From contig CAYSHM010000014.1 in the NCBI GenBank assembly GCA_964430885.1, positions 1 through 64,000 of the forward strand: a DNA stretch of 64,000 nucleotides, read 5' to 3'. The notes beneath the pieces were generated by a model. The model worked only from the letters and a program-made list of their open reading frames with translations, was not told the origin of the DNA and ran no database searches. Source of the DNA: an uncultured archaeon. Lineage in GTDB: Archaea > Thermoplasmatota > Penumbrarchaeia > JASLWR01. Shown here in pieces: positions 1-64,000 of the stretch. Within the stretch, counting starts at the first letter, position 1. Each line of letters starts with the position of its first letter. A program made the position numbers and the translations under genes.

Positions 1-568
1 CACCGTCTCCATCACTATCTGTTTGGCCTTCACCGTCTCCTCCTCCATCGGAGATACCATCATTGTCCATATCTCCAACTTTTTCGGAATCTAGTGGATA
101 ACCGTCAGCGGGATCAAGAACACCGTCGCTGTCGGTATCGCCGTTCAGAGGATTTGTAGGGGTCCAGTCGCCATCATCGTTGAGCCTGTAATACTCATCA
201 TAATTGGTATAAGGCAGACCATCTACATAATCCGCTGTAACCTGAGCATTCTGCTCACCGGGGTTATTCCCCATTGTGATCGCATCAGGATCCTCATTTG
301 CATCTGTTGGGTCCATGGGATTCAGAGGAGTTCTTCCACCAGTTCCAGCTCCGTAAAGAATCTCCCATCCATCAGGAAGACCGTCATTATCAGAGTCGGG
401 ATTGTTTGGATTGGTTCCCCATTCAAATTCCTGCACATTTGACACACCGTCCCCATCGGGGTCGGCAAATGCATCATTATCATCCAGTGGGTCTGTTGCT
501 GCGGCCATTCCGGCAAATACTGATAATACCAGGAAGGCACCTACCCATATTGATATGCGTTTGTTCAT
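1..568 (-). CDS. Secreted Asp-rich Ca-binding repeat protein (bacterial TSP3-like DxDxDG repeats); runs off the window start (3' end missing)
   Basis: Not in the ORF track; translated by hand from ATG at 568 (GAGGTG RBS upstream): MNKRISIWVGAFLVLSVFAGMAAA (signal peptide), then DPDGDGVSNVQE, DSDNDGLPDGWE, DTDSDGVLD, DMDNDGISDG, DSDGDG; frame open to position 1. Confidence 0.85.
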   Translation of the reverse strand, partial: MNKRISIWVGAFLVLSVFAGMAAATDPLDDNDAFADPDGDGVSNVQEFEWGTNPNNPDSDNDGLPDGWEILYGAGTGGRTPLNPMDPTDANEDPDAITMGNNPGEQNAQVTADYVDGLPYTNYDEYYRLNDDGDWTPTNPLNGDTDSDGVLDPADGYPLDSEKVGDMDNDGISDGGGDGEGQTDSDGDG

Positions 569-643
569 TTTTTTCACCTCATTAATCAAGTTTTAACTTA
601 TTCTCTGATAATAGTTATAACCCTAGGAACTATATAAAGCTTG

Positions 644-684
644 TAGAACAATGTTCGAACTATCCTAGAACAATTTTCGAACTA
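644..684. promoter_or_regulatory. Tandem 19-bp direct repeat, putative transcription-factor operator next to a TATA box
   Basis: TAGAACAATGTTCGAACTA (644-662) and TAGAACAATTTTCGAACTA (666-684), 18/19 identical, 22-bp period; minus-strand TATA (CTTTATATA, 631-639) for the 568 gene is adjacent. Confidence 0.55.
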
Positions 685-803
685 ATTAATTTCTGCAAGA
701 AACACCCTTCCTAGCTTATATGATTAGGCAATTCTGGGATGAAAAATATATTGATATATCAACGAGATATCTCTACCCAGAAAAAAATATTCCAACAAAT
801 TTT

Positions 804-1823
804 TTAAAAATTTATACTATCAATATCTTCTGCTCCTATAATTCCCATTTCCGTAATGTAGCCTGTTATATATTTAGGGGCCGTGATATCAAAAGCGGGG
901 TTCAAAACCTCAGTGTCTTCCGGACAGATTTGACAGCCCCCCACTTGTGAAATTTCCAAATCACCTCGATACTCAATGATAATATTTTCTCGGCCTCTGA
1001 TGGAAAGATCAAATGTAGAAGAGGGGGCGGCCACATAAAAAGGTACATTATTCTCATGGGCCATCACAGCTTTTTCATAGGTCCCGATCTTATTGGCAAC
1101 ATATCCATCTCTGGTTATCCTATCGGCACCAGTAATAACAAGATCAACTTCACCCTGATTCATGAGGAAACCTGCTGCATTGTCCGTTATCAATATATGT
1201 GGTATTCCCGCTAATTTCAATTCCCAGGTGGTAAGCTTAGCTCCTTGTAGCCTTGGGCGTGTCTCATCCACCATAACCTTGAATTCAACTCCCTTTTCAT
1301 GAGCAAATATCATTGGTGCCAAAGCAGTTCCCCATCTTACAGTGGCTAAAGGACCTGCGTTGCAGTGAGTTAATATAGTCATACCTTCTGAGATCAGTTC
1401 ACTTCCATATTCCCCAATTTTCCTGCATTTATCTATGATTTCGGCTTCTATACATGAACACTTTTCTCTCAGATATCCCAAATCGCCCTTCCAATTGCTG
1501 GAAACCAGATCTATCATATGGAAAAGATCCCCAGCTGTGGGACGAGTTGATCTTAAGGAACTGATCACGTGGTAAATGTCATGACCGTGGTAAAGGGCCT
1601 GGTATATGGACCAGACCGCGCTGATCCCTATAGCAGGAGCCCCCCTCACTACCATTTCATTAATGGCAAAAATATTTGATTCCAGATCCTCTGCTATATA
1701 TATATCCATAGAAAAGGGCAGGTTTCTTTGATCAATATAACAAACATTATTTTGCTTAAAATCATACCATACTGATTTAAACTTTTTAAAATCATGGAAT
1801 AGAATCCCTTCTTGGTCCTTCAT
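804..1823 (-). CDS. mtnA: S-methyl-5-thioribose-1-phosphate isomerase (eIF-2B-like family)
   Basis: MVVRGAPAIG, STRPTA, LTHCNAG, DETRPRLQGAKLT, GADRI, NKIGTY, NPAFDIT motifs. Confidence 0.9.
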   Translation of the reverse strand: MKDQEGILFHDFKKFKSVWYDFKQNNVCYIDQRNLPFSMDIYIAEDLESNIFAINEMVVRGAPAIGISAVWSIYQALYHGHDIYHVISSLRSTRPTAGDLFHMIDLVSSNWKGDLGYLREKCSCIEAEIIDKCRKIGEYGSELISEGMTILTHCNAGPLATVRWGTALAPMIFAHEKGVEFKVMVDETRPRLQGAKLTTWELKLAGIPHILITDNAAGFLMNQGEVDLVITGADRITRDGYVANKIGTYEKAVMAHENNVPFYVAAPSSTFDLSIRGRENIIIEYRGDLEISQVGGCQICPEDTEVLNPAFDITAPKYITGYITEMGIIGAEDIDSINF

Positions 1824-2108
1824 GCATACCCAATATTATTTCATATTAATTATTATTTGGTAGACAGGAATATTTATTGAAAGTGCTACATTTTTAAAAA
1901 TTGAAGACATCATTATGAATCCAAGTTTATTCCAAGCTGAGATGGGATAAGAAAATATTTAAATCAGGGTTTGTTTCATAGTGAAGGTGTCCCTCGGATT
2001 TAAGCCGATAAAAATCAGATTCGAATCATATAAAATTGATTATACTTAGTAAAATTTATTCAAAGAATTGACCAATGTAAGAACATCAATTCCTGCAGGT
2101 GTGTAAAT

Positions 2109-3503
2109 ATGTCAGAGGAAAACATCTACGATAAAATGCTTGCTGAACCTTTCAGGATAAAGGTTGTGGAACCGATCCGTGTTACAGACAGAGCTCAGAG
2201 GGAAAAAATTTTAAAAGATGCAGATTACAACATATTCAAAATAAGATCGGTGGATGTTTTCATCGACCTCCTCACCGATTCAGGAACTGCTGCAATGAGC
2301 CATGATCAGTGGGCAGGGATAATGAAAGGCGATGAATCCTATGCAATGTGCAGAAATTATTTTTCTTTGAAAGAAGTAGTAGAAGACCTATTCGGATTTG
2401 AAAACTTCGTTCCCACCCATCAGGGCAGAGCTGCGGAGAACATATTATTTTCCATCGTGGTAAATAATGGGAACATAATTCCCAACAATATGCATTTCGA
2501 TACCACAAGAGCAAACATAGAAGTTAGAGGTGGGCGAGCTCTCAACCTTGTAAACAAGGGAGCATATGATCCTACACTTGAACTACCCTTCAAAGGGAAC
2601 ATCGACCTGGATGAACTCGAGAAGGCCTTGGTAAATTTCGGAAAGGAGAAAATTCCGCTAATCATGCTCACTATTACCAATAATTCAGGAGGTGGACAGC
2701 CGGTTTCCATGGAGAACATTCGAGGAGTTAGGAAACTTGCTGACAAGCATGAAATCCCCTTCTTCTTCGATGCCTGCAGGTTCTCGGAGAATGCCTATTT
2801 TATAAAAGAAAGAGAACCTGAGTTTGAAAATACAGATGTCAGGGATATAGTTAGAGAGATGTTCTCATATGTGGACGGTTTTACAATGTCCGCCAAAAAG
2901 GACGGGCTCTGCAATATCGGCGGACTTCTAGCAGCAAGGGATGACGAGCTGTTCAGAAGGATCCAGGAGGTATTGATCATAAGGGAAGGGTTCATAACTT
3001 ACGGAGGTCTTGCAGGGAGGGATCTTGAAGCCCTGGCCATAGGATTCAGGGAAGCCACTGAAGAGAGCTATCTTAAATACCGAACCGGTCAGATCAAATA
3101 TCTTGCCGATAGGTTGACTGAGGAAGGCATTCCCATCATACGTCCTCCTGGGGGACATGCGGTCTATATTGATGCTAAAACCCTTCTGCCCCACATCCCC
3201 CAGAGTGAATTTCCAGCACAGGCACTCACTTTAGAGCTTTATTTGGAAGCAGGTATTAGGGGCGTGGAGATCGGAAGCGTCATGTTCGCCGGAAAAGACC
3301 ACGAAACCGGCGAGGTGGTGTATCCGGAACTTGAGTTACTGCGCCTTGCTATCCCCCGCCGAGTATATACCAACAACCATTTGGATGTCGTGGTTGAGGC
3401 CTTTAAGAATATCAGAAAAAGAGCAGGCTCAATCAAGGGATACAAAATCGTTTGGGAACCACCTACCCTCCGGCACTTCATTGCAGAGTTTTCACCCCTT
3501 TAA
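2109..3503 (+). CDS. tnaA: Tryptophanase (PLP-dependent beta-eliminating lyase)
   Basis: EPFRIKVVEP, DLLTDSGT, HQGRAAE, MSAKKD (PLP Lys); FDTT and C-terminal LRHF are tryptophanase-type rather than tyrosine phenol-lyase-type (FTTT/LRFF). Confidence 0.85.
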   Translation: MSEENIYDKMLAEPFRIKVVEPIRVTDRAQREKILKDADYNIFKIRSVDVFIDLLTDSGTAAMSHDQWAGIMKGDESYAMCRNYFSLKEVVEDLFGFENFVPTHQGRAAENILFSIVVNNGNIIPNNMHFDTTRANIEVRGGRALNLVNKGAYDPTLELPFKGNIDLDELEKALVNFGKEKIPLIMLTITNNSGGGQPVSMENIRGVRKLADKHEIPFFFDACRFSENAYFIKEREPEFENTDVRDIVREMFSYVDGFTMSAKKDGLCNIGGLLAARDDELFRRIQEVLIIREGFITYGGLAGRDLEALAIGFREATEESYLKYRTGQIKYLADRLTEEGIPIIRPPGGHAVYIDAKTLLPHIPQSEFPAQALTLELYLEAGIRGVEIGSVMFAGKDHETGEVVYPELELLRLAIPRRVYTNNHLDVVVEAFKNIRKRAGSIKGYKIVWEPPTLRHFIAEFSPL

Positions 3504-3855
3504 TCCTCAATATTTCATCTGGAAAATTGATATTTTTCATAATTTTATACTTTTTCGACCCACATCGAACGAAAGGATTTGCTCACAGTTAATTGCCCAT
3601 CATATGGAAAAGAAAAGGCCGCTAAAAAGGAGTCGCCAGAATATTTATTTTCATTCAATTAAGTGGGTTGGGATTAACTAGAAAGTCCATGCCTCTTCGA
3701 ATTACAGGAAAGAGTATAAATATGATTAAAGGTTTTACACGCCAAACCATTTGGTGTGAAAAATTAGCTATGTAAATGAGTAAAATAATAGCTGATAAAA
3801 CTCCATATAAAATATAACCACTAAACAAAGATTTTATCCAAGGACGGTTGAGAAA

Positions 3856-4284
3856 ATGGCAAAGGGGATTTTCGCTGGTAGGAAAATAAAGAACGATAAG
3901 AAAAGTCGCCGATGGGCAGATAGATACTACAAGAGGAGAATGACCAATTACAGGAAGAAGGCCAATCCTCTTGGAGGTGCACCCCAAGCTAGAGGCATCG
4001 TTCTGGAGAAAAAAGCTGTGGAAGCAAAACAGCCCAACTCCGCCCTCCGAAAATGCGTCAAAGTCCAGCTTATCAAGAATGGAAGGCAGATCACTGCATT
4101 CACTCCTGGTGAAGGTGCGATAAATTTCGTGGATGAACATGACGAAGTAGTGGTTGAAGGCATAGGCGGCAGTAAGGGCGGACCTAAAGGAGACATTCCT
4201 GGTGTCCGCTATAAAGTAGTAAAGGTCAACGGAGTGGCACTTCTGGAATTGGTCAGGGGCAGAAAGGAGAAACCCATTCGATAG
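3856..4284 (+). CDS. rps12: 30S ribosomal protein S12 (uS12)
   Basis: [34 protein letters not shown]. Confidence 0.98.
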
Positions 4285-4321
4285 ATAGAATATTACAAAT
4301 TATCAATTATATGGATCATGA

Positions 4322-4948
4322 GTGATAGTTATGACAGAGGAGCAAATTACGAAAGGAAATACCACTGAAAACAGCCAAGTCTATGGCATTAACCTGCTAT
4401 TCGGGAAATGGGACCTATCAGGTGTGGCAGTTGAAGATCCCAGTCTCAAGAGATACATCAATCTTGACGCGGTATCAGTGCCCCATAGTTGCGGCAGAAG
4501 CGCAAATAAATGGTTGGGAAACATCTCAACTTCAGTGGTGGAACGTCTGATAAACAAACTTATGCGTACCTGTCATTATACTGGGATGAAATCAAAATCA
4601 TACAAAATTGTGATGGATACCTTTGAGATCATTCACAAGAGAACAAAAACCAATCCAGTTCAGATCCTAGTAAATGCCATAGAAAACACAGCGCCGAGAG
4701 AGGAAACCACAAGATTGAGGTTTGGCGGAGTATCCGTTCTTCAGGCAGTGGATACCGCTCCATCTAGAAGATTGAGCATTGCTCTGCAGAACATCACTAA
4801 AGGAGCTGTGAACAGTTCTTTCAAAAGCAAAAAGAGAGCTGCAGAATGCCTGGCAAATGAGATAATGAACGCTGCCGAAGATAAGAACACCTCTTTTGCT
4901 GTTTCAAAGAAGAATGAGATCGAAAGGATAGCGGCCTCAGCCCGATAA
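4322..4948 (+). CDS. rps7: 30S ribosomal protein S7 (uS7); likely start ATG 4331
   Basis: LFGKW, VERLINKLM, NPVQILVNAIEN.APREE, AVD.AP.RR, ERIAASAR. Confidence 0.97.
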   Translation: MIVMTEEQITKGNTTENSQVYGINLLFGKWDLSGVAVEDPSLKRYINLDAVSVPHSCGRSANKWLGNISTSVVERLINKLMRTCHYTGMKSKSYKIVMDTFEIIHKRTKTNPVQILVNAIENTAPREETTRLRFGGVSVLQAVDTAPSRRLSIALQNITKGAVNSSFKSKKRAAECLANEIMNAAEDKNTSFAVSKKNEIERIAASAR

Positions 4949-5130
4949 ATAATAAAAATGTTTAATTGGAGTTATAAAAAATATGCTCCGGTGAATCATT
5001 GCTTCGGGACGGGACAAGGGTCTTATTTTTTTTAATCATTTCACTACTAATAATAAATAATATAGAATAAAAAAAAACCAAATAACAACGACGGACTGAT
5101 TGGTCCTTTACATATGTAAAAGGTGTTTTC

Positions 5131-7320
5131 ATGGGAAGAAAAGAAAAAAACATCGCACAAGCACAAGAAATAATGAGTAAACCTAAATTCATCAGAAATA
5201 TAGGAATAGCCGCTCATATCGATCACGGAAAAACCACTCTAAGCGATAACCTGATTGCTGGAGCTGGAATGATGTCTGAAGAATTGGCTGGCAAACAGTT
5301 ATTGCTGGATTTTGATGAACAGGAGCAGGATAGAGGAATTACCATCAACGCTGCTAATGTATCAATGGTCCATAAATGGAAAGGTGACGATTACTTGATC
5401 AACCTTGTAGATACTCCTGGTCATGTGGACTTCGGCGGTGATGTAACAAGGGCCATGAGGGCTGTGGATGGCTGCGTAATTGTTGTTTGCGCCGTTGAGG
5501 GTGTCATGCCCCAGACTGAAACAGTGGTTCGGCAAGCTCTCAAAGAAAGAGTTAGACCAACACTATTTATCAACAAGGTTGACAGACTAATAAACGAACT
5601 AAAGGTCACGGAACAGCAGATGCAGGTACAGTTTATCAATATCATCAAGGATGTCAATAAATTGATTGCTAAAAATGTCCCGCCAGAGCATAAGAAGGAT
5701 TGGGTTGTAAAGGTTGAGGACGGTTCCGTTGCATTCGGTTCCGCATACTGCAACTGGGCTATATCCATTCCCTATATGAAAGAGAGCGGAATATCATTCA
5801 AGGAAATATACGATTACTGTGCCAAGAAAGACCAGAGAGCCCTAGCAAAGAAAGCGCCCGTTCATGAGGTATTACTCGATATGATAATCAAGCATCTTCC
5901 TTCACCTTTTGATGCACAGAAGGAAAGGATCCCCAATATTTGGAAAGGAGATCTGGAATCAGAAATAGGTCAAGCACTTTATCATACAAAAACGGATGCT
6001 GAGACCGTATTCATGGTCGTAAAGATATTCATGGACAAACATGCTGGTGAGATCGCCATTGGAAGACTATTTTCGGGTTCAGTCAAGAAGGGCGATAGTC
6101 TCGAGGTCGTTGGCATGCCGGGTGCAGCAAGGATCCAGAGGGTAGGAGTGTTCGTGGGTGCAGACAGGATCGATGTGCCCAAGGTTATTGCAGGCAACGT
6201 TGTTGCGGTAACTGGTTTGAGGAATGCTATTGCTGGATCAACAGTAGCTTCTAGATCGGACATCACACCCTTCGAAAGGATTGTGCATGTTTCCGAACCA
6301 GTTGTAACCGTTGCAATCGAAGCTAAAAATATGAGAGATCTTCCGAAATTGATCGAAGTTCTAAGGACGGTCGAAAAGGCCGATCCATCTCTAAAAGTAT
6401 CTATCAACCAGGAAACCGGTGAACATCTGTTGTCTGGAATGGGTGAGCTTCATTTGGAAATCACGGATTACAGGATCGTGAATGAATATGGAATTCCAAT
6501 CATATCATCAGATCCGATAGTTGTGTATAGGGAGACAGTTCAGAAAACAAGTCCGAATTTCGAGGGAAAATCGCCCAACAAGCACAATAAGTTCTATATT
6601 GAAGCTGAGCCCTTGGAAGATGAAGTTTATCAAGCCATTAAGAAAGGTGAACTAGAGGAAGGTAAACTCAAGTCTGATGTGTCAAAGGACCTTATCAAAT
6701 TGGGAATTCCCAAACTGGAGGCAAAGGGCGCATATGCAGTAATTGGAAACAACTTACTTGTGAATGCTTCCAGAGGTGTTCAATATTTACATGAGACAAA
6801 GGAGCTCATTATCGAAGGATTCAAGGAAGCCATAACTGCCGGACCCCTAGCCAGGGAAACTGTTGATAAAGTTAAGATCAGACTGGTCGATGCTAAACTA
6901 CACGAGGATGCAATTCACAGAGGACCTGCACAGGTAATTCCTGCTGTAAGGTCTGCAGTATACGGCGCCTTAATGTGTGCTGACGCTGTTATCACTGAAC
7001 CGATGATGGATGTTTTCATCACCGCGCCCCACGATTATATGGGAAAGATGACAACGGAATTGGCCCAGAGAAGAGGAAATATCAAAGAAATGAAATCTGC
7101 AGGGGACCAGACTACGATTACCTGCAGGGCTCCAATAGCAGAGATGTTCGGATTCTCTTCATCAGTTAGAGGAGCCACCCAGGGAAGAGCTCTTTGGACC
7201 ACGGAATTCAAGGGATTCAGTGTGCTTCCCAGAGGCATGCAGGCGGAGGTCATTGAAAGCATAAGAACCCGCAAGGGACTGAAACCTCAACCTCCTGATG
7301 CTAGTTATTATTCAGCATAA
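5131..7320 (+). CDS. fusA: Translation elongation factor EF-2
   Basis: AHIDHGKTT, RGITI, DTPGHVDF, NKVD; diphthamide loop HEDAIHRGPAQ. Confidence 0.98.
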   Translation: MGRKEKNIAQAQEIMSKPKFIRNIGIAAHIDHGKTTLSDNLIAGAGMMSEELAGKQLLLDFDEQEQDRGITINAANVSMVHKWKGDDYLINLVDTPGHVDFGGDVTRAMRAVDGCVIVVCAVEGVMPQTETVVRQALKERVRPTLFINKVDRLINELKVTEQQMQVQFINIIKDVNKLIAKNVPPEHKKDWVVKVEDGSVAFGSAYCNWAISIPYMKESGISFKEIYDYCAKKDQRALAKKAPVHEVLLDMIIKHLPSPFDAQKERIPNIWKGDLESEIGQALYHTKTDAETVFMVVKIFMDKHAGEIAIGRLFSGSVKKGDSLEVVGMPGAARIQRVGVFVGADRIDVPKVIAGNVVAVTGLRNAIAGSTVASRSDITPFERIVHVSEPVVTVAIEAKNMRDLPKLIEVLRTVEKADPSLKVSINQETGEHLLSGMGELHLEITDYRIVNEYGIPIISSDPIVVYRETVQKTSPNFEGKSPNKHNKFYIEAEPLEDEVYQAIKKGELEEGKLKSDVSKDLIKLGIPKLEAKGAYAVIGNNLLVNASRGVQYLHETKELIIEGFKEAITAGPLARETVDKVKIRLVDAKLHEDAIHRGPAQVIPAVRSAVYGALMCADAVITEPMMDVFITAPHDYMGKMTTELAQRRGNIKEMKSAGDQTTITCRAPIAEMFGFSSSVRGATQGRALWTTEFKGFSVLPRGMQAEVIESIRTRKGLKPQPPDASYYSA

Positions 7321-7428
7321 GCACATAAGGTATTTGAACTAAATGAAAGGTATTTAATTAAATTAAAAAAGGAAAGTTATTTAAATGGTAATTACATTTA
7401 ACCTGAAAAAAATTGAGAGGTAGTTATT

Positions 7429-8721
7429 ATGGTAGAGAAACCACACATCAATGTAGTGTTCATAGGGCATGTCGACCACGGAAAATCCACCCTTGTGGGA
7501 AGGACCCTTCTGGACACGGGGAGTATATCCCAGCATGTAATAGACAAATACAGGAAAGAAGCAGAAGAAAAGGGCAAAGCCGGTTTCGAATTTGCCTACG
7601 TTATGGACGGGCTGAAGGAGGAAAGAGAGCGTGGTCTAACAATAGACCTGGCCCACAAGCGTTTTGACACGGACAAACATTATTTCACCATCATAGACGC
7701 ACCGGGTCACAGGGATTTTGTAAAGAACATGATCACAGGTACCTCTCAAGCCGACGCAGGTGTTCTTGTATGTGCTGCAACCGAAGGTATCATGGCCCAG
7801 ACTAAGGAACATCTCTGGTTATCCAAGGTCATGGGTGTTCAGCAGTTGATCGTTGTAGTCAACAAGATCGATGCGACCCAACCAGGATACGATCAGAAGA
7901 CCTTTGAGAAAGTAAAGAAGGAACTGTCGGCAATGCTGCCACGAGTTGGATTCAGACTGGACAGCACACCAATAATTCCCGGTTCCGCACTAAAGGGCGA
8001 CAATGTTGTGAACAAGAGCGACAACTTACCCTGGTGGGACGGACCAACAGTTCTTCAGGCATTCGATAAGCTACAGCCACCCAAACCGCTTGATGATGCA
8101 CCTTTAAGACTTCCTATACAGGATGTTTACAGCATCAGAGGTATCGGCGCTGTGCCTGTTGGACGTATTGAGACTGGTTACCTAAAACCAGGTCTTAAGG
8201 TATCAATTGTACCTTCAAGAAGATATGGAGGAGTAATAGGTGAGATAAAATCCATTGAAATGCATCATGAAGAGGTTCCCGAAGCTCATGTTGGAGACAA
8301 CGTAGGTTTCAATCTCAGAGGTGTTGGAAAGAAGGATATAAGGAGGGGAGACGTGGCAGGACCTGCTGATGCACCACCGACCGTCGCCAAGAAGTTCAAA
8401 GCACAGATCATGGTAATCTCACATCCCAACGTAATAACCGAGGGATACACACCTGTTTTCCACGCCCATACCGCACAGGTAGCTTGCAGATTCACTAAAC
8501 TTCTAGCAAGATTGAACGCCCGGACCGGAGCTGTTGAGGAACAGAACCCCGATTTCATTAAGACCGGACAGGCAGCTATTGTGGAGATCACACCCACCAG
8601 ACCGCTGGTCATAGAAGAACAGTCCAAGGTAAGGCAGCTTTCAAGCTTTGCTATCAGAGATATGGGACAGACAGTGGCAGCCGGCCAGTGTATCAAGATT
8701 CTGGAAAAACAGGAAAGCTAG
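7429..8721 (+). CDS. tuf: Translation elongation factor EF-1 alpha
   Basis: [42 protein letters not shown]. Confidence 0.98.
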
Positions 8722-8747
8722 GATCGATATGTAGTAGGTGAGATAAT

Positions 8748-9059
8748 ATGGGACCAAAAGCGAGGATTTCACTGACAGGTACAGACCCGAAAAGGGTAGA
8801 CAACGTATGCGAACAGATCAAGGAAATATCAAAGAGGACCGGTGTTTCCATTTCCGGACCGATCCCGCTCCCTACAAAGGAACTGGTAGTTCCCTGCAGA
8901 AAAAGTCCCGATGGTGAAGGGACTGAAACCTGGGAACGATGGACCATGAGAATTCATAAGAGACTTATCGACCTAGGGGCTGACGAAAGGGCCCTAAGGC
9001 AGCTTATGAGGATCAAGGTCCCTGATGAAGTGAATATCGAGATTATTCTAAAGAACTGA
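8748..9059 (+). CDS. rps10: 30S ribosomal protein S10 (uS10)
   Basis: [24 protein letters not shown]. Confidence 0.97.
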
Positions 9060-9208
9060 TCTCGATATTCTTCATTTTATTTTTGATATATATTCTGCGC
9101 TCTATCATAACTGATAGGTTCATTTTTTCTTCTTCGACATTAAGAAACGAAAGATATATCCCTGAGATATGGGTATATCGAGAAATCGTTTTTAAAGGAA
9201 TACACGAA

Positions 9209-9327
9209 GCAGGGATAGCCAAGCATGGTCAACGGCGCAGGACTTAAGATCGCAAACACCCCAGGGTTGTGCCGCGCTGAGACATCCTGTCCTCAGTGGT
9301 TCGTGGGTTCGAATCCCACTCCCTGCA
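9209..9327 (+). tRNA. tRNA-Leu(UAA) with a 35-nt canonical intron (9249-9283)
   Basis: Acceptor stem GCAGGGA/TCCCTGC plus discriminator A; anticodon arm CAGGA-CT-TAA-G|A-TCCTG split at 37/38; BHB central helix CTTA/TGAG; long variable arm; T arm GTGGG-TTCGAAT-CCCAC; CCA not encoded. Confidence 0.93.
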
Positions 9328-9426
9328 TCTATTCTTATCAAGTAAGCAAATCAAAAAATACATTCAATTCATAATCCAAAATGCACTCGTTATCACATGA
9401 AAAATCAAGGCGGAACGGTGAAATAA

Positions 9427-10449
<1,023 letters not shown>

Positions 10450-10522
10450 ATACTGTCTGTTTAATTTTATTGAGCTTTAAAACCATAATTAAGTGTGCGC
10501 TAATCCGAACCGGAGGTTATCC

Positions 10523-10771
10523 ATGGGAGATATTCGTGATATTCTCAACAGATATAGGTGGGATCCGGATATAGACCTGAAAGGACTCCGAATCTGCTAT
10601 ATTCACAGAGGGGTTCCAGGTGATGTGAAATGGATCGGTGGAGAGTGCATCATAGAAATTGAACAGAATTTCATTAAGGTCGCCGGAGAAGATATTGACA
10701 ATGTTCTCATACCCCTTCACAGGATCGTTATCATTGAGGATCAAGGCAAAGTTCTGCTTGATAGGACTTGA
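10523..10771 (+). CDS. DUF504 / MJ1316-like RNA-repair domain protein
   Basis: RDILNRYRWD, YIHRG, IPLHRI; GGAGGT RBS before ATG 10523. Confidence 0.8.
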   Translation: MGDIRDILNRYRWDPDIDLKGLRICYIHRGVPGDVKWIGGECIIEIEQNFIKVAGEDIDNVLIPLHRIVIIEDQGKVLLDRT

Positions 10772-10805
10772 TAGCTCCAGATGGAGAGGCTTGTTTTTAT
10801 TTTAT

Positions 10806-11405
10806 TCAGAGAAAACCTTCCCTGCCTAGATCCTGATGAAGCTTTCCGAATCCGGGGCAATGATACCAATCTTTTTTATATCTGCACTTCTCGCATATCT
10901 TCTCGATCTTTCTTGCTCTCAGATTGACCAGCATACCTGAGAACATCACAAGCATATAGAAGATATAAAGTGAAAGGCAAATATGCAATCCAGTTCTGAA
11001 AACCCCTATGGTGGTAAGGCCGATTCCCAAACCGAGGGTGAATTTGATAAGATGCCGAAACCGTTCACCTTTTCCAAATAATGACAGAAGCTGAAAAGAC
11101 CCTAAAAAGAATCCCGGAAGTATATAATAATACCATGGATATAGAAATGCCAAGTCGGTAAGCAGGGAATATGAAATCACTATCAGGGCAGTAGGATAAG
11201 CAATAAAACACCCCGCACACAGCCGGATCTGACCCAGATGAAGTACATCATCCTGAAAGGTCCGGCAGTGAGGGTGATGGCTTAATAAATAGGGCCAGGA
11301 TATTCCTAAGAAACGTTTTACCCTAGCAATTTTTTCTCTTACATTCATACATTCACGCCCTAAAAAGGTCCCCTTCATGAGTAGTGAATTAGGCATTCCC
11401 GCCAT
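10806..11405 (-). CDS. Membrane protein with Cys/His motifs (DUF2085-like); start may be 11348
   Basis: SHHPHC, LCAGC, about 4 hydrophobic helices, C-terminal CEKC...CPG. Confidence 0.55.
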   Translation of the reverse strand: MAGMPNSLLMKGTFLGRECMNVREKIARVKRFLGISWPYLLSHHPHCRTFQDDVLHLGQIRLCAGCFIAYPTALIVISYSLLTDLAFLYPWYYYILPGFFLGSFQLLSLFGKGERFRHLIKFTLGLGIGLTTIGVFRTGLHICLSLYIFYMLVMFSGMLVNLRARKIEKICEKCRYKKDWYHCPGFGKLHQDLGREGFL

Positions 11406-11542
11406 TTATAAATTTAATTATGATAAATATCTTCATTTGGTAACTGCATTAAGAAGCTGAAGCATAGATTACAGGTTAATTTTATATATCTATAATGATT
11501 ATTTCTATTTTTCTAAATGAAAACAATTAATAGGGTGATAAT

Positions 11543-11917
11543 TTGAGCGGTAAAATTGGAGAAGAGAGAAGTCCTATTACCTGGATCATCATTAGCATAT
11601 GTACCTTAGGTATAGGCTATTTGATCTGGGTCAATAAAGTTTACAAAGAAACGAATGGATATACCGGAAACGAGGTCAGCCCTATCGTCTGGGGTCTGAT
11701 AATACACATCTGTGTACCTTTGGGCGGTTTACTGTGTTATATGAAATTAGCTGATAGCCTAGAGGACATGCAGAAGATCAGCGGACTTGAAGCACCGGGG
11801 AAGGTGGTTCTTATGGTCCTTGGTCTGTTCATCCCCATAGTAAATGTATATCTGGTACAGGATTACCTGAACAAGACGTGGGCTGCTGCATCAGGAACCA
11901 AATCCGTTGCAATATAA
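11543..11917 (+). CDS. DUF4234-like membrane protein
   Basis: IGEERSPITWIIISICTLGIGYLIW...KE, C-terminal YLVQDYLN; GGGTGA RBS. Confidence 0.65.
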   Translation: MSGKIGEERSPITWIIISICTLGIGYLIWVNKVYKETNGYTGNEVSPIVWGLIIHICVPLGGLLCYMKLADSLEDMQKISGLEAPGKVVLMVLGLFIPIVNVYLVQDYLNKTWAAASGTKSVAI

Positions 11918-11949
11918 ACAGACCACATATCCTTTCCAGCAGGGGAATT

Positions 11950-11980
11950 TGGAGGCTGATTAGGCCTCCATTTATTTTTT
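11950..11980 (+). terminator. Hairpin plus T-tract, putative terminator
   Basis: TGGAGGC-TGATTAG-GCCTCCA followed by TTTATTTTTT. Confidence 0.55.
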
Positions 11981-12035
11981 ATTTTATATAAAATAATAAT
12001 TTTTTTATAGCTGGAAGCAATGAGGGGGTAACCAT

Positions 12036-12335
12036 ATGGGAAAAGAATTCAAAGGTAGTTGGGTAATATTTGTGATATTGGTCATTTGCTTTTGGCCTGC
12101 AGCGATAATCTATTTCTTTGTGAACTATGAGAAAAAATCAAAGAAGAAGGATAAGGTGTATCAACAGCCATCAGCTCCACCACCTCAGACATCAACATCA
12201 TCTCCACCGCCGTCAAATACCAATGTGAAGACATGCCTGTCCTGCGGTCAATTGGTAGATGTCCGTTATCAGATCTGTCCATATTGCAAACTATCCACCA
12301 CTGGGTCTTCCGGTGAGGAACAGCTCAGTTACTGA
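12036..12335 (+). CDS. Small membrane protein with C-terminal zinc ribbon
   Basis: N-terminal hydrophobic segment, Pro/Ser linker, CLSCG...CPYC. Confidence 0.75.
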   Translation: MGKEFKGSWVIFVILVICFWPAAIIYFFVNYEKKSKKKDKVYQQPSAPPPQTSTSSPPPSNTNVKTCLSCGQLVDVRYQICPYCKLSTTGSSGEEQLSY

Positions 12336-12511
12336 GCGAACTGGAATTTCTCTTTCGGAACCTCCGGCTCTGGATTATCAGGGAATATTCTACTCCCGAA
12401 AAATAAATCATTTTTTCAATGAATATTTCAATTTTGGTATTCTTTGAGGCATTATCTCCAAAACAATTTTATCACTATGCTCCGTTTACTACCCCCAAGG
12501 AGGAATGACCT

Positions 12512-13873
12512 TTGAATTTCATACCAAATTATCACAAATCAGATGAAATGCTCAAGGAAATGGATCTGGAATCCATCGATGAACTGTTTTCGGAAATTCC
12601 TGAAGAGATCAGGATAAATGGTTTGGAACTTGATCAAGGCAAGAACGAGATCGAGATCAACAGGATCATGAAAGAGATCGGAGCAAAGAACATATCACTT
12701 GATGAAATAGTATCACTGCTTGGAGCGGGAGTTTATCACCACTATACCCCGGTCATTGTGGACTATCTATCTTCCCGAAGTGAATTTTTAACAAGCTATA
12801 CTCCCTATCAGGGGGAGATCAGCCAGGGTATGCTTCAAGGTCTTTTCGAATATCAGTCCTACATCGCGGAATTGACTGGAATGGACGTATCCAATTCATC
12901 ACAGTACGATTGGGCTACAGCAATAGGCGAAGCTGCGCTCATGTGCAAAAGGACCAATAGAAGAAACAAATTCCTTGTGGCATCGCCCCTGCCTAAAAAG
13001 AAAATCTCAGTAATTGAGAACTATACCAAGTATCAAGGTATGAATCTAGAATTGATCCCCCCCGAGGAAAAAAGCGGAAAAATGGATCTGGAGAAGGTAA
13101 AAGAACACATTGATGATGATACTGCTGGTGTTTATGTTGAACTCCCCAATTTCTTCGGGATCCTTGAAGATGATATCAAAGAACTGAGAGATTTTCTGGG
13201 TAGCAGGAGACGAAGACCGCTGTTGGTAATTGGCTATAACTTGATAATCTCACCCCTTATGAAAACTCCAGGCCAGCTTGGTGGAGATATTGCAGTAGGA
13301 GATGTGAACCTTGGAAATCCTCCTTCATTCGGAGGGCCTTCCGCAGGTTATCTTTCCTGCAAAAAGGAGTTTGTAAGAAAACTGCCTGGACGTCTTATCG
13401 GATATACCAAGGATTCCAAGGGGGAGGATGCCTTTGTAATGACCCTCCAGACAAGAGAGCAGCATATCAAAAGAAACAGGGCGACCTCAAACATCTGTTC
13501 CAATCAGGCTCTATGTGCTTTGAGATTCGCCATGACCTTGGCAAGCCTGGGCCCCAAGGGGCTTAGAAGATTGGCCGAGGTAAATATTGATAGGAGCCAC
13601 AAGCTGAAAGAGGTATTGGAGAAATTCAGTTCTGTGAGCATCCGTTTCAGCGGTGGATTCTTCAATGAGTTCGTAGTCAGTCTAGACTTGAAAGATGGAC
13701 AGAATAGAGATATTTACGAAGAGCTAAAGAAAGAAGGTATACTTTTCGGTTATCCCCTTGAGAAGGATTTCCCGAAAATGAAGAGATCATATCTTCTTTG
13801 CGCCACTGAGATGACCGATGATGGTGCTATTGAAAAAATTGTTACCGCATTCAGTGAACTGGGGGTGAAGTAA
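12512..13873 (+). CDS. gcvPA: Glycine dehydrogenase (decarboxylating) subunit 1
   Basis: LGAGVY, SYTPYQGEISQG.LQ..FEYQ, LQTREQHIKR..ATSNICSNQ. Confidence 0.95.
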   Translation: MNFIPNYHKSDEMLKEMDLESIDELFSEIPEEIRINGLELDQGKNEIEINRIMKEIGAKNISLDEIVSLLGAGVYHHYTPVIVDYLSSRSEFLTSYTPYQGEISQGMLQGLFEYQSYIAELTGMDVSNSSQYDWATAIGEAALMCKRTNRRNKFLVASPLPKKKISVIENYTKYQGMNLELIPPEEKSGKMDLEKVKEHIDDDTAGVYVELPNFFGILEDDIKELRDFLGSRRRRPLLVIGYNLIISPLMKTPGQLGGDIAVGDVNLGNPPSFGGPSAGYLSCKKEFVRKLPGRLIGYTKDSKGEDAFVMTLQTREQHIKRNRATSNICSNQALCALRFAMTLASLGPKGLRRLAEVNIDRSHKLKEVLEKFSSVSIRFSGGFFNEFVVSLDLKDGQNRDIYEELKKEGILFGYPLEKDFPKMKRSYLLCATEMTDDGAIEKIVTAFSELGVK

Positions 13874-15376
13874 ATGAAGTTCAGGCAAGCCAAATATCAG
13901 GAGCCGGTAATATTTGAGCTGGGGAGCAGAGAAAGGACTGCCCTAGACGTTTCAGCTGCTTGCGATCTTTTGGGAGATGTCTGCGACCACATACCTGAAA
14001 AACTGATCAGCTCTAGGGAGCCTGAAATCCCGGGTCTTACCGAGGTTGAGGTTGCCAGGCATTACACCAGACTATCCCAGATGAACTGGGGGGTTGACAG
14101 CGGAATATATCCATTGGGTTCATGTACCATGAAGTACAATCCGAAGATCAACGAGAAATGGGCCGGATATGACAAGTTCACACTTACTCACCCGGAGCAG
14201 CCAGATGATATGGTTCAGGGAAATCTTGCTATCATCTATGAATTGGAAAAAATGCTCCAGGTAATAGGTGGCGTGGATGCTATCACACTTCAGCCCGAGG
14301 CGGGAGCTCATGGGGAGTTCACAGGACTTTTGATAGCAAGAGCCTATCATGAGGAAAAAGGTGAGATAAGGGACGAGATAATACTTCCTGACACTGCCCA
14401 CGGTACAAATCCCGCAAGCGCGGCAATGGCCGGTTTCAAGGTCATAGAGATACCCTCCAGGGATGACGGATGCGTGGACATTGATGCGCTCAAAAGCGCA
14501 TTGTCCAAAAAGACCTGCGCCTTCATGCTGACCAATCCTAACACATTGGGGATTTTTGAGAAAGATGCGGTTGAGATCGCAAAAACAGTTCATAAGAGCG
14601 GCGCGCTTCTCTATTATGACGGTGCAAATCTGAACGCCATCATGGGAAAGACCACCCCTGGTTTTATGGGATTCGATATCGTCCACTTCAACTTGCACAA
14701 GACCTTTGCCACACCTCACGGCGGCGGCGGTCCCGGAGCCGGACCCATAGGTGTCAAGAAACATCTTGAGAAATTCCTTCCGGTACCGAGGGTAAAAGCT
14801 GTCAAGGAGAATGGAAAGATAGTGAGATATTACTTGGATAAGGAGAATGAGATATCCATCGGAAAGGTCGCCGGGGAGTTGGGAAATTTCGGGGTGCTGA
14901 TTAAGGCATATATGTACATCAGGATGATGGGGGCTGAGGGACTTGAAACAGTATCTGAATACGCGGTCCTTAACTCCAATTATCTTCGGTGCAAGCTTGA
15001 GAAATTATATCCCTTACCCTTCCCGGGACTTAGGAAACACGAGTTCGTTTTGAAGGGGGACAACATGAAAGAGAAGGGAGTCAAGACGACTGATATTGCC
15101 AAAGCGCTTCTTGATCAAGGACTTCATGCTCCCACCATTTACTTCCCGCAGATATTCCATGAAGCAATAATGGTGGAACCGACTGAGACCGAGAGCTTGG
15201 AGGAACTTCAGAGGTTCTATGGTGTAATGAAAGACATAATTGATATGCCCGGTGAGGAATTAAGGGCCGCTCCAGTAAACACAACCGTGGGAAGACTTGA
15301 CGAGACATTTGCTGTTAAGAACATGATCTTTACCTACAAGGACTTGAAGCAATATCGAATGAAACAATCAGAGTAA
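13874..15376 (+). CDS. gcvPB: Glycine dehydrogenase (decarboxylating) subunit 2
   Basis: YPLGSCTMKYNP, AHGTNPASA, NLHKTFATPHGGGGPG (PLP Lys), EPTETES. Confidence 0.95.
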   Translation: MKFRQAKYQEPVIFELGSRERTALDVSAACDLLGDVCDHIPEKLISSREPEIPGLTEVEVARHYTRLSQMNWGVDSGIYPLGSCTMKYNPKINEKWAGYDKFTLTHPEQPDDMVQGNLAIIYELEKMLQVIGGVDAITLQPEAGAHGEFTGLLIARAYHEEKGEIRDEIILPDTAHGTNPASAAMAGFKVIEIPSRDDGCVDIDALKSALSKKTCAFMLTNPNTLGIFEKDAVEIAKTVHKSGALLYYDGANLNAIMGKTTPGFMGFDIVHFNLHKTFATPHGGGGPGAGPIGVKKHLEKFLPVPRVKAVKENGKIVRYYLDKENEISIGKVAGELGNFGVLIKAYMYIRMMGAEGLETVSEYAVLNSNYLRCKLEKLYPLPFPGLRKHEFVLKGDNMKEKGVKTTDIAKALLDQGLHAPTIYFPQIFHEAIMVEPTETESLEELQRFYGVMKDIIDMPGEELRAAPVNTTVGRLDETFAVKNMIFTYKDLKQYRMKQSE

Positions 15377-15412
15377 TATTCCCTCATATTTTTTAGTATC
15401 AGAAGGAGGTAA

Positions 15413-16390
15413 ATGCACTTGTATGTAATGGGGATAGAAGGAACCGCCCATACATTGGGTATAGGCGTTGTTGATGCGGAAGGTTCGGTCCTTTCCAACA
15501 TCAGGGAGATGTTCACTCCTGAATCCGGCGGGATCCACCCCAGAGAGGCGGCCAACCATCACCTGAATATTCTTCCATCAGCAATTAATCGGTCACTTGA
15601 TGAAGCTGGGATAACTCAGAATGAGCTGGGTCTCATTGCTTTTTCCCAAGGACCAGGTTTGGGACCTTGTCTTCGGACCGCCGCTACAGCTGCCAGAACT
15701 CTATCCCTATTCCTGGACATTCCAATGGTTGGGGTAAACCATTGCGTTGCCCATCTGGAAGTGGGACGGACAGTGGGCACATCGGATCCTATACTTCTCT
15801 ATACCTCAGGAGCAAATACACAGGTAATAGCAAAGGTTAACGGCAGATACAGGGTTTTCGGTGAGACCCAGGATATCGGTGTGGGCAATATGCTTGACAA
15901 GTTCGGGAGAGAACTAGGTATGCCTTTCCCAGCAGGTCCGAGAATTGAGGTCATAGCAAGAAAAAGCAACAGTTATGAAGACCTACCCTATTCAGTGAAA
16001 GGTATGGATATTGCATTTTCAGGTGTGCTCACTGCAGCATTGGCCAAACGTGATAAAGTACCCATTGAAACACTGTGCAATTCACTTCAGGAAACGGTTT
16101 TTGCTATGCTTACCGAGGTCACAGAAAGGGCAATAGCTCATACGGAAAAGAATGAAGTGATGCTGGGCGGAGGCGTGGCCATGAATAGAAGACTTCAGGA
16201 AATGGTAAGGACAATGGCTAGGGAAAGAGGTGCTGAATTTTTCCTGCCGGCCCCGGGCCTGCTTGTTGACAACGGAGCCATGATCGCTTATACTGGATTG
16301 AAAATGTACAGGGGCGGAGTCACCACGGCCATAGAAGAATCTGGAGTGAACCAGAATTTCAGAACCGATGATGTTGAAGTGATCTGGTGA
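15413..16390 (+). CDS. kae1: tRNA N6-threonylcarbamoyladenosine synthase Kae1 (KEOPS)
   Basis: GIEGTAH, GGIHPREAA, GPGLGPCL, VNHCVAHLE, SGANTQ, DNGAMIA; no Bud32 fusion. Confidence 0.93.
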   Translation: MHLYVMGIEGTAHTLGIGVVDAEGSVLSNIREMFTPESGGIHPREAANHHLNILPSAINRSLDEAGITQNELGLIAFSQGPGLGPCLRTAATAARTLSLFLDIPMVGVNHCVAHLEVGRTVGTSDPILLYTSGANTQVIAKVNGRYRVFGETQDIGVGNMLDKFGRELGMPFPAGPRIEVIARKSNSYEDLPYSVKGMDIAFSGVLTAALAKRDKVPIETLCNSLQETVFAMLTEVTERAIAHTEKNEVMLGGGVAMNRRLQEMVRTMARERGAEFFLPAPGLLVDNGAMIAYTGLKMYRGGVTTAIEESGVNQNFRTDDVEVIW

Positions 16391-16562
16391 TCCACATTTC
16401 GATGTAAATATAATTGGGCATGGACCTAGGTCGGGATGTATTTTTTTTTTCATATCAATAAAAACATGAACACCTTTAAGGTGGGTCATTGATTTTGGGA
16501 ATAATAATTCATGATCTACTATAAAATCAACTAAAACCACGAATAAAAAACGAGGGAAAAAC

Positions 16563-17138
16563 ATGATAGAGATACGATTCCACGGAAGGGGTGGTCAGGG
16601 TGCAGTGGTTGCCTCTACCCTTTTGGCCGAAGCAGCTTTCAGGGAAGGAAACGACGTTCAGGCCTATCCATATTTCGGGGTTGAACGCCGGGGTGCTCCT
16701 GTGACCGCCTTCACAAAGATTGACTCCCGACCGATCAGGGTAAAATCCCAGATTTACGAACCTGATCATGTAATAGTTTTGGCAGCTTCTCTTATAGGAC
16801 CGATTGAAGTTACATCGGGTCTGAAAGAGGGGGGAACTGTCCTTGTAAATACAGGTAAGAGCATAGCCTATATCAGGGATAAACTGCCGGATGACTGCCG
16901 CTGTGGCGTTGCAGTTGTTGACGCAACTGAAATATCTCTCAAATACGGTTTGGGATCAAAGGAATCGCCTATTGTAAATACTGCTATTCTTGGTGCATTT
17001 TCAAAGGCTACAGGCATAGTCAAGATCGAATCGGTTCTGAAAGCCATTGAGGAGAAGGTCCCGGCTAAGGTCGAGGCTAACAAGAAAGCAGCCTTTGAGG
17101 CTTATGAATCCACGAAAACAGATGGAGAGGTGAATTAG
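16563..17138 (+). CDS. porG: Pyruvate/2-oxoacid:ferredoxin oxidoreductase gamma subunit
   Basis: [31 protein letters not shown]. Confidence 0.9.
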
Positions 17139-17139
17139 A

Positions 17140-17415
17140 ATGGGCGAGAATATGGATAAGCTTTACAAGGTTCCCATGACATGGGAATCCTCAAGGAACG
17201 CAAAGACCGGCAGCTGGAGAAGTTCTCGACCGATTATAGATATCGATAACTGTATCAAATGCTACATCTGCTGGAAGTTCTGTCCTGACATGGCAATAAT
17301 CCTGGTAGAAGGGGAATATCCTAGAATAAACTATGATTACTGCAAAGGATGCGGAATTTGCGCCAATCAATGCCCCAAGAAGTGTATCGAAATGGAAAGG
17401 GAGGCGAAAAAATGA
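17140..17415 (+). CDS. porD: Pyruvate/2-oxoacid:ferredoxin oxidoreductase delta subunit (2x[4Fe-4S])
   Basis: KTGSWR..RP, CIKCYICWKFCP, YCKGCGICANQCP. Confidence 0.9.
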   Translation: MGENMDKLYKVPMTWESSRNAKTGSWRSSRPIIDIDNCIKCYICWKFCPDMAIILVEGEYPRINYDYCKGCGICANQCPKKCIEMEREAKK

Positions 17416-18623
17416 AGACCATGATAACTGGTAACTATGCATCAAGCTACGGTGCTAAACTTGCACGGGCGGAGGTTATTGCGGCCTATCCTATTACTCC
17501 TCAGACCAGCGTCGTGGAGAAACTAGCTGAATTTGTTTCAAACGGCGAACTGGATTGTAAATTTATCAAGGTTGAGAGCGAACATAGTGCCATGTCCGCC
17601 TGCATTTCTGCAGCAAACACAGGCGCTAGGACCTTCACGGCTACATCCGCTCATGGATTGGCCCTCATGCATGAGATGCTTATGTGGGCCGCCGGCGCTA
17701 GGCTGCCGGTAGTCATGACGAACGTCAACAGAGCCATGGCGCCACCTTGGAGCGTATGGGCGGACCATCAGGACAGTATAGCCCAGAGAGATACGGGATG
17801 GATGCAGTTCTACTGTGAAAACAATCAGGAAGTATTAGATACCGTTATACAGGCTTACAAGATCTGTGAAGACCCAAAGGTTATGCTTCCTGCTATGATG
17901 TGCCTTGACGCTTTTTTCCTATCCCATACCTATGAGACTGTGGACATCCCTACACAAGAGAAGGTAGATGAATTCCTGCCCCCATTCGAACTAGAATACA
18001 AGCTGGACGTGGACGATCCGCATATGTTTGGGACCATTTGCTTCCCCCATCAGTGGTTTATGGAATGGCGCTATAAGATGGCGGAGGATCTGGAGTATGC
18101 AAAGAAAAAGATCAAGGAAGTGGACCAAGAGTTTCAAGAGAAATTCGGACGATCCTACGGCGGACTTATCGAAGAATACCGCACTGAAAACGCAGATGTT
18201 GTAATGGTTGCAGCCGGAACGAACGTCTCAACAGCCAGGGAAGTCGTGGATCAGATGAGAGATGAGGGCTACAATGTCGGACTTGTGAAAATGAGGGTGT
18301 TCAGACCCTTCCCTCATGAAGAGATACAGGATATTGCCAAAAGGATTAAAATGATAGCCGTTACAGATAGGACATACACCTATGGATATGGAGGGCCTTT
18401 CTTCGCAGAGGTAAAGGGTTCCGCCTATGGCATTGACAAACCGCCGATTATAAAGAACTATTTATTGGGTGTCGGCGGAAGAGATGTCAGACCGGTTACT
18501 GTGCGGGCAGTTTTCATGGATGCGCTTAGAGTTCTTGAGGAAGGAAAGGTCGACAAGGATGTGGAATGGGTGGAACTCAAGGATGGACGGGACACCATCA
18601 TCTCTACTGGAGGTGATGAATAA
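17412..18623 (+). CDS. porA: Pyruvate/2-oxoacid:ferredoxin oxidoreductase alpha subunit
   Basis: AYPITPQT, VESEHSA, TFTATS; start moved to ATG 17412 (ATGA overlap with porD). Confidence 0.9.
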   Translation: MKTMITGNYASSYGAKLARAEVIAAYPITPQTSVVEKLAEFVSNGELDCKFIKVESEHSAMSACISAANTGARTFTATSAHGLALMHEMLMWAAGARLPVVMTNVNRAMAPPWSVWADHQDSIAQRDTGWMQFYCENNQEVLDTVIQAYKICEDPKVMLPAMMCLDAFFLSHTYETVDIPTQEKVDEFLPPFELEYKLDVDDPHMFGTICFPHQWFMEWRYKMAEDLEYAKKKIKEVDQEFQEKFGRSYGGLIEEYRTENADVVMVAAGTNVSTAREVVDQMRDEGYNVGLVKMRVFRPFPHEEIQDIAKRIKMIAVTDRTYTYGYGGPFFAEVKGSAYGIDKPPIIKNYLLGVGGRDVRPVTVRAVFMDALRVLEEGKVDKDVEWVELKDGRDTIISTGGDE

Positions 18624-19534
18624 TGGCAAGACTTACAATACCAAAAGAAGAATTATTTGAATCCGGGCATATGGGATGTCAAGGATGCGGCGGTGCCTAT
18701 GCCATGAGATTGTTATTGAAGGCACTCGGGCCAAGGACCATTGTCAGTATTCCGGCCTGCTGCTGGGCCATTATGAGCGGTGCATATCCCAATCAATGTC
18801 TAAAAGTTCCAAATCTCAATACTGCCTTTGAGGTAACCGGAGCGTCGATATCCGGAATCAGGGCTGCACTTGATATCAAAGGAAAAAAGGATATCAATGT
18901 TGTTGGTTTCGCCGGAGACGGCGGAACATTCGATATAGGTATCCAAGCCCTTTCCGGAGCTGTTGAGAGGAGAGAAAATGTGTTCTATGTTTGTTATGAT
19001 AACGAGGCTTATATGAACACAGGTATACAGCGTTCTTCATCCACACCGGTTGGCGCATGGACAACCACTACTCCCGTGGGAAAGAACCATGAATGGAAAC
19101 AGACCCCAAAGAAGAACATGATAGATATCATGGTAGCACATAAGATCCCTTATACCGCGGTCTGCAACGTTTCATATCCCGAAGACCTGATCAAAAAGGT
19201 CAAGAAAGGTTTGGATATAGAAGGTCCAAAATACTACCAGATCTATGCCCCCTGCCCAACAGGATGGAAATCCCAACCGAGCAAATCCATCGAACTAGGA
19301 AAACTGGCAGTTGACACCTGCATCTATCCCATATATGAGGTGGAGATGGGAAAATATAAGATAAGCCGAAAGCCTAAGAACAAGAAACCGGTGAAGGATT
19401 ATCTGAAGCACCAGGGAAGGTTCAGGCATCTTACGGAGGATATGGTTGAAAGGATCCAGAAACAGGTGGACGGTGACTGGATGAGATTGCTTAATAAGGA
19501 AGAACACTGTATAGGTTATGAGTACGACGAATGA
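18623..19534 (+). CDS. porB: Pyruvate/2-oxoacid:ferredoxin oxidoreductase beta subunit
   Basis: GH.GCQGCG, GDGGTFDIG (TPP), YDNEAYMNTGIQRS, PCPTGW. Confidence 0.9.
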   Translation: MARLTIPKEELFESGHMGCQGCGGAYAMRLLLKALGPRTIVSIPACCWAIMSGAYPNQCLKVPNLNTAFEVTGASISGIRAALDIKGKKDINVVGFAGDGGTFDIGIQALSGAVERRENVFYVCYDNEAYMNTGIQRSSSTPVGAWTTTTPVGKNHEWKQTPKKNMIDIMVAHKIPYTAVCNVSYPEDLIKKVKKGLDIEGPKYYQIYAPCPTGWKSQPSKSIELGKLAVDTCIYPIYEVEMGKYKISRKPKNKKPVKDYLKHQGRFRHLTEDMVERIQKQVDGDWMRLLNKEEHCIGYEYDE

Positions 19535-19594
19535 TATTAATTGCTACTAAGGGTGATTTGCCCTTCACTGATGATAGTATGCAAAGGATGAATA

Positions 19595-20797
19595 TCAAAT
19601 ATATTCCATTCTGATGCATCCCACCGGACAAACTGTCCTGCACAATCTGCAGCCTACACATTTTTCCTTGTCAACAGCAACACGTCTACTATCTAAATCG
19701 AATTCTATCGCCTGATGACCTCCATCCCGGCAGGCAAGGTAGCACTGTCCGCACCCTACGCATTTCTCCTCATCGATCCTGGCTCTAATATCCGGACTTC
19801 TGGTAAGATCATCATGGCCCCCAATATACGGCAAGGACTTTCCAATAATGTCCATGGGTGAATCGAAACCATGGCTCTCCAAATAATTGGACAATCCAAC
19901 CTTGAGATCGTCAATGATCCTGAAACCGTGATGCATAACTGCTGTGCAAATCTGCACATTGGTAGCCCCGACGAGCATCAGTTCCACCGCATCATGCCAG
20001 TTAGTGACGCCTCCGGTCCCCGTTATGGGAATATCCACGTTATTTTTGATCTCTGCAATTGTTCTAAGGGTGATGGGTTTTATTAAAGATCCAGACAGCC
20101 CGCTGTAAGTGGATTTCCCCCTTACATTGGGATATGGGACCAATGTTTCCAGGTCAATTCCCATCAAAGAAGGGATGGTGTTTGAAGCGCACACGGCATC
20201 AGCCCCTCCTCTTTTAATGTGCTCGGCTATCTCAGATATGAAAGCTACCTGGGGAGTGATCTTGATCACCACTGGTACATCACCAGCAGCTTCCTTAACC
20301 CATCCGGCTACCTTCTCAGAGGCCTCTCCGTCCTGACCCAACATCGCGCCGGGTCTCTGGCCCATGGATCCCTGCGGGCATGAGAATGAGCATTCTATCA
20401 TATCAACACCCGCAGCTGCAAGCCTGCTGGCCAACTCCTGCCAATCCTCCTTCTTTCCGCCCATCATTGAAGCCATTACAACCTTTTCAGGGAACTCCTC
20501 TTTTAGTATCTTGACCCTTCGTTCAATCTCATCTATACCATAATGGGATATCAGGTCAATATTACCCAATCCTGCGATCCTGCGTTCCCTCATGTCAATG
20601 GAAGACATCATAGGGTATACTAGATCTACGTCAACGCCCTCTACATGGGTTGTCTTCAGCACTGCTCCTGCCCATCCCATCTCAAAGGCCCTTCTGACCA
20701 TATCCAATTCATCGCTTGGAGGGGCTGCAGCAAGAACGAAAGGGTTTTCGAATCTCACACCGCATAATTCTACTGATAGGTCCTTGTATTCATACAT
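19595..20797 (-). CDS. preA: Dihydropyrimidine dehydrogenase-like subunit PreA (FMN, 2x[4Fe-4S])
   Basis: NPFVLAAAPP, GWAGAVLKT, NIDLIS, FSCPQG, KITP, SNT, C-terminal CVGCGQCYLACRDGGHQAI and CVGCRLCRTVCP. Confidence 0.82.
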   Translation of the reverse strand: MYEYKDLSVELCGVRFENPFVLAAAPPSDELDMVRRAFEMGWAGAVLKTTHVEGVDVDLVYPMMSSIDMRERRIAGLGNIDLISHYGIDEIERRVKILKEEFPEKVVMASMMGGKKEDWQELASRLAAAGVDMIECSFSCPQGSMGQRPGAMLGQDGEASEKVAGWVKEAAGDVPVVIKITPQVAFISEIAEHIKRGGADAVCASNTIPSLMGIDLETLVPYPNVRGKSTYSGLSGSLIKPITLRTIAEIKNNVDIPITGTGGVTNWHDAVELMLVGATNVQICTAVMHHGFRIIDDLKVGLSNYLESHGFDSPMDIIGKSLPYIGGHDDLTRSPDIRARIDEEKCVGCGQCYLACRDGGHQAIEFDLDSRRVAVDKEKCVGCRLCRTVCPVGCIRMEYI

Positions 20798-22122
20798 CAG
20801 ACATCACCTCCAAGGAAATTAATTATTCCAAAGGCGGCCCTTTTTCCCTGGGCAACTGCATCTACCACGGTATTACGGTCGTGCAGAATATCCCCACCTG
20901 CGAACACACCTTTTCTGCTAGTCATCATAAACTCGTCCACAATTACACCCCCGCTCTCAGTAACCCGAATGCCGTTTTTCTCATACATTTCAGCATTAGA
21001 TCGGCTGCCGATCGCTACTATTAATTGATTCACGTTCATCTTGTAAACTGCGCTTTCTATAGGGATCGGCCTTTTTCTGCCAGATATGTCCTTGTCAGAT
21101 AATTTCATCTGCTGGCAGGTTGCAATATAATGTCCTTCTGAGACCTTTTCAATCCTGCTGACGGTGGTGAGGAGCTTGAAATTCACCCCCTCATTTATTG
21201 CATGGTCTATCTCCTCCCGCTCTGCAGGCATTTCCTCGAAGGTCCTTCTGTACAATATGTGGGTGTCAGCGCCTTTCCCACATACAGTGCGTGCCACGTC
21301 CAATGCAACATCTCCACCACCTATGACCGCTATCACCTTCCCTTCCAGATCCGGGAGTTTCCCGTTTTTAGCATTCTCCAAGAATTTCATTGCATATATG
21401 ATCCCTCCTCCATTCCCCTCTATTGGAAATCGAATGCTTTGGGTCAATCCTTGGGCTATGAATACACACTCGTAATCATCAAGCAGTTCACCAATATCTT
21501 CAATTTCCGTTCCTACACGAATAACGAAGCCCGCCGATCTCACAAAATCCATTTCCTTCTGGACTATGCTCGCCGGAATCCGGAAATCGGGTATTCCCCA
21601 AACGGGAACTCCACCTATCTTGTCCCGTTTCTCGAACATTGTGCAACCTAATCCTTCCTTCGCCAGTTCATAAGCACAGCCTATTCCAGCAGGACCCGAA
21701 CCAATTATCGCAATCTTTTGGGTGCCTTTTATCTGCAGATCAACATCCTTGACCCAGGTACCCTGCTCAGTCCAGACGGCAAAGCTCTGAAGAGCTGCAA
21801 TGGATACTGGTCGATCTATCTTCTTCCTCGTGCAATCCTTTTCGCACAATTTTTCAACCGGACAAACATTACCGCATATTCCTGCAAGAATATTTGACTC
21901 CTTTATCTTTTGAGCTGCTCCAACAACATCCCCTTCCCGTATCCTGCGAATGAAAGCAGGTATGTCGACCCCTGCCGGGCAACCTTCAGAACAAGGTGGA
22001 AGATAACACTGAAGGCAGCGTGAGGCTTCCTCGAAAGCGCATTCACTGGATAAAAGAGGACGGTCAACTTTATTCTCAACTTTTATTGAGGCTTTTTCAA
22101 TATTCAATCCCTCATCTGACAT
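20797..22122 (-). CDS. preT: GltD-like NAD(P)H-flavoprotein subunit PreT
   Basis: EASRCLQC..PPC..GCP, CGNVCP....CE..C, IIGSGPAG, VIGGGDVA, VFAGGD; translationally coupled to preA. Confidence 0.82.
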   Translation of the reverse strand: MSDEGLNIEKASIKVENKVDRPLLSSECAFEEASRCLQCYLPPCSEGCPAGVDIPAFIRRIREGDVVGAAQKIKESNILAGICGNVCPVEKLCEKDCTRKKIDRPVSIAALQSFAVWTEQGTWVKDVDLQIKGTQKIAIIGSGPAGIGCAYELAKEGLGCTMFEKRDKIGGVPVWGIPDFRIPASIVQKEMDFVRSAGFVIRVGTEIEDIGELLDDYECVFIAQGLTQSIRFPIEGNGGGIIYAMKFLENAKNGKLPDLEGKVIAVIGGGDVALDVARTVCGKGADTHILYRRTFEEMPAEREEIDHAINEGVNFKLLTTVSRIEKVSEGHYIATCQQMKLSDKDISGRKRPIPIESAVYKMNVNQLIVAIGSRSNAEMYEKNGIRVTESGGVIVDEFMMTSRKGVFAGGDILHDRNTVVDAVAQGKRAAFGIINFLGGDV

Positions 22123-22333
22123 TCACATCCACTCCTCTCGATATTCATTGGTTGTATCTGGACCTTTCCACTTATAACCTTTTTTATTCTTTTCTGTATC
22201 ACGGATTTTTATGAACTACTGGATTCATCGGTACAGGCCCTGTCATCATGCTCTCTTAAGCAGTATATTGAATGAAAGCGAATAAGATATATCCAATAAT
22301 AAAATGTAAGATGAAAAAAATCCCATAGCGTGA

Positions 22334-23539
22334 TCAGAGAAAATGTTCCGATATCTCCTTGACAATATCCGGATATTTCTCACTTATGGCCTGTATAAGC
22401 TCGAAAGTACCGACTTCCTCCATTTTGGTATGACCTAAAGTATGGATGATATTGTCAAGGACCCTGTCGCTCTGTTTTAAAAACAATTCTTTTGCAAGGT
22501 AATTACGGCACATTTTTTCCTCTAATCGCCCCCTCCAAGCTTCATCATATTCTATTAGAAACTCCTTGGAGGTATCACCTTTTTCTATAGCATTAGCTGC
22601 AGTCATCCCTGCATATCTCGCAGCGATGCAACCATTGGCAACACCGCCTCCAGTTAGAGGATCCACCATCCTTGCGGCGTCCCCAACAACTATTATACCA
22701 TCCTCTACCGTACAGTCCATTGGCAGCGAAACTGAAACCCCGCCTGCAATGGCCTTTAAGTGAGCGGTTCGCCTCAACTTTGGATGATTGGCAATGAATC
22801 TATCCAAATACCTCTTCGGATCACCAGGATTTTCAATACGGTCCAAGAGTAGCCCTAATCCTACGTTTGAAACGCCTTTTCCCTTGGGAAAAATCCAAGC
22901 ATATCCCCCAGGAGCTTGATCGCTACCGCAGTAAAACTCGCAGTAATTGTCGTCGATCTCGGTATTTGCCAAAGTATATTCAAAACATGAACATATGTCC
23001 GTCTTTTTCAACCCGCTGGGCAAACCCATCCATCTGGCAACCCTGGATTCGAAGCCGTCTGCTGCTATAACTACTCTAGCATTTAATTTTCGCTTAATTG
23101 TGCCATTATCGCACACTACCTCTAATGTTCCAGACTCCGCCCTTCTTACGCCCGTCACGCAGACATTTAGTAAAATCTCGGCACCCGCATCAACAGCCAT
23201 CCTTGCAAGCATCCTATCGAAAACATCCCGTCTAACCACCAAACCCACCTCATCACTGACATATTGTCCCTCGATTGTCCAAACATGGCCACTAGGAGAA
23301 ATCAATTTGGCCCCCTTTACTTTATTGCTGATCCAATCTGGACTTTCTATTATCTCTATCTCCTCAAAGAAATCAGGGGCCAATCCTTCCCCACATTGAA
23401 CGGGATGTCCGATCACCGAACCTCTTTCAAGTATAATGACCTTAGATCCACCACGGGATGCAAATCTAGCAGCTACGCACCCCACCGGACCTGCACCTAC
23501 AACTACCACATCATAAATCTCATTCATCAGAACCACCAT
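22334..23539 (-). CDS. Digeranylgeranylglycerophospholipid reductase (geranylgeranyl reductase family); likely start 23527
   Basis: DVVVVGAGPVG, PVQCGEG, ADGFES, PGGYAWIFPKG, GDAARMVDPLTGGG. Confidence 0.88.
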   Translation of the reverse strand: MVVLMNEIYDVVVVGAGPVGCVAARFASRGGSKVIILERGSVIGHPVQCGEGLAPDFFEEIEIIESPDWISNKVKGAKLISPSGHVWTIEGQYVSDEVGLVVRRDVFDRMLARMAVDAGAEILLNVCVTGVRRAESGTLEVVCDNGTIKRKLNARVVIAADGFESRVARWMGLPSGLKKTDICSCFEYTLANTEIDDNYCEFYCGSDQAPGGYAWIFPKGKGVSNVGLGLLLDRIENPGDPKRYLDRFIANHPKLRRTAHLKAIAGGVSVSLPMDCTVEDGIIVVGDAARMVDPLTGGGVANGCIAARYAGMTAANAIEKGDTSKEFLIEYDEAWRGRLEEKMCRNYLAKELFLKQSDRVLDNIIHTLGHTKMEEVGTFELIQAISEKYPDIVKEISEHFL

Positions 23540-23714
23540 CCCATTCCAATGCGCCGACTGGACAAACCATTATACACCTAGCGCATTCAATGCCCTTACA
23601 GAGTAAACAAGACCCTTCATCAAAGAGCAGATCATCCATAAGAGAAATGGCATTGGAGGGACAGGTTCCGACACAAGCTCCGCACCTCATACAAATCCTA
23701 CAATTCACCTTCAT
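23520..23714 (-). CDS. 4Fe-4S ferredoxin (partner of GGR)
   Basis: CMRCGACVGTCP and CLLC....CARCIMVCP; overlaps GGR start. Confidence 0.85.
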   Translation of the reverse strand: MKVNCRICMRCGACVGTCPSNAISLMDDLLFDEGSCLLCKGIECARCIMVCPVGALEWDGGSDE

Positions 23715-23881
23715 TTAAATACCCAGGATGATGAATGAACTTAATTATATAAATAGTAGATTATCAAACTTACTAAAGCTCAATCGTTCCTTATAGTGTT
23801 TTGACAAATTTAAAACCATATGAATCAAAAAAGGAAATGGCTGCATCCTAATAATGATTTAGGCTTCCCGCAATTGCCCGT

Positions 23882-23951
23882 TTGCACACGGAAGTATTAC
23901 GGCGCAGGCTTAAAATTATTGCACCACGGAAATCCTGCAAAAATTATATAT
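23882..23951 (+). promoter_or_regulatory. Imperfect direct repeats followed by BRE/TATA upstream of the RHH gene
   Basis: TTGCACACGGAA (23882-23893) and TTGCACCACGGAA (23919-23931), then AAAAATTATATAT (23939-23951). Confidence 0.4.
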
Positions 23952-24054
23952 AGGTCAATAGTTCTTATCAATAACAGAGGCAGGGGAATTTAACGTTCTT
24001 AATACATCCGTAATAAGAATTGCTTCGAAATGAATTCGGGCTCTTCCTAGGGGG

Positions 24055-24396
24055 TTGAAAATGGAAGACAAAGAGAGAATATCGATATCTATACTTCCTT
24101 CTCAGTTAGATAAACTGAATGCTGAGCAGGATAAAGAAGGAGTTTCATCAAGATCAGATTTGGTACGGAAGATATTTGATGAATACTTCAAGATACATCA
24201 ACCAGATGAGGGCAGAGAACTGGTAATGGTCTATTTGCCCATGGGATTGGTATCGGAAATGAGACTTCTTCTCAATAGAAGGGATCAAACTGGAAAGAAG
24301 AACCCACTGTTCATTGATGAACAGGACATGGTGCTTCATTCTCTAAGACTCCTTTTAAAGGAATACGGATATTACTTGAAAAATGAAACCGGATAA
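24055..24396 (+). CDS. Tandem ribbon-helix-helix (CopG/MetJ-like) DNA-binding protein
   Basis: ERISISI...LDKL...SRSDLVRKIFDEY, then a second strand-helix-helix VMVYLPMGLVSEM...DMVLHSLRLLL. Confidence 0.7.
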   Translation: MKMEDKERISISILPSQLDKLNAEQDKEGVSSRSDLVRKIFDEYFKIHQPDEGRELVMVYLPMGLVSEMRLLLNRRDQTGKKNPLFIDEQDMVLHSLRLLLKEYGYYLKNETG

Positions 24397-24505
24397 CATA
24401 ATCAATTTGAAGCAGTAAAATATTAAAAAAGGATGATTTGATCACGGACGTCAGATCCAACCGCCTCAGATCTAAAGGCATTACCGCCAGAGGGGGCAAT
24501 TAATA

Positions 24506-25654
24506 ATGAAAAAGTGGGTCCGACCAAATTCGAGGTTAGAGAATTTCTACAGCAATTATGATAATTTTATTCCGTCAGACGAGTTTTACAGGATGTACAA
24601 TCTCGCAAGAACCGGAATAAAATGCAGGGATTTTGAAAATGGCGCCGAAGTTGCATCACTTACCGTACCCTTATCAACAATTTTCGATCATGGTGGGTTG
24701 ATGTCTTTGAGCTCTTCCTCTAGATCATTCAAAAAATGTTTTGTCATAGGTAAAAAGGACCCTCGGATATCAGATATCCCCTGTGAAAGCAATTGGTCAA
24801 AGATAATGCTTGCCTCCGGACTTGTTGGTTATGATGGAGGAGGTGCATTGGTCGATGGAAAGATAAAATGCATAGGCAATATGATAACCCCCGGAAGAAA
24901 ATACATACTCAAAGCCCTCAAACAATTGGAATATAGAAGGGGGGCCCATACAAGGCATACCTCCGCAATGGCTTATTCTAAGAGATATAGAAACAATATA
25001 GTAATGATAACCTCCCACCACGGACGATGCTGTATCCTATTGGACGGTAGGATCATCGGACAAATAATGGGTTTCAACGGACTAGGACGAAAGGCTTTCG
25101 TCAAACCCTGCAATTCATTACACTTTCCAAAATTCGATGATGAATCTGAAAATAATAACAAGATGAAACTCGACCCCTCCCTAAAAGATCTTATTGAGAG
25201 AGCCCACGGTATTGAAGACATCTTCGAAATAGCTTTGGGAAAGGTGAATATGGAACAGAATTCCATGATTAGAAGAAGAAGCACCATGGTAAATATTATC
25301 CAATCAAGATATTCATCCAATAATCTGAGAAAATGGATCGGTTTTTTCGGTTCAGAAAAACCAAATATTGATGAGCCAAAGATCCAAAACGCGGGTTTTT
25401 ACGAAGGTGCAGTACCATATAGGTCCATGACCAATAATTTCATCAACCATGTTCAGCCTTATATTCAAATGAATATGAGTGAAAAGAAAAAGATGGAAAT
25501 GGTAATTGACCTGAGGGATAAGCAAACCCGGTTGGACCACAAGGAATTCCAAGGTACAAGAACCAAAACCTGTGTAAAAAGACCCACGGCAAAGGAATGT
25601 ATCCTGAATGCTTTCAAAAAGAAGAAGAAATACCGGTCTCTTGACGATTACTGA
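24506..25654 (+). CDS. Protein with a divergent DisA_N/DAC (diadenylate cyclase-like) domain and unknown C-terminal region
   Basis: YDGGGALVDGKI (cf. DGA), GAHTRHTSAMAYS (cf. GxRHRAA), IVMITSHHGRCCILLDG (cf. VVSEExGxISxxxxG). Confidence 0.6.
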   Translation: MKKWVRPNSRLENFYSNYDNFIPSDEFYRMYNLARTGIKCRDFENGAEVASLTVPLSTIFDHGGLMSLSSSSRSFKKCFVIGKKDPRISDIPCESNWSKIMLASGLVGYDGGGALVDGKIKCIGNMITPGRKYILKALKQLEYRRGAHTRHTSAMAYSKRYRNNIVMITSHHGRCCILLDGRIIGQIMGFNGLGRKAFVKPCNSLHFPKFDDESENNNKMKLDPSLKDLIERAHGIEDIFEIALGKVNMEQNSMIRRRSTMVNIIQSRYSSNNLRKWIGFFGSEKPNIDEPKIQNAGFYEGAVPYRSMTNNFINHVQPYIQMNMSEKKKMEMVIDLRDKQTRLDHKEFQGTRTKTCVKRPTAKECILNAFKKKKKYRSLDDY

Positions 25655-25719
25655 TATTTCGATTTAGGATTTCAATTTTTCCAACACCTATTTTTATTAC
25701 TCTTGACCCCAATACACAA

Positions 25720-27039
25720 TTGGTTAAAATATCACTCAGGGGCAGCGACATGGATATTAGAGAATTCTTTGATTCATTGAACGGAAAAAAAATAATTGAA
25801 GAAGCAATAACGGAAAACCATGAACTTGTTAAAGGTATCGTCACCTCCCTTGGTAAACCTGTTCTCATAAAGGATTACAATGGAAAATCCGTCATTTCCA
25901 ACATATACGGAGACCGGAAATCCCTTTCCGAAAGGTTCAACTTGCACCCCCGGGAACTGCTTGGTTCCATAGCAGATGCCATCAATAACCCCTGTCAACC
26001 TCTTCTAGTTGATGATGCACCTTTCCTATCCAATTGCGTGGAAGATGTGGACCTATATGACCTCCCAATACCCCGCTTCTACAGCTGTACAACTGCACCC
26101 TATATTACTTCCTCAATATTCGTTTCTCCCGGTGATGAATCAAATCTATCCTATCATCGAATAATGATACTGTCAAAAAACAGGTGCACCGTAAGGCTGT
26201 GCAAAAGAGATCTGCACAGTCTATATGAAAGGGAAATAGAAACACACGGATACCTTCCTGTTGCCATATCAATAGGAGTTCCCCCTGAAGTAGCAATAGC
26301 GGCTGCGATCAGTGTAAACCCGGAAATCGATGAGTACAACATTGCCAGCGCTTTATCGAGAGGACCTGAAGGAAATGAGCCCCAATTGGAACTATACAGA
26401 CTTGAGAACGGGTGCAGAGTACCTGTAGCCTCGGAGTACGTGCTATGCGGCAGATTATTGAATGAAAGGGATGAAGAGGGTCCCTTTGTGGATATCACCG
26501 GAACCCTGGATGGAATCAGGCAGCAACCAGTTTTGATTATTGATAAGATATTTCACAGGGATTCGCCAATATTTCATGCCATTATTCCTGCAGGGCTTGA
26601 GCATTATCTGCTGATGGGTATGCCTAGAGAAGCTAGAATATTCGAGGTTCTGAGGAACAATAATATCGATGTTAAAGATATCCGTCTGAGCCCTGGTGGG
26701 AGTTCCTGGCTCCATGGGATAGTATGCATCAGCAAAAAAAATGATAATGATGGATTAATCGCAGGAGAACTAGCACTCAAGGCACACTCCTCAATGAAAC
26801 ATGTCTATGTGGTCGATGAGGACATTGATATTTTCAACTCGGAAAAAGTGGAGTGGGCAATGGCTACCAGGTTCCAGGGAAATCGGGATATGATTGTTAA
26901 TGAGAATGAACCAGGTTCATCTTTGGACCCCTCCAACTACCATGGGAATGTGACCACAAAAATTGTATTTGATGCCACAATGCCACTCATCGGAAGAGAA
27001 AAATATAGAGATGTAAAAACCGAATGTTCAAATGGATGA
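25720..27039 (+). CDS. UbiD-family prFMN decarboxylase, probably anhydromevalonate phosphate decarboxylase; likely start 25750
   Basis: NLSYHR, EEGPFVDITGT, GLEHYLLMGMPRE, GGSSWLHG, VVDEDIDI, VEWAMATRFQ, GSSLDPS. Confidence 0.85.
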   Translation: MVKISLRGSDMDIREFFDSLNGKKIIEEAITENHELVKGIVTSLGKPVLIKDYNGKSVISNIYGDRKSLSERFNLHPRELLGSIADAINNPCQPLLVDDAPFLSNCVEDVDLYDLPIPRFYSCTTAPYITSSIFVSPGDESNLSYHRIMILSKNRCTVRLCKRDLHSLYEREIETHGYLPVAISIGVPPEVAIAAAISVNPEIDEYNIASALSRGPEGNEPQLELYRLENGCRVPVASEYVLCGRLLNERDEEGPFVDITGTLDGIRQQPVLIIDKIFHRDSPIFHAIIPAGLEHYLLMGMPREARIFEVLRNNNIDVKDIRLSPGGSSWLHGIVCISKKNDNDGLIAGELALKAHSSMKHVYVVDEDIDIFNSEKVEWAMATRFQGNRDMIVNENEPGSSLDPSNYHGNVTTKIVFDATMPLIGREKYRDVKTECSNG

Positions 27040-27100
27040 TCGGTTTCCTGTTTGCCCAGTGACAATGTGTTTGAAATAATGGATAATCTTCAGAACTTAA

Positions 27101-27541
27101 TCAGCCCTCTAGAAATTCTTTGAACTTGTGCAGTATCTCCTCTCTGAAGGTGTGCTCTTCCTGAATATACTTTACCTCTTCAAGGTCAATATTTAGCTCA
27201 ATAATCTCACCGATCTTTGCAATATTCTCAATAGGTATAGAATATAGTTTATCCTCTGCTTTTACCAGAAAGAAATCAATAACACATTCCGCCTCCATAA
27301 CATCATAAACTTCTCCGATATCCACCCCTTCCTTATCGAGAACCATCACATCCTTCAGAAGTGTATGAATGCTGGCATCCAGTGTTGCTTTACCGTCAAC
27401 CACTACAACCAATGAAACATCCAACAAAAATGAACCGAACAATCCTTCGGACATCTCAAAAAAACCATCTTTCAAACCTACTATCTCACCTATCTCCACA
27501 CCGCTCGGGTCCAGAACATAATTGCCTATCATTTCCTGCAT
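27101..27541 (-). CDS. Tandem PRC-barrel domain protein
   Basis: Two copies of V.D..G..IG.(I/V): IGNYVLDPSGVEIGEI and VMVLDKEGVDIGEVYDV...IPIENIAKIGEIIEL. Confidence 0.7.
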   Translation of the reverse strand: MQEMIGNYVLDPSGVEIGEIVGLKDGFFEMSEGLFGSFLLDVSLVVVVDGKATLDASIHTLLKDVMVLDKEGVDIGEVYDVMEAECVIDFFLVKAEDKLYSIPIENIAKIGEIIELNIDLEEVKYIQEEHTFREEILHKFKEFLEG

Positions 27542-27906
27542 GATCTATTCACCTTATCAAGTAATCTATTCAAAATGCTGAATATGATATTAATCCATAT
27601 ATTTCATGGAACAAGATGTCATCTTAATTATTTATTCCCTTCGTGTATAATGTATAAAATATTTTCATATACATATCAGCCCTAAATAATATGGCTTTAA
27701 AAAACGGTAATTTCAGGAAGCGTCTGATAAATTCATAATATCTCCTTTCAATACAATAATCTCCAAAACCTTTTAAGTGATATTTACCTTATGTTAAGGA
27801 TGAATCTTTAGCAATAAGCATTCAATCAAATATTTTAAAAACCATGTAAATGTGACCCCTGATTCGGATTGAAATTTTATCAATTCATATCCGAATATAG
27901 AGATCG

Positions 27907-29871
27907 GTGAATGATATGGAAAACGAAACCGAACTGGACCAGTGGTTGTCCAAGAAGAAATTCAAGACTACCAAGGACCTGAAAACCCCTAAGCGATTGA
28001 TGGACCAAGTCATAGGACAGGACGAGGCAGTGACTGTCGCAAAAAAAGCGGCGCTCCAGCGCAGACATATGGTACTTTTAGGGCCCCCCGGAACAGGTAA
28101 ATCAATGATAGCGAATGCCATGGTCGAACTGCTCCCTCAAGATGAACTTGAGGATTTCATAGTATATCCAAATGAGGAAGATCCCAATAAACCCAAGATC
28201 AGGGTAGTTCCGTCAGGAAAGGGAAAGATCATTGTTGATATGCAGAAGGCGGAGGCCAGGGAAAGAAAGAAGCAGAAGAACAAAGCAAAAATGATGATCA
28301 TCTTCGGAGTTGTGGCAATAGCCCTCATGGCATTCCTTTTCTACAGGGAACCCATGATACTCTTCTTCGGACTGATTGCAGCTGCAATGATATACATGGC
28401 CATGAGAGGTGTTGGCCCCCAAAGAGATGAAGATGACACGGTGCCAAAACTTCTGTTATCACAGAAAAACAAGGTTTCGGATAGATTCGTTGATGCAACT
28501 GGTGCCCATGCAGGAGCTTTATTGGGAGATGTGAAGCATGACCCATTCCAATCTGGCGGTCTGGAAACACCTGCCCATGAGAGGGTGGAGATCGGAGCCA
28601 TACATCAGGCACATAGGGGTGTTCTTTTCATTGATGAACTCAATCTCCTGAAAATGGAATCCCAACACAGCCTTCTAACAGCCCTCCAGGAAAAACAATT
28701 CTCAATCACCGGTCAAAGCGAAAGAAGCTCCGGTGCCATGGTTAAAACCGAAAAGGTTCCGTGTGATTTTATATTCATTGGTGCAGGCAATCTGGACTCC
28801 ATTCGATCGGTTCATCCGGCCCTACGTTCCAGAATCAGGGGATACGGATACGAGGTATATATCAATTCCACCATGAAGGACACCAACGAGAACCGAAATA
28901 AGATCATTCGATTCATAACTCAAGAAGTTAAAAAGGATAGGAATATTCCTCATTTCACCAAAGAAGCGGTTGGTGAAATATTGCTTGAAGCACAGAGAAG
29001 GTCCGGAAGACGCGGAAGGTTGACCCTCCGTTTGCGGGAACTGGGTGGGCTGGTAAGGGTTGCAGGTGATATTGCCATAGAGGAGAAGGCCAAATATGTT
29101 AATCTGGACCATGTGCTGAAGGCAAAAATGATCGCCCGGCCTCTTGAGCAGCAGGTAGCAGATAAGGTTATAGAGCATAAGAAAGACTATGATACATTCT
29201 CCGTCATAGGCAGCAGGATCGGATGCGTCAATGGTCTGGGCGTGATTGGAGCTGAGGATATGGGCATCACCGATTATTCCGGTGTGATAACCAATATTGC
29301 TGCAGAGATCACCCCGGCAGCTTCAAGAAATGAGGGACGGGTGATCGCTACTGGAAAACTAGGCGAGATAGCAAAGGAAGCGGTTAAGAATATTTCCGCA
29401 TTGATCAAGAAGCACACAGGGAAGGACATATCCGATATCGATGTCCACATCCAGTTCATTGGAACATATGAAGGAGTCGAGGGCGATTCAGCATCAATAT
29501 CAATCGCCACTGCAGTTGTTTCGGCCCTGGAAAATGTTCCGGTGGATCAATCAGTGGCCATGACCGGTTCCCTGAGTGTTAGAGGCGATGTTCTGCCTGT
29601 GGGTGGAGTTACTCCCAAGATAGAAGCGGCCATCAAAGCCGGTATAAAGAAAGTACTGATCCCCAGAGCAAATTCACAGGATGTGCTTATCGAAAAACGA
29701 TATAGGGAAAAGGCCACCATAATCCCGGTTTCCACCTTGGAAGAAGTACTGGAAAATGCTTTTGTTAGAGAGAAAAAGGGTTTGATCGATAAAGTGTCTG
29801 AAGTCGTGACAAAAACGGTGCCCTCAAAAATGATAAGCGGTCCAGTAGCCGGAGAACAATCTCCGGCATGA
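27907..29871 (+). CDS. lonB: Archaeal membrane-bound ATP-dependent Lon protease
   Basis: [15 protein letters not shown], two TM helices inside the AAA domain, LFIDE, GDSAS (catalytic Ser), PVGGVTPK (catalytic Lys). Confidence 0.95.
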
Positions 29872-30021
29872 ACATTCCAGCTCCATAATCTATTGATGCA
29901 ATGTTATTCCTTTGGAATAAGAGATTTATATAATAAAACTATATATACCTTCACTATTCAATAGGACTTAGTACCAGTTCTTATTTATCACTGAAAAAAA
30001 AACATCTTGGGATGATTAAAT

Positions 30022-33000
30022 ATGTTACGGAAAGTAAAACCCTCCATTTCACTTCTGACTGCACTTCTTCTCTTTTTTCCTACAATGCTTACGGTAATCT
30101 CAACTACAGAATTTCAAGAAGAATTCGATAAGAATACCGATTCCATGACAATTACCTTCTCGGAACCTGGCGAAGAGATTATAGACATGTCCATATATTC
30201 CAATTCAACTTACGATTATTACACATTCAGTGTACATGGTGCCCAGTACAATGGTCAATTCCCATCGAATATATCTATTGACATCGGCAACGACGGTAGT
30301 TGGGAATGGAACTATGGAAAGGTTTTAGGGAACCTTCACCAGTTGGATTCTGGGTTAGATAGGTATACCTATGATTTCAGTGATGATATTAAACACCAAA
30401 ATGATCAGTCAATTTCTATTCCTTTGGATGCGGACATCAGCTCAGCAAGCCTAACCCTATCCCCAAAGGTAACCACTACAGAAACCATGTTCATTGACAT
30501 AGGCCAATATAGGTCCATGGCCAGCACTGACGAAGAATTGTGGATAACTGCAGAAAACGGAGGTTTGATCAAGAGAGATATCATTTCGGGATACCAGCAA
30601 GTGTTCACAAATGAAGATGGCCTGAACAATTCTGACATATCCTCAGTTGCTATGGACTCGGATTATGTCTATATTGGGTCCAGAACTAGCGGGGTATCCA
30701 TTTATGACCGGGAGGCCGATGATTTTTCTGAGTACCGATGGAATTCAGAAAATGATCTGGAATCGGATGTTATCCGTCATTTATATTCCAATGATGATAA
30801 GGTATTCATTGTTACTGATCTTGCAGTTCAGGTTTTTGACAAGTATGGTGAATTCGGTTCGTTCACTGAGAAATGGGATACCGGCAATGGACCTGATGAT
30901 GAATTAATAAATCTGAATATAAGGGATATTGAAACTACCGCTACCAAGATATATTTTGGCAGTATTTCAGGTCTTTCAATATATGATAGAAATACTGGTT
31001 TATGGGACTATCTCAAAGTCCAAAATGGATTGAACTCCAATAACATCACTGATATGGTGAGAGATGGAGACCTGCTCTATATTGCAACTGATAATGGTAT
31101 TAGCTGTTATGACTCAATAAATAAAGAAATTCTCTGGAAGAGTAAATCCCAGGAACTTACCGGAAAGATTGTCAAAGGACTTACCATTAATGATCAATCC
31201 TTGTTTGCATTGGTGGTTTCTACTGAATACAGCGGAAAGGATGCCATTTGTTCCTTGAACAAAAGCAATGGTAAAAGAAATGGCAACATTTGGTTCAGCG
31301 GAAATTCCATTTTGGAAGGAGAAATTATCTATGAAATAAATTATCACATGGATCACCTATTCATTACAACTCCAACGGGTTTCTTTGATATGGAATTCCC
31401 ATTCGAGACATTGATGAAAATAAGCACAACCAATAATCAACCTCCATCTAATAATATCAGGGATTTCCTATATGATTTCAATGAAGAAATCCTATACGTG
31501 TCAACGGATTCTGGTGTGGGAAGATACGACCCTAATCAAAACAGGTTTTTAAATCCTTGGAATAAAATTGGCGGTCTCCCAAGTGATGACGTATATGAAT
31601 TGGAACTCATTGATGATGTGATTTATATCCAAACCAAGAGTTACGGTGTTGCCAGATGGAACATGGAGGAGAAAATTTGGCTTGAACCACTTGATAGATT
31701 CTCGGGATTGCTATCATCCAGTATATCATCAATAAAAAGCCATGGTCATATGCTCTACATATCCAGCAATAAGGGGGTTGATGCTTACAATACTTCTTCA
31801 AATAGAATTCAATCCTCATGGGACGCAAGAAATTATTTCAACACCACTACTAGTGATGGGCTCCAGATAAATGAAATATCCGCTGACAGCCAACGAGTGT
31901 TTTTTGCACTTTCTCCAGTATATTCCAATATTGGAGAAATGGAATCTGACGGTGGTTTATGGATTTATGATAAAAATGAACACGATTGGCAGCATTTCAG
32001 TAATTCAAGCGGAGTCAATATGACAAATTTATCATCCAGCTATCTGAAGAGCATATCCCACAGCGGTAATCATTTATTCTTAGGAACCGATAACGGAATA
32101 AATATATTCGATGTGGAGACCAGTGAAGTTACTATCATTGATAAATCAACAAACAATGAATTCATGGGTCAAGAGATACGAGACCTATATTATGACGATA
32201 CGGAGGAACCAAAGTTATACATCTCTATAGGCCCCATCATTAACAACACTGATATGAGTGAGCTGGGCGGCGGACTGATCGTAATGGACCCCGATACCGG
32301 TTCAATACTTGATTACTTCAATATTACTAATACAGATTCTTACATGAATACACTGGACATCCAGTCAATAGAAAGGGTTTCAGATATGCTTTATTTGGGC
32401 TCTTATGTTAAAGGAATTTTAAGATTGGATTTGACAACTCTTGAATTTCTAGATCCTACACCTACAATAGGGGAAAAACAATATCCCCAGGGAGTGAGGT
32501 TGGATCTTGGGGATGACGGAATTACCGAAACTGAGATAAATGTATTTAAAAAACCTGTTGATATTGATATCACGGATGATCTCAATGAGATTCTCGAATT
32601 CAGTTCAAATATCTACCAGGATAATAGCGGGATCGAAAACGCCCTTATTCCAATCAACATATCCCTTAATCCGATGAGTGCTGGGGCAATAATTCTATCC
32701 TACATTAACATTAAATTCAACCATTATTACTCAATTCCAGACATCTCAGAATCTATCAATTCATACCTAGAGAATATCAATCAAACAAATCTAACCCAAG
32801 GTGAATCTATTGACCGCGTTCCAATCCGAGTCAAATCAGACACTAGCGGTAAATTGGTATTATCCCAGCCAACCATTATCTTTAAATTCTCCAATCCGCC
32901 CTTGATAAATATTATATCGCCCTTACCCAAGGACCTAGGGACATATTACTGGGATACAGTACCTATCACATTTGACGCATCAGGCACATATGATCCGGAT

Positions 33001-34791
33001 GGAGATTCAATTGAATTCCTTTGGACTTCCGATACCGACAAGTCATTTACCGGTTCCAGCGAGAAATTTACTTACCAATTACCATCCGGAAACCACCAGA
33101 TAAGCTTAAATGTCACAGACCCAACAGGAAGATACACATTGCGAACATGGGATGTGAAGGTAAAGAAAAATATAGCTCCCATAGCTGTTATATCCGGCAG
33201 CGCAGTCAATGGAACTCAATTCTATGTAAAAGAAGAAATTCATTTCAGTGCAGGTGGAAGTTACGACGCAAATCCCGAGCAAGATCTGGATTATTCTTGG
33301 TATGCAAAGAAGATTGATGGGGGGACCAGCGAACTATTTTCAATAGGGAATAAAAAGGATTTTGATCATTCTTTCGATCTTTCTGGTACATACAATATCA
33401 CTCTGGAAGTAAATGACGGATCACTGAAAGATGAAAGAAAGTTCGATATAGAAATATTATCACACGGCACCACCGAAAGAGAGCTCAGCCTTAACCTAGG
33501 AACTATGAACGATGTATTTCTAGATTATCTTATCGTCCATTCAACCTATGAACCGTCCAGCGTTGAAATAACTGATCTGAATCTATTTGAGGAAGAATTA
33601 CTGATTAACAGTATTCCGCCTAATCAAACTCATATAGGTGTTGGATTTTCAATTATTCAGAATACCAATAATACCGTTTACGAGGAAACAATAAATATCT
33701 CCTATAGTGGACAGGAAGAGTTCCTAGAGAACATTGATGAAAACTCAATAGCTCTGTATATTCTCAAGAATGAAAATGCTGAAGATGAAAGAAAAAGGGA
33801 TGAAGAGAACTATAACTGGATAAAATGCCCAATCCTTGACCACAATACAGAGAAGGACTTTATTTATTCAGCCATACCATTGGGATTTACAGATATGTCT
33901 TCGAAATTCATGCTGCTGTCTAATTCCTCCTATGGATGGACCAGGGGAGTCAAATTATCATTTGTAGAACCGACAGATCCACTCCAGGCCGATCCCGTTA
34001 ATACTGTCATTACCTTGCGTTTTGACAAGCCTGTCCTGTCTAGCTACTTCACAGGCGATAAGGCGGATACAAATGTTGAGATACGGGATGAAAAAGGAAG
34101 TAAGGTCCCCATTTCCTATACCCCTAATTTTGATCCCATTGATCAGACTCTAACCATGAAAGTTGATGAATTTGAATATGATTCGGATTATACGATAATT
34201 CTGAAACAGTTTATGGACCAGTACCGGAATATCGGAAATGACTATTCCTTACAGCTACATACGATTGAGGAGGACAAACCGGATGAGGGAAATAATTGGC
34301 TGTTATATGCAGTAATAGGCGGAGCGGTACTTCTAATTGGAGCAGTGGTCTTATTTATTGTGATCAAGAGAAGAGCACCCGATGAAGATTACGAGGAAGA
34401 CGTTGTGGAATATTCCTGTCCAAGATGCGGTGTTGTGGTCCTCAGTGAAGAAAAGGAATGTCCAGAATGCGGTTACGAGCTTACAGAAAAAGAAAAAGGA
34501 GAGGACATAATAAAAGCAGAATTCATTGATTGTCCAGATTGCGGTAAAAGAATTGATGAAAAATCCCAAATATGCCCGTTCTGCTCCATTTCATTAGTGG
34601 AAGACACTGAAGAAGAACTTGAAGAGGAACTGCTGTCCGATGAGATCATAGTCGATGCCGAAGAAGCGGACATCCTTTCAGCACAGGGCTCTGGCGGCGC
34701 TCCTATGGACATGCCCTGTCCGACTTGCGGAGACATGGTGGAAATGGGTACAGTTGAATGTCCATCCTGCGGTGAGGATCAATTCACATAA
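30022..34791 (+). CDS. Large surface protein: signal peptide, beta-propeller repeats, 2 PKD domains, Ig-like domain, TM, three cytoplasmic double-CxxC zinc ribbons
   Basis: Repeated GL.S..I / LYI.T..G blades; FDASGTYDPDGD..F.W and FSAGGSYD; TM LLYAVIGGAVLLIGAVVLFIVI-KRR; CPRC/CPEC, CPDC/CPFC, CPTC/CPSC. Confidence 0.8.
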   Translation: MLRKVKPSISLLTALLLFFPTMLTVISTTEFQEEFDKNTDSMTITFSEPGEEIIDMSIYSNSTYDYYTFSVHGAQYNGQFPSNISIDIGNDGSWEWNYGKVLGNLHQLDSGLDRYTYDFSDDIKHQNDQSISIPLDADISSASLTLSPKVTTTETMFIDIGQYRSMASTDEELWITAENGGLIKRDIISGYQQVFTNEDGLNNSDISSVAMDSDYVYIGSRTSGVSIYDREADDFSEYRWNSENDLESDVIRHLYSNDDKVFIVTDLAVQVFDKYGEFGSFTEKWDTGNGPDDELINLNIRDIETTATKIYFGSISGLSIYDRNTGLWDYLKVQNGLNSNNITDMVRDGDLLYIATDNGISCYDSINKEILWKSKSQELTGKIVKGLTINDQSLFALVVSTEYSGKDAICSLNKSNGKRNGNIWFSGNSILEGEIIYEINYHMDHLFITTPTGFFDMEFPFETLMKISTTNNQPPSNNIRDFLYDFNEEILYVSTDSGVGRYDPNQNRFLNPWNKIGGLPSDDVYELELIDDVIYIQTKSYGVARWNMEEKIWLEPLDRFSGLLSSSISSIKSHGHMLYISSNKGVDAYNTSSNRIQSSWDARNYFNTTTSDGLQINEISADSQRVFFALSPVYSNIGEMESDGGLWIYDKNEHDWQHFSNSSGVNMTNLSSSYLKSISHSGNHLFLGTDNGINIFDVETSEVTIIDKSTNNEFMGQEIRDLYYDDTEEPKLYISIGPIINNTDMSELGGGLIVMDPDTGSILDYFNITNTDSYMNTLDIQSIERVSDMLYLGSYVKGILRLDLTTLEFLDPTPTIGEKQYPQGVRLDLGDDGITETEINVFKKPVDIDITDDLNEILEFSSNIYQDNSGIENALIPINISLNPMSAGAIILSYINIKFNHYYSIPDISESINSYLENINQTNLTQGESIDRVPIRVKSDTSGKLVLSQPTIIFKFSNPPLINIISPLPKDLGTYYWDTVPITFDASGTYDPDGDSIEFLWTSDTDKSFTGSSEKFTYQLPSGNHQISLNVTDPTGRYTLRTWDVKVKKNIAPIAVISGSAVNGTQFYVKEEIHFSAGGSYDANPEQDLDYSWYAKKIDGGTSELFSIGNKKDFDHSFDLSGTYNITLEVNDGSLKDERKFDIEILSHGTTERELSLNLGTMNDVFLDYLIVHSTYEPSSVEITDLNLFEEELLINSIPPNQTHIGVGFSIIQNTNNTVYEETINISYSGQEEFLENIDENSIALYILKNENAEDERKRDEENYNWIKCPILDHNTEKDFIYSAIPLGFTDMSSKFMLLSNSSYGWTRGVKLSFVEPTDPLQADPVNTVITLRFDKPVLSSYFTGDKADTNVEIRDEKGSKVPISYTPNFDPIDQTLTMKVDEFEYDSDYTIILKQFMDQYRNIGNDYSLQLHTIEEDKPDEGNNWLLYAVIGGAVLLIGAVVLFIVIKRRAPDEDYEEDVVEYSCPRCGVVVLSEEKECPECGYELTEKEKGEDIIKAEFIDCPDCGKRIDEKSQICPFCSISLVEDTEEELEEELLSDEIIVDAEEADILSAQGSGGAPMDMPCPTCGDMVEMGTVECPSCGEDQFT

Positions 34792-34842
34792 GGGTAAATA
34801 TTAATATCAAATTCCCTTCAACTTAACTTAATGAAGTCCTGC

Positions 34843-34990
34843 TTAAGGCCTCTCGTTCATATAGAGTTCAATGAGCTCAATATTGTTGCTCTTATCGGTC
34901 TCAAGTATATTGTTGCCTCTGTCAACCTCCAGGACAAAACGGTTAGTGCCGTTCATCTGGGTTGCCTCGATTTTAATGCGATTCGAACTA
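34843..34990 (-). pseudogene. Fragment of a CARDB-type domain (gene remnant)
   Basis: Minus frame reads GTNRFVLEVDRGNNILETDKSNNIELIELYMNERP*, matching the CARDB VD..N.I.E....NN pattern; no plausible start or signal peptide; upstream part collides with the radical SAM gene. Confidence 0.5.
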
Positions 34991-34997
34991 ATAAAGG

Positions 34998-36152
34998 ATG
35001 TTCTTTGAGATGGAAATTCAGAATTTTGATTCAAAATTGATTTTAAGGGAAGGGGGATCCTTTTTCATCGGAAATCTGTCAACTGCCTGCCAAATGTGCG
35101 GTGAAGGAGGGAAAATGGTCCTACTGATCACAGGTAAATGCAGAAAAAAATGCTTTTACTGTCCCCTATCTGATAAAAAAATCGGAAGGGATGTGATTTA
35201 TGCTAATGAAAAGAATGTTGAATCTATTGAGGAAATCCTTGAGGAAGCCGAGTTAATGGAGGCCGTTGGTACCGGTATCACAGGTGGAGAACCCTTGGAA
35301 GTGTTGGAGAGGGTAATTAAATACATAAAGATAATTAAAAAAGTATTCGGTATTCACCATAATATTCATATGTACACTTCAAAACCTCCCTCCGAACCTG
35401 TTTTGGTATCATTGAAAGAAGCAGGATTGGATGAAATAAGATACCATATACCTCCAGAAAAATGGCGCCATGAAAAATTGGCCAAGAGTCAATGGGTCCT
35501 AGCTATCGAAAATGCAAAGGGTCTTGACCTAAAGGTTTCCATAGAAGTACCGTGTATCCCTGACATGCATGAAGGTCTGTTGGACCTGTGTTATTTTGCA
35601 GAACAGTATTATGTGGACCATATAAACCTGAATGAACTGGAGATCAACCACGTTAATTTCGAAGCGATGATAAATAAGGGATATTTCAAGGAAGTTGACT
35701 ACCTGAGCAAGGTGAAGGGGTCCAAATCTACTGCTATTCGGGTTTTGAACGCTTTATCATCAGATAGTAATGGATTGAATATTCATTTCTGCTCAGCTAG
35801 ATTTAAGGACAGTGTACAACTGAAAAAGAGACTCGGCCGCCGTGCTGTGAATATTAAAAAACCATTTCAGGAGATAACAGAGGATAACACTCTTCTGACG
35901 GGTATAATTGAATGTCCCCCTACCAAAACGAATATTGATCTAATGAAAAGCAGATTTGATATTCCTGATGAAATGATCAATGCAGACCCGGAAGGTAAAT
36001 ATACTGAAACCGCCTGGTATATTGTCAAAGAGATCTGGCCATACATCGAATACCGCTGTGCAGTGATAGAAACATATCCAACACATGATAGGATGGAAGT
36101 AGAAAGAGAACTTTTAGGTTCAGACCTTGCAGAAAACAACCAATCTGATTAA
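34998..36152 (+). CDS. Radical SAM protein (archaeal COG2108-like)
   Basis: CQMC..GGKMVLLITGKCRKKCFYCPLS, GITGGEP, HMYT, GLDEIRYH, NLNELE, HFCS..FKD..QL. Confidence 0.85.
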   Translation: MFFEMEIQNFDSKLILREGGSFFIGNLSTACQMCGEGGKMVLLITGKCRKKCFYCPLSDKKIGRDVIYANEKNVESIEEILEEAELMEAVGTGITGGEPLEVLERVIKYIKIIKKVFGIHHNIHMYTSKPPSEPVLVSLKEAGLDEIRYHIPPEKWRHEKLAKSQWVLAIENAKGLDLKVSIEVPCIPDMHEGLLDLCYFAEQYYVDHINLNELEINHVNFEAMINKGYFKEVDYLSKVKGSKSTAIRVLNALSSDSNGLNIHFCSARFKDSVQLKKRLGRRAVNIKKPFQEITEDNTLLTGIIECPPTKTNIDLMKSRFDIPDEMINADPEGKYTETAWYIVKEIWPYIEYRCAVIETYPTHDRMEVERELLGSDLAENNQSD

Positions 36153-36734
36153 TGATTGTATCATGGTTATTCCTAAATAACCACGATTGAAGTAAAAACT
36201 ATCCTGTATCGGGCAATGATATTATTCATAGGATTCATATTAAAAGAAATATACCTGTATGAATTTAGTGACTATGCAAATATTCATTATGAAAATTAAT
36301 CTGGAAAGATTTATAATTTTTCTGAACAATATTAAAGACAGTATGCATTGAATTTTTTATCGGTTAGATTATATTTCTTTAAATACAAAAAAACCTGAGC
36401 GAATCAGTTATGCTTACAAAAAAGGTCAAGACTGGCAGGAATAAATTTGTCGGGACTTGAAATGAATATCTAAATCAAAGAACAAATCTAATATAATATC
36501 TAATCAATGAAGGAAAAAGATTTAAAATATATATTGATTATAGCTATTCCCACTATACTGATATCATGGAATATCTATTGAAGCAATATATTAAATTGGA
36601 CTATGAGAAATATCCGATTTGATTATTGCTCAAGATATACTGCAGAGTGACCTCCGCATTCCATATGAATTTGGTATATGTAATAGAATAAAAACAACCG
36701 CTGATATAAATCAATTTAATAGGATCGATGAGGT

Positions 36735-39700
36735 GTGATGAATATGAAGAAGGTATTTCTAAGCCTGTTATTGACTGTGATTGTCGGAATTTTGATTGGA
36801 TCCAATATGATATTGCCTAGCTCATGCGATGAAAAAGAGAACCAAACCATTGAGATTATGGATATTAACAACGAGCAGGACATATCAGCGGTTCAGGAGA
36901 TCAGTTCCCAGGATGTTGAATCTCTAAATGGAGAAGAGGAAATTCCAATAGCTTATGATGAACTAGTTGCCCAAAAAGAAATCCCAAATAAAGACTCCTC
37001 GGAAGAACAGGTCAAAGAAGAAACGCCCCTTAATGATCACACTGTATCTGAATATCCAATGGTAGATAATGAAATCAACTCAGAAGATGAGATGCGACCA
37101 CATCCACTCCTCAACCCAGATGGAAGTCTTGATGAAGTAGCATTTAACAACTGGAAAACGGAACTTCAGGAAAGAAATGATAAAATCAGCAATCCAGAAC
37201 CAAAACATGATTCAAGATTTGTAGTAGTGTCCCAGACAGGGATTGTATTCAGTTATCCAAATGACTGGCCTCAGGTAATGTATCTTGAAGAATACACTAT
37301 TGTAGGTGCGCTTTATGAGGATTCCAATGAGAACGGCCTTTGGAACACCCAGGAACCCGGAGTACCCAATGCCCCAGTCCATGTATACTGGGGAGCTGGA
37401 ACTACAAGGGAAATAATGCCTGATGGAGAGGTTCCCCTTACCGGATCCGCTGCGGGCAATAGAGGAATTTTTAGAGCATCATGGAATATCACAGAAACAC
37501 AGGAAGGGCCTCATAGACTGAATTTCACATATAACGGTGAATACACTTTCAACGGAAGCGCATTTTACGAACATAACCCCGGCACACAAGTACCCGGAGA
37601 AGCTTGGTTGGCTAGGGCCGCATCAACGTGGCCCCCTGCACCTCAGGAAGATTTTGAGGCGGAAATTTGGCACCAGGTTTCAATCGATGTGGATATTGGA
37701 TCACCGGATATTGATGATATCTATGTTGGTGACCAACTTACAGTGAATGGAAATCTTCAGGATAGAGATCTAGGATGGGGACTCAGCACAAGGGCAGTAC
37801 ATATCAAATTCGACGCTAACTATGTAACACCGGATGACAGCCAGGTGCCTTATGAAATGACTTCATCAACTGGAACATTCTCATTTCAATGGACGATTCC
37901 AGCAGTTATCTCACCTGGCATTCATACCCTATCAATAGAATATAAATGGGATTTTATCGACCCCGATTCAGGGGAATACATTAATGATTACTATGTATCT
38001 AACTCATCATCCATCCAATTTGGAATACATCGTAATCTTCATTTTGAGGTTGAAGACAAAGTGGTGTACAGGACAGACACTATTAACATATCCGGACGTA
38101 TTCTAGACGACGTTGGTGAAGGGCCGGACACAATAATTGGAAATACCACGTTCCGATATGAGATTATGATCGAATGGGGCGATCCAAGTGATCCATACTA
38201 CGAATCAGGTGACACCAATCCTGACCTTTTAATAAGAACTGGCTCACAGAGCGGCGACAGCTATCTCTATTCATCAGGTGAATTCAGCACTGACTTCAGA
38301 ATTAAAGAAAGCCAGCCCTTGACCCTGGTCAAGGTCACATTCAATTTCAGATTGGCACGTGACAATCCTTTAGATTATATGTACTACGGAGAAGTATCGG
38401 ACTATGTCATGTATACGGTTAAAGCTAGGACAGTTATTGAACTGAAGGTTGTTGACGATGAGGACGGCGAAGAACTGACCGAACTCACAAGGACCGGCCC
38501 CGCTAGCACATTTCAGATCGTGGCAACTCTATTGGATAAAGATCTTCTGGAAAAAGCTGGTCAGATAAGTCCCATTCAGGGTGCTACTATTAGCCTAGAT
38601 GGAACCATCGGAGGTAAAGGACTAACCGGATCAGGCGCCACTATCGGCAGTTACACTACTGACGCTTTGGGTAGAATTTCAGTCAGTCAGAAATTGGACA
38701 TTTTTGATCCTACAGGTCCTCTTCTCCTCAGAGCCATATTCAATGGAAATCAGTGGCATGAAGGATTTGACACTGATGGTTATGATGAAGAAGGAAACTA
38801 TTACGGATTGGTTGTGGATATCACAGCAACCACAACTATAGAAATTGAACCTGGTTCGGGTATCAAAGGCGAGAATGTAGTGATTAAGGGTAAGCTCAAA
38901 GACGATACTGGCCTTGAGGGCGTGGCTAATGAGACCATCAATTTTTTCTGGAAGAAAACAAGATTTGCTGATGACGGTTCATCCATCGGTTCAGTAAAAA
39001 CAGATCAGTATGGAAAATTCATCTTTACAGGATTCCAGATCCCTAAGACACAATTCGTGGGTGTTGCCTATGTGAAAGGTAAGTTCACCGGGTCCAGCAA
39101 GGTTCTCCATACCAAGGATAAAAAAATGCACTACACATTGGATGATGCATATGCGGCCTCCGAATCCAGCGAGGTGAAATTCAATGTATCGGCATATATC
39201 CATATTTCAATCGACCCAAGTATACTGAACGGTTCTACCTATACTAGAGGAGAAACTATTACAATAAGCGGTGGAATAGAAGAGATGTTCCAGGGCAAGG
39301 TTCAATATCCCAAAACCTATGTCAAGAACATCAGAATAAATGCATATTTCCAGAGCGAAGGCGGCAACTCATCACAGAAATTCATGCTGTCCGGGACATC
39401 ATCAGATAATTACGGGCAATACGACCTGGGTGCAACAGTACCTGAGAGCCTCTCACCGGGTGTTTATCTTCTGAAAATGCACTTCCAATCCAATGAATCA
39501 GAGGAAAACAAGAAATATCTTACAAAATCTGAATATCTCGATTCAAGGAGAATATTTGTCACCACTGATACAGAGATCGATGTTTTGGAACATCCTCCCG
39601 ATATTGATCCTGAGTTAAGCAATGGTATTGACATCGGTTACACCAAATCAGATAAAGAGGAGAGCGGTTACCGGTTTGTGGTACTTTTGAGGGAGAAAAA

Positions 39701-40577
39701 CACTCTTTCAGTAGAACCAGTACCAATATCAAATCAAAAGATTACCCTTACTATAAAACTCAGGGATGAGAACGGTGTAAATTATATCAATGAGACTACA
39801 AGAACAACCGATGACAACGGAAAGGCCATATTCAATTTCACCCATTTCCAGCACCGTGATGGAGCCCGAATCACCATTGAAGGTCTAAGTGCCGATGGTA
39901 ATTGGTATCTTTCGTTCCCTGGCAAAAATATACCCCAAACCATTGAGGGGAAAACTTCCAAGGGCTGGATAGGTAGTACCTATCCCGCAGACCTTCAAAG
40001 AAATCAGGAGAAGATACATTTCGAAGAGAAGCCCATAGTTTATCCACCACCTGAATTCCCCGAATTGGATTGGTGGTTGGAAAACTCGGCCGCCCTGGTA
40101 GGATTGATATTATTCATACTGCTTCTCATCGCAGGTATGATACTGTTAGCCCTTTACATCAGAAAGCGCAGAAGGATCGCAGGAATCAAACGTATCATCA
40201 AGAGAGCTGCCGATCAGCTTGTTGCTGGCAACGAATATACTGCAGTTATCTTCAAGTCATACCAGAAATTAGGTTATCATCTAAGGAAATATGGTTATCT
40301 TAGACGTGAAGCAGAAACATTCCGTGAATTTGAAGATGCTGTGAGAGAAGCCTTACCCATTGATAAAGCCAGCCTTAATAGGTTCCTCACCATACTCGAG
40401 GAAGCCCGTTACAGCTCCCATGAAATTGGAGAGAGACAGAGGGATGGTGCAGTTACTGAACTGAGGAATATTGAGAGCTCTCTCAGCTCCATACAGCTGG
40501 ATGACGATGAGGCTATGAAGAAACTCGAAGAGACCGAAGAAGAGTTCGTGGAAACTGAGATCCTTCTGAATAAATAA
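36735..40577 (+). CDS. Large secreted Ig-like repeat protein with TM and cytoplasmic DUF4129-like domain
   Basis: Signal peptide; repeated I.G.L.D....G..N / T...G.F beta-sandwich units; TM AALVGLILFILLLIAGMILLALYI-RKRRR; AETFREF...LTILEEARYS.H. Confidence 0.75.
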   Translation: MMNMKKVFLSLLLTVIVGILIGSNMILPSSCDEKENQTIEIMDINNEQDISAVQEISSQDVESLNGEEEIPIAYDELVAQKEIPNKDSSEEQVKEETPLNDHTVSEYPMVDNEINSEDEMRPHPLLNPDGSLDEVAFNNWKTELQERNDKISNPEPKHDSRFVVVSQTGIVFSYPNDWPQVMYLEEYTIVGALYEDSNENGLWNTQEPGVPNAPVHVYWGAGTTREIMPDGEVPLTGSAAGNRGIFRASWNITETQEGPHRLNFTYNGEYTFNGSAFYEHNPGTQVPGEAWLARAASTWPPAPQEDFEAEIWHQVSIDVDIGSPDIDDIYVGDQLTVNGNLQDRDLGWGLSTRAVHIKFDANYVTPDDSQVPYEMTSSTGTFSFQWTIPAVISPGIHTLSIEYKWDFIDPDSGEYINDYYVSNSSSIQFGIHRNLHFEVEDKVVYRTDTINISGRILDDVGEGPDTIIGNTTFRYEIMIEWGDPSDPYYESGDTNPDLLIRTGSQSGDSYLYSSGEFSTDFRIKESQPLTLVKVTFNFRLARDNPLDYMYYGEVSDYVMYTVKARTVIELKVVDDEDGEELTELTRTGPASTFQIVATLLDKDLLEKAGQISPIQGATISLDGTIGGKGLTGSGATIGSYTTDALGRISVSQKLDIFDPTGPLLLRAIFNGNQWHEGFDTDGYDEEGNYYGLVVDITATTTIEIEPGSGIKGENVVIKGKLKDDTGLEGVANETINFFWKKTRFADDGSSIGSVKTDQYGKFIFTGFQIPKTQFVGVAYVKGKFTGSSKVLHTKDKKMHYTLDDAYAASESSEVKFNVSAYIHISIDPSILNGSTYTRGETITISGGIEEMFQGKVQYPKTYVKNIRINAYFQSEGGNSSQKFMLSGTSSDNYGQYDLGATVPESLSPGVYLLKMHFQSNESEENKKYLTKSEYLDSRRIFVTTDTEIDVLEHPPDIDPELSNGIDIGYTKSDKEESGYRFVVLLREKNTLSVEPVPISNQKITLTIKLRDENGVNYINETTRTTDDNGKAIFNFTHFQHRDGARITIEGLSADGNWYLSFPGKNIPQTIEGKTSKGWIGSTYPADLQRNQEKIHFEEKPIVYPPPEFPELDWWLENSAALVGLILFILLLIAGMILLALYIRKRRRIAGIKRIIKRAADQLVAGNEYTAVIFKSYQKLGYHLRKYGYLRREAETFREFEDAVREALPIDKASLNRFLTILEEARYSSHEIGERQRDGAVTELRNIESSLSSIQLDDDEAMKKLEETEEEFVETEILLNK

Positions 40578-40645
40578 AGAGGGGATTCAAGCCACATTGG
40601 AGTTTAACTCCCCCATCGGAACAAACTTGACAAGAGATTGCGTAG

Positions 40646-40678
40646 AAAGGGATTCAAACTGGGATCCCTTTATTTTTC
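40646..40678 (+). terminator. Hairpin plus T-tract, putative terminator
   Basis: AAAGGGAT-N10-ATCCCTTT followed by ATTTTT. Confidence 0.5.
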
Positions 40679-40764
40679 ATATTGATTTCATTCAATATTA
40701 TTTTCATTGGTTTATAGGATTTGGACCAGCTTTGTGAAACAGCATAACAGGAGATGTGGGGTAA

Positions 40765-42183
40765 ATGATTTTGGAGATCGATGAATTGGTAAAACGATTA
40801 TACCAATGGGGTCAGGGGGGAAGCTCTCCTCCAATTATGTGTAAATTATTTTTCTTCCATCTGTCTAATGAAGATAAAAAAGAAGAGTATGGTATTTCGG
40901 TAAAGAAAAACAATGAAGGAAAAAAACTTGAGAATGATTCTGTTCGATCCCAATACGGCGAGGATGAAATGCTGGGACTATTAAAACACCTTCGAAGCAT
41001 TGGTGTTAGACATTTCAAATTATTAGTTGACAATGATAATTTTTATTCTACTCAATACCTAATTAGAACGGTAGAATTATTAAAAGAAAGCGGAGCTGAG
41101 TTAACAATATCCTCAAGGGGTTTGGAACTTAGTAAGAATGATGTGAAAGAACTAGTTATGGCAGGAGTTAACAGTTTTGAATTTCAGGTTTTCGGCCATG
41201 ATGAGAATACACATTTTGCAGGAAATGTGAAGAACGGCAATTGGAGAAGAATCGATGAAACATTGAACCATTTAAATCATTTTCTTACTGAGAGAAAAGA
41301 CAATCAAATAGGTGTCCACATTCACATTGGTCTTACGAATAATAACTGGAACAAAATCCCTAATATCATCCGATATTCACTCAGAAAGAACATCGATAGT
41401 ATAAACTGGTTTGTCCTAGATAAATCCATAAACAGTCAATATGAAATTCCAAAAATCAAACACAGAAAAGATTTACTGCTGATGAAAGATGATCTCATAA
41501 ATATGTGCTCACTTTATGGATTGAAAAATAACTTGGATCATGTACTGACCGACAGACTGCTATTTCAGAAACGCGATGACAAACAGACAATCAAGAGCGA
41601 ATCTAAGAGCCCTCGGAAGCACCATCAGTTCGAAAATATAATATCCCGATTTAAAAATAGATTCACAGAAATGGATGAATCATTTATTCGGTTCGCAATT
41701 CAGCAGAGCTATCAAGTGTGGTACTGTATGAACCTGGGGCCTGAAGGTTTTCTTATTCCCTCAATAGATCATTTTGTTATTTATAGACCCATAGATCCAT
41801 CTACTGAAGTTCTGGAAAAGCTTTGGTTCGGTGGATCATTTGAAATTGAAAGGGAAAGACAGTTGAAAGAATTTTCCAACAATGCTATTGATAACGACCT
41901 AATTAAGATAAAGGAGATCCAAAGTAGACTGTTAAAGAATTGGGCTAAGGAAAAGAAGATGAAACCCCAGAACCTTCTGAATCACGAGAACATTGTTAAA
42001 GAATACAAGAACCGGGAGATAAAGACCCAGATGAATATATTGGACAAGGATATTGAATGGCTTGAGAACAAGAAAAAGGATCTTGATAATCGAATCGAAT
42101 TATATGGAGTAGATAAATATACGATAGACAATCTTAGTAAATCCCACACTTTTAAAATCGCTAAAACTATTTTCAGATTGTGA
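40765..42183 (+). CDS. Degenerate radical SAM/SPASM-like protein lacking Fe-S cysteines, with C-terminal coiled coil
   Basis: Partial-barrel motifs (LVMAGV..FEFQVFGHDENTH...GNW, LTNNNW..I..II), SPASM-like SYQVWY.MNLGPEGFLIPS and LEKLWFG..F..ER; no CxxxCxxC. Confidence 0.55.
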   Translation: MILEIDELVKRLYQWGQGGSSPPIMCKLFFFHLSNEDKKEEYGISVKKNNEGKKLENDSVRSQYGEDEMLGLLKHLRSIGVRHFKLLVDNDNFYSTQYLIRTVELLKESGAELTISSRGLELSKNDVKELVMAGVNSFEFQVFGHDENTHFAGNVKNGNWRRIDETLNHLNHFLTERKDNQIGVHIHIGLTNNNWNKIPNIIRYSLRKNIDSINWFVLDKSINSQYEIPKIKHRKDLLLMKDDLINMCSLYGLKNNLDHVLTDRLLFQKRDDKQTIKSESKSPRKHHQFENIISRFKNRFTEMDESFIRFAIQQSYQVWYCMNLGPEGFLIPSIDHFVIYRPIDPSTEVLEKLWFGGSFEIERERQLKEFSNNAIDNDLIKIKEIQSRLLKNWAKEKKMKPQNLLNHENIVKEYKNREIKTQMNILDKDIEWLENKKKDLDNRIELYGVDKYTIDNLSKSHTFKIAKTIFRL

Positions 42184-42225
42184 TAATTCAACAGACCATG
42201 TTCAAAAAATTAATGAGGTTTTTTT

Positions 42226-42951
42226 TTGACTAAATTACATCTTGATGACGACTTCATCAATAAAATAAATCAAAAATATTCCCGTCCATTTATACAAATC
42301 AATGCTGCTTCATCAATGGATGGAAAGATTGCCGGATTAAACGGAACAAGATTAGAAATCTCCCCAAAGGAAGATTTTGAACGGGTTCACGAACTCCGTT
42401 CCTCCCTTGATTCCATATTGGTTGGGATCGATACAATAATCAATGATGACCCTCGGCTGATGGTCAAAGAACTGTTTACCGATAATAGGCCCTTAAAACA
42501 TCCAACAAGATTGATTTTGGATTCCAAAGGCAGAATTGACTCGGGTAAAAGACTTTTTAATTCCTCGACTCCCACAATTATTATTACTTCATTTGATGCT
42601 TTGAACAACCTAAGGGATAGATTCAGATCCAAGGGGAATGTTGAAATCCAAGGTGTCCACAGCAATAAATCCGGTTTATTGGAAGTTGAAAAACTTTTCC
42701 CTTATCTACTCGAAAGGGAAATTCGATCGATCCTTGTTGAAGGTGGAAGTAAGGTAATTTCATATTTTATCAGAAATGGGTTGTTTGACGTATTAACCAT
42801 CTTCATCAGCTTCTTCTTTATCGGAGGTAGTGATGCGCCTCCTCTCATAGGAGGGAAATCTGCGTCTATTTTAAAAGATACCATCCGTTTAGGTAAACCC
42901 GATATAGAAATTTTGGACGAAGGATTATTGATAAGCTATACAAATCTCTAA
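42226..42951 (+). CDS. RibD C-terminal-type reductase (2,5-diamino-6-ribosylamino-pyrimidinone 5'-phosphate reductase)
   Basis: RPFIQINAASSMDGKI, VHELR...DSILVG..TI..DDPRL, ILVEGG. Confidence 0.85.
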   Translation: MTKLHLDDDFINKINQKYSRPFIQINAASSMDGKIAGLNGTRLEISPKEDFERVHELRSSLDSILVGIDTIINDDPRLMVKELFTDNRPLKHPTRLILDSKGRIDSGKRLFNSSTPTIIITSFDALNNLRDRFRSKGNVEIQGVHSNKSGLLEVEKLFPYLLEREIRSILVEGGSKVISYFIRNGLFDVLTIFISFFFIGGSDAPPLIGGKSASILKDTIRLGKPDIEILDEGLLISYTNL

Positions 42952-43138
42952 TTCAATTATCGATTCAATTTTTTCCATCCCTTTCTAGTTTGAATGAGCC
43001 ATCCATAATCATCAAACTATTCTCCCCTCTTTCATTTCATTAAAGGTCATTTTATATAAGGTATTGAATTATTGTTCTTGCTACCTTTATTAACAATTTA
43101 ACCTGATAATTATTGAATACCTAAACTGGGATGAGTTA

Positions 43139-43618
43139 ATGGGAAATGAGGAATTGACTTTCTTATGCGACAGGATGCTGGGGAAATTGTGCAGATGGCT
43201 CAGGTTTTTAGGATTCGATTCGTCATTTACCCCCGATATTAAAGATAGATTAATTATACAAATTGCCCATAGGGAGAATAGAATACTACTGACCCGTGAT
43301 AAAGGAATATCCAGAATGAATCTCATGAATATTGGATTCATGTTGATCCATGCTGTAGATCTGGAATCTCAACTTGCAGAAGTTAACAAAAAGTATGATC
43401 TCATTCAAAATGCGGTTAAAAATGATACGATCCTCAATAGATGTTCTATCTGCAACAATATCCTTATAGAAGCGGAAAAAAAAGTTGTGAAAAAGGGGGT
43501 GCCAGAAGGGATTTTTTCGGTAGAAAACAATTTCTGGCATTGTGGCAAATGCAATAAGTATTATTGGCCAGGAAGTCATTATGAGGAAATACTTAAAAAA
43601 ATAGAAACATTGAAATAA
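43139..43618 (+). CDS. Mut7-C RNase domain protein (PIN-like plus zinc ribbon)
   Basis: FLCDRMLGKLCRWLRFLGFD, RILLTRD, RCSICN, FWHCGKCNKYYWPGSH. Confidence 0.88.
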   Translation: MGNEELTFLCDRMLGKLCRWLRFLGFDSSFTPDIKDRLIIQIAHRENRILLTRDKGISRMNLMNIGFMLIHAVDLESQLAEVNKKYDLIQNAVKNDTILNRCSICNNILIEAEKKVVKKGVPEGIFSVENNFWHCGKCNKYYWPGSHYEEILKKIETLK

Positions 43619-43750
43619 ATCCATGACATTCAATTAAGTCATTATTAATCATTAAAAATTATAGGGAAAAAAAGTATAATATACTTTGATTTGACCTAAT
43701 CATTCAGTTCTATTCGAATCAGATATTATTTATTATTATTATTATGGGAA

Positions 43751-44932
43751 GTGTTGGTTTTGGCTGACGATTACTATGGAATACTGGAAATAGATAGGGA
43801 TGCCTCGCAGGCTGAAGTAAAGAAAGCATATAGGAGATTAGCTCGAAAATATCATCCGGATGCAAATCCTGATGACCCTTCAGCAGCCGATAAATTCCGT
43901 CTTCTAAAAGAAGCATTCGATATATTATCCGATCCTCTTGAGAGGGATAAATACGACCATCAAGGTCCAGGGGGAGATGACTTCGATAATGATTATGATA
44001 TGAATAATCAGAGTCAGGCTTCATCTTATGGAACGCCGCCGCCTCCATCAAGACCATCTAACGGTTATTATTCCAATGCTGACCAATACAATCAACCACC
44101 TAGCACCCCTGATCCTAGGCCGCCTACTCCGCACCACCAAGATACTATTGGGATGCAGGCGGGGGCAGACCTGAAATATGACCTAGAGATAACATTTGAG
44201 GAAAGTATATACGGACTTGAAACAGAACTAGAAGTACCCATAATGGCCGAATGTAATGTATGCCAGGGAATTGGAATCAGACCTGGAGCGCCTCAAGTCC
44301 CTTGTGCGGTTTGCAATGGAATGGGTGAAGTGAGCCAAAATATGTATGGCAGGGGTGGAAGAAATCTTATTTGCGATACCTGTCAAGGTACGGGAATCAG
44401 TCCCGAATATCTTTGCATGAACTGCCAAGGGAACGGGCGTGTTCGATCTGTCAGGAATGTATATGTCAAGGTTCCACCAGGGGTCGAAAATGGGGCCAGA
44501 TTGAGAATAAGGAATATGGGAGAACCGGGAATTAGAGGGGGGCCTGCAGGCGATTTATATGTTATGATTTACATTCTTGAGCACGACATCTTTGAAAGAC
44601 ATGGTAACGAGATACTCTGTGAAGCCACAATCTCATTACTTCAAGCTTCATTAGGAGCGGAAATCGAGGTTCCGACGATAGAAGGAAAAGCGGTTATAAA
44701 GATCCCACCAGGGACACAGACTGGGACTATCTTCAGATTGAGGGGGAAAGGGGTCCCTGATGTGAGAACAAAAGAAAGAGGGGACCAGCATGTCAAAATT
44801 ACGGTCATTACTCCTACCAATTTGAACAAGAATGCAAAAAATCTGCTCTGGAAATTCGGGAAAGAGATCGGAGAGGACATGGATTCGATCCTAATGCGCA
44901 GGGGTAAATCCAAACCTGCAAGAAAGAGATGA
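43751..44932 (+). CDS. dnaJ: DnaJ (class A) chaperone; start may be TTG 43760
   Basis: DYYGIL..., KKAYRRLARKYHPD, four CxxCxGxG repeats, VKVPPGVENG, GGPAGDLYV, IPPGTQTG..FRLRGKG. Confidence 0.92.
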   Translation: MLVLADDYYGILEIDRDASQAEVKKAYRRLARKYHPDANPDDPSAADKFRLLKEAFDILSDPLERDKYDHQGPGGDDFDNDYDMNNQSQASSYGTPPPPSRPSNGYYSNADQYNQPPSTPDPRPPTPHHQDTIGMQAGADLKYDLEITFEESIYGLETELEVPIMAECNVCQGIGIRPGAPQVPCAVCNGMGEVSQNMYGRGGRNLICDTCQGTGISPEYLCMNCQGNGRVRSVRNVYVKVPPGVENGARLRIRNMGEPGIRGGPAGDLYVMIYILEHDIFERHGNEILCEATISLLQASLGAEIEVPTIEGKAVIKIPPGTQTGTIFRLRGKGVPDVRTKERGDQHVKITVITPTNLNKNAKNLLWKFGKEIGEDMDSILMRRGKSKPARKR

Positions 44933-45006
44933 ATAAAAAGAACTTTCTTTTCAATCTACACTATTATCACAACTAAGTATACTAGCTTTCGTGTGAGGAA
45001 TAATAT

Positions 45007-45516
45007 ATGGCAAAACTTCCAAAAGATATTCTGAATAAAAGGGTTTCACAAGAGATTGCATTAGCAAAGAGAAAACTGCTGCATATAATCGCAATTGAGG
45101 AGGGTGTGATCGAAGATTTTCCTGTTTCTTTGATGGTTACTCTCATTGATGTCGCAGGCCCGGTCTGGAGAGGAGAAGAATTATCTCATAAAAAAACCCA
45201 TCAATTTGAGATAACCATTACCGAGAGCTATCCTTATGAGAAACCTATTGTGAAGTGGAACAGTGAAATATTCCATCCAAATATCAAACTTCCAGAGGAT
45301 GGAGGTGATGTCTGTACTAGACTGCTTGACGGTTGGGGATTTCATTCCAATATTCTAGCTTTCATTAAGGGTGTCGAATCCCTCCTTACCAATCCCAATC
45401 CTCGATCTCCCTGGGGCACTGATTCCTGCACATCTGCAGCCCTTTTCTTCAATACACATGATTATGAACCCCCTGAAGGTAGGATTGATGACATGGGTCC
45501 AAAAATTGTAAAATAG
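45007..45516 (+). CDS. Ubiquitin-conjugating enzyme E2 (UBC fold) with intact catalytic Cys
   Basis: KR..QE N-helix, FEITITESYPYEKPIV.W, IFHPNI....GGDVC..LL..W, I...GVESLLTNPNPRSP. Confidence 0.88.
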   Translation: MAKLPKDILNKRVSQEIALAKRKLLHIIAIEEGVIEDFPVSLMVTLIDVAGPVWRGEELSHKKTHQFEITITESYPYEKPIVKWNSEIFHPNIKLPEDGGDVCTRLLDGWGFHSNILAFIKGVESLLTNPNPRSPWGTDSCTSAALFFNTHDYEPPEGRIDDMGPKIVK

Positions 45517-45648
45517 AAACCCGTGAAAATCTTAGAAGCTGTTGTGCTGTTAGAAGTTGGATCCTGAATCTTTAAAGGGTAAATGTAACAGACAGAATGG
45601 ATCAGACGGGAAATTGGAAATATTGTATGTTGTGAGTTAATCCACTAT

Positions 45649-46518
45649 CTACATTTTTCTAGCTTTTTGAACCTGTAGAAGATCCTCAGTGGATAATTTC
45701 CCGCCTTCCTTAAACTGCTGAAATATATTCTCTGCCAAACCCTTATCCTTTTTCTTCTTTATCTTCTCAGAAGCCTTCTTCTTCTTACGGATCAATTTAC
45801 CTAATATCTTATCTAAATCACGAATGTGGATGATGTATTGAGTATGAGCCCTGTGTTCAACATCAGCCTTTGTTTTATATTCTACAAATTCCTGCTGTTT
45901 CTCATCACCCAGTTTTCGATATTTCCGAATATTCTTCTTTGATTCTATCATTTCTTCATGATATTGCTGGGCTTTTTGGGCATACTCATTGACCTTCTGA
46001 TGTTCATCCTCGGCATTCTGATGGACCTCTTTTTTCCTGAGAATGACCTCACGAGTTTTTTCATTCTCTTCAAATTCCCTCTCTCTCTTCCTTATTTTCT
46101 CCATCAGTTCTTTTATTTTATCAATAAGTTCTCTCTCTTTTTTTGAGTCCATCGCTTCGGTCTGCTGTTTCATCTCCAGCTCTTTCACTTCATTACGGAG
46201 AGCACCCATAGAACGACCCATTTTAGGTCTTAATTTGGCCTGCAGTTCTACGATTTTCAGATGAAGTTCCCTGGCTTCCTTATTATATTGGTTCCTTAAC
46301 TTCTTAGATTCAAAAACCTTTACGTTCAAATCATCCCTCATCTTCTTGAGATCTCTGCTTCTAGAAAGGTTTTCTCTGACCAGGCTGTTATAATGATCTC
46401 GTTCCTTGGCTTTTATTCTGGTATTCTTGTTTAGATCATTTCTTTTTTGCCGATGTTCTTTAGCCTTATCAGACAAAAATCGTCTTTTCTCTTGTAATCG
46501 CTCAGTAATCTTTCTCAT
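45649..46518 (-). CDS. Archaeal long coiled-coil protein (COG1340-like)
   Basis: K/E/R-rich heptads, RDDLN, LEMKQQT...KKERELI, H..V...A..AQ.YHEEM, FKEGGKLSTEDL. Confidence 0.75.
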   Translation of the reverse strand: MRKITERLQEKRRFLSDKAKEHRQKRNDLNKNTRIKAKERDHYNSLVRENLSRSRDLKKMRDDLNVKVFESKKLRNQYNKEARELHLKIVELQAKLRPKMGRSMGALRNEVKELEMKQQTEAMDSKKERELIDKIKELMEKIRKREREFEENEKTREVILRKKEVHQNAEDEHQKVNEYAQKAQQYHEEMIESKKNIRKYRKLGDEKQQEFVEYKTKADVEHRAHTQYIIHIRDLDKILGKLIRKKKKASEKIKKKKDKGLAENIFQQFKEGGKLSTEDLLQVQKARKM

Positions 46519-46730
46519 CGTATCCTGCCACTAATTCAATATTTTCCCAAAAAGGACTTTCATACATCTTACTCTTAAAAACATATGACCAATGCTTTTA
46601 TTTAAGCTACACTTTACTTGCTTACAAATAAACACTCACCAAATCCAAAAGGACTGAAGCGGTAGCGTGAACACTAAAAAACTCTTTAAATCTTTCTATG
46701 CTGATTGATAATAATGGAGATTGAAAAGCT

Positions 46731-48140
46731 TCAATATGAAATATTTCCCTGAAAAGCCTCTTCTATAAGGCGCTCGTATTCTTCTGAAGTGATCTCCCCT
46801 TTCTCGAATTTATCCGCCAACATTTCAAAATAATGCTTCAATTTTTCATCTTCATCCTCAAATTGATAATTATCGTAGGATTCCTCTGAGATGTCCTTAG
46901 ATTCTTCGACATTGTCGTCATCATCTAGGGGTACTGCTACAACCTCTTTATCAAACCCTTCGGTTCCCCCGTAATCCAATATTTCTGCTTTGGTTTCAGC
47001 CATAGACTCCCACTCATCATCTCCAGTATACCTTAGTTCCTCAATGTCTTCTTCGGTGATCTCATGGCCTTCATAGATGTCAACTTCTTCGATCTCCTCT
47101 TCCTGATCTGCATGAAGATAACTAAGCTGATCATGGGGTGAAACCTCAGAGAAATCATCCTCTTCCAGGTTAGTCAAATCCCGTCTTCTATCGACCTGAG
47201 GAGTTCTAGGGAATTTATCCCTTTTATGTCTAAGATAACAATTTGCGCACATAGCTGGTTCTGAACGTCTTCTCTCACCCCTGAAATCGATCTCGCAAGT
47301 GGCACAGAATAGATTTTCACATTCGTTGCAGCGAATACTCCTATTATCTTTTGATATTGGGTTTCTGCAGTAAGGACATAAATGCGACTCCCTGGCAGGT
47401 GTGAAATCCAACTCGTCCTCACCATCCGCCTGTGCAAACATGCTCTGTATGTATTTCCGCCTTTCCTGGTACCTCTTATATTCCTCAATAAACTCTTTCT
47501 CGGTAGGAGTTCTTCTGATTGTCGTCGGTCTCAACCCCAGAGGTCCCATTTTCCTCTCTACTATGAAATCTTCCCGATCCTGGGCATATTCAGGAAAATC
47601 TCCAAACTGTTCTTCAGAATATTCTGTTTGCTGTTTGACCTGCATTTGCTTAGTTTCCTGCTGCGCCTGCTGCTGAGGTTGTGGTTGTTGGGGTTGTTCC
47701 TGAATCTGATTTTGAATCTGCTGGTTTAAGAATGGCGCCTGCTGCTGAGGCTTGGGTTGTTCATTTTGCTGTGGCTGATAACCGCCGTAATTATATACTG
47801 AATGGCTAGAATGATCCACCGCGGGAGAATGATCATATTTATCATCCGCCTCCTCTCGGCATGCCTCTTTGTTTCGAAGGGCCGATTCATTCATAGGGTT
47901 TATCTTCAGGGCCTTATTGAAACATTTCAATGCAGACTCATAATCCTTCATCTTGCTGTAAGCAAGGCCCATATTATTCCAAGCCCCATCATGAGAGGGT
48001 CGGTATTCCAGAGCCTTCATATAATAAGCAATTGCTGCCGGATAGTTCTTCCGCCTGAACTCATAATTGCCCTTTTCTTTGAACTTCTCTGCCTGGGTTG
48101 TTGAGTCCATATCCCTAGCATAACGACTATCTGCTCTCAT
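46731..48140 (-). CDS. TPR repeats, Q-rich linker, 8-Cys zinc finger, acidic region and SHOCT-like C-terminus
   Basis: KEKGN..F....Y..AI..Y.KAL, AWNNMG.AY....DYESALKCFNKALKINP; CPYC-x12-CNEC-x4-CATC-x15-CANC; FEKGEITSEEYE. Confidence 0.8.
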   Translation of the reverse strand: MRADSRYARDMDSTTQAEKFKEKGNYEFRRKNYPAAIAYYMKALEYRPSHDGAWNNMGLAYSKMKDYESALKCFNKALKINPMNESALRNKEACREEADDKYDHSPAVDHSSHSVYNYGGYQPQQNEQPKPQQQAPFLNQQIQNQIQEQPQQPQPQQQAQQETKQMQVKQQTEYSEEQFGDFPEYAQDREDFIVERKMGPLGLRPTTIRRTPTEKEFIEEYKRYQERRKYIQSMFAQADGEDELDFTPARESHLCPYCRNPISKDNRSIRCNECENLFCATCEIDFRGERRRSEPAMCANCYLRHKRDKFPRTPQVDRRRDLTNLEEDDFSEVSPHDQLSYLHADQEEEIEEVDIYEGHEITEEDIEELRYTGDDEWESMAETKAEILDYGGTEGFDKEVVAVPLDDDDNVEESKDISEESYDNYQFEDEDEKLKHYFEMLADKFEKGEITSEEYERLIEEAFQGNISY

Positions 48141-48451
48141 GATTCACCACATCGTTATTGTTTTACTTGATACTTAACCTGAAACAACTAGTTCATATTT
48201 AATCTTACCCTATCTCAATTGGTCAATAATGAACATTTTGGAAGATATTTTACCTAAATCAATCAAATTCTTCATTGATTTGTTATCCCTTGAACTGATA
48301 AGAAGAAAGATGATTTCCCATATTTTGTTCATTACAACAATTAAATAAGGAATCCAACCGTATATAAAATTTTTCAGCATATATAAATTGTAAAAAACTA
48401 TAAATCGAGGGATATAAATAGTGGTTCAGGTTTTCTAATGCAGGTGATCCA

Positions 48452-49042
48452 TTGGCGAGCAATGATAAAAAGGTTTATACCGCTGGAATTGTGATTTTTC
48501 TTTTAGCCTTGATAGGTGCTTTAGTTACAGGTGAAAATGTAACAATTAAAACAAGCATATCTGGAGCATCAATCGATTTCTCGCAATATGAGAAGAAGGT
48601 CAGCCTGCCATTCAATGATGCAAAATATGCTGACGAAGGAACTCCTTTGAAGGAAACCTATACTGTCCCTGACCTCAATGTTTGCAACCTCAGTTATAGA
48701 TTGACTTGGACCGATGAAGAGGATATGGGGTGGATCGGAAGTTCACCGAACCATGAAAACCAACCTGACGCTTTTACGATAACAATCGAATCCCCGGACG
48801 GCTCTGTAAAAAAAACCGATAGCGGTTCCAATAGCTATGGGCAGGATGGATTGATTGAAGGGGTTGTGGAATTACCCATTTCCAGCATTCCCAGCCAAAA
48901 CGGTACCGGAAATTGGAACATTACCATATCAGTTGATGCAGGCGATCATGAACCTGCAAGGATAGGGCTATTCCGATTCCTTGACAACGGGAACGATTAT
49001 AATCTTGAACTATCCCATGAATATTATACACCAAAAAAATAA
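48452..49042 (+). CDS. Membrane-anchored extracellular hypothetical protein
   Basis: N-terminal TM, beta-rich body (LTWTDE, ITIESPDG, GNWNITI); CAGGTGA RBS before TTG; 5 bp upstream of the OPT gene. Confidence 0.7.
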   Translation: MASNDKKVYTAGIVIFLLALIGALVTGENVTIKTSISGASIDFSQYEKKVSLPFNDAKYADEGTPLKETYTVPDLNVCNLSYRLTWTDEEDMGWIGSSPNHENQPDAFTITIESPDGSVKKTDSGSNSYGQDGLIEGVVELPISSIPSQNGTGNWNITISVDAGDHEPARIGLFRFLDNGNDYNLELSHEYYTPKK

Positions 49043-49047
49043 GCTAA

Positions 49048-51078
49048 ATGACTCAAGGTAGTGGCGATACAATGACATCTGATGAACTTGAACCATATAT
49101 CAAAGCTGACCAATCTTTGCCCGAGCTTACTTTGAGGGCCATGATAGTAGGTGCTCTATTAACAATTATGATGGCAGCAGCAAATGCCTATTTGGGTCTT
49201 TATGCCGGAATGACCGTGTCTGCCACAATTCCTGCTGTTGTTATGGCTTTAGCCATTTTGAAACCCATGAGAGCAAACATACTGGAGATTAATCAGGCAA
49301 AATGTGTGGCTGTAGCTGGTGAATCTCTTGCTGCAGGTGTTATTTTTACGATTCCCGCGTTGGTTGTACTTCACAGAATGACGGAAGGAATGGCTGGATG
49401 GAGCAATCTTTGGGGCAGTGGCGGTTCCCACATCTACTTGTCCATCGTCATCGCCTTGATGGGTGGATTACTCGGTGTACTCTTCACAATACCTTTAAGA
49501 AATGTTCTTATAAAAGATTTAGCTCTTCCATTTCCCGAAGGAGTAGCTTCTGCGGAAGTACTGAAGAGCTGTGAAAAAGGCGGTTCAGGAATGAAAATCG
49601 TTTTCAGCGCCTTGGGGATGGGTGCATTATTCAAATATATCGGATCTCCCTTCGGGTTCAGTCTTTGGAAGGAGAAATTCGAAACTGTAATTGGGTCAGG
49701 CAAGGTAAGGATGTATGGCGGATTGAACCTATCTCCTGCATTATTGGGTGTCGGTTTTATTTTGGGACCAAAAATATCCGGATTGGTATTTCTTGGTGGC
49801 GCTATCGGATGGATCTTTATGCTTCCGGTCATCGGAGCAATATTGGGTTGGCCTGTATCAGGACTATCATACGAACTGAACGGCGGCGGAGCGGTGGGAT
49901 CTGTTTGGCAGGTTTGGTTTGAAAATACTCTTTATGTTGGTGTTGGAGCCATTGTTACCGGAGGAATCTGGACCCTTTTCAAGATGAGAAAAGCAATATC
50001 AAAGGGTGTGGGAGAGGCACTTAAGGGCGCTAGAAACCAGGATGATGAGGAAGAGGTTATCAGAACGGAAAAGGACTTCAACTTGAAACTATGGTTCTTC
50101 CTTGTAATATCTGTTATTGTTGGAGTGGTCTATTACATAGCTACAGAAAATATACTTGCCACACTTGTTGCAACTATCATGATGTTCTTTGCCACATTTG
50201 TATTTACTGCCATTGCGGGTTATTTGGCAGGGGTGGTTGGATCTTCCAACAATCCCATATCCGGAGTCACTGTAGCAACTTTGCTATTCACAGCTCTAAT
50301 ACTGCTCATACTCCCTGTGGACAAGTATATAGGAATGACTGCAACCATAATAGTAGGTGGTGTGGTCTGCGTTAGTGCAGCTATAGCCGGTGACTCCATG
50401 CAGGAATTAAAAACAGGACAGCTACTCGGTGCAACTCCCTATTATCTCCAGATTGCTAGATTCCTAGGTGTAATAATTGCAGCTTTAATTGTACCTTTTG
50501 TTGTCTATATGCTTGACAGCGTATATCAGATCGGAAGTGCCAACCTCATAGCACCTCAGGCTACAGTAATGGCGACCATTGCCAAAGGAGTATTTCAATG
50601 GGACCTGAACTTCCTTATGTTCTTCATCGGCGTTGGATTAGCTATCGTACTAATCATACTTGACCTGAGTGTTATGGCGGTAGCTATCGGTATCTATCTT
50701 CCCTTCACACTCACATTGCCTATTATGTTGGGAGGTATAATCAAATATTTTACAAACTGGACAATAAGCAAAAAGGTCAATGAAGTTCAAGATGTGGACG
50801 AGGAGACAAAGAAAGGCGCTATAAAAAGAATATTGGAAAAAACGGAGAATCCTGGGATATTGATAAGTTCCGGTTTGATCGCCGGAGAGGCAGTTGTAGG
50901 GGTTCTTATTGCTCTATTCTATATCATGAATATTCAACCCACCTTATTCAATTCTCCATCCACTTGGCCCGGTTTCCTAGTATTCATGTACCTTGGTTTT
51001 CTGATATGGTACTTTGTGGTGAGAGGGGTTCTGAAGAATAAAGATGTTATTGAATATTCCAATCACAAAGAACCATAA
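49048..51078 (+). CDS. OPT-family oligopeptide transporter
   Basis: PELTLRA..., AANAYLGL.AG.TVSA.IP, LPFPEG.A.AEVL, GSSNNPISG, LKTG.LLGATP, APQA..M, SSGLIAGE. Confidence 0.92.
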   Translation: MTQGSGDTMTSDELEPYIKADQSLPELTLRAMIVGALLTIMMAAANAYLGLYAGMTVSATIPAVVMALAILKPMRANILEINQAKCVAVAGESLAAGVIFTIPALVVLHRMTEGMAGWSNLWGSGGSHIYLSIVIALMGGLLGVLFTIPLRNVLIKDLALPFPEGVASAEVLKSCEKGGSGMKIVFSALGMGALFKYIGSPFGFSLWKEKFETVIGSGKVRMYGGLNLSPALLGVGFILGPKISGLVFLGGAIGWIFMLPVIGAILGWPVSGLSYELNGGGAVGSVWQVWFENTLYVGVGAIVTGGIWTLFKMRKAISKGVGEALKGARNQDDEEEVIRTEKDFNLKLWFFLVISVIVGVVYYIATENILATLVATIMMFFATFVFTAIAGYLAGVVGSSNNPISGVTVATLLFTALILLILPVDKYIGMTATIIVGGVVCVSAAIAGDSMQELKTGQLLGATPYYLQIARFLGVIIAALIVPFVVYMLDSVYQIGSANLIAPQATVMATIAKGVFQWDLNFLMFFIGVGLAIVLIILDLSVMAVAIGIYLPFTLTLPIMLGGIIKYFTNWTISKKVNEVQDVDEETKKGAIKRILEKTENPGILISSGLIAGEAVVGVLIALFYIMNIQPTLFNSPSTWPGFLVFMYLGFLIWYFVVRGVLKNKDVIEYSNHKEP

Positions 51079-51189
51079 ACCATTTAGATATATTATCGAT
51101 CTATTAAGCATTATATTGATCTAAAAATTTACCTATTTCCAGTAACATCTAATACTCCGACATTATCATCGGGTTTTTCAGCAACATAT

Positions 51190-51585
51190 TTGCATGGTGA
51201 TAAAATAGATAAAAAATCAATTTCATTCGACCATTACCTCCATCTAGTTCCCAAAAGAAATTGCAGATGGTATATCTCAAAGAAAACTGGTCGTTGTGTA
51301 ATTAGAATCAAAAGATTCAAAAAAGAACCTTCATTGTATCAGAGAATCCTGTTAAAATTATTTCATAGGAACGAATATATCAAGATATTCTTAGATGATT
51401 ACGGGTCGGATGTATTCCGTTTCATCAATTCAAAGAATGACATAAAGACAATAGCCAATAAAATCAAATTTAAAAATAAGAGAGATGGGAAAAATATCAA
51501 TTTCAGGCTTATCTCATTTATACTCAATCTAGAAAGCAATGGATTGATCGTGCTGCTAAAACCAAAAACTGACAAAAATCTTTGA
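51190..51585 (+). CDS. PqqD-like / RiPP recognition element-fold protein
   Basis: L.P.R...W, V..I.RF, I.LDDYGSDVF..I......I..IA, RL..F...L...GLI. Confidence 0.6.
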   Translation: MHGDKIDKKSISFDHYLHLVPKRNCRWYISKKTGRCVIRIKRFKKEPSLYQRILLKLFHRNEYIKIFLDDYGSDVFRFINSKNDIKTIANKIKFKNKRDGKNINFRLISFILNLESNGLIVLLKPKTDKNL

Positions 51586-51614
51586 TTATTCCTATTATTA
51601 ATAGGTGCTGGCAT

Positions 51615-52436
51615 ATGCGAAGAAAAATCATTACATTGATGACTGATTTCGGAGATGACCATTACGTGGCCCAGATGAAGGCGGTAATCCTTTCCACCTG
51701 TCCAGAAGCTCTTATTCAGGATATCACCCACAGAATTAAAGCGCAGAATATTCGTCAAGCGGCATATATTCTACAATCTACATATAAATTGTTCAGGTCC
51801 GAATTGGTTCCCATACACTTGTGTGTTGTCGACCCCTCCGTTGGATCGAAGAGAAAGGGATTATGCATAAAAACTGGACATGGCTTTTTTATAGGTCCTG
51901 ATAACGGAGTGCTGTATCCTTCAGTTTCAGAAGATGAAAACTTTGAGGCAAGAGAAATAGATATCAGTACTCACCGAATTGATGGATATGGTGCCACGTT
52001 TGACGGAAGAGATCTTTTCGCCCCTGTAGCAGTATTTTTATTTCAAGGAAATCCATTTGAAGAAATAGGCCCAGTTGTTGATGAAATAAATTGTTTGGAT
52101 ATTGACAAATTCGAATTATTGGAAGGAAAAAAGGATATCATTATTGAATGTAAACCCTTGGATATCGATAATTTCGGTAATATCATTACCAATCTTGACA
52201 ATAATGATTTTCAGAAGATATTGGTTAAATATGGAATAAATAAAATTTATTTGATCAATGGTCCAAATGAAATCCCGCTTCAATTAAAAAAGATATACTT
52301 TGATGTACCTGTAGGTAACCTGCTGCTATGCCAGTCCTCATCAGGAAGGATTGAGATTTCTTTAAGAAATGGAAATGCATCAAAAAGATTGGATATTTCA
52401 CTTGGTGACAATATTATCTTCAAATTAACAGTATAA
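51615..52436 (+). CDS. SAM hydrolase / chlorinase-fluorinase family (DUF62)
   Basis: ITLMTDFG..YVAQMKAVI, DITH, VVDPSVGS.R, GPDNGVL, TF.GRDLFAPVA, ID.FGNIITN; AGGTG RBS before ATG 51615. Confidence 0.88.
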   Translation: MRRKIITLMTDFGDDHYVAQMKAVILSTCPEALIQDITHRIKAQNIRQAAYILQSTYKLFRSELVPIHLCVVDPSVGSKRKGLCIKTGHGFFIGPDNGVLYPSVSEDENFEAREIDISTHRIDGYGATFDGRDLFAPVAVFLFQGNPFEEIGPVVDEINCLDIDKFELLEGKKDIIIECKPLDIDNFGNIITNLDNNDFQKILVKYGINKIYLINGPNEIPLQLKKIYFDVPVGNLLLCQSSSGRIEISLRNGNASKRLDISLGDNIIFKLTV

Positions 52437-52462
52437 CAATGAAGCTGCTGGAGATATTTCAG

Positions 52463-54400
52463 TTAACTGCCCAGTTCAATTACTTCTTTGAGTTCTGTAA
52501 AAATAAGATTCTTCTTTACTTCAGTTACTCTAGCTCTTACCTTATCACCCTTTTCAGCTCCAGGTACAAATATTACATATCCTCCTTCCTTAGCAATACC
52601 ATCCCCCATCTTACCCATACTGATGATGGAGATAATTATTTCATCATCAGTTTTTGGATCGGAAATGATCTTCCTCTTACCCTCCATTTTCTTGCTGTGA
52701 ATCTCAATTACTTCCAGTACCTTTGTGAAAACAAGATTGTCTTTAATCTCTTCAACCCGTACCTTGGCAACATCCCCCATGCCCAGATCAGGAACGAAAA
52801 TCACGAAATCGCCGATCCTTGCTACCCCATCATTCTTCTTACCCACACCCACCACAGTGATTTCCAATTCCTTTCCTTCTTTAACATCATCGCTATCCAA
52901 ACCTCTTTCAGTTCCCTCTTCCAATGCTTCTGGGCAAGCAGCCCGCCTGGAGCAGTTTAAACATTTTCCCAACCTATAATGATTTCTATGTACTTGCTCC
53001 CCTGCAAGATGCCGCAAGATCTCATCAACTTTTCTTTCCAGCATCACTTCCAATTTTGCATCGTAATTTATTTTATATCGGTTTTCTTTTTTCTCACCAT
53101 ACTGTATATAACCGTACGGCGGGCGGACCCCGTAGTTATCCTCTACCAATTTTAGATAGGTCGCCAATTGCAGAACATGGGAATAATAAGGACCCTCCGG
53201 TACTTTTCCTGTTTTAACCTCCATGGGTATGTAGTATCCATCCTTCTCAATAATTAGGTCAGGCTTTCCGGATATGTTCAATCTTTTACCATATAGCGTG
53301 CTTTCCTTTTTGATGCCTAAAGAATCGATGTAATCTATCTTACCTTCATTTACGATGCCTTTATCGCTCCTTTCTTTCTTAGAATACCGAATATTCTTAA
53401 TCAGATAGAAAAGAATTAAAAATGCACCAATTAACCACACCATGGCCACAATCAATAATAAATGTCCAAGAATAGATATCTGGTCATCTATCAGGTTATC
53501 AATAGCATATTCCATTATGAATCCCCATGTGGACAAGAAAAGTGACATCACTACCAGCCAAAGGCTTCCCTTCCTGTATTCCTCCCTTCTTCTTATTAAA
53601 AGCCTTAATAATTCCGATAATGAAAGGTCTTCCAACTCTCTGTGAAAGGCCTTCATATAGATATTGTAATACTGCTTGCTAATGAAATGGACTGAGTTAA
53701 TGGCTGAATAAAAGAAGAAAAGTGCGGCTGCAGCCCATATCAAACTGGACCAGATTAGAAGTTTTATTAAAATTGTTAGATTATAATAATTGGTCAATAC
53801 CGCAAATATCCCCAAACCTGAAGCAATGATCGCCGAAGTAATTGTTTTATATTCCGCGTTCTTGAAAATGATGGCAGGTCTGGTTCTGGCACCTTGCCGG
53901 GTAAGAATGAAATAGAAGAACACCGATAAAACTAGGAAAAATACAGCCCCGAAAATAAAAAGGTGCCTTTCAACCTCCCCGGGCAATCGATCCAATGCTC
54001 CAGTGGATATGCCCAGTATTATAACAACCATGATAAACCATTTTGCTATCTCCCAAACCTCATGTGGATTCCTTTTCCACCAGGCAGCCATATCTCTTCC
54101 TGGCGCCATCTGAAGGTGTTTTTTTGTATGGCCTTCAAGATAGGCCTTTTTTATCTTCTTGATCTGTCTATCTTTGTATACTACATTTATAAAAAAACTA
54201 AAAGCCAATAGTGCCCACACTATTGAAAAAAGGTTCAGATAAAAAATGATTATTGGAAAATAGCTCTCAGCTCTTGAAAAGTATAACAGGACGCCGAACA
54301 CACTGAGCATTATAACAACAATGGAAAACATAATCAACAGGAACTCATATCTTTTTGATTGCTGGTCCATTAAAAATATCTTTCTTGCTGATTTGGCCAA
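52463..54400 (-). CDS. Fusion of ~8 TM helices, Cas4-like PD-(D/E)XK nuclease and two TRAM domains; start may be ATG 54370
   Basis: ISGKPDLII, PMEVKT, QLATY, HRNH...KCLNCSRRAAC; two copies of G...DG.A.....VIFVP....GD....RV.E.K.NL.F. Confidence 0.82.
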   Translation of the reverse strand: MAKSARKIFLMDQQSKRYEFLLIMFSIVVIMLSVFGVLLYFSRAESYFPIIIFYLNLFSIVWALLAFSFFINVVYKDRQIKKIKKAYLEGHTKKHLQMAPGRDMAAWWKRNPHEVWEIAKWFIMVVIILGISTGALDRLPGEVERHLFIFGAVFFLVLSVFFYFILTRQGARTRPAIIFKNAEYKTITSAIIASGLGIFAVLTNYYNLTILIKLLIWSSLIWAAAALFFFYSAINSVHFISKQYYNIYMKAFHRELEDLSLSELLRLLIRRREEYRKGSLWLVVMSLFLSTWGFIMEYAIDNLIDDQISILGHLLLIVAMVWLIGAFLILFYLIKNIRYSKKERSDKGIVNEGKIDYIDSLGIKKESTLYGKRLNISGKPDLIIEKDGYYIPMEVKTGKVPEGPYYSHVLQLATYLKLVEDNYGVRPPYGYIQYGEKKENRYKINYDAKLEVMLERKVDEILRHLAGEQVHRNHYRLGKCLNCSRRAACPEALEEGTERGLDSDDVKEGKELEITVVGVGKKNDGVARIGDFVIFVPDLGMGDVAKVRVEEIKDNLVFTKVLEVIEIHSKKMEGKRKIISDPKTDDEIIISIISMGKMGDGIAKEGGYVIFVPGAEKGDKVRARVTEVKKNLIFTELKEVIELGS

Positions 54401-54414
54401 TTTCTTATGTGCTT

Positions 54415-54744
54415 TTATGCCTTCCTTTGCTTGGACCGTCTCCGCGTCCTCACCATGTAATTGAAGCCACCAGCTAAAGGGACAAAAACCAAAACGCTCA
54501 AGGTCGCTTGCAGAAATTCTCTGCTTGGATGACCTATTGGAATGGGACGATTTATTGTTAGGGGTGCTTCTTGACCTGCCGTTCTTTTTATTAGCCCCCT
54601 TCGTCCGTACACCTGGTCTCTTATCGATGTTAAAATCCCCCGAGAATCATCCTCTGGTATTGCTTGTGTCTTTCCGAAATTCAATAAAACTAATCTATAA
54701 TTACCAATATATTTAATATCTTTTAAAAAATAATATCCTACCAT
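54415..54744 (-). other. Possible small membrane protein, or C-terminal remnant of an anchored protein
   Basis: ORF ends in hydrophobic LQATLSVLVFVPLAGGFNYMV plus basic tail RTRRRSKQRKA; AT-rich N-terminal part is unconvincing. Confidence 0.3.
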
Positions 54745-54955
54745 TATTAAAGGCTACTTAAAAAATGAAATGAATTTGGACCTCCCCCTTAATAATAAAA
54801 AGGCCTCAGGGCAGATTGTTCCATATGTGCCTCAAATATCCTCGCTAACTTTAATAATTAATTAAAAAAACTAACGCTGTTCAATATTAATTTGAAAGAA
54901 TAATAAGTATCTGCAAAAGACTCCAAATAAAAACCATTTGTCGATTCATTTAGCT

Positions 54956-55546
54956 TTACTTGCCCTTTTTATCATGGGCTCTTAGAGACGGTCTTAATTT
55001 CTCCGCTCCAATTCCTTTATGCCTTAATCCTCTACCTTTCTTACCTGCAGATGTAAGTCCTCGAAGAGCTCTGTTCTTATGTTTCCCAGTCGAAATCCAA
55101 TTCAGATCCTTATCGGCTTTTACGGAGGGGTGGTGAGGATCTACGAGAATAATTTCAAAATATTTGTGCCTTCCATCAGCACCGACAAAATAGGAATTGA
55201 GAACCTCCATGTTTGGAAACTTCTTACTAGTTCTTTCCTCGGCCATTCTTTTAAGGCTCTTGGCCATGGTGATTTTCTTTATACCCTTCCTCTTTGGCTT
55301 TCGGCCGGCCCTTATTCGATGTTTCTTCAGGCTACCTCTTCTGATCCTGGTACGTGCTATAACAACACCTTGTTTTGCCTTATAACCCAAAGCTCTTGCA
55401 CGATCCAACCTAGTAGGATGATCTACCTTCTGTATACTGTTCTCCCTTCTCCATCTGACCATCCTTTCCTTTTGATTGGCCTTGAAATCTTCGTTTTTCG
55501 GGTCGTTCCACTGTTTTCCTATATATTTATACATACTCTTGGACAT
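54956..55546 (-). CDS. rpl15e: 50S ribosomal protein L15e (eL15)
   Basis: SMYKYI, PTRLDRARALGYKAKQG, AEER...KFPNMEVLNSY, RGLTSAGKKGRGL. Confidence 0.97.
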   Translation of the reverse strand: MSKSMYKYIGKQWNDPKNEDFKANQKERMVRWRRENSIQKVDHPTRLDRARALGYKAKQGVVIARTRIRRGSLKKHRIRAGRKPKRKGIKKITMAKSLKRMAEERTSKKFPNMEVLNSYFVGADGRHKYFEIILVDPHHPSVKADKDLNWISTGKHKNRALRGLTSAGKKGRGLRHKGIGAEKLRPSLRAHDKKGK

Positions 55547-55559
55547 TTCATCACCCTTT

Positions 55560-55587
55560 GGGATTCACCTAATAAGGCACATTTCCC
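55560..55587 (-). promoter_or_regulatory. Putative eL15 ribosomal-protein leader RNA
   Basis: Minus strand GGGA-AAUGU-GCCU-UAUU-AGGU-GAA-UCCC: outer stem, asymmetric internal loop and inner stem, 3 nt before the GGGUGA RBS of rpl15e. Confidence 0.6.
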
Positions 55588-55954
55588 GTTCATTATCAAA
55601 GAAATAATAATATTAGTCAATATTGACAAACAATAATTATTTCCCGCCCAGTATTGATATGATACTTATTAAGCTTATTGTATGAAATAACAATACATGT
55701 CACTTAATTTTATTAAAAATGTAAGTAATATTGAAGTCAGTAGCCAGGATGATCTCGAATTTCTGCTGAATTGATGGTGATTATTTCAATTCCTGCAACA
55801 TTTTTATATCCGCAAAGATTCACATATCAAATGGTCATTTACGGATATATGTTCGCCAATGGTCAATGAAGTAATGGATTTGAACTCTTCAACATGTAGA
55901 TAAATTGGGAAATATTTGACCAAAATTATTTATTACTATAATGATTATCGATAA

Positions 55955-57286
55955 ATGATTCTGGAGAGGATCGATTCGAATATCAATATATGGGTCAGAC
56001 GGTTGATTCCGATGATAGGTGAAAGAGAAAAACGCAATATCTATAAAGGAATGGTTTCCCACTTTATGAGCAATGATGAATACTTCAGAGATGTAAAGAT
56101 CAAAAAGGCCATTTCAGAAATGCTAATCCGTCTTCGGGATCTGCTCAATATCGATTATAATGAGCATTGTGAGATTTCCAAGGAAGTGATTATGGAGAAA
56201 CAAAATACTGAATATATGCCTCCAACAGTCGATATGAAGAATATAAAGAAACCAACCAATAAATATCAATTTGAAGAAAAGACCAGAAATAGAAAATTCG
56301 AAGATGAAATAGGTGCCGACCTTCCAACGGAACCTCCAATTTCCAAAGGAAAGGACTTTGGGAAAAAGGTATTGTTAAATAATGTGTCAATATTGGGGGT
56401 TGGCAATGCGGGTTTGAATATTCTGAGTGAATTATTTGATAGATATGATAATGAATCAGACGATCTCAATCTTATTGGTTTGGATACCTGTTTAGACGAT
56501 ATTCGTCAATGCATTATTCCAAATAAAAAGTATATTGGAGCAGGAGTTACTGGAAAGGAAGGAGCCGAAAGAAATAGAATGCTGGGAAAAAAGGCTGGGA
56601 AAAAATATCTTGAAAAGCTGGAACCAGTGATTAAAAAAACTGATGCTGTGATTGTGACATTTGGATTAGGTGGGGGAACAGGTACAGGAGCGGGTGTTGA
56701 ATTGATCAAAGGCATCAAGAGATTTAATAAAATGGTCATAGCTATTGTAACCTTGCCATTTAAGGAAGAGGGAGTTATTAAAAAAGAAAACTCCATCGCC
56801 GGATTAAATAAAATGAATGACTATGCCGATAAGGTAATCATCCTGCCAAATGACTATCTTACTTCACTGGACCCTGAATTACCTTTGATAAAGGGATTCC
56901 AGATAATGGACAAGATCATGGCGCATGCGATTTTCAGAACTCATTCTTTATTACTCAACCACTCAGAAATGAGCACACCATTCTTCAACGGAAAGGACAT
57001 TTTAAGTGTCACTTTCGGAAGAGAAGTGGATGTGCTTCGCTGTTGGAATTCCACAAAAGAAGACTTTTTCGATTTTTTCAACAAAGAGAAAATTAAAGAA
57101 GTATTGGTGTTCACCTCCACCACTACTAATATTAGTGAAGGAGAAAAGAGGGATTACAAGAACGAAGTTCATAACACATTCGATTCTGCAGATTCCATCA
57201 CCTTTGTCGAGGAAATCCATCCTGATTTAGATACACCTATAGAAATGACTGTTCTATTCGGCCCGTATAATGCCAATCTAAGATAA
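55955..57286 (+). CDS. Divergent FtsZ/tubulin-family protein with ~140-aa N-terminal extension and degenerate T7 loop
   Basis: ILGVGNAG, GLGGGTGTGAG (tubulin signature), IVTLPFKEEG, ILPND.L; no NxDxxD. Confidence 0.82.
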   Translation: MILERIDSNINIWVRRLIPMIGEREKRNIYKGMVSHFMSNDEYFRDVKIKKAISEMLIRLRDLLNIDYNEHCEISKEVIMEKQNTEYMPPTVDMKNIKKPTNKYQFEEKTRNRKFEDEIGADLPTEPPISKGKDFGKKVLLNNVSILGVGNAGLNILSELFDRYDNESDDLNLIGLDTCLDDIRQCIIPNKKYIGAGVTGKEGAERNRMLGKKAGKKYLEKLEPVIKKTDAVIVTFGLGGGTGTGAGVELIKGIKRFNKMVIAIVTLPFKEEGVIKKENSIAGLNKMNDYADKVIILPNDYLTSLDPELPLIKGFQIMDKIMAHAIFRTHSLLLNHSEMSTPFFNGKDILSVTFGREVDVLRCWNSTKEDFFDFFNKEKIKEVLVFTSTTTNISEGEKRDYKNEVHNTFDSADSITFVEEIHPDLDTPIEMTVLFGPYNANLR

Positions 57287-57292
57287 TCAAAC

Positions 57293-58294
57293 CTATCTTA
57301 TGGATATTCTTTTACTACAGGAAGGACATTTTTTTTGAACAAGCTTATTCTTCTCCATCCCCATATAGCTGCGCTTGATCACTATTTTCCCGCAGTCGGG
57401 ACATCGGGTATCCCTGCCAGTTCTTGAAAGTACATTTCCTAGGTAAATGTAATTATGTCCGATCCTCTCAGCCAATGAGTATATTTTCTTCAATTTTGAT
57501 TTAGAGGTTCTGGACCGATCCCGCATCTTGTAATCGGGATGGAAGGCACTGAAGTGAAGAGGAATGTCCGGACCTAGTTTTGATTTAACCCAAATCAGAT
57601 AATCTTCAATTTCAGATAGATCATCATTGACCCCTGGGATCACAAGATAAGTCAATTCGATATGAATGCCCAGTGCCTTGGCGGTAATGCAGGTGGATAA
57701 TACTGGATCAAGGGAACCACCGGCAATTTTCCTATAGAAATCATTATTAAAGGACTTAACATCGATGTTCATAGCATCCAAATATGGTGCTATTTTTCTA
57801 AGGGGGGCTTCATCAATAAATCCATTGGTCACATAAAGGGTTCTCAGATCCTTCATTTTTGCTAATTTAGACGTTCGATAAGTGAACTCATACCATATTG
57901 TTGGCTCATTATAGGTCCAAGCTATGGATTGACAATCAGTTCTTCTTGCCAAAGAAACTACTTCTTCAGGTTTTATCTCCCTCAAACTGAATGATTCAAA
58001 ATCCGCCTGGGATATTGATGAATTTTGACAGAAATCACATTTGAAATTACATCCTATTGTACCCAAAGATAAGGCGCCAGTTCCCGGTAAGAAATGGTAT
58101 AAGGGTTTTTTTTCAATAGGGTCTACATTTATTGATGATGCTTTTCCATAGATCAGAGAAAACAAATCTCCCCCAATGTTTTTCCTCACTCCGCATACCC
58201 CTTTTTTATTTTGACCAATAATGCATTTATGGGGGCATAGTAAACACCTTAGTCGATTCTCCTCTTTCTTCTCATAGAACATAGCCTTATCCAA
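57293..58294 (-). CDS. amrS: AmmeMemoRadiSam system radical SAM enzyme
   Basis: CLLCPHKC...CGVR, DPIEKKPLYHF.PG, GCNFKCDFCQN, WTYNEP, HFSAFHP.Y, T.CP.CG. Confidence 0.9.
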   Translation of the reverse strand: MDKAMFYEKKEENRLRCLLCPHKCIIGQNKKGVCGVRKNIGGDLFSLIYGKASSINVDPIEKKPLYHFLPGTGALSLGTIGCNFKCDFCQNSSISQADFESFSLREIKPEEVVSLARRTDCQSIAWTYNEPTIWYEFTYRTSKLAKMKDLRTLYVTNGFIDEAPLRKIAPYLDAMNIDVKSFNNDFYRKIAGGSLDPVLSTCITAKALGIHIELTYLVIPGVNDDLSEIEDYLIWVKSKLGPDIPLHFSAFHPDYKMRDRSRTSKSKLKKIYSLAERIGHNYIYLGNVLSRTGRDTRCPDCGKIVIKRSYMGMEKNKLVQKKCPSCSKRISIR

Positions 58295-58315
58295 TAAAAC
58301 ACCTCTGGTGATTAT

Positions 58316-58804
58316 TTACTTTCCAATTTTATGGATCTTATATTCCTTTAATATGCATTTGTTCATTACCACTTTAAGGTTATCCGCCACTGCAAGATCT
58401 GCGGCTTCATTATTTATTACCCCCTCCTGCATCCACACATATTTTACGCCTGTTTTCTCCAATATATCCTGTACTATACCTATCACTGCACTCGATTTTC
58501 TAAAAATGTTAACCATATCTACCGATTCGGGAATATCTCTAACATTCGGATAGCTTTTTTCCCCAAAAATCTCATCATACACCGGATTGACAGGGATGAC
58601 CCTATAACCCTTTTCAATTAAAAAGGATGCAACTGAATATGCATCCCTATGAGGGTTTGGGGATAGACCAACCATTGCGATGACCTTGGTGTCTTTCAAG
58701 ATACGGATTATTTCCTCATCCCTCTGGAAATAACGCGGCATTTCACACACGAAATCTGCATTATTATCACCATTCTTGTTTTCTTTTGAACCCACTAACA
58801 TCAC
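58316..58804 (-). CDS. CoA-binding protein (YccU-like)
   Basis: IAMVGLS..P.R, GY.VIPVNP, VDMVNIFR, VWMQEG, VVMNKC. Confidence 0.88.
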   Translation of the reverse strand: MMLVGSKENKNGDNNADFVCEMPRYFQRDEEIIRILKDTKVIAMVGLSPNPHRDAYSVASFLIEKGYRVIPVNPVYDEIFGEKSYPNVRDIPESVDMVNIFRKSSAVIGIVQDILEKTGVKYVWMQEGVINNEAADLAVADNLKVVMNKCILKEYKIHKIGK

Positions 58805-58973
58805 CTAAGAAGATATTATTTTACTTGTATTTATATTCAAGGATATCAGACTATACTTGAAAAATACTGTATCTTTAAACGGATCGAATAATTTGATTAT
58901 TTCTAATAATCTGAGGATAGATGATTAAAAATAACAATAGCTATTTGGTAATGTTAAACACGGGTGCACCCTT

Positions 58974-60944
58974 ATGAAAATAAATATAATCACGGTTTTG
59001 GTGATGGTTTCTTTTTTAATAACAACATTTACTGTACCATATACCAACCATTTCAAGACCTTGAATAATTCGATTCAAGGGGATTCCATGGTTGGTGATA
59101 GTCAAATTGATCTATCCGAATTTCGAACAGCAATCACAAAGGGCACTTTGAAACGCTCTCAAGGAAATTCCTCAATTTCATTGGAACTTAAGGATGGAAT
59201 AACAGAAAAACCCATTAATAATGGACATCTGGTACTATATGGAGGAAACCCATTCTGTTTCTATTCAGAAGATATCGGTACTGATGGGACTTACTCCGCA
59301 AGTTTAAACCCTGGCCATTATTTCCTATCTGTCGAAGTAATGGAAGACCAATACCTTAGCAAAGATGAACTCCATACATTCACTTCTGAACATCCCGGAG
59401 CCTGGATTAGAACCGAAAGAATCGGAGATACATACAGAGTGTCAACCCATTATTTTCCATATTCCAATGAATTCAACATTCTCAGCAAACAGCATCTGGA
59501 CTTGGAAATTATTTTAGAATTACGCCTAAAGGACATTTCCGTGCTTCAGGGATTCATAAGAGATGGTGAATCCAATAAACCTATTCCTTACATCCCTGTT
59601 AGAACGACCACTCTGACATCCGATTACATCATATTTAATGAAACTTATTCTGATGAAACTGGCCATTATATCATCAGCGTACCAAAAGGAGAAACTCATA
59701 TAATATCTGGTGAAAAAGGTTCTGCTTTCTATGGGGGTGGTTATAGTCTGGAACAGCTGAACTCTTCCAATTTTAACTATTTTCCTTCCAAGGATATGCA
59801 GCAAATAGAAACACCGGGAAACATTAATATCAATCTTCAAAATGACAAAATCTCTGAGAACGACATGGGAATTTTGGAAATAGAATTGCTGAATCAACAT
59901 CCCGATGATATGGAGGAAATATGTATATTCATTTTCGACACATGTAGAGGAATATTCTATTTGAAAGAGATAAAAAACAAGGAAATGGTGAAGAATAAAA
60001 TCTATCTAAACTCGGCTCTGCCAAAGGGGAATTACACCGTCTTTGGGGTAGGATATCAAAACGGTTCTTATGGAAAGCCAACGGAGATCAGTCGCTTCGA
60101 ATTAATCAAGAACCAAACTCATTTTGCTGAATTGAAAATATCTGGAGAAATTGTTCAGGACATGGGACATGTGGCTCTAACGTTCACCAAGGGGGGCGGA
60201 TTTCAAATCAATAATAGTATTAATATTGAAAGGAATCCAATAATTTTCAGGTCCATTTTGGAGAGCTTCCTAGGTGATGGAAATTTTCATGTATCAGTCT
60301 CGGAAAAGAAAAGAATTGAGAAGTACTTAACGGCAATCGGGATTTCCATGATAAAACCACTAATTCAATCTGGTATGGAATACCATTACCTTTATACTCA
60401 GAGCAACACTGCGGAATTTCATGAATCATTCAAGGGAGATATCGATAATCAGGAGATAATCTTGGAAAATACGTTCATTTCTTTGCCAAATTATGATCCA
60501 TTGGATCTTATTGACAAGCAATTTTCATTTGATTTCAAAACTATCATACCTTTGAGCTTGACTTTAGAAATTGAACTCCCTAACGAATTCACTTATGAAC
60601 TCATTGATCAAAATAATGAAAAAAATATCACCATCATGACATCATCACTATGGAATAAAGGACTATCTGCAGATTTCAGAGAAAAATTTGAATATTTCGG
60701 AATTAAGAACCTCGAAGATAATGAGAATGATCGGGGCCGGTTAATATTTCAAAAATATGTTATGCCTGAAAAGGGTTTCATGGACGGAGAAACGATAATA
60801 ATTAATATTACTGGAGATGATGACAATGAGGGATGGAAGACCGAATCAAATGATGATTACAAAATTTATTTCCTTTCTGTGGGAATCATAATCCTACTTG
60901 CTGGAATAATTCTTGCTCCCAAATTATTCTCCAAGAAAAAATAA
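58974..60944 (+). CDS. Secreted/surface protein with carboxypeptidase-regulatory-like beta-sandwich domains and C-terminal TM anchor
   Basis: Signal peptide; LKDGITEKPI...DGTY...L.PG.Y and G.IRDGESNKPI...SDETGHY; C-terminal IYFLSVGIIILLAGIIL...KKK. Confidence 0.7.
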   Translation: MKINIITVLVMVSFLITTFTVPYTNHFKTLNNSIQGDSMVGDSQIDLSEFRTAITKGTLKRSQGNSSISLELKDGITEKPINNGHLVLYGGNPFCFYSEDIGTDGTYSASLNPGHYFLSVEVMEDQYLSKDELHTFTSEHPGAWIRTERIGDTYRVSTHYFPYSNEFNILSKQHLDLEIILELRLKDISVLQGFIRDGESNKPIPYIPVRTTTLTSDYIIFNETYSDETGHYIISVPKGETHIISGEKGSAFYGGGYSLEQLNSSNFNYFPSKDMQQIETPGNININLQNDKISENDMGILEIELLNQHPDDMEEICIFIFDTCRGIFYLKEIKNKEMVKNKIYLNSALPKGNYTVFGVGYQNGSYGKPTEISRFELIKNQTHFAELKISGEIVQDMGHVALTFTKGGGFQINNSINIERNPIIFRSILESFLGDGNFHVSVSEKKRIEKYLTAIGISMIKPLIQSGMEYHYLYTQSNTAEFHESFKGDIDNQEIILENTFISLPNYDPLDLIDKQFSFDFKTIIPLSLTLEIELPNEFTYELIDQNNEKNITIMTSSLWNKGLSADFREKFEYFGIKNLEDNENDRGRLIFQKYVMPEKGFMDGETIIINITGDDDNEGWKTESNDDYKIYFLSVGIIILLAGIILAPKLFSKKK

Positions 60945-60963
60945 TCTATTCGAGGATAAAAAA

Positions 60964-61632
60964 ATGTGTTCTAATAGAAAGGTAATCTTGTTTGATCTGG
61001 ATGGGACAATAATATATTCCAAGGATGCTATTTTTGAAGCTATTAATTATCCCTTAAAAAAAAGAGGCCATAAGGAGTTTACCGAAAGAGAATTGGTCCA
61101 AAACATCCGCATACCGCTTAAGGAAAAGTATAGGAATAAAACTTCTGAGGATCCGGAGAAATTCTTTTCAGATTTCAAAAACCACTATCTGAAAATTTAC
61201 AAAAACTCGACCTATATTTTCCCGGGGATGAGGGAACTTCTTGAGGAGGTCAGTAACTCAAATATCGATTGCGCCATTGTATCCCTGAAAACGGATATGG
61301 AGGTGGAAGAAGTGTTGAAAGGAATGTCAATAAGTTTATTTTTTAGAGGAATATTCGGAAGCGAGAACGAAGAATACAAACCTAAACCGTCACCTGAACA
61401 TATCAATTACGCGATTGGTAGAATGGGCGGGTCCAAAAAAGATTGTATTGTTATCGGAGATATGAAAGGTGATATTGTTAGTGCAAAAAAGGCAGGATGC
61501 CCTGCAATAGGTGTGAGCTGGAGTCTCAGATCAAGAGACGAATTGTTGAGTTACGGAGCCGATGATGTAGCTGACACTCCGGAAGACCTGAGAGGAATAT
61601 TGATCAAAAGAGGATTTCTAAAAATCCAATAG
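60964..61632 (+). CDS. HAD-family hydrolase (phosphoglycolate phosphatase-like)
   Basis: LFDLDGT, AIVS, KPKPSP, IGD...DI..AK.AG. Confidence 0.88.
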   Translation: MCSNRKVILFDLDGTIIYSKDAIFEAINYPLKKRGHKEFTERELVQNIRIPLKEKYRNKTSEDPEKFFSDFKNHYLKIYKNSTYIFPGMRELLEEVSNSNIDCAIVSLKTDMEVEEVLKGMSISLFFRGIFGSENEEYKPKPSPEHINYAIGRMGGSKKDCIVIGDMKGDIVSAKKAGCPAIGVSWSLRSRDELLSYGADDVADTPEDLRGILIKRGFLKIQ

Positions 61633-61708
61633 GTAATAATAAGGTTCATTACTTCACATGACTTACCTTGATTTCCTACCCAAAATAAATCAAAATGGAG
61701 ATATATTC

Positions 61709-63190
61709 ATGGCAGATAAAATCAACCTAGATAGAATAGATGACTACAAATATAGAATTTCTCACGAGGAAAATGAGAATATGAAAGTGGATGGGCTAAT
61801 ATTCTCAAACGAGGTGCTGATGAACACAATATTGAAGGATAATTCACTTCAGCAGGTCATCAATGTTGCATCACTTCCCGGCATTGTAAGAAATTCCCTA
61901 GCAATGCCTGACATCCATTGGGGTTACGGATTCCCAATTGGAGGAGTTGCAGCCACCGATATTGAGGAAGGGGTCATATCTCCCGGCGGCGTGGGTTATG
62001 ATATTAATTGCGGAGTTAGGTTATTAAAAACCTCTTTGAAATATGAAGACATCCATGGAAATATTAAATCCTTGGCAGATGCACTTTACCGAAATGTTCC
62101 ATCCGGATTGGGGTCAAAGGGGAAAGTAAAAATCAATGAGAAAAAATTGGATGAAGTCCTGGAATATGGTGCCCGATGGACCGTAGAAAATGGCTATGGT
62201 TATGATGACGACCTGAATCGAATTGAAGAAAGTGGGTGTATGGAAGGGGCCAATACGGAATTAATTAGTACAAAGGCCAAGAAAAGAGGAATGCCTCAGC
62301 TGGGATCATTGGGTGCGGGAAATCATTTTCTTGAAATTCAAAAGGTCGGGGACATTATGGATATTGACGGTGCAAAGAACTACGGGATCAATGAATTGGA
62401 TCAAATAGTTGTGATGATCCATACTGGATCAAGAGGCTGCGGATACCAGATATGTCAAGATCAGATCAACTCAATGTCCAAATCCTATCGTAGGGATGGC
62501 AATTATTTCGTTTCTGATGAGTATAACATCAGATTACCCGATCGCCAATTGGTATGTTCCCCAATCCAATCCCAGAACGGCCAAAATTACTTCAGTGCTA
62601 TGAAATGCGCAGCTAATTATGCCTGGGCCAACCGCCAAATGATCACTCACTGGGTTCGAGAGAGTTTTTTCGAAGTACTGAAAGATAACTTTGATCTGGA
62701 GTCGATGCAGATAATTTATGATGTTACCCACAACATTGCTAAAATGGAGAGATATGACGTCGATGGGGAAAGAAGGTACCTTATGGTTCATCGAAAGGGC
62801 GCTACAAGATCATTGGGTAAGAACAATCCGCACATTCCTAAAAAATACCGCCAGCAGGGGCAGCCGGTTATCATTCCTGGTGACATGGGTAATGGGAGTT
62901 ACCTGCTGAAGGGAACTGATGAAGCCGAAAGGACAACCTTCGGTTCCACCTGTCATGGCGCTGGCCGAATATCCTCGAGAAGTGCAGCTAGGAAAGCTTT
63001 CAAGGGTGAAAAGGTCATAGAGGATTTGGGTGAAAAGGGAATTTATGTCAAAGCCCATTCCGCCAAGGTTGCTGCGGAGGAGGCGCCGCAGGTATACAAG
63101 GATATTGAAGAAGTTGTCAATGTGACTCACGGTGCAGGTATTTCTCTGAAAGTCTGCAGAATGGACCCTCTGGCAGTTATAAAAGGATAA
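61709..63190 (+). CDS. rtcB: RNA-splicing ligase RtcB
   Basis: MPDIHWGYGFPIG, GVGYDINCGVR, GSLGAGNHFLE, HTGSRG, HNIAK, HRKGAT, PGDMG, STCHGAGR; GGAG RBS before ATG 61709. Confidence 0.96.
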   Translation: MADKINLDRIDDYKYRISHEENENMKVDGLIFSNEVLMNTILKDNSLQQVINVASLPGIVRNSLAMPDIHWGYGFPIGGVAATDIEEGVISPGGVGYDINCGVRLLKTSLKYEDIHGNIKSLADALYRNVPSGLGSKGKVKINEKKLDEVLEYGARWTVENGYGYDDDLNRIEESGCMEGANTELISTKAKKRGMPQLGSLGAGNHFLEIQKVGDIMDIDGAKNYGINELDQIVVMIHTGSRGCGYQICQDQINSMSKSYRRDGNYFVSDEYNIRLPDRQLVCSPIQSQNGQNYFSAMKCAANYAWANRQMITHWVRESFFEVLKDNFDLESMQIIYDVTHNIAKMERYDVDGERRYLMVHRKGATRSLGKNNPHIPKKYRQQGQPVIIPGDMGNGSYLLKGTDEAERTTFGSTCHGAGRISSRSAARKAFKGEKVIEDLGEKGIYVKAHSAKVAAEEAPQVYKDIEEVVNVTHGAGISLKVCRMDPLAVIKG

Positions 63191-63244
63191 CGATATGATA
63201 TCGGTTAGGTTCATTCAATAGAAGAAAAATATCCAATCTGCAAT

Positions 63245-64000
63245 TTATTCTCCTTCGTACCTTTCACATCGGTCACACCACCAAGCTCGGTACTGATTTA
63301 TATACCTGAGATATGCTCCGCATAGTGAACATTTATAGGGGCTGGGTGGATTGCTATAACCTGCTTGGTCATAGCCTGGAGGGACATTCGGGGCACTTCC
63401 GTAACCAGTATGATACTGAAAATCCTGAGGATGGGCGTATCTACTTCCCGCCTGATCTGCTCTGATACCATATTGAAGGGGGTCAGTTTCTCCGGCCTCA
63501 GAAGAGAATTCCTCGCTATCATCATATGTCACTTCATCGTTTTCGAAGAACACATCTGGATCGGTCTCTTCCAAGAACTCTTTTGCAATTCGTATCGCTT
63601 CTTCAATATCTCCACGGGTTTTTGAATTTTCCATAGCATTATATTTCTTAATAAAGGAAATCCTATCGGGATCAGATATAATTTCCCCATATCGTTCTCT
63701 ACAACTATCCTCGATCTCTTGGTAATCCTTCCAGCAATCCAATAGGTTTGAAAGCTCAGAATCCACTTGATGAAGACAAATTAGGGCGTTTGGCATATCT
63801 GAGTCGTCAAGGTAATCTTGGCACAGCAGCAATTTATCCTCCTGGTTATTTACATTGATACCGTCCTGTTTGAGCAATACAAGGTTGCCACGTACATATT
63901 CATATAGAATGTCATATTTTTCTTCCATCTCATCCTCAAATCTATGACGACGCTTCTGGATGTTCTTTTTTACCGGCCTTAGTATCTCAATTACTCTTTC
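63245..64000 (-). CDS. Helical hypothetical protein with C-terminal zinc ribbon; runs off the window end (5' end missing)
   Basis: Frame stays open from 64000 (ERVIEILRPVKK...EDEMEEKY); ends with P/Y/G-rich linker and CSLCG..LRYINQYRAWWCDRC. Confidence 0.7.
   Translation of the reverse strand, partial: ERVIEILRPVKKNIQKRRHRFEDEMEEKYDILYEYVRGNLVLLKQDGINVNNQEDKLLLCQDYLDDSDMPNALICLHQVDSELSNLLDCWKDYQEIEDSCRERYGEIISDPDRISFIKKYNAMENSKTRGDIEEAIRIAKEFLEETDPDVFFENDEVTYDDSEEFSSEAGETDPLQYGIRADQAGSRYAHPQDFQYHTGYGSAPNVPPGYDQAGYSNPPSPYKCSLCGAYLRYINQYRAWWCDRCERYEGE

Follow-up and report, generated by a model that had tools for sequence, protein, structure and literature searches.

A eukaryote-like ubiquitin-conjugating enzyme (E2) encoded on its own in an archaeal genome raises the question of which conjugation system, if any, it serves. 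Archaeal E1/E2/E3 cascades have been studied in Caldiarchaeum and in Asgard archaea, and serve as an argument that the eukaryotic system arose in archaea. The E2 analyzed here belongs to a marine archaeon of the Thermoplasmatota, whose genome comprises 3.13 Mb in 44 contigs. Among the sequencing runs listed for it, four are DNA runs from a single marine metagenome study, two of which may be the source of this DNA, and none is an RNA run. Its gene lies within the window, the whole stretch of 64,000 nucleotides under analysis (C14:1-64000, C14 being one of the contigs). A first-pass annotation had taken it for an apparently active solo E2 serving an uncharacterized route, such as conjugation of a SAMP/Urm1-type modifier via UbaA or an E1-independent activity. 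We favor a different answer and give it a probability of about 80%: the protein would be an active E2, one paralogue within a ubiquitin-like protein (Ubl) system that is dispersed over the genome and has its own cognate E1 and Ubl.

Sequence and predicted structure of the solo E2

Sequence profiles and structure prediction both identify the product of the window gene as an E2 with the UBC fold. The protein matched the Pfam family UQ_con (PF00179), the search suggested in the first-pass annotation, with 52 bits, the cut-off being 27 (E 7.5e-14), covering positions 43 to 122 of the 140 in the profile; its best phmmer matches in the PDB were to UBE2A/Rad6 (E 1.2e-10). The UBC signature that had been read from the sequence proved to be real, since YPYEKP, FHPNI (residues 89 to 93), W110, and LLTNPNPRSP are all found in the translation (Table 1). 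Conservation of these positions was assessed in alignments of 14 (A1) and 57 (A3) relatives. Y75 and P80 were invariant in A1, and Y75, P76, and P80 were present in at least 90% of the A3 sequences. The same applied to Cys103, which was invariant in A1 and kept in at least 90% of A3, while the HPN motif, G100, and P130 were invariant across all 57 relatives. The first reading had also noted a cysteine 10 residues past HPN, about 3 more than is canonical. This holds, as N92 and C103 are separated by 10 residues as compared to 7 in UBE2A, and the HMMER alignment opens three gap columns at this point. Within this linker P96, G99, and G100 were invariant in A1; as judged from the alignments, the long HPN-to-Cys linker is a signature of the family.

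Table 1. Position of the solo E2 gene and of its features within the window
Feature	Position	Strand	Basis
E2 (UBC) gene, solo paralogue	45007..45516	+	169 aa plus stop, ATG start; ORF list, Pfam, PDB phmmer, AF2, Foldseek
Shine-Dalgarno-like purine stretch GTGAGGA	44993..44999	+	7 nt before ATG, within the 74-nt dnaJ-E2 gap; direct sequence reading
YPYEKP loop (residues 75-80; E2 loop 4)	45229..45246	+	translation
HPN motif (residues 90-92)	45274..45282	+	sequence; aligned to UBE2A HPN; invariant in 57 relatives
10-residue HPN-to-Cys linker IKLPEDGGDV	45283..45312	+	3 residues longer than in UBE2A; three gap columns in HMMER alignment
Cys103, predicted thioester-forming catalytic Cys, codon TGT	45313..45315	+	aligns with UBE2A catalytic Cys
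Trp110, conserved Trp past the active site	45334..45336	+	invariant in A1 (14 relatives), at least 90% in A3 (57 relatives)
LLTNPNPRSP motif (residues 126-135)	45382..45411	+	translation; P130, N131, P132, P135 invariant in A1 (14 relatives)

The AF2 model of the protein was confident (pLDDT 90.3, pTM 0.84) and upheld the UBC fold that had been proposed. Its predicted elements comprise helices at residues 6-23, 116-128, and 139-150, and strands at 27-30, 40-55, 58-71, and 81-84. When the model was compared to the PDB with Foldseek, the roughly 45 top matches listed were all eukaryotic E2s (probability 1.00, TM 0.53-0.72). The protein shares with class I E2s of the Rad6/UBE2A type, its best solved-structure matches (E 1e-10), the HPN, catalytic Cys, Trp, and PNP motifs as well as the fold. 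It differs from them in overall sequence, with ~20-26% identity in structural alignments, a sequence match limited to residues 61-154, and a divergent N-terminal half (helix 1 and a long β-hairpin at residues 40-71). With these motifs in place the enzyme looks catalytically active, thioester formation at Cys103 being a prediction.

Because the genome is metagenome-assembled, with an estimated contamination of 1.4%, and the best PDB matches are eukaryotic proteins, the gene could in principle sit on a eukaryotic or foreign contig binned with an archaeon. We give this explanation practically no weight. The closest relatives (75-76% identity) lie on Thermoplasmatota contigs with the same upstream Mut7-C and dnaJ genes, and the base composition is uniform along the window. 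Relatives are encoded in at least 470 stretches of prokaryote assemblies sampled at one genome per species, the best 80 all being archaeal metagenome-assembled genomes, while 14 control genomes gave no match.

The gene is flanked upstream by dnaJ and downstream by genes for a DUF7121 protein and a TPR/zinc-finger protein, none of them related to the Ubl system. Mut7-C and dnaJ are the only upstream genes that recur in relatives. In this genome dnaJ and the E2 gene are neighbors, 74 nt apart; however, the two closest named relatives carry a 550-aa ORF, presumably urocanase as judged by its N-terminal sequence, between the two genes. There is thus no conserved dnaJ-E2 link, and we rejected a dnaJ-E2 co-operon. 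The TPR/zinc-finger neighbor (46731-48140, minus strand) was also rejected as a candidate E3, as it gave no match to the RING-tail profile and does not recur beside E2 in relatives. Its FYVE, B-box, and IBR matches were weak (E 2e-3 to 7e-3), and zf-RING_2 scored E 0.64.

Partner genes on other contigs

The first-pass annotation had found no Ubl, E1, JAB, or RING gene in the window. Whole-genome searches agreed with this, placing the matches on contigs C1, C8, C17, and C18 and giving no RING-family match on C14. The enzyme is therefore solo with respect to its surroundings, active-looking by sequence, and outside any ubiquitin operon; it is not an orphan, since a Ubl, an E1-like protein, two JABs, and a second E2 are encoded on other contigs.

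The second E2, on C18, is 54% identical to the window E2, and its gene is followed immediately downstream by a tandem-JAB gene. The JAB profile (PF01398) matched once on C1 and twice on C18 with 47-50 bits (cut-off 22.5). The match on C1 is a 417-aa JAB protein adjoining the gene of an 80-aa Ubl that ends in PDPEGGF (...LIPDPEGG-F). This Ubl, whose C-terminal region is free of Lys and Arg, scored 17.3 bits against Pfam ubiquitin, under the cut-off of 25.4, and the best PDB matches of its profile were ubiquitins, albeit weak ones (E 0.012-0.15 for single ubiquitin). A compact E1-like gene was found on C17. In the PDB its 286-aa product was closest to the eukaryotic-type enzymes UBA2 (E 6.8e-27), UBA3 (1.4e-26), and UBA1 (2.6e-26), as compared to MoeB (3.9e-17) and ThiF (2e-15). 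It has neither a separate catalytic-Cys domain nor a UFD, and the PDB alignment ends at the adenylation domain. The UFD of canonical E1s recruits E2s, and its absence from the C17 protein counts against the pathway proposed below. Among 29 sequences of the E1-like family, C214 in an RFSCTG loop was invariant, as were C195, C198, C280, and H283, which are candidate zinc ligands.

In the whole-genome search ThiF matches were limited to C8 and C17, and ThiS was found on C8. There, the genes of a 244-aa MoeB/ThiF-type E1 and of an 81-aa ThiS/MoaD-type protein with a GG C terminus are immediate neighbors. The parts of the Ubl system are spread over C1, C14, C17, and C18, so that they do not form a single operon in this genome. 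The distance to the nearest contig end exceeds 10 kb for each part, and nothing in the genome physically links the window E2 to an E1, a Ubl, or any RING protein. The annotation had allowed that a complete ordinary ubiquitin operon elsewhere might account for the enzyme. Such a system is present in substance, with its parts dispersed instead of joined in one operon.

The same four families form an operon in other Thermoplasmatota

We then analyzed the genes flanking E2 in 80 Thermoplasmatota loci. Orthologues of this genome's JAB, Ubl, and E1 proteins were found in 74, 67, and 48 of them, respectively. Once contig ends were corrected for, the figures were 69/75 for JAB, 62/72 for Ubl, 40/61 for E1, and 38/57 for all four families together. 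Thus, in other Thermoplasmatota these four families are arranged as an E1-Ubl-E2-JAB operon. The Ubl C terminus was GG in 46 of the 67 loci, GG plus one residue in 17, and GG plus 7 to 15 residues in the other 4. Of 301 genomes sampled from the phylum, 78 contained PF00179. A description of the operon was not found in the mostly open-access literature searched; what it does mention is a Thermoplasmatota E2 clade. This 'Ca. Thermoplasmatota E2' clade consists of non-Asgard UBC-core (PF00179) proteins taken from InterPro and lies deep in the archaeal E2 clade (bioRxiv 10.1101/2023.07.25.550441). The window E2 most likely belongs to it. In the parts of that preprint available to us the E2s appear as tree tips only, with the operon, the cognate Ubl, E1, and JAB, the paralogues, and the RING-tailed proteins not described.

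These findings bear on the route proposed in the first-pass annotation, in which an orphan E2 would work with a SAMP/MoaD-type modifier activated by a UbaA/MoeB-type E1, or with no E1. The absence of a nearby partner and the C8 pair would fit such a route. The C8 pair also resembles the Haloferax SAMP/UbaA system, with which the Ubl system has in common a GG-ending β-grasp modifier, E1-like activation, and removal by a JAMM protease. However, the C8 ThiF protein matched the operon E1s far more weakly (E 1e-14 to 1e-26) than did the C17 E1 (1e-64 to 1e-105). SAMPylation in Haloferax proceeds with no E2 or E3 according to the parts of the source consulted (PMC11354881), and the annotation had described euryarchaeal SAMPylation as independent of E2. 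The E2 family described here is closely linked to a Ubl and an E1 of its own, neither of which belongs to the ThiS/MoeB pair. There is no need to invoke a SAMP/UbaA or E1-independent route, because a dedicated Ubl, an E1-like protein, JABs, and a second E2 are encoded in the same genome and the same families form the operon in relatives. We consider it highly improbable; an E2 gene that stands by itself in a 64-kb window gives little reason to call the enzyme an orphan.

The four activities Ubl, E2, JAB, and E1 are also those of bacterial BilABCD (PMC11354881, as far as the source was available) and of CBASS Cap2/Cap3, which raises the possibility that the genes form an archaeal anti-virus defense module of which the solo E2 is a spare part. 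A cluster in other Thermoplasmatota, ordered Ubl~E2 fusion, JAB, E1, would fit this reading, as would generic PADLOC matches of the E1 (E 2e-10) and the JAB (1e-6). In contrast, the best PADLOC match of the window E2 was not significant (E 0.0087, 12.7 bits) and the C18 E2 and the Ubl had none, in a database release (PADLOC-DB 2.0, 2023) that may hold no Bil models. The E2 is of the UQ_con/HPN type, as compared to the CEHH motif given for BilB in the same source (PMC11354881). The distribution also looks vertical; the family is near-universal in some families of the phylum (11/11 genomes in f10, 22/36 in f11), mostly in single copy, the Ubl is 87-91% identical across the host's family, and housekeeping genes flank the loci. 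A defense role is very unlikely in our estimate.

The solo E2 is a retained duplicate

Both E2 types were present in all three relatives examined from the same family, at 73-76% and 52-55% identity to the window E2. In each of the three the solo type lacks linkage, with the other E2 adjoining a JAB gene, and each encodes one Ubl (87-91% identity) and one E1 (69-73% identity) on other contigs. In the E2 tree, the window clade (SH-aLRT 99) and a class relative together had the JAB-linked copy's clade as their sister group (90). As judged from this tree, the window E2 is a class-level duplicate that has been retained in the family. Only three residues, A20, K94, and R105, distinguish the solo clade from the JAB-linked copy and also from a consensus built on 54 operonic E2s.

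Such a copy might be decaying or noncatalytic, that is, a UEV-like regulator or an incipient pseudogene. Its loss of linkage to all partner genes would agree with this, as would the clade-specific K94 (elsewhere an invariant M) and R105 beside the active site. However, HPN, Cys103, W110, and PNP are all preserved, the reading frame is uninterrupted and of full length, the AF2 model is confident, and orthologues occur in 3/3 family relatives. The dN/dS ratio was 0.026, a value that comes from one pair of solo-copy orthologues (L007/L066), the window gene being saturated at synonymous sites against all three orthologues. Judged by this ratio, the solo copy is under purifying selection, and decay or a noncatalytic role is an explanation that we hold to be most improbable.

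RING-fold zinc fingers on membrane proteins

The genome-wide search for Ubl, E1, JAB, and RING genes that the first-pass annotation had proposed found all four, with the qualification that the RING folds do not occur as small stand-alone genes. A profile search detected 14 domains with the finger C-x2-C-x12-C-x-C-x4-H-x2-C-x6-C-x2-C in 11 proteins, 10 of the 14 being training rows of the search profile itself. The proteins are 309-1622 aa long, examples of those with a RING tail being a 386-aa protein of C1, a 1088-aa protein of C5, and a 1535-aa protein of C4. Most of the fingers form the tail, on the cytoplasmic side, of giant type-I membrane proteins; none of the components in this genome has a small stand-alone RING gene (srfp) beside it. 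All eight Cys/His ligands were invariant in 10 of the domains. At Pfam cut-offs two proteins passed for Prok-RING_1, one of them also for zf-RING_2, while most of the RING-like domains remained under the cut-off (21-25 bits versus 27.3). The AF2 model of a RING tail had a pLDDT of 87.5, and its top Foldseek matches were nearly all RING E3s such as RNF165, RNF12, and RNF38 (TM 0.54-0.76, E from 4e-3). Prokaryotic RING fingers are reportedly the subject of earlier work by Burroughs et al. from 2011.

A connection between these fingers and the E2s is suggested by gene neighborhoods and by copy numbers. In the genome of one relative (G040) the gene order of the operon is RING protein, E1, 3155-aa RING-tailed protein, Ubl, E2, JAB, and a RING-tailed ORF abuts E2 in 5 of the 80 loci. 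This class has 14-31 RING matches per genome, as compared to 0-1 in a sister family without E2, where one RING-like match is still found in 15/24 genomes. E2 copies number 2 here and as many as 7 in one class relative. Among 41 relatives RING counts climbed with E2 counts; because these kin are not independent, the joint rise is only suggestive.

A model of the complex between the window E2 and a RING tail scored 0.75, while the best of three controls reached 0.45. The contacts agreed in at least 95% between runs, with a partner pLDDT of at least 83. The score passed a mark that is reached by 58 of 80 solved complexes and by 2 of 110 mismatched pairs, counts that are approximate here, where our own alignments were used and zinc was included. 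The pass may in part reflect likeness to known complexes, because RING-E2 complexes have already been solved. Solved RING-E2 pairs meet at helix 1, loop 4, and loop 7 of the E2, whereas the modeled contact avoids all three and lies on the noncanonical β-sheet face (residues 27-33, 43-47, 53, 62-66, and 85-87), taking in His65, which is invariant in the family. We see an even chance that the RING tails act as E3.

A proposed conjugation pathway

We infer each biochemical step of the pathway as follows, together with the E1 and Ubl that the window copy uses and the part played by the RING tails. The 80-aa Ubl would be cut back to its terminal GG by the adjacent eukaryotic-type JAB/MPN+ protease on C1. 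The single-domain E1-like protein of C17 would adenylate it and probably hold it on the invariant loop cysteine (RFSC214TG), and the Ubl would then be handed to Cys103 of the window E2 or to the C18 paralogue. From the charged E2 the Ubl would be discharged onto lysines, probably aided by the RING-fold zinc fingers, and the JAB proteins would also remove the mark. The window E2 would thus be a class-I-like enzyme, one of two paralogues serving a Ubl conjugation native to Thermoplasmatota. The four-gene operon would have been dispersed in this family and its E2 would have been duplicated, the window copy being the duplicate left without any linkage.

It is a bolder and rather doubtful proposition that in one Thermoplasmatota class, far from Asgard, the Ubl system is diversifying in the eukaryotic manner, with duplicated E2s and multiplied RING tails, and that the window E2 is specialized for a subset of the membrane RING tails. 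If true, this would amount to a receptor-coupled ubiquitylation network, serving for example the turnover or sorting of surface proteins, in an archaeon that is not known to have endomembranes.

Comparison with the Caldiarchaeum system

The closest described counterpart has the same kinds of parts. As far as the sources were available to us (PMC5654768, PMC6043591), the system of Caldiarchaeum subterraneum likewise combines a UBC-type E2 with HPN and Cys, a modifier made as a GG precursor, a JAB/Rpn11-type protease beside it, an E1-like protein, and RING folds. The system is reportedly also the subject of a 2011 paper by Nunoura (PMC3082918). It differs in several respects. The Caldiarchaeum E1 is multidomain; its model, based on a NEDD8 E1, comprises a Cys-containing domain and a UBL domain in addition to active and inactive Rossmann folds (PMC5654768, PMC6043591), whereas the E1 described here is a single adenylation domain of 260-300 aa with a loop cysteine. 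The Ubl extends past GG by 0-1 residue in most relatives here, as compared to 9 in Caldiarchaeum according to the same sources. Caldiarchaeum has a small RING gene (srfp); here the operon has none and the RING fingers sit on giant membrane proteins. Our E2 carries the 3-residue insert before Cys and has a second copy in this genome, where the genes of the system lie scattered.

With 78/301 sampled Thermoplasmatota genomes positive for E2, a related ubiquitin-type cascade is common in a third, distant phylum. In one lineage of it the E2 and RING repertoires grow together, which makes it possible to ask if systems of this kind tend in general to diversify their E2s and E3s, or if this is specific to eukaryotes. 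The minimal single-domain E1, whose adenylation domain is still closest to UBA1/2/3, belongs to a set of compact proteins suited to asking how an E1 that lacks a UFD passes its Ubl to an E2.

The window encodes a solo E2 with the ubiquitin-conjugating fold

The first-pass annotation described a full UBC signature for the window E2, and this was confirmed. The product matched Pfam UQ_con (PF00179) with 52 bits against a cut-off of 27, and its top matches among all PDB sequences were Rad6/UBE2A-type E2s (E = 1.2e-10). The HMMER alignment paired H90-P91-N92 and Cys103 with the HPN and Cys of the active site and left three gap columns between the two, in agreement with the earlier remark that the spacing is 10 residues, about three more than canonical. 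The YPYEKP, W110, and LLTNPNPRSP elements were all present and are conserved among relatives. An AlphaFold2 model based on an alignment of 57 relatives (pLDDT 90.3, pTM 0.84) displayed the UBC order of a helix, four strands, and helices, and the PDB matches listed by Foldseek were all eukaryotic E2s (probability 1.00, TM 0.53-0.72).

Whole-genome profile searches placed no ubiquitin-like modifier (Ubl), E1, JAB, or RING in the 64-kb window (C14:1-64000), as had also been noted from the sequence, and the genes flanking the E2 are housekeeping or unrelated. Of these flanking genes, only Mut7-C and DnaJ are found again upstream of the E2 in the closest named relatives, where another gene lies between DnaJ and the E2. 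The DUF7121 gene was not found beside the E2 in the relatives' loci. The finger of the TPR protein matched FYVE/B-box/IBR only weakly; paralogues of this protein lie on C18, C3, and C10 and are possibly akin via the TPR part alone. The zinc-binding tail of a further giant protein in the window is a zinc ribbon, not a RING.

Locations of the E2 genes, their neighbors, and candidate partners in the host genome (contigs C1 to C32) and in related genomes (G005, G040; L, loci)
Feature	Location	Strand	Description
Window E2	C14:45007..45516	+	169 residues
Upstream genes	C14		radical-SAM protein, RibD_C, Mut7-C RNase, DnaJ
Downstream genes	C14		DUF7121, TPR/zinc-finger protein, OPT transporter
DUF7121 gene	C14:45649-46518	-	289 aa, Lys/Glu-rich, coiled-coil-like; DUF7121 match E 3e-38; convergent with window E2
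TPR/zinc-finger protein	C14:46731-48140	-	469 aa; N-terminal TPR repeats, Gln/Pro-rich low-complexity stretch, eight-cysteine finger (C-x2-C-x12-C-x2-C-x4-C-x2-C-x15-C-x2-C), acidic C terminus
Giant surface-type protein	C14:30022-34791	+	1589 aa; Kelch/beta-propeller-like and PKD domains, C-terminal double zinc ribbon (residues 1466-1521)
Second E2	C18		170 aa, 54% identical to window E2; directly 5' of two-JAB-domain protein
Ubl	C1		80 aa, C terminus ...LELIPDPEGGF; adjoins 417-aa protein with C-terminal JAB domain
JAB protein beside Ubl	C1:22983-24236 (L003 128-1381)	-	260-residue Lys/Glu/Ser-rich N-terminal region
E1-like, ThiF family	C17		286 aa; no partner gene beside it
MoeB-type ThiF	C8		adjoins ThiS/MoaD-type protein ending GG
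Giant RING-tailed family (L119-L124, L092)	C4:123046-132414; C24:16931-21637, 27889-32286; C3:115116-119984; C5:1366-4632; C32:3451-7143; C1:201233-202393; C25:8646-9767		one or two C-terminal C4HC3 RING-fold fingers each
RING-tailed/E2 cluster	G040:C3:111000-130000 (L125)		RING-tailed protein, E1, 3155-aa RING-tailed protein, Ubl (GG+G), E2, JAB
Tandem E2 genes	L014 9198-10303		170 and 172 aa
E2 match with one in-frame TGA	G005:C47:5624-6097 (L111)		adjoins 323-aa RING-finger protein and E2-like-JAB fusion ORF

Partner genes are dispersed through the same genome

The host assembly (3.13 Mb, 44 contigs) has a completeness of 91.6%. In a phmmer census of all its ORFs of at least 40 aa, E2s and JAB proteins numbered exactly two each, and the Ubl and the C17-type E1 one each. 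Because the partners and the second E2 are present on other contigs, the proposal of an orphan E2 with a new conjugation route was not supported.

The best solved relatives of the C17 protein were the catalytic adenylation domains of UBA2 (6.8e-27), UBA3 (1.4e-26), and UBA1 (2.6e-26), with MoeB (3.9e-17) and ThiF (2e-15) ranking behind. Its C214, within an RFSCTG loop, is invariant in 29 orthologues, as are the candidate zinc ligands C195, C198, C280, and H283. The best solved relative of a profile of 20 Ubl orthologues was ubiquitin, although weakly (E 0.012-0.15 for single ubiquitins). The JAB domains, two of them in tandem in the C18 protein, scored higher with the eukaryote-type JAB model (47-50 bits) than with Prok-JAB (28-34 bits). 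Family scans gave no match for the N-terminal 260 residues of the C1 JAB protein.

The E2 family is paired with its own E1 and Ubl in relatives

In a species-representative scan of prokaryotes (one genome per species), relatives of the window E2 were encoded by at least 470 stretches. The best 80 all came from archaeal MAGs, mostly titled Thermoplasmata, Thermoplasmatota, or Methanomassiliicoccales, and their ORFs were searched with the host genome's own proteins. A co-directional cluster of E1-like, Ubl, E2, and JAB genes was conserved across these loci, with JAB near the E2 in 74, Ubl in 67, and E1 in 48. When only loci with intact flanks were counted, E1 was found in 40 of 61, Ubl in 62 of 72, JAB in 69 of 75, and all four in 38 of 57; most of the 19 loci without the full set retain Ubl-E2-JAB with no E1 nearby. 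The cluster E1s matched the C17 protein at E 1e-64 to 1e-105, as against 1e-14 to 1e-26 for the MoeB-type protein of C8. The Ubl ended in ...PDPEGG in 46 of 67 loci, in GG plus one residue in 17, and in GG plus 7-15 residues in 4.

As examples of a new route, the first-pass annotation had suggested that the E2 acts with SAMP/Urm1 via UbaA or independently of an E1. Because the E2 family is strictly paired with its own E1 and Ubl families, both routes are disfavored, and neither is needed. The best-supported reading is an ordinary relay in which the Ubl would pass to the E1 and on to an E2, possibly assisted by RING fingers, while the JAB proteases would mature the GG-F precursor and reverse the mark; the window gene would be one of two E2s fed by a single E1 and a single Ubl. 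According to two reports, a relay of this kind has been reconstituted in vitro for the Caldiarchaeum system (PMC5654768, PMC6043591).

An even sampling of the phylum gave PF00179 in 78 of 301 genomes (57 of the 214 of high quality). Its distribution across families is uneven, from near-universal (11/11, 22/36) to no match at all (0/24, 0/21). When 1.84 billion cluster representatives were searched exhaustively with HMMER, 15 relatives were recovered at E <=1e-30 and 53 at <=1e-10, beyond which the general E2 superfamily sets in (686 matches at <=1e-3). A defense role of the Bil-like kind is disfavored, as the E2 type counts against it, the E2 and Ubl had no significant matches in PADLOC (2023 version, which may lack Bil models), the distribution looks vertical, and the context is housekeeping.

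Two further cluster types occur in other Thermoplasmatota families: E1 (413-419 aa)-E2-JAB, and a Ubl-E2 fusion (220-250 aa) followed by JAB, a short E1, small membrane proteins, and a 790-830-aa protein (L114, L115, L118 and L113, L116, L117). Their E2s have higher UQ_con scores, 71-80 bits in five of six.

RING-fold fingers are candidate E3s

Searching the whole genome with zf-RING_2 yielded 13 sub-threshold matches; two proteins passed the Pfam cut-off of Prok-RING_1, and one of these passed that of zf-RING_2 as well. The matches share the motif C-x2-C-x12-C-x-C-x4-H-x2-C-x6-C-x2-C, with all eight ligands invariant. A profile of ten such domains retrieved 14 domains in 11 proteins at E <1e-3, ten of the 14 being the training set itself. 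The AlphaFold2 model of the finger (pLDDT 87.5) matched RING-H2 E3 domains such as RNF165, RNF12, and RNF38 (TM 0.54-0.76, rmsd about 2-3 A), with Foldseek E values from 4e-3 upward, as expected for 48 residues.

Most carriers are 1000-1600 aa long, with an N-terminal hydrophobic segment followed by Laminin-G, beta-helix/NosD, fn3, cadherin-like, or BNR domains, and a second hydrophobic segment 50-350 residues ahead of the C-terminal finger. From a simple hydropathy scan, we read them as probable type-I membrane proteins whose RING tails face the cytoplasm. The giant host family shows the same domains (Laminin_G_3 among them) and late hydrophobic segment, and its two genes on C4 are tandem neighbors.

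Three observations link these fingers to the E2 system. In G040, two RING-tailed proteins lie within the E2 cluster (L125). A RING-tailed ORF abuts the E2 in five of the 80 loci, representing about three independent lineages; in three of these loci, 4 nt separate its end from the E2 start. Finally, RING matches track E2 counts across 41 relatives: this family's four genomes, with two E2s each, have 17-27 matches, G005 with seven E2s has 31, and G010 with five has 8. In a sister family without E2, each of 24 genomes had 0-1 matches, and 15 of them had one. This joint rise is suggestive only, as kin are not independent.

A complex model of the window E2 with a RING tail and two zinc ions scored 0.75, the best of three controls reaching 0.45; of solved complexes, 58 of 80 attain the mark for such scores, as do 2 of 110 mismatched pairs, counts that are rough here (own alignments, zinc included). 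The runs agreed in at least 95% of contacts, with partner pLDDT of at least 83. The modeled contact joins the RING loops around the first and last ligand pairs to the beta-sheet face of the E2 (residues 27-33, 43-47, 53, 62-66, and 85-87). His65, part of this face, does not vary among 14 close relatives and is conserved in at least 90% of a set of 57. Solved RING-E2 pairs meet at the helix-1, loop-4, and loop-7 surface, from which this contact differs. The model lends weak support to a possible E2-RING contact and none to its geometry.

Relation to described archaeal systems

Thermoplasmatota UBC-core proteins appear in print as a clade of an E2/UEV tree (bioRxiv 10.1101/2023.07.25.550441), and a single Marine Group II genome, from one cell, is reported to encode RING and DUB domains (PMC4327156). 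A search of largely open-access literature found no description of a Thermoplasmatota E1-Ubl-E2-JAB operon or of the phylum's minimal E1, E2 paralogues, and RING-tailed membrane proteins; "Cluster III" of PMC5654768 may overlap with them. The system of the window gene is a new variant of archaeal Ub-type systems, and its chief interest lies in its breadth in a non-Asgard phylum and in the joint growth of the E2 and RING repertoires.

The solo copy arose by duplication within the class

All three same-family genomes encode two E2s, one orthologous to the window copy (73-76% identity) and without partners, the other orthologous to the C18 copy (52-55% to the window E2) and adjoining JAB. In each of them, a single Ubl (87-91% identical to that of the host) and a single E1 (69-73%) lie on yet other contigs. 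Because they are common to all same-family genomes, dispersal and duplication are family traits and not assembly accidents.

For 95 E2s, we computed a maximum-likelihood phylogeny with its root placed at the Ubl-E2 fusion type (quick search, SH-aLRT only, no bootstraps). The window gene and its three orthologues formed a group (SH-aLRT 99) that was joined next by a single copy from a different family of the same class (94), and the enlarged group was sister (90) to the clade of the C18 copy and its orthologues. Thus, the E2 duplication took place within the class. The solo copy is under purifying selection, with dN/dS of 0.026 in the sole orthologue pair with unsaturated synonymous sites. When the solo clade is compared with the JAB-linked paralogue and with a consensus built from 54 operon-type E2s, only A20, K94, and R105 distinguish it from both. 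The window gene is a lineage-specific paralogue, and the ubiquitin-like system to which it belongs is complete, though its genes are dispersed.

On a single contig, the class relative G005 retains a compact E1-Ubl-E2 stretch, and it has six further E2 matches. For the match with one in-frame TGA, a broken copy and a sequencing error are both possible explanations. E2-JAB fusions, in which a long C-terminal part matches JAB, were seen in L026 (691-aa ORF), P0035 (682 aa), and L105 (G005:C84, 692-aa frame); the class relative with the fusion carries seven E2 matches. The MAG with tandem E2 genes has E2s on two other contigs (L026, L067).

Follow-up and report, generated by a model that had tools for sequence, protein, structure and literature searches.

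A Cas4-type nuclease domain split by transmembrane hairpins and joined to two TRAM domains in an uncultured Thermoplasmatota archaeon

To our knowledge, all Cas4-family nucleases described so far are soluble and act in CRISPR adaptation or in the processing of DNA ends; archaea also carry many 'solo' Cas4 genes. Enzymes that process DNA ends, such as AddB, Dna2, Cas4 and Exo5, typically have an Fe-S 'iron staple'. The nuclease domains of MGME1, Exo5, Dna2 and AddB-AdnAB thread single-stranded ends into the active site, and all of these are, as far as we know, soluble enzymes of DNA repair or replication, none of which is membrane-inserted. Bacterial RNase Y and RNase E are membrane-associated RNA nucleases; we know of no membrane-tethered RNA nuclease in archaea so far. 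We are also aware of neither an Fe-S staple nor a polytopic insertion in the mitochondrial protein Pet127. According to the accessible parts of the respective reports, Pet127 is a membrane-bound PD-(D/E)XK protein (PMC3424549), the Solo-Cas4 of M. mazei cuts both dsDNA and ssDNA and runs at ~318 kDa (PMC12501428), and the stand-alone archaeal TRAM proteins that have been assayed bound RNA, but neither ssDNA nor dsDNA, and aided RNases on structured RNA (PMC5572242).

We analysed a stretch of 64,000 nucleotides from an uncultured marine archaeon of the Thermoplasmatota (contig CAYSHM010000014.1), hereafter the window. An earlier note on this DNA had taken the gene from its listed open reading frame, 52463..54400 on the reverse strand (645 aa from a TTG), and had described it as a block of transmembrane (TM) helices followed by a Cas4-like nuclease with only three C-terminal Cys, the N-terminal fourth Fe-S Cys of Cas4 not being evident. 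That start is too far downstream. The called frame is an N-terminally truncated reading of a 727-codon frame, of which 82 further codons are open upstream of the TTG, up to 54646, and encode the N-terminal piece of a Cas4 domain (Table 1). The fourth cysteine lies in this piece as Cys55 (54482-54484, reverse strand), in frame and 28 codons upstream of the TTG, as does the motif-I residue His80 (54409..54407, reverse strand), and the 727-codon frame contains exactly four Cys, at 55, 562, 565 and 571. The four-Cys Fe-S motif of Cas4, one N-terminal Cys plus CxxCx5C, is complete only with the codons upstream of the called start. The protein is one complete four-Cys Cas4 fold into which TM hairpins of ~320 residues are set: first comes the N-terminal piece, which carries Cys55 and His80, then eight TM helices and then the core, and the membrane block is an insertion inside the domain, not an anchor in front of it.

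Table 1. Coordinates of the split Cas4-TRAM gene, its parts and its upstream neighbour in the window
Feature	Position	Strand	Remarks
Whole gene, membrane-embedded Cas4-TRAM protein	52463..54646	-	open frame of 727 codons plus TAA stop at 52463-52465
Likely non-canonical start ATC, codon 7	54626..54628	-	relatives have ATY ATY at the same place
Out-of-frame ATG (54648-54650) followed by a five-G run (54637-54641)	54637..54650	-	one G less would bring the ATG into frame
Cas4 domain, N-terminal half, residues 44-91	54374..54517	-	Cys55 and motif-I Gly76/His80 helix
Inserted membrane block, residues 99-414	53405..54352	-	eight TM helices as four hairpins
Cas4 domain, C-terminal half, residues 436-577	52916..53341	-	GxPD, ExK, QxxxY, HRNH, CxxCx5C
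TRAM domain 1	52718..52885	-	Pfam, NCBIfam, AlphaFold model
TRAM domain 2	52475..52642	-	44% identical to TRAM domain 1; Pfam, NCBIfam, AlphaFold model, structure match
Ribosomal protein L15e gene	54956..55546	-	immediately upstream, same strand

Conservation extends over both halves of the domain. The G.PD, E.K and Q...Y motifs, which had been described as intact, the HRNH and the three C-terminal Cys are invariant: G460/P462/D463, E476/K478 and Q493/Y497 in 8 of 8 aligned relatives (727-codon numbering; codons verified), with D463 in GxPD and E476 and K478 in ExK, and H553-R-N-H556 and C562/C565/C571 in the alignment of 8 relatives, the HRNH being specific to the family. In an alignment of 52 sequences, H547, R548, H550 and the three Cys are invariant, and S39, A40, S41, D42, C49, P50 and W53 are each conserved in at least 90% (721 numbering). 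The N-terminal piece is present in all relatives, and Cys55 and His80 are invariant among those aligned. Furthermore, comparison of the upstream 58 codons with a 55%-identical relative gave a pN of 0.23 and a pS of 0.95, a substitution pattern that places them under strong purifying selection, and the stretch is open and in frame in four genomes although the length of the linker varies.

The profile matches reflect the split. Pfam returned PDDEXK_1 (6.5e-10) and Cas_Cas4 (1.5e-09); the Cas4 profile PF01930 scored 38.6 bits against a cut-off of 22.7 and TIGR00372 64.0 bits against a cut-off of 65 with the 645-aa reading, and the interruption of the domain restricts both of these matches to the C-terminal two thirds of the profile. 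The N-terminal piece aligns with residues 6-53 of a solved type I-C Cas4 (8D3L), the Cys included. In the AlphaFold2 model (mean pLDDT 78.7), the two Cas4 halves reassemble into a single Cas4 fold, with a pLDDT of 96 for model residues 41-50 and 93 for model residues 51-60, the blocks holding the Cys helix of the N-terminal piece, and the motif-I helix with Gly76 and His80 runs directly into TM1. Foldseek matched the model to the Cas4 fold at 9e-06; model residues 31-583 aligned with 8d3l_I over 201 of 218 residues (Z 19.1), and the model aligned with 7mi4_A over 188 residues (Z 19.9, rmsd 2.7). Compared with CRISPR-associated Cas4 (PF01930/TIGR00372; 8D3L, 7MI4/7MI5, 4IC1 SSO0001, 4R5Q Pcal_0546), the protein shares the D, ExK and QxxxY motifs, the Fe-S site of an N-terminal Cys plus CxxCx5C, and the fold at Z 19-20, whereas it differs in an interruption of ~320 aa, with eight TM helices, that separates the motif-I helix from the core, in the additional invariant HRNH before the Cys triad, in its TRAM tails, and in having no Cas1 match in the genome and no array in the window. 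Cys55, C562, C565 and C571 would bind an Fe-S cluster and the split domain is presumably catalytically active.

The inserted block was found to comprise eight long hydrophobic helices arranged as four hairpins, both in the model and by segment analysis, which agrees with the earlier count of about eight TM helices in hairpins. The recurring W...A..F motif that had been pointed out lies in TM2, TM6 and TM8, each of them the second helix of its hairpin, so that three hairpins out of four carry it. As to the internal duplication proposed from it, profile comparison within the window's family paired hairpins 2 and 3 at 75% probability, but comparisons involving hairpin 1 reached only 0.5-7%; the duplication is thus moderately backed by profiles and better by whole-hairpin differences between relatives, members of the wider family having 0, 1+1 (in two genes), 2, 4 or 8 helices. 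The N-terminal side, the even loops and the C-terminal side, which are predicted to be cytoplasmic, carry 39 Lys and Arg, versus 2 on the short odd (outer) loops. We infer that the N-terminal piece, the C-terminal core and both TRAM barrels face the cytoplasm.

The two TRAM domains at the C-terminus, already recognised in the earlier note, were confirmed by Pfam TRAM (PF01938; 1.6e-15, 57.1 bits against a cut-off of 21) and by the NCBIfam PyTRAM model for RNA-chaperone TRAMs, NF053605 (87.5 bits against a cut-off of 85), each in two stretches. The model shows two sets of five strands, as in the small five-stranded beta-barrel of TRAM, and the second domain superimposes on the TRAM of RlmCD with a Z of 12.7 and an rmsd of 1.0 over 66 residues. 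Structure searches also matched the TRAMs to the stand-alone TRAM structures 1yvc and 1yez. They resemble the stand-alone archaeal TRAM chaperones (TRAM0076/MMP0076, Mpsy_3066), as these are presented in the available parts of PMC6705878 and PMC5572242, in NF053605 score and in fold; those chaperones are free proteins of ~60-70 aa, whereas here two copies are covalently joined to a nuclease. Only the family to which the window's gene belongs has the TRAM tail, in two copies here and in one copy in relatives: among 23 members of the wider family that were scanned, 20 had no extra domain above the Pfam cut-off and 3, from the window's family, had one TRAM each, so that TRAM was the sole accessory domain. 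Of two metagenome scans for further TRAM-bearing relatives, one gave no match and the other gave one locus, the same as one of the related genomes (L002) over the upstream stretch compared.

The Cas4-TRAM fusion is not an assembly artefact. Independent Logan contigs of four sequencing runs cover it with zero indels, those of X1 and X2, which are possibly the source samples, spanning the entire 52300-54900 and those of X3 and X4 covering it in part, and orthologous fusions were found in three related genomes and in eight further protein clusters. The backbone without the tail is widespread in Thermoplasmatota, only the TRAM tail being lineage-specific: a split-Cas4 match was present in 41 of 41 relatives and in 112 of the 151 genomes sampled across the phylum. 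Most of these TM-split proteins have four TM helices, ~325 aa and no further domain; the window's gene is a member, its single frame holding the N-terminal piece, the hairpins and a core that has HRNH and CxxCx5C, but it encodes eight TM helices and two TRAMs and lacks a canonical start codon. The databases annotate the backbone as plain "Cas4", and the ESM Atlas returned only Thermoplasmatota 'Cas4 family' clusters. The earlier note had not recognised the architecture as described. A TM-inserted or TRAM-fused Cas4 was not described in the portions searched of the literature, including PMC5704561, PMC3424549, PMC13621843, PMC10354927 and bioRxiv 2024.11.20.624502, and the main text and six supplementary files of the Solo-Cas4 survey contained no match to 'transmembrane' or 'TRAM' (Hudaiberdiev et al, 2017, PMC5704561); the TM-split backbone itself is common and already annotated as Cas4.

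As the earlier note had stated, the gene has no CRISPR context. No CRISPR-like array was present within the window, and neither a Cas1 match nor a second Cas4-family match was found in the genome, which is 91.6% complete; the gene is unrelated to CRISPR and at most a member of the 'solo' Cas4 proteins. With the archaeal Solo-Cas4 proteins, as far as the consulted parts of PMC5704561 and PMC12501428 (M. mazei) describe them, it shares the non-CRISPR locus and the conserved four-Cys site; unlike it, they are soluble. Its neighbour L15e is retained with the long-insert forms of the family, and the neighbours within the family are L15e, an IF-2B-family protein, Trm1, MetRS, GyrB and glmS. The tie to translation and RNA genes is weak, because such genes commonly neighbour anything. 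A linkage to the TPD (CDIN1-like) nuclease was considered and rejected: of 57 loci, 22 have TPD just upstream, and these all belong to three short-form clusters (~325-334 aa) with Methanomassiliicoccales record titles, and in the window's genome it is on another contig.

Taken together, our preferred reading is a nuclease that is tethered to the membrane, faces the cytoplasm and acts on single-stranded nucleic acid; because of the TRAMs, RNA has a slight edge over DNA as its substrate. Stated in full, the leading reading, to which we give a probability of roughly 0.4, is that of an integral membrane protein of ~720 aa whose TM-split Cas4 nuclease works in the cytoplasm, fed by the TRAMs, in membrane-tethered RNA decay or processing. 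A Cas4/Dna2/AddB-type PD-(D/E)XK 'iron-staple' domain, split by four TM hairpins, would reassemble at the membrane's inner face, held there by two helices, one leading into TM1 and the other coming out of TM8, and would cut single-stranded nucleic-acid ends near the membrane in a metal-dependent manner. The tandem TRAMs, of the stand-alone RNA-chaperone type, would catch RNA, unfold it and pass it on to the active site. In this way the enzyme would follow the logic, not the ancestry, of RNase Y or Pet127, as the local version, with eight TM helices and TRAMs, of a CRISPR-independent Thermoplasmatota family in housekeeping surroundings. The likeness to Pet127, judged from the sections of its report at hand, lies in the superfamily and in the proposed logic of a membrane-held nuclease. 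To RNase Y and RNase E it lies in the proposed membrane-nuclease logic only, with no sequence relationship; the KH, HD and S1 domains that mark those enzymes were absent, TRAM, PDDEXK_1 and Cas_Cas4 being the only Pfam domains above cut-off.

Only somewhat less probable is that the same architecture and topology serve a DNA substrate, as a membrane-tethered exonuclease for ssDNA or DNA ends. It might trim or destroy DNA that comes in by uptake, by conjugation-like transfer or with a virus, or else chromosomal ends and flaps attached to the membrane, and the TRAMs might act as generic single-strand clamps or bind the RNA parts of hybrids. All biochemically studied structural matches are DNA nucleases (Cas4, AddB/AdnAB, Dna2, Exo5, MGME1, lambda exonuclease and RecE), the nuclease domains of MGME1, Exo5, Dna2 and AddB-AdnAB sharing the fold class at Z 12-15. 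The iron staple, the activity described for M. mazei Solo-Cas4 and the absence of a TRAM from most family members point the same way, and the TRAM tail, occurring in only one family, is a poor guide to what the backbone family as a whole acts on. Against DNA stand the binding of RNA and not DNA by the TRAM proteins assayed in the cited work, as far as it was available, the housekeeping neighbours, among which there is no defence, competence or conjugation gene, the generic nature of the PADLOC matches, and the 39 of 151 sampled genomes without a match, which argue against a universal replication or repair factor. A role in defence, which the earlier note had raised beside RNase Y-like decay and DNA uptake, is likewise disfavoured, because the neighbourhoods examined are of a housekeeping kind and contain no defence gene; a defence reading was tried and rejected, as the PADLOC matches were generic ones to the Cas4 and DruK nuclease domains only.

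We consider it improbable that the hairpin block is itself the functional part, an oligomeric pore or a sensor of membrane state that gates the nuclease by a ComEC-like or a sensor-effector logic. The TM helices do carry conserved Trp, Gly and Ala positions, and rings or oligomers occur in the Cas4 family, the SSO0001 entry 4ic1 having 10 chains and M. mazei Solo-Cas4 the size given above, according to the part of its report consulted. However, orthologues have anything between 0 and 8 or more TM helices, a variation more in keeping with an anchor than with a defined channel, and a natural soluble relative without any TM helix exists (L074).

No in-frame ATG, GTG or TTG occurs between 54646 and 54400, and an in-frame canonical start upstream of the N-terminal piece is absent in four genomes: that of the window, L002 (identical to L069), L003 and L004. 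By contrast, the N-terminal motif was found in 53 other loci, and in 51 of these a canonical start lies shortly upstream. Because no canonical start precedes the piece in the window, translation of the full Cas4 domain here is something that we infer. The ATC of codon 7 is probably the start of the gene: of the near-cognate codons that follow the upstream stop and precede the conserved piece, it alone sits at the place of the ATY ATY of relatives. A frameshift, programmed or erroneous, from the nearby ATG was rejected as a general explanation, since L004 has no ATG near the start site in any frame and the five-G run has the same length, without an indel, in the contigs of X1, X2 and X4; L002 and L003 would need one extra G to bring their nearby ATG into frame, where the window would need one G less. 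A conserved 'GAAGGnGAT' motif was also weighed as a Shine-Dalgarno sequence. In the window's genome, GGTGA and AGGTG are 5-7-fold enriched upstream of first ATGs, whereas the Shine-Dalgarno-like hexamer GGGGAT shows no enrichment (0.5% upstream of genes versus 0.6% background). No RNA-seq run containing the window's DNA was listed. The least probable reading, that the gene is read from a downstream TTG or ATG only, as a degenerate three-Cys, catalytically impaired, TRAM RNA-binding membrane protein or as a decaying gene, would agree with the four genomes lacking an upstream start, with the unenriched hexamer and with gene callers, NCBI's included, which place the start downstream of the Cys helix, but it is hard to reconcile with the selection on the upstream 58 codons, a frame kept open in four genomes despite changes in linker length, the invariance of Cys55 and His80, and the canonical start found just upstream in nearly all other loci with the motif.

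This analysis places one large branch of the solo Cas4 proteins in the membrane, built into it through TM hairpins that are inserted in the catalytic domain, which is an unusual mode of tethering an enzyme to a membrane. The architecture is invisible in current annotation, where the proteins appear only as 'Cas4' and, in the present case, the part with the fourth Cys is cut off. An unlikely combination would be that the family is translated from a conserved non-AUG (AUC or AUU) start codon, which may throttle or regulate its level, and that it is at the same time the first archaeal membrane-integrated RNA-degrading nuclease, a Cas4 fold that gained hairpins and TRAMs and thereby came to do the work of bacterial RNase Y or of membrane-bound RNase E. 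Initiation at non-AUG codons in archaea could be studied cleanly, on a small scale, in the four genomes that lack a canonical start, and the TRAM tail, since the family has no other accessory domain among the members scanned, offers a first clue to the substrate that can be tested. An RNA substrate would mean that archaea possess a membrane-tethered RNA nuclease; if it is DNA, the enzyme bears on the fate of DNA ends at the archaeal membrane.

The ORF listed for the membrane-embedded Cas4-TRAM gene encodes 645 amino acids from a TTG start. Profile searches with this ORF confirmed that the nuclease motifs and TRAM domains proposed in the earlier note are real: Pfam returned TRAM in two stretches (1.6e-15), PDDEXK_1 (6.5e-10), and Cas_Cas4 (1.5e-09), and NCBIfam returned NF053605, an RNA-chaperone TRAM family, at 87.5 bits (cut-off, 85) and TIGR00372 (cas4) at 64.0 bits against a cut-off of 65. 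The Cas4 matches began only at position 49 of 160 in the Pfam profile and at position 41 in TIGR00372, so that the first quarter of the Cas4 domain is apparently absent from the called ORF.

The frame is open for a further 82 codons above the TTG, giving 727 codons in total, on which residues are numbered here. The N-terminal Cas4 signature S-A-S-D-L-E-R-x-G-F-C-P stands ahead of the transmembrane (TM) block in three of the nine protein-search homologues (P0002, P0004, and P0005), and the upstream segment of the window encodes Cys55, Gly76, and His80. The extended protein has exactly four cysteines (55, 562, 565, and 571). Alignment of eight relatives indicated invariance of S45, S47, D48, E50, C55, P56, W59, W60, G76, and H80 in the N-terminal part and of G460, P462, D463, E476, K478, Q493, Y497, H553-R-N-H556, C562, C565, and C571 in the core. 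On a solved type I-C Cas4, the first 52 positions of the 52-member family profile, Cys included, fall on residues 6-53, and its last 100 positions fall on residues 103-205. Comparison of 58 upstream codons with a 55%-identical relative gave pN 0.23 and pS 0.95, indicating that they are translated and under selection. The fourth Fe-S cysteine, said in the earlier note not to be evident, is Cys55, which was missed because the called start lies too far downstream, an artefact of annotation.

Among 60 fetched loci, the C-terminal motif was found in 58, and the N-terminal motif in 53 of these; in 51 of the 53 this motif follows an in-frame ATG, GTG, or TTG by a few codons, and the two exceptions (L009 and L010) belong to the window's family, the TRAM-bearing relatives. 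No in-frame ATG, GTG, or TTG precedes the N-terminal piece in the window or in loci L002 (whose upstream stretch, where compared, does not differ from that of L069), L003, and L004, which accounts for the N-terminally truncated calls, NCBI's included. The region is open and in frame in all four genomes without a canonical start, and all four share the DNA motif GAAGGnGAT followed by ATY ATY (E-G-D-I-I), so that initiation at AUC or AUU would be the simplest reading. An out-of-frame ATG lies beside a G-run in three of the four (in the window, within 54626-54650 on the minus strand) and is absent in L004. The window's G-run recurs without indel in contigs from sequencing runs X1 and X2, possibly the source samples, and X4, a further sample from that study, in which G>T at 54523 changes Gln42 of the N-terminal leader to Lys, the residue of most aligned relatives. 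The SD-like hexamer of this region (GGGGAT) showed no genome-wide enrichment in the window's genome.

Locations of the gene, its neighbours, and related forms
Feature	Location or example	Strand	Remark
Called ORF	52463..54400	-	
Full open frame	52463..54646	-	
Cys55	54484..54482	-	in upstream open-frame segment, codon checked
His80	54409..54407	-	in upstream open-frame segment, codon checked
GGGGGAT, six bases, then ATC	54628..54626 (ATC)	-	window's version of the upstream motif
TPD-family gene (PF14811, CDIN1/C15orf41-like)	L043:4840-5625	+	directly upstream, same strand; likewise at 21 other loci
Tubulin/FtsZ-family protein	55955-57286	+	443 aa; divergent from L15e gene; GTPase domain only from residue 144, long N-terminal extension without Pfam match
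Basic 131-aa ORF	51190-51585	+	no Pfam match; end overlaps start of next gene
SAM hydroxide adenosyltransferase gene	51582-52436		
Direct repeat	47663-47761		two 27-nt copies, 72 nt apart, 89% alike
Soluble form	L074 (G054:C2)		no TM helix; uninterrupted, ~205 aa; keeps (E/H)RNH and CxxCx5C of the family
Two-gene form	L072 (G104:C4)		adjacent genes, the first for the N-piece and one TM helix, the second for one TM helix and the core
2-TM form	L017, L018, L061		~275 aa
4-TM form			~325-330 aa; commonest form
8-TM form	e.g. P0033		four hairpins plainly alike

An AlphaFold2 model run on the 52-sequence family alignment (mean pLDDT 78.7, pTM 0.61; numbering of the 721-residue reading) showed eight long helices within residues 93-408, a motif-I helix (65-117) unbroken into TM1, a TM8 helix (381-423) that stops only a few residues before the core's first strand (E430), and two five-stranded barrels at the C-terminal end. 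The two halves of the Cas4 domain are predicted to reassemble, because whole Cas4 chains superpose on model range 31-583, which would otherwise be impossible: VIA-align gave Z 19.1 for 8d3l_I (201 of 218 residues aligned) and Z 19.9 for 7mi4_A (rmsd 2.7, 188 aligned), followed by AdnAB, Exo5, MGME1, Dna2, and SSO0001 at Z 12-15; a Foldseek match to the Cas4 fold scored 9e-06. Lys and Arg number 39 on the N-side, even loops, and C-side versus 2 on the four short odd loops, so that the positive-inside rule would put the nuclease and TRAMs on the cytoplasmic side, a placement also consistent with an Fe-S protein.

The internal duplication proposed for the TM block was borne out in part. When the four hairpins (HP1 to HP4) were compared profile against profile within the window's family, the matches were in register, with the highest probability for HP2-HP3 (75%), followed by HP2-HP4 (40%) and HP3-HP4 (29%) and, far lower, by the comparisons with HP1 (HP3, 7%; HP2, 3%; HP4, 0.5%). 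These scores argue only moderately for duplication, as TM composition inflates them; a stronger argument comes from the relatives, among which entire hairpins are present or absent.

The gene is widespread in the phylum, yet not universal, since one family had no match in 16 genomes and several others likewise had none in a sample of 151 genomes, of which 112 matched at E<=1e-15 (79 of the 111 of good quality). All 41 related genomes had a match, and the record titles of relatives name Thermoplasmatota, Thermoplasmata, Methanomassiliicoccales, Marine Group III, and Thermoplasmatales MAGs. The family profile found 272 representatives at E<=1e-30 in a library of 1.84 billion proteins and 1225 at E<=1e-10, among which ordinary Cas4 will be included. 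In public databases the proteins are named "CRISPR-associated protein Cas4," "Dna2/Cas4 domain-containing protein," and "PD-(D/E)XK nuclease family protein." Full-text searches of the literature, and term searches within related papers and their searchable supplements, found no Cas4 described as TM-inserted or TRAM-fused. The novelty lies in the form with 8 TM helices and a TRAM tail, and in its lack of a canonical start codon.

The gene has no CRISPR or defence linkage. In agreement with the earlier note, no Cas1 match was found in the window's genome (91.6% complete), where this gene is the sole Cas4-family match, and the window has no array-like CRISPR repeat; PADLOC returned only generic matches to the nuclease domain. 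A single direct repeat of array-like form occurs in the window; it is probably inside a coding region and not a CRISPR array. A gene for ribosomal protein L15e lies directly upstream on the same strand in the window and at L002/L009, L004, L014, L015, and L016, all long-insert forms mutually less than 55% identical. In three clusters of short forms (~325-334 aa), with Methanomassiliicoccales record titles, the gene is preceded by one for a TPD (CDIN1-like) nuclease, at 22 of 57 loci, and followed by a convergent glmS, at 29 of 57; the TPD gene of the window's genome is on a different contig (L070). Two genes farther upstream of the TPD gene, 10 loci carry a gene with an MJ1316 domain, which recognises cyclic-phosphate ends of RNA. 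Neighbours elsewhere include an IF-2B-family gene, Trm1 with an NTPase, MetRS, GyrB, and pyroglutamyl peptidase.

PF01938 was present in all nine proteins of the first protein search. In the whole-genome search, the TRAM part of the query was matched in the same open frame only in genome G002; in G001 and G003 the match ended before it, and a single TRAM was visible in translated frames. No extra domain exceeded its Pfam cut-off in 20 of 23 family members scanned, and the three from the window's family carry one TRAM each. The window protein has two, and their 44% identity suggests a local duplication. They are of the stand-alone chaperone type (NCBIfam, Foldseek, and VIA-align); such TRAMs bound RNA, not ssDNA or dsDNA, and aided RNases in degrading structured RNA (PMC5572242).

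The Cas4 catalytic and cluster residues appear as a complete set in the sequence, the nuclease domain is placed in the cytoplasm and close to the membrane by the model and the charge rule, and conservation across the phylum is wide. The protein would be an active, Fe-S-bearing nuclease that may act on single-stranded ends along the membrane's inner face; truncation or decay of the protein, or a role as a pore or sensor, are minor alternatives. As to its substrate, the fold argues for DNA, as all solved relatives are DNA enzymes, and the TRAM tail argues for RNA. Because of this tail, RNA is tentatively placed slightly ahead for the TRAM-bearing lineage (probability of about 0.4), with DNA close behind.
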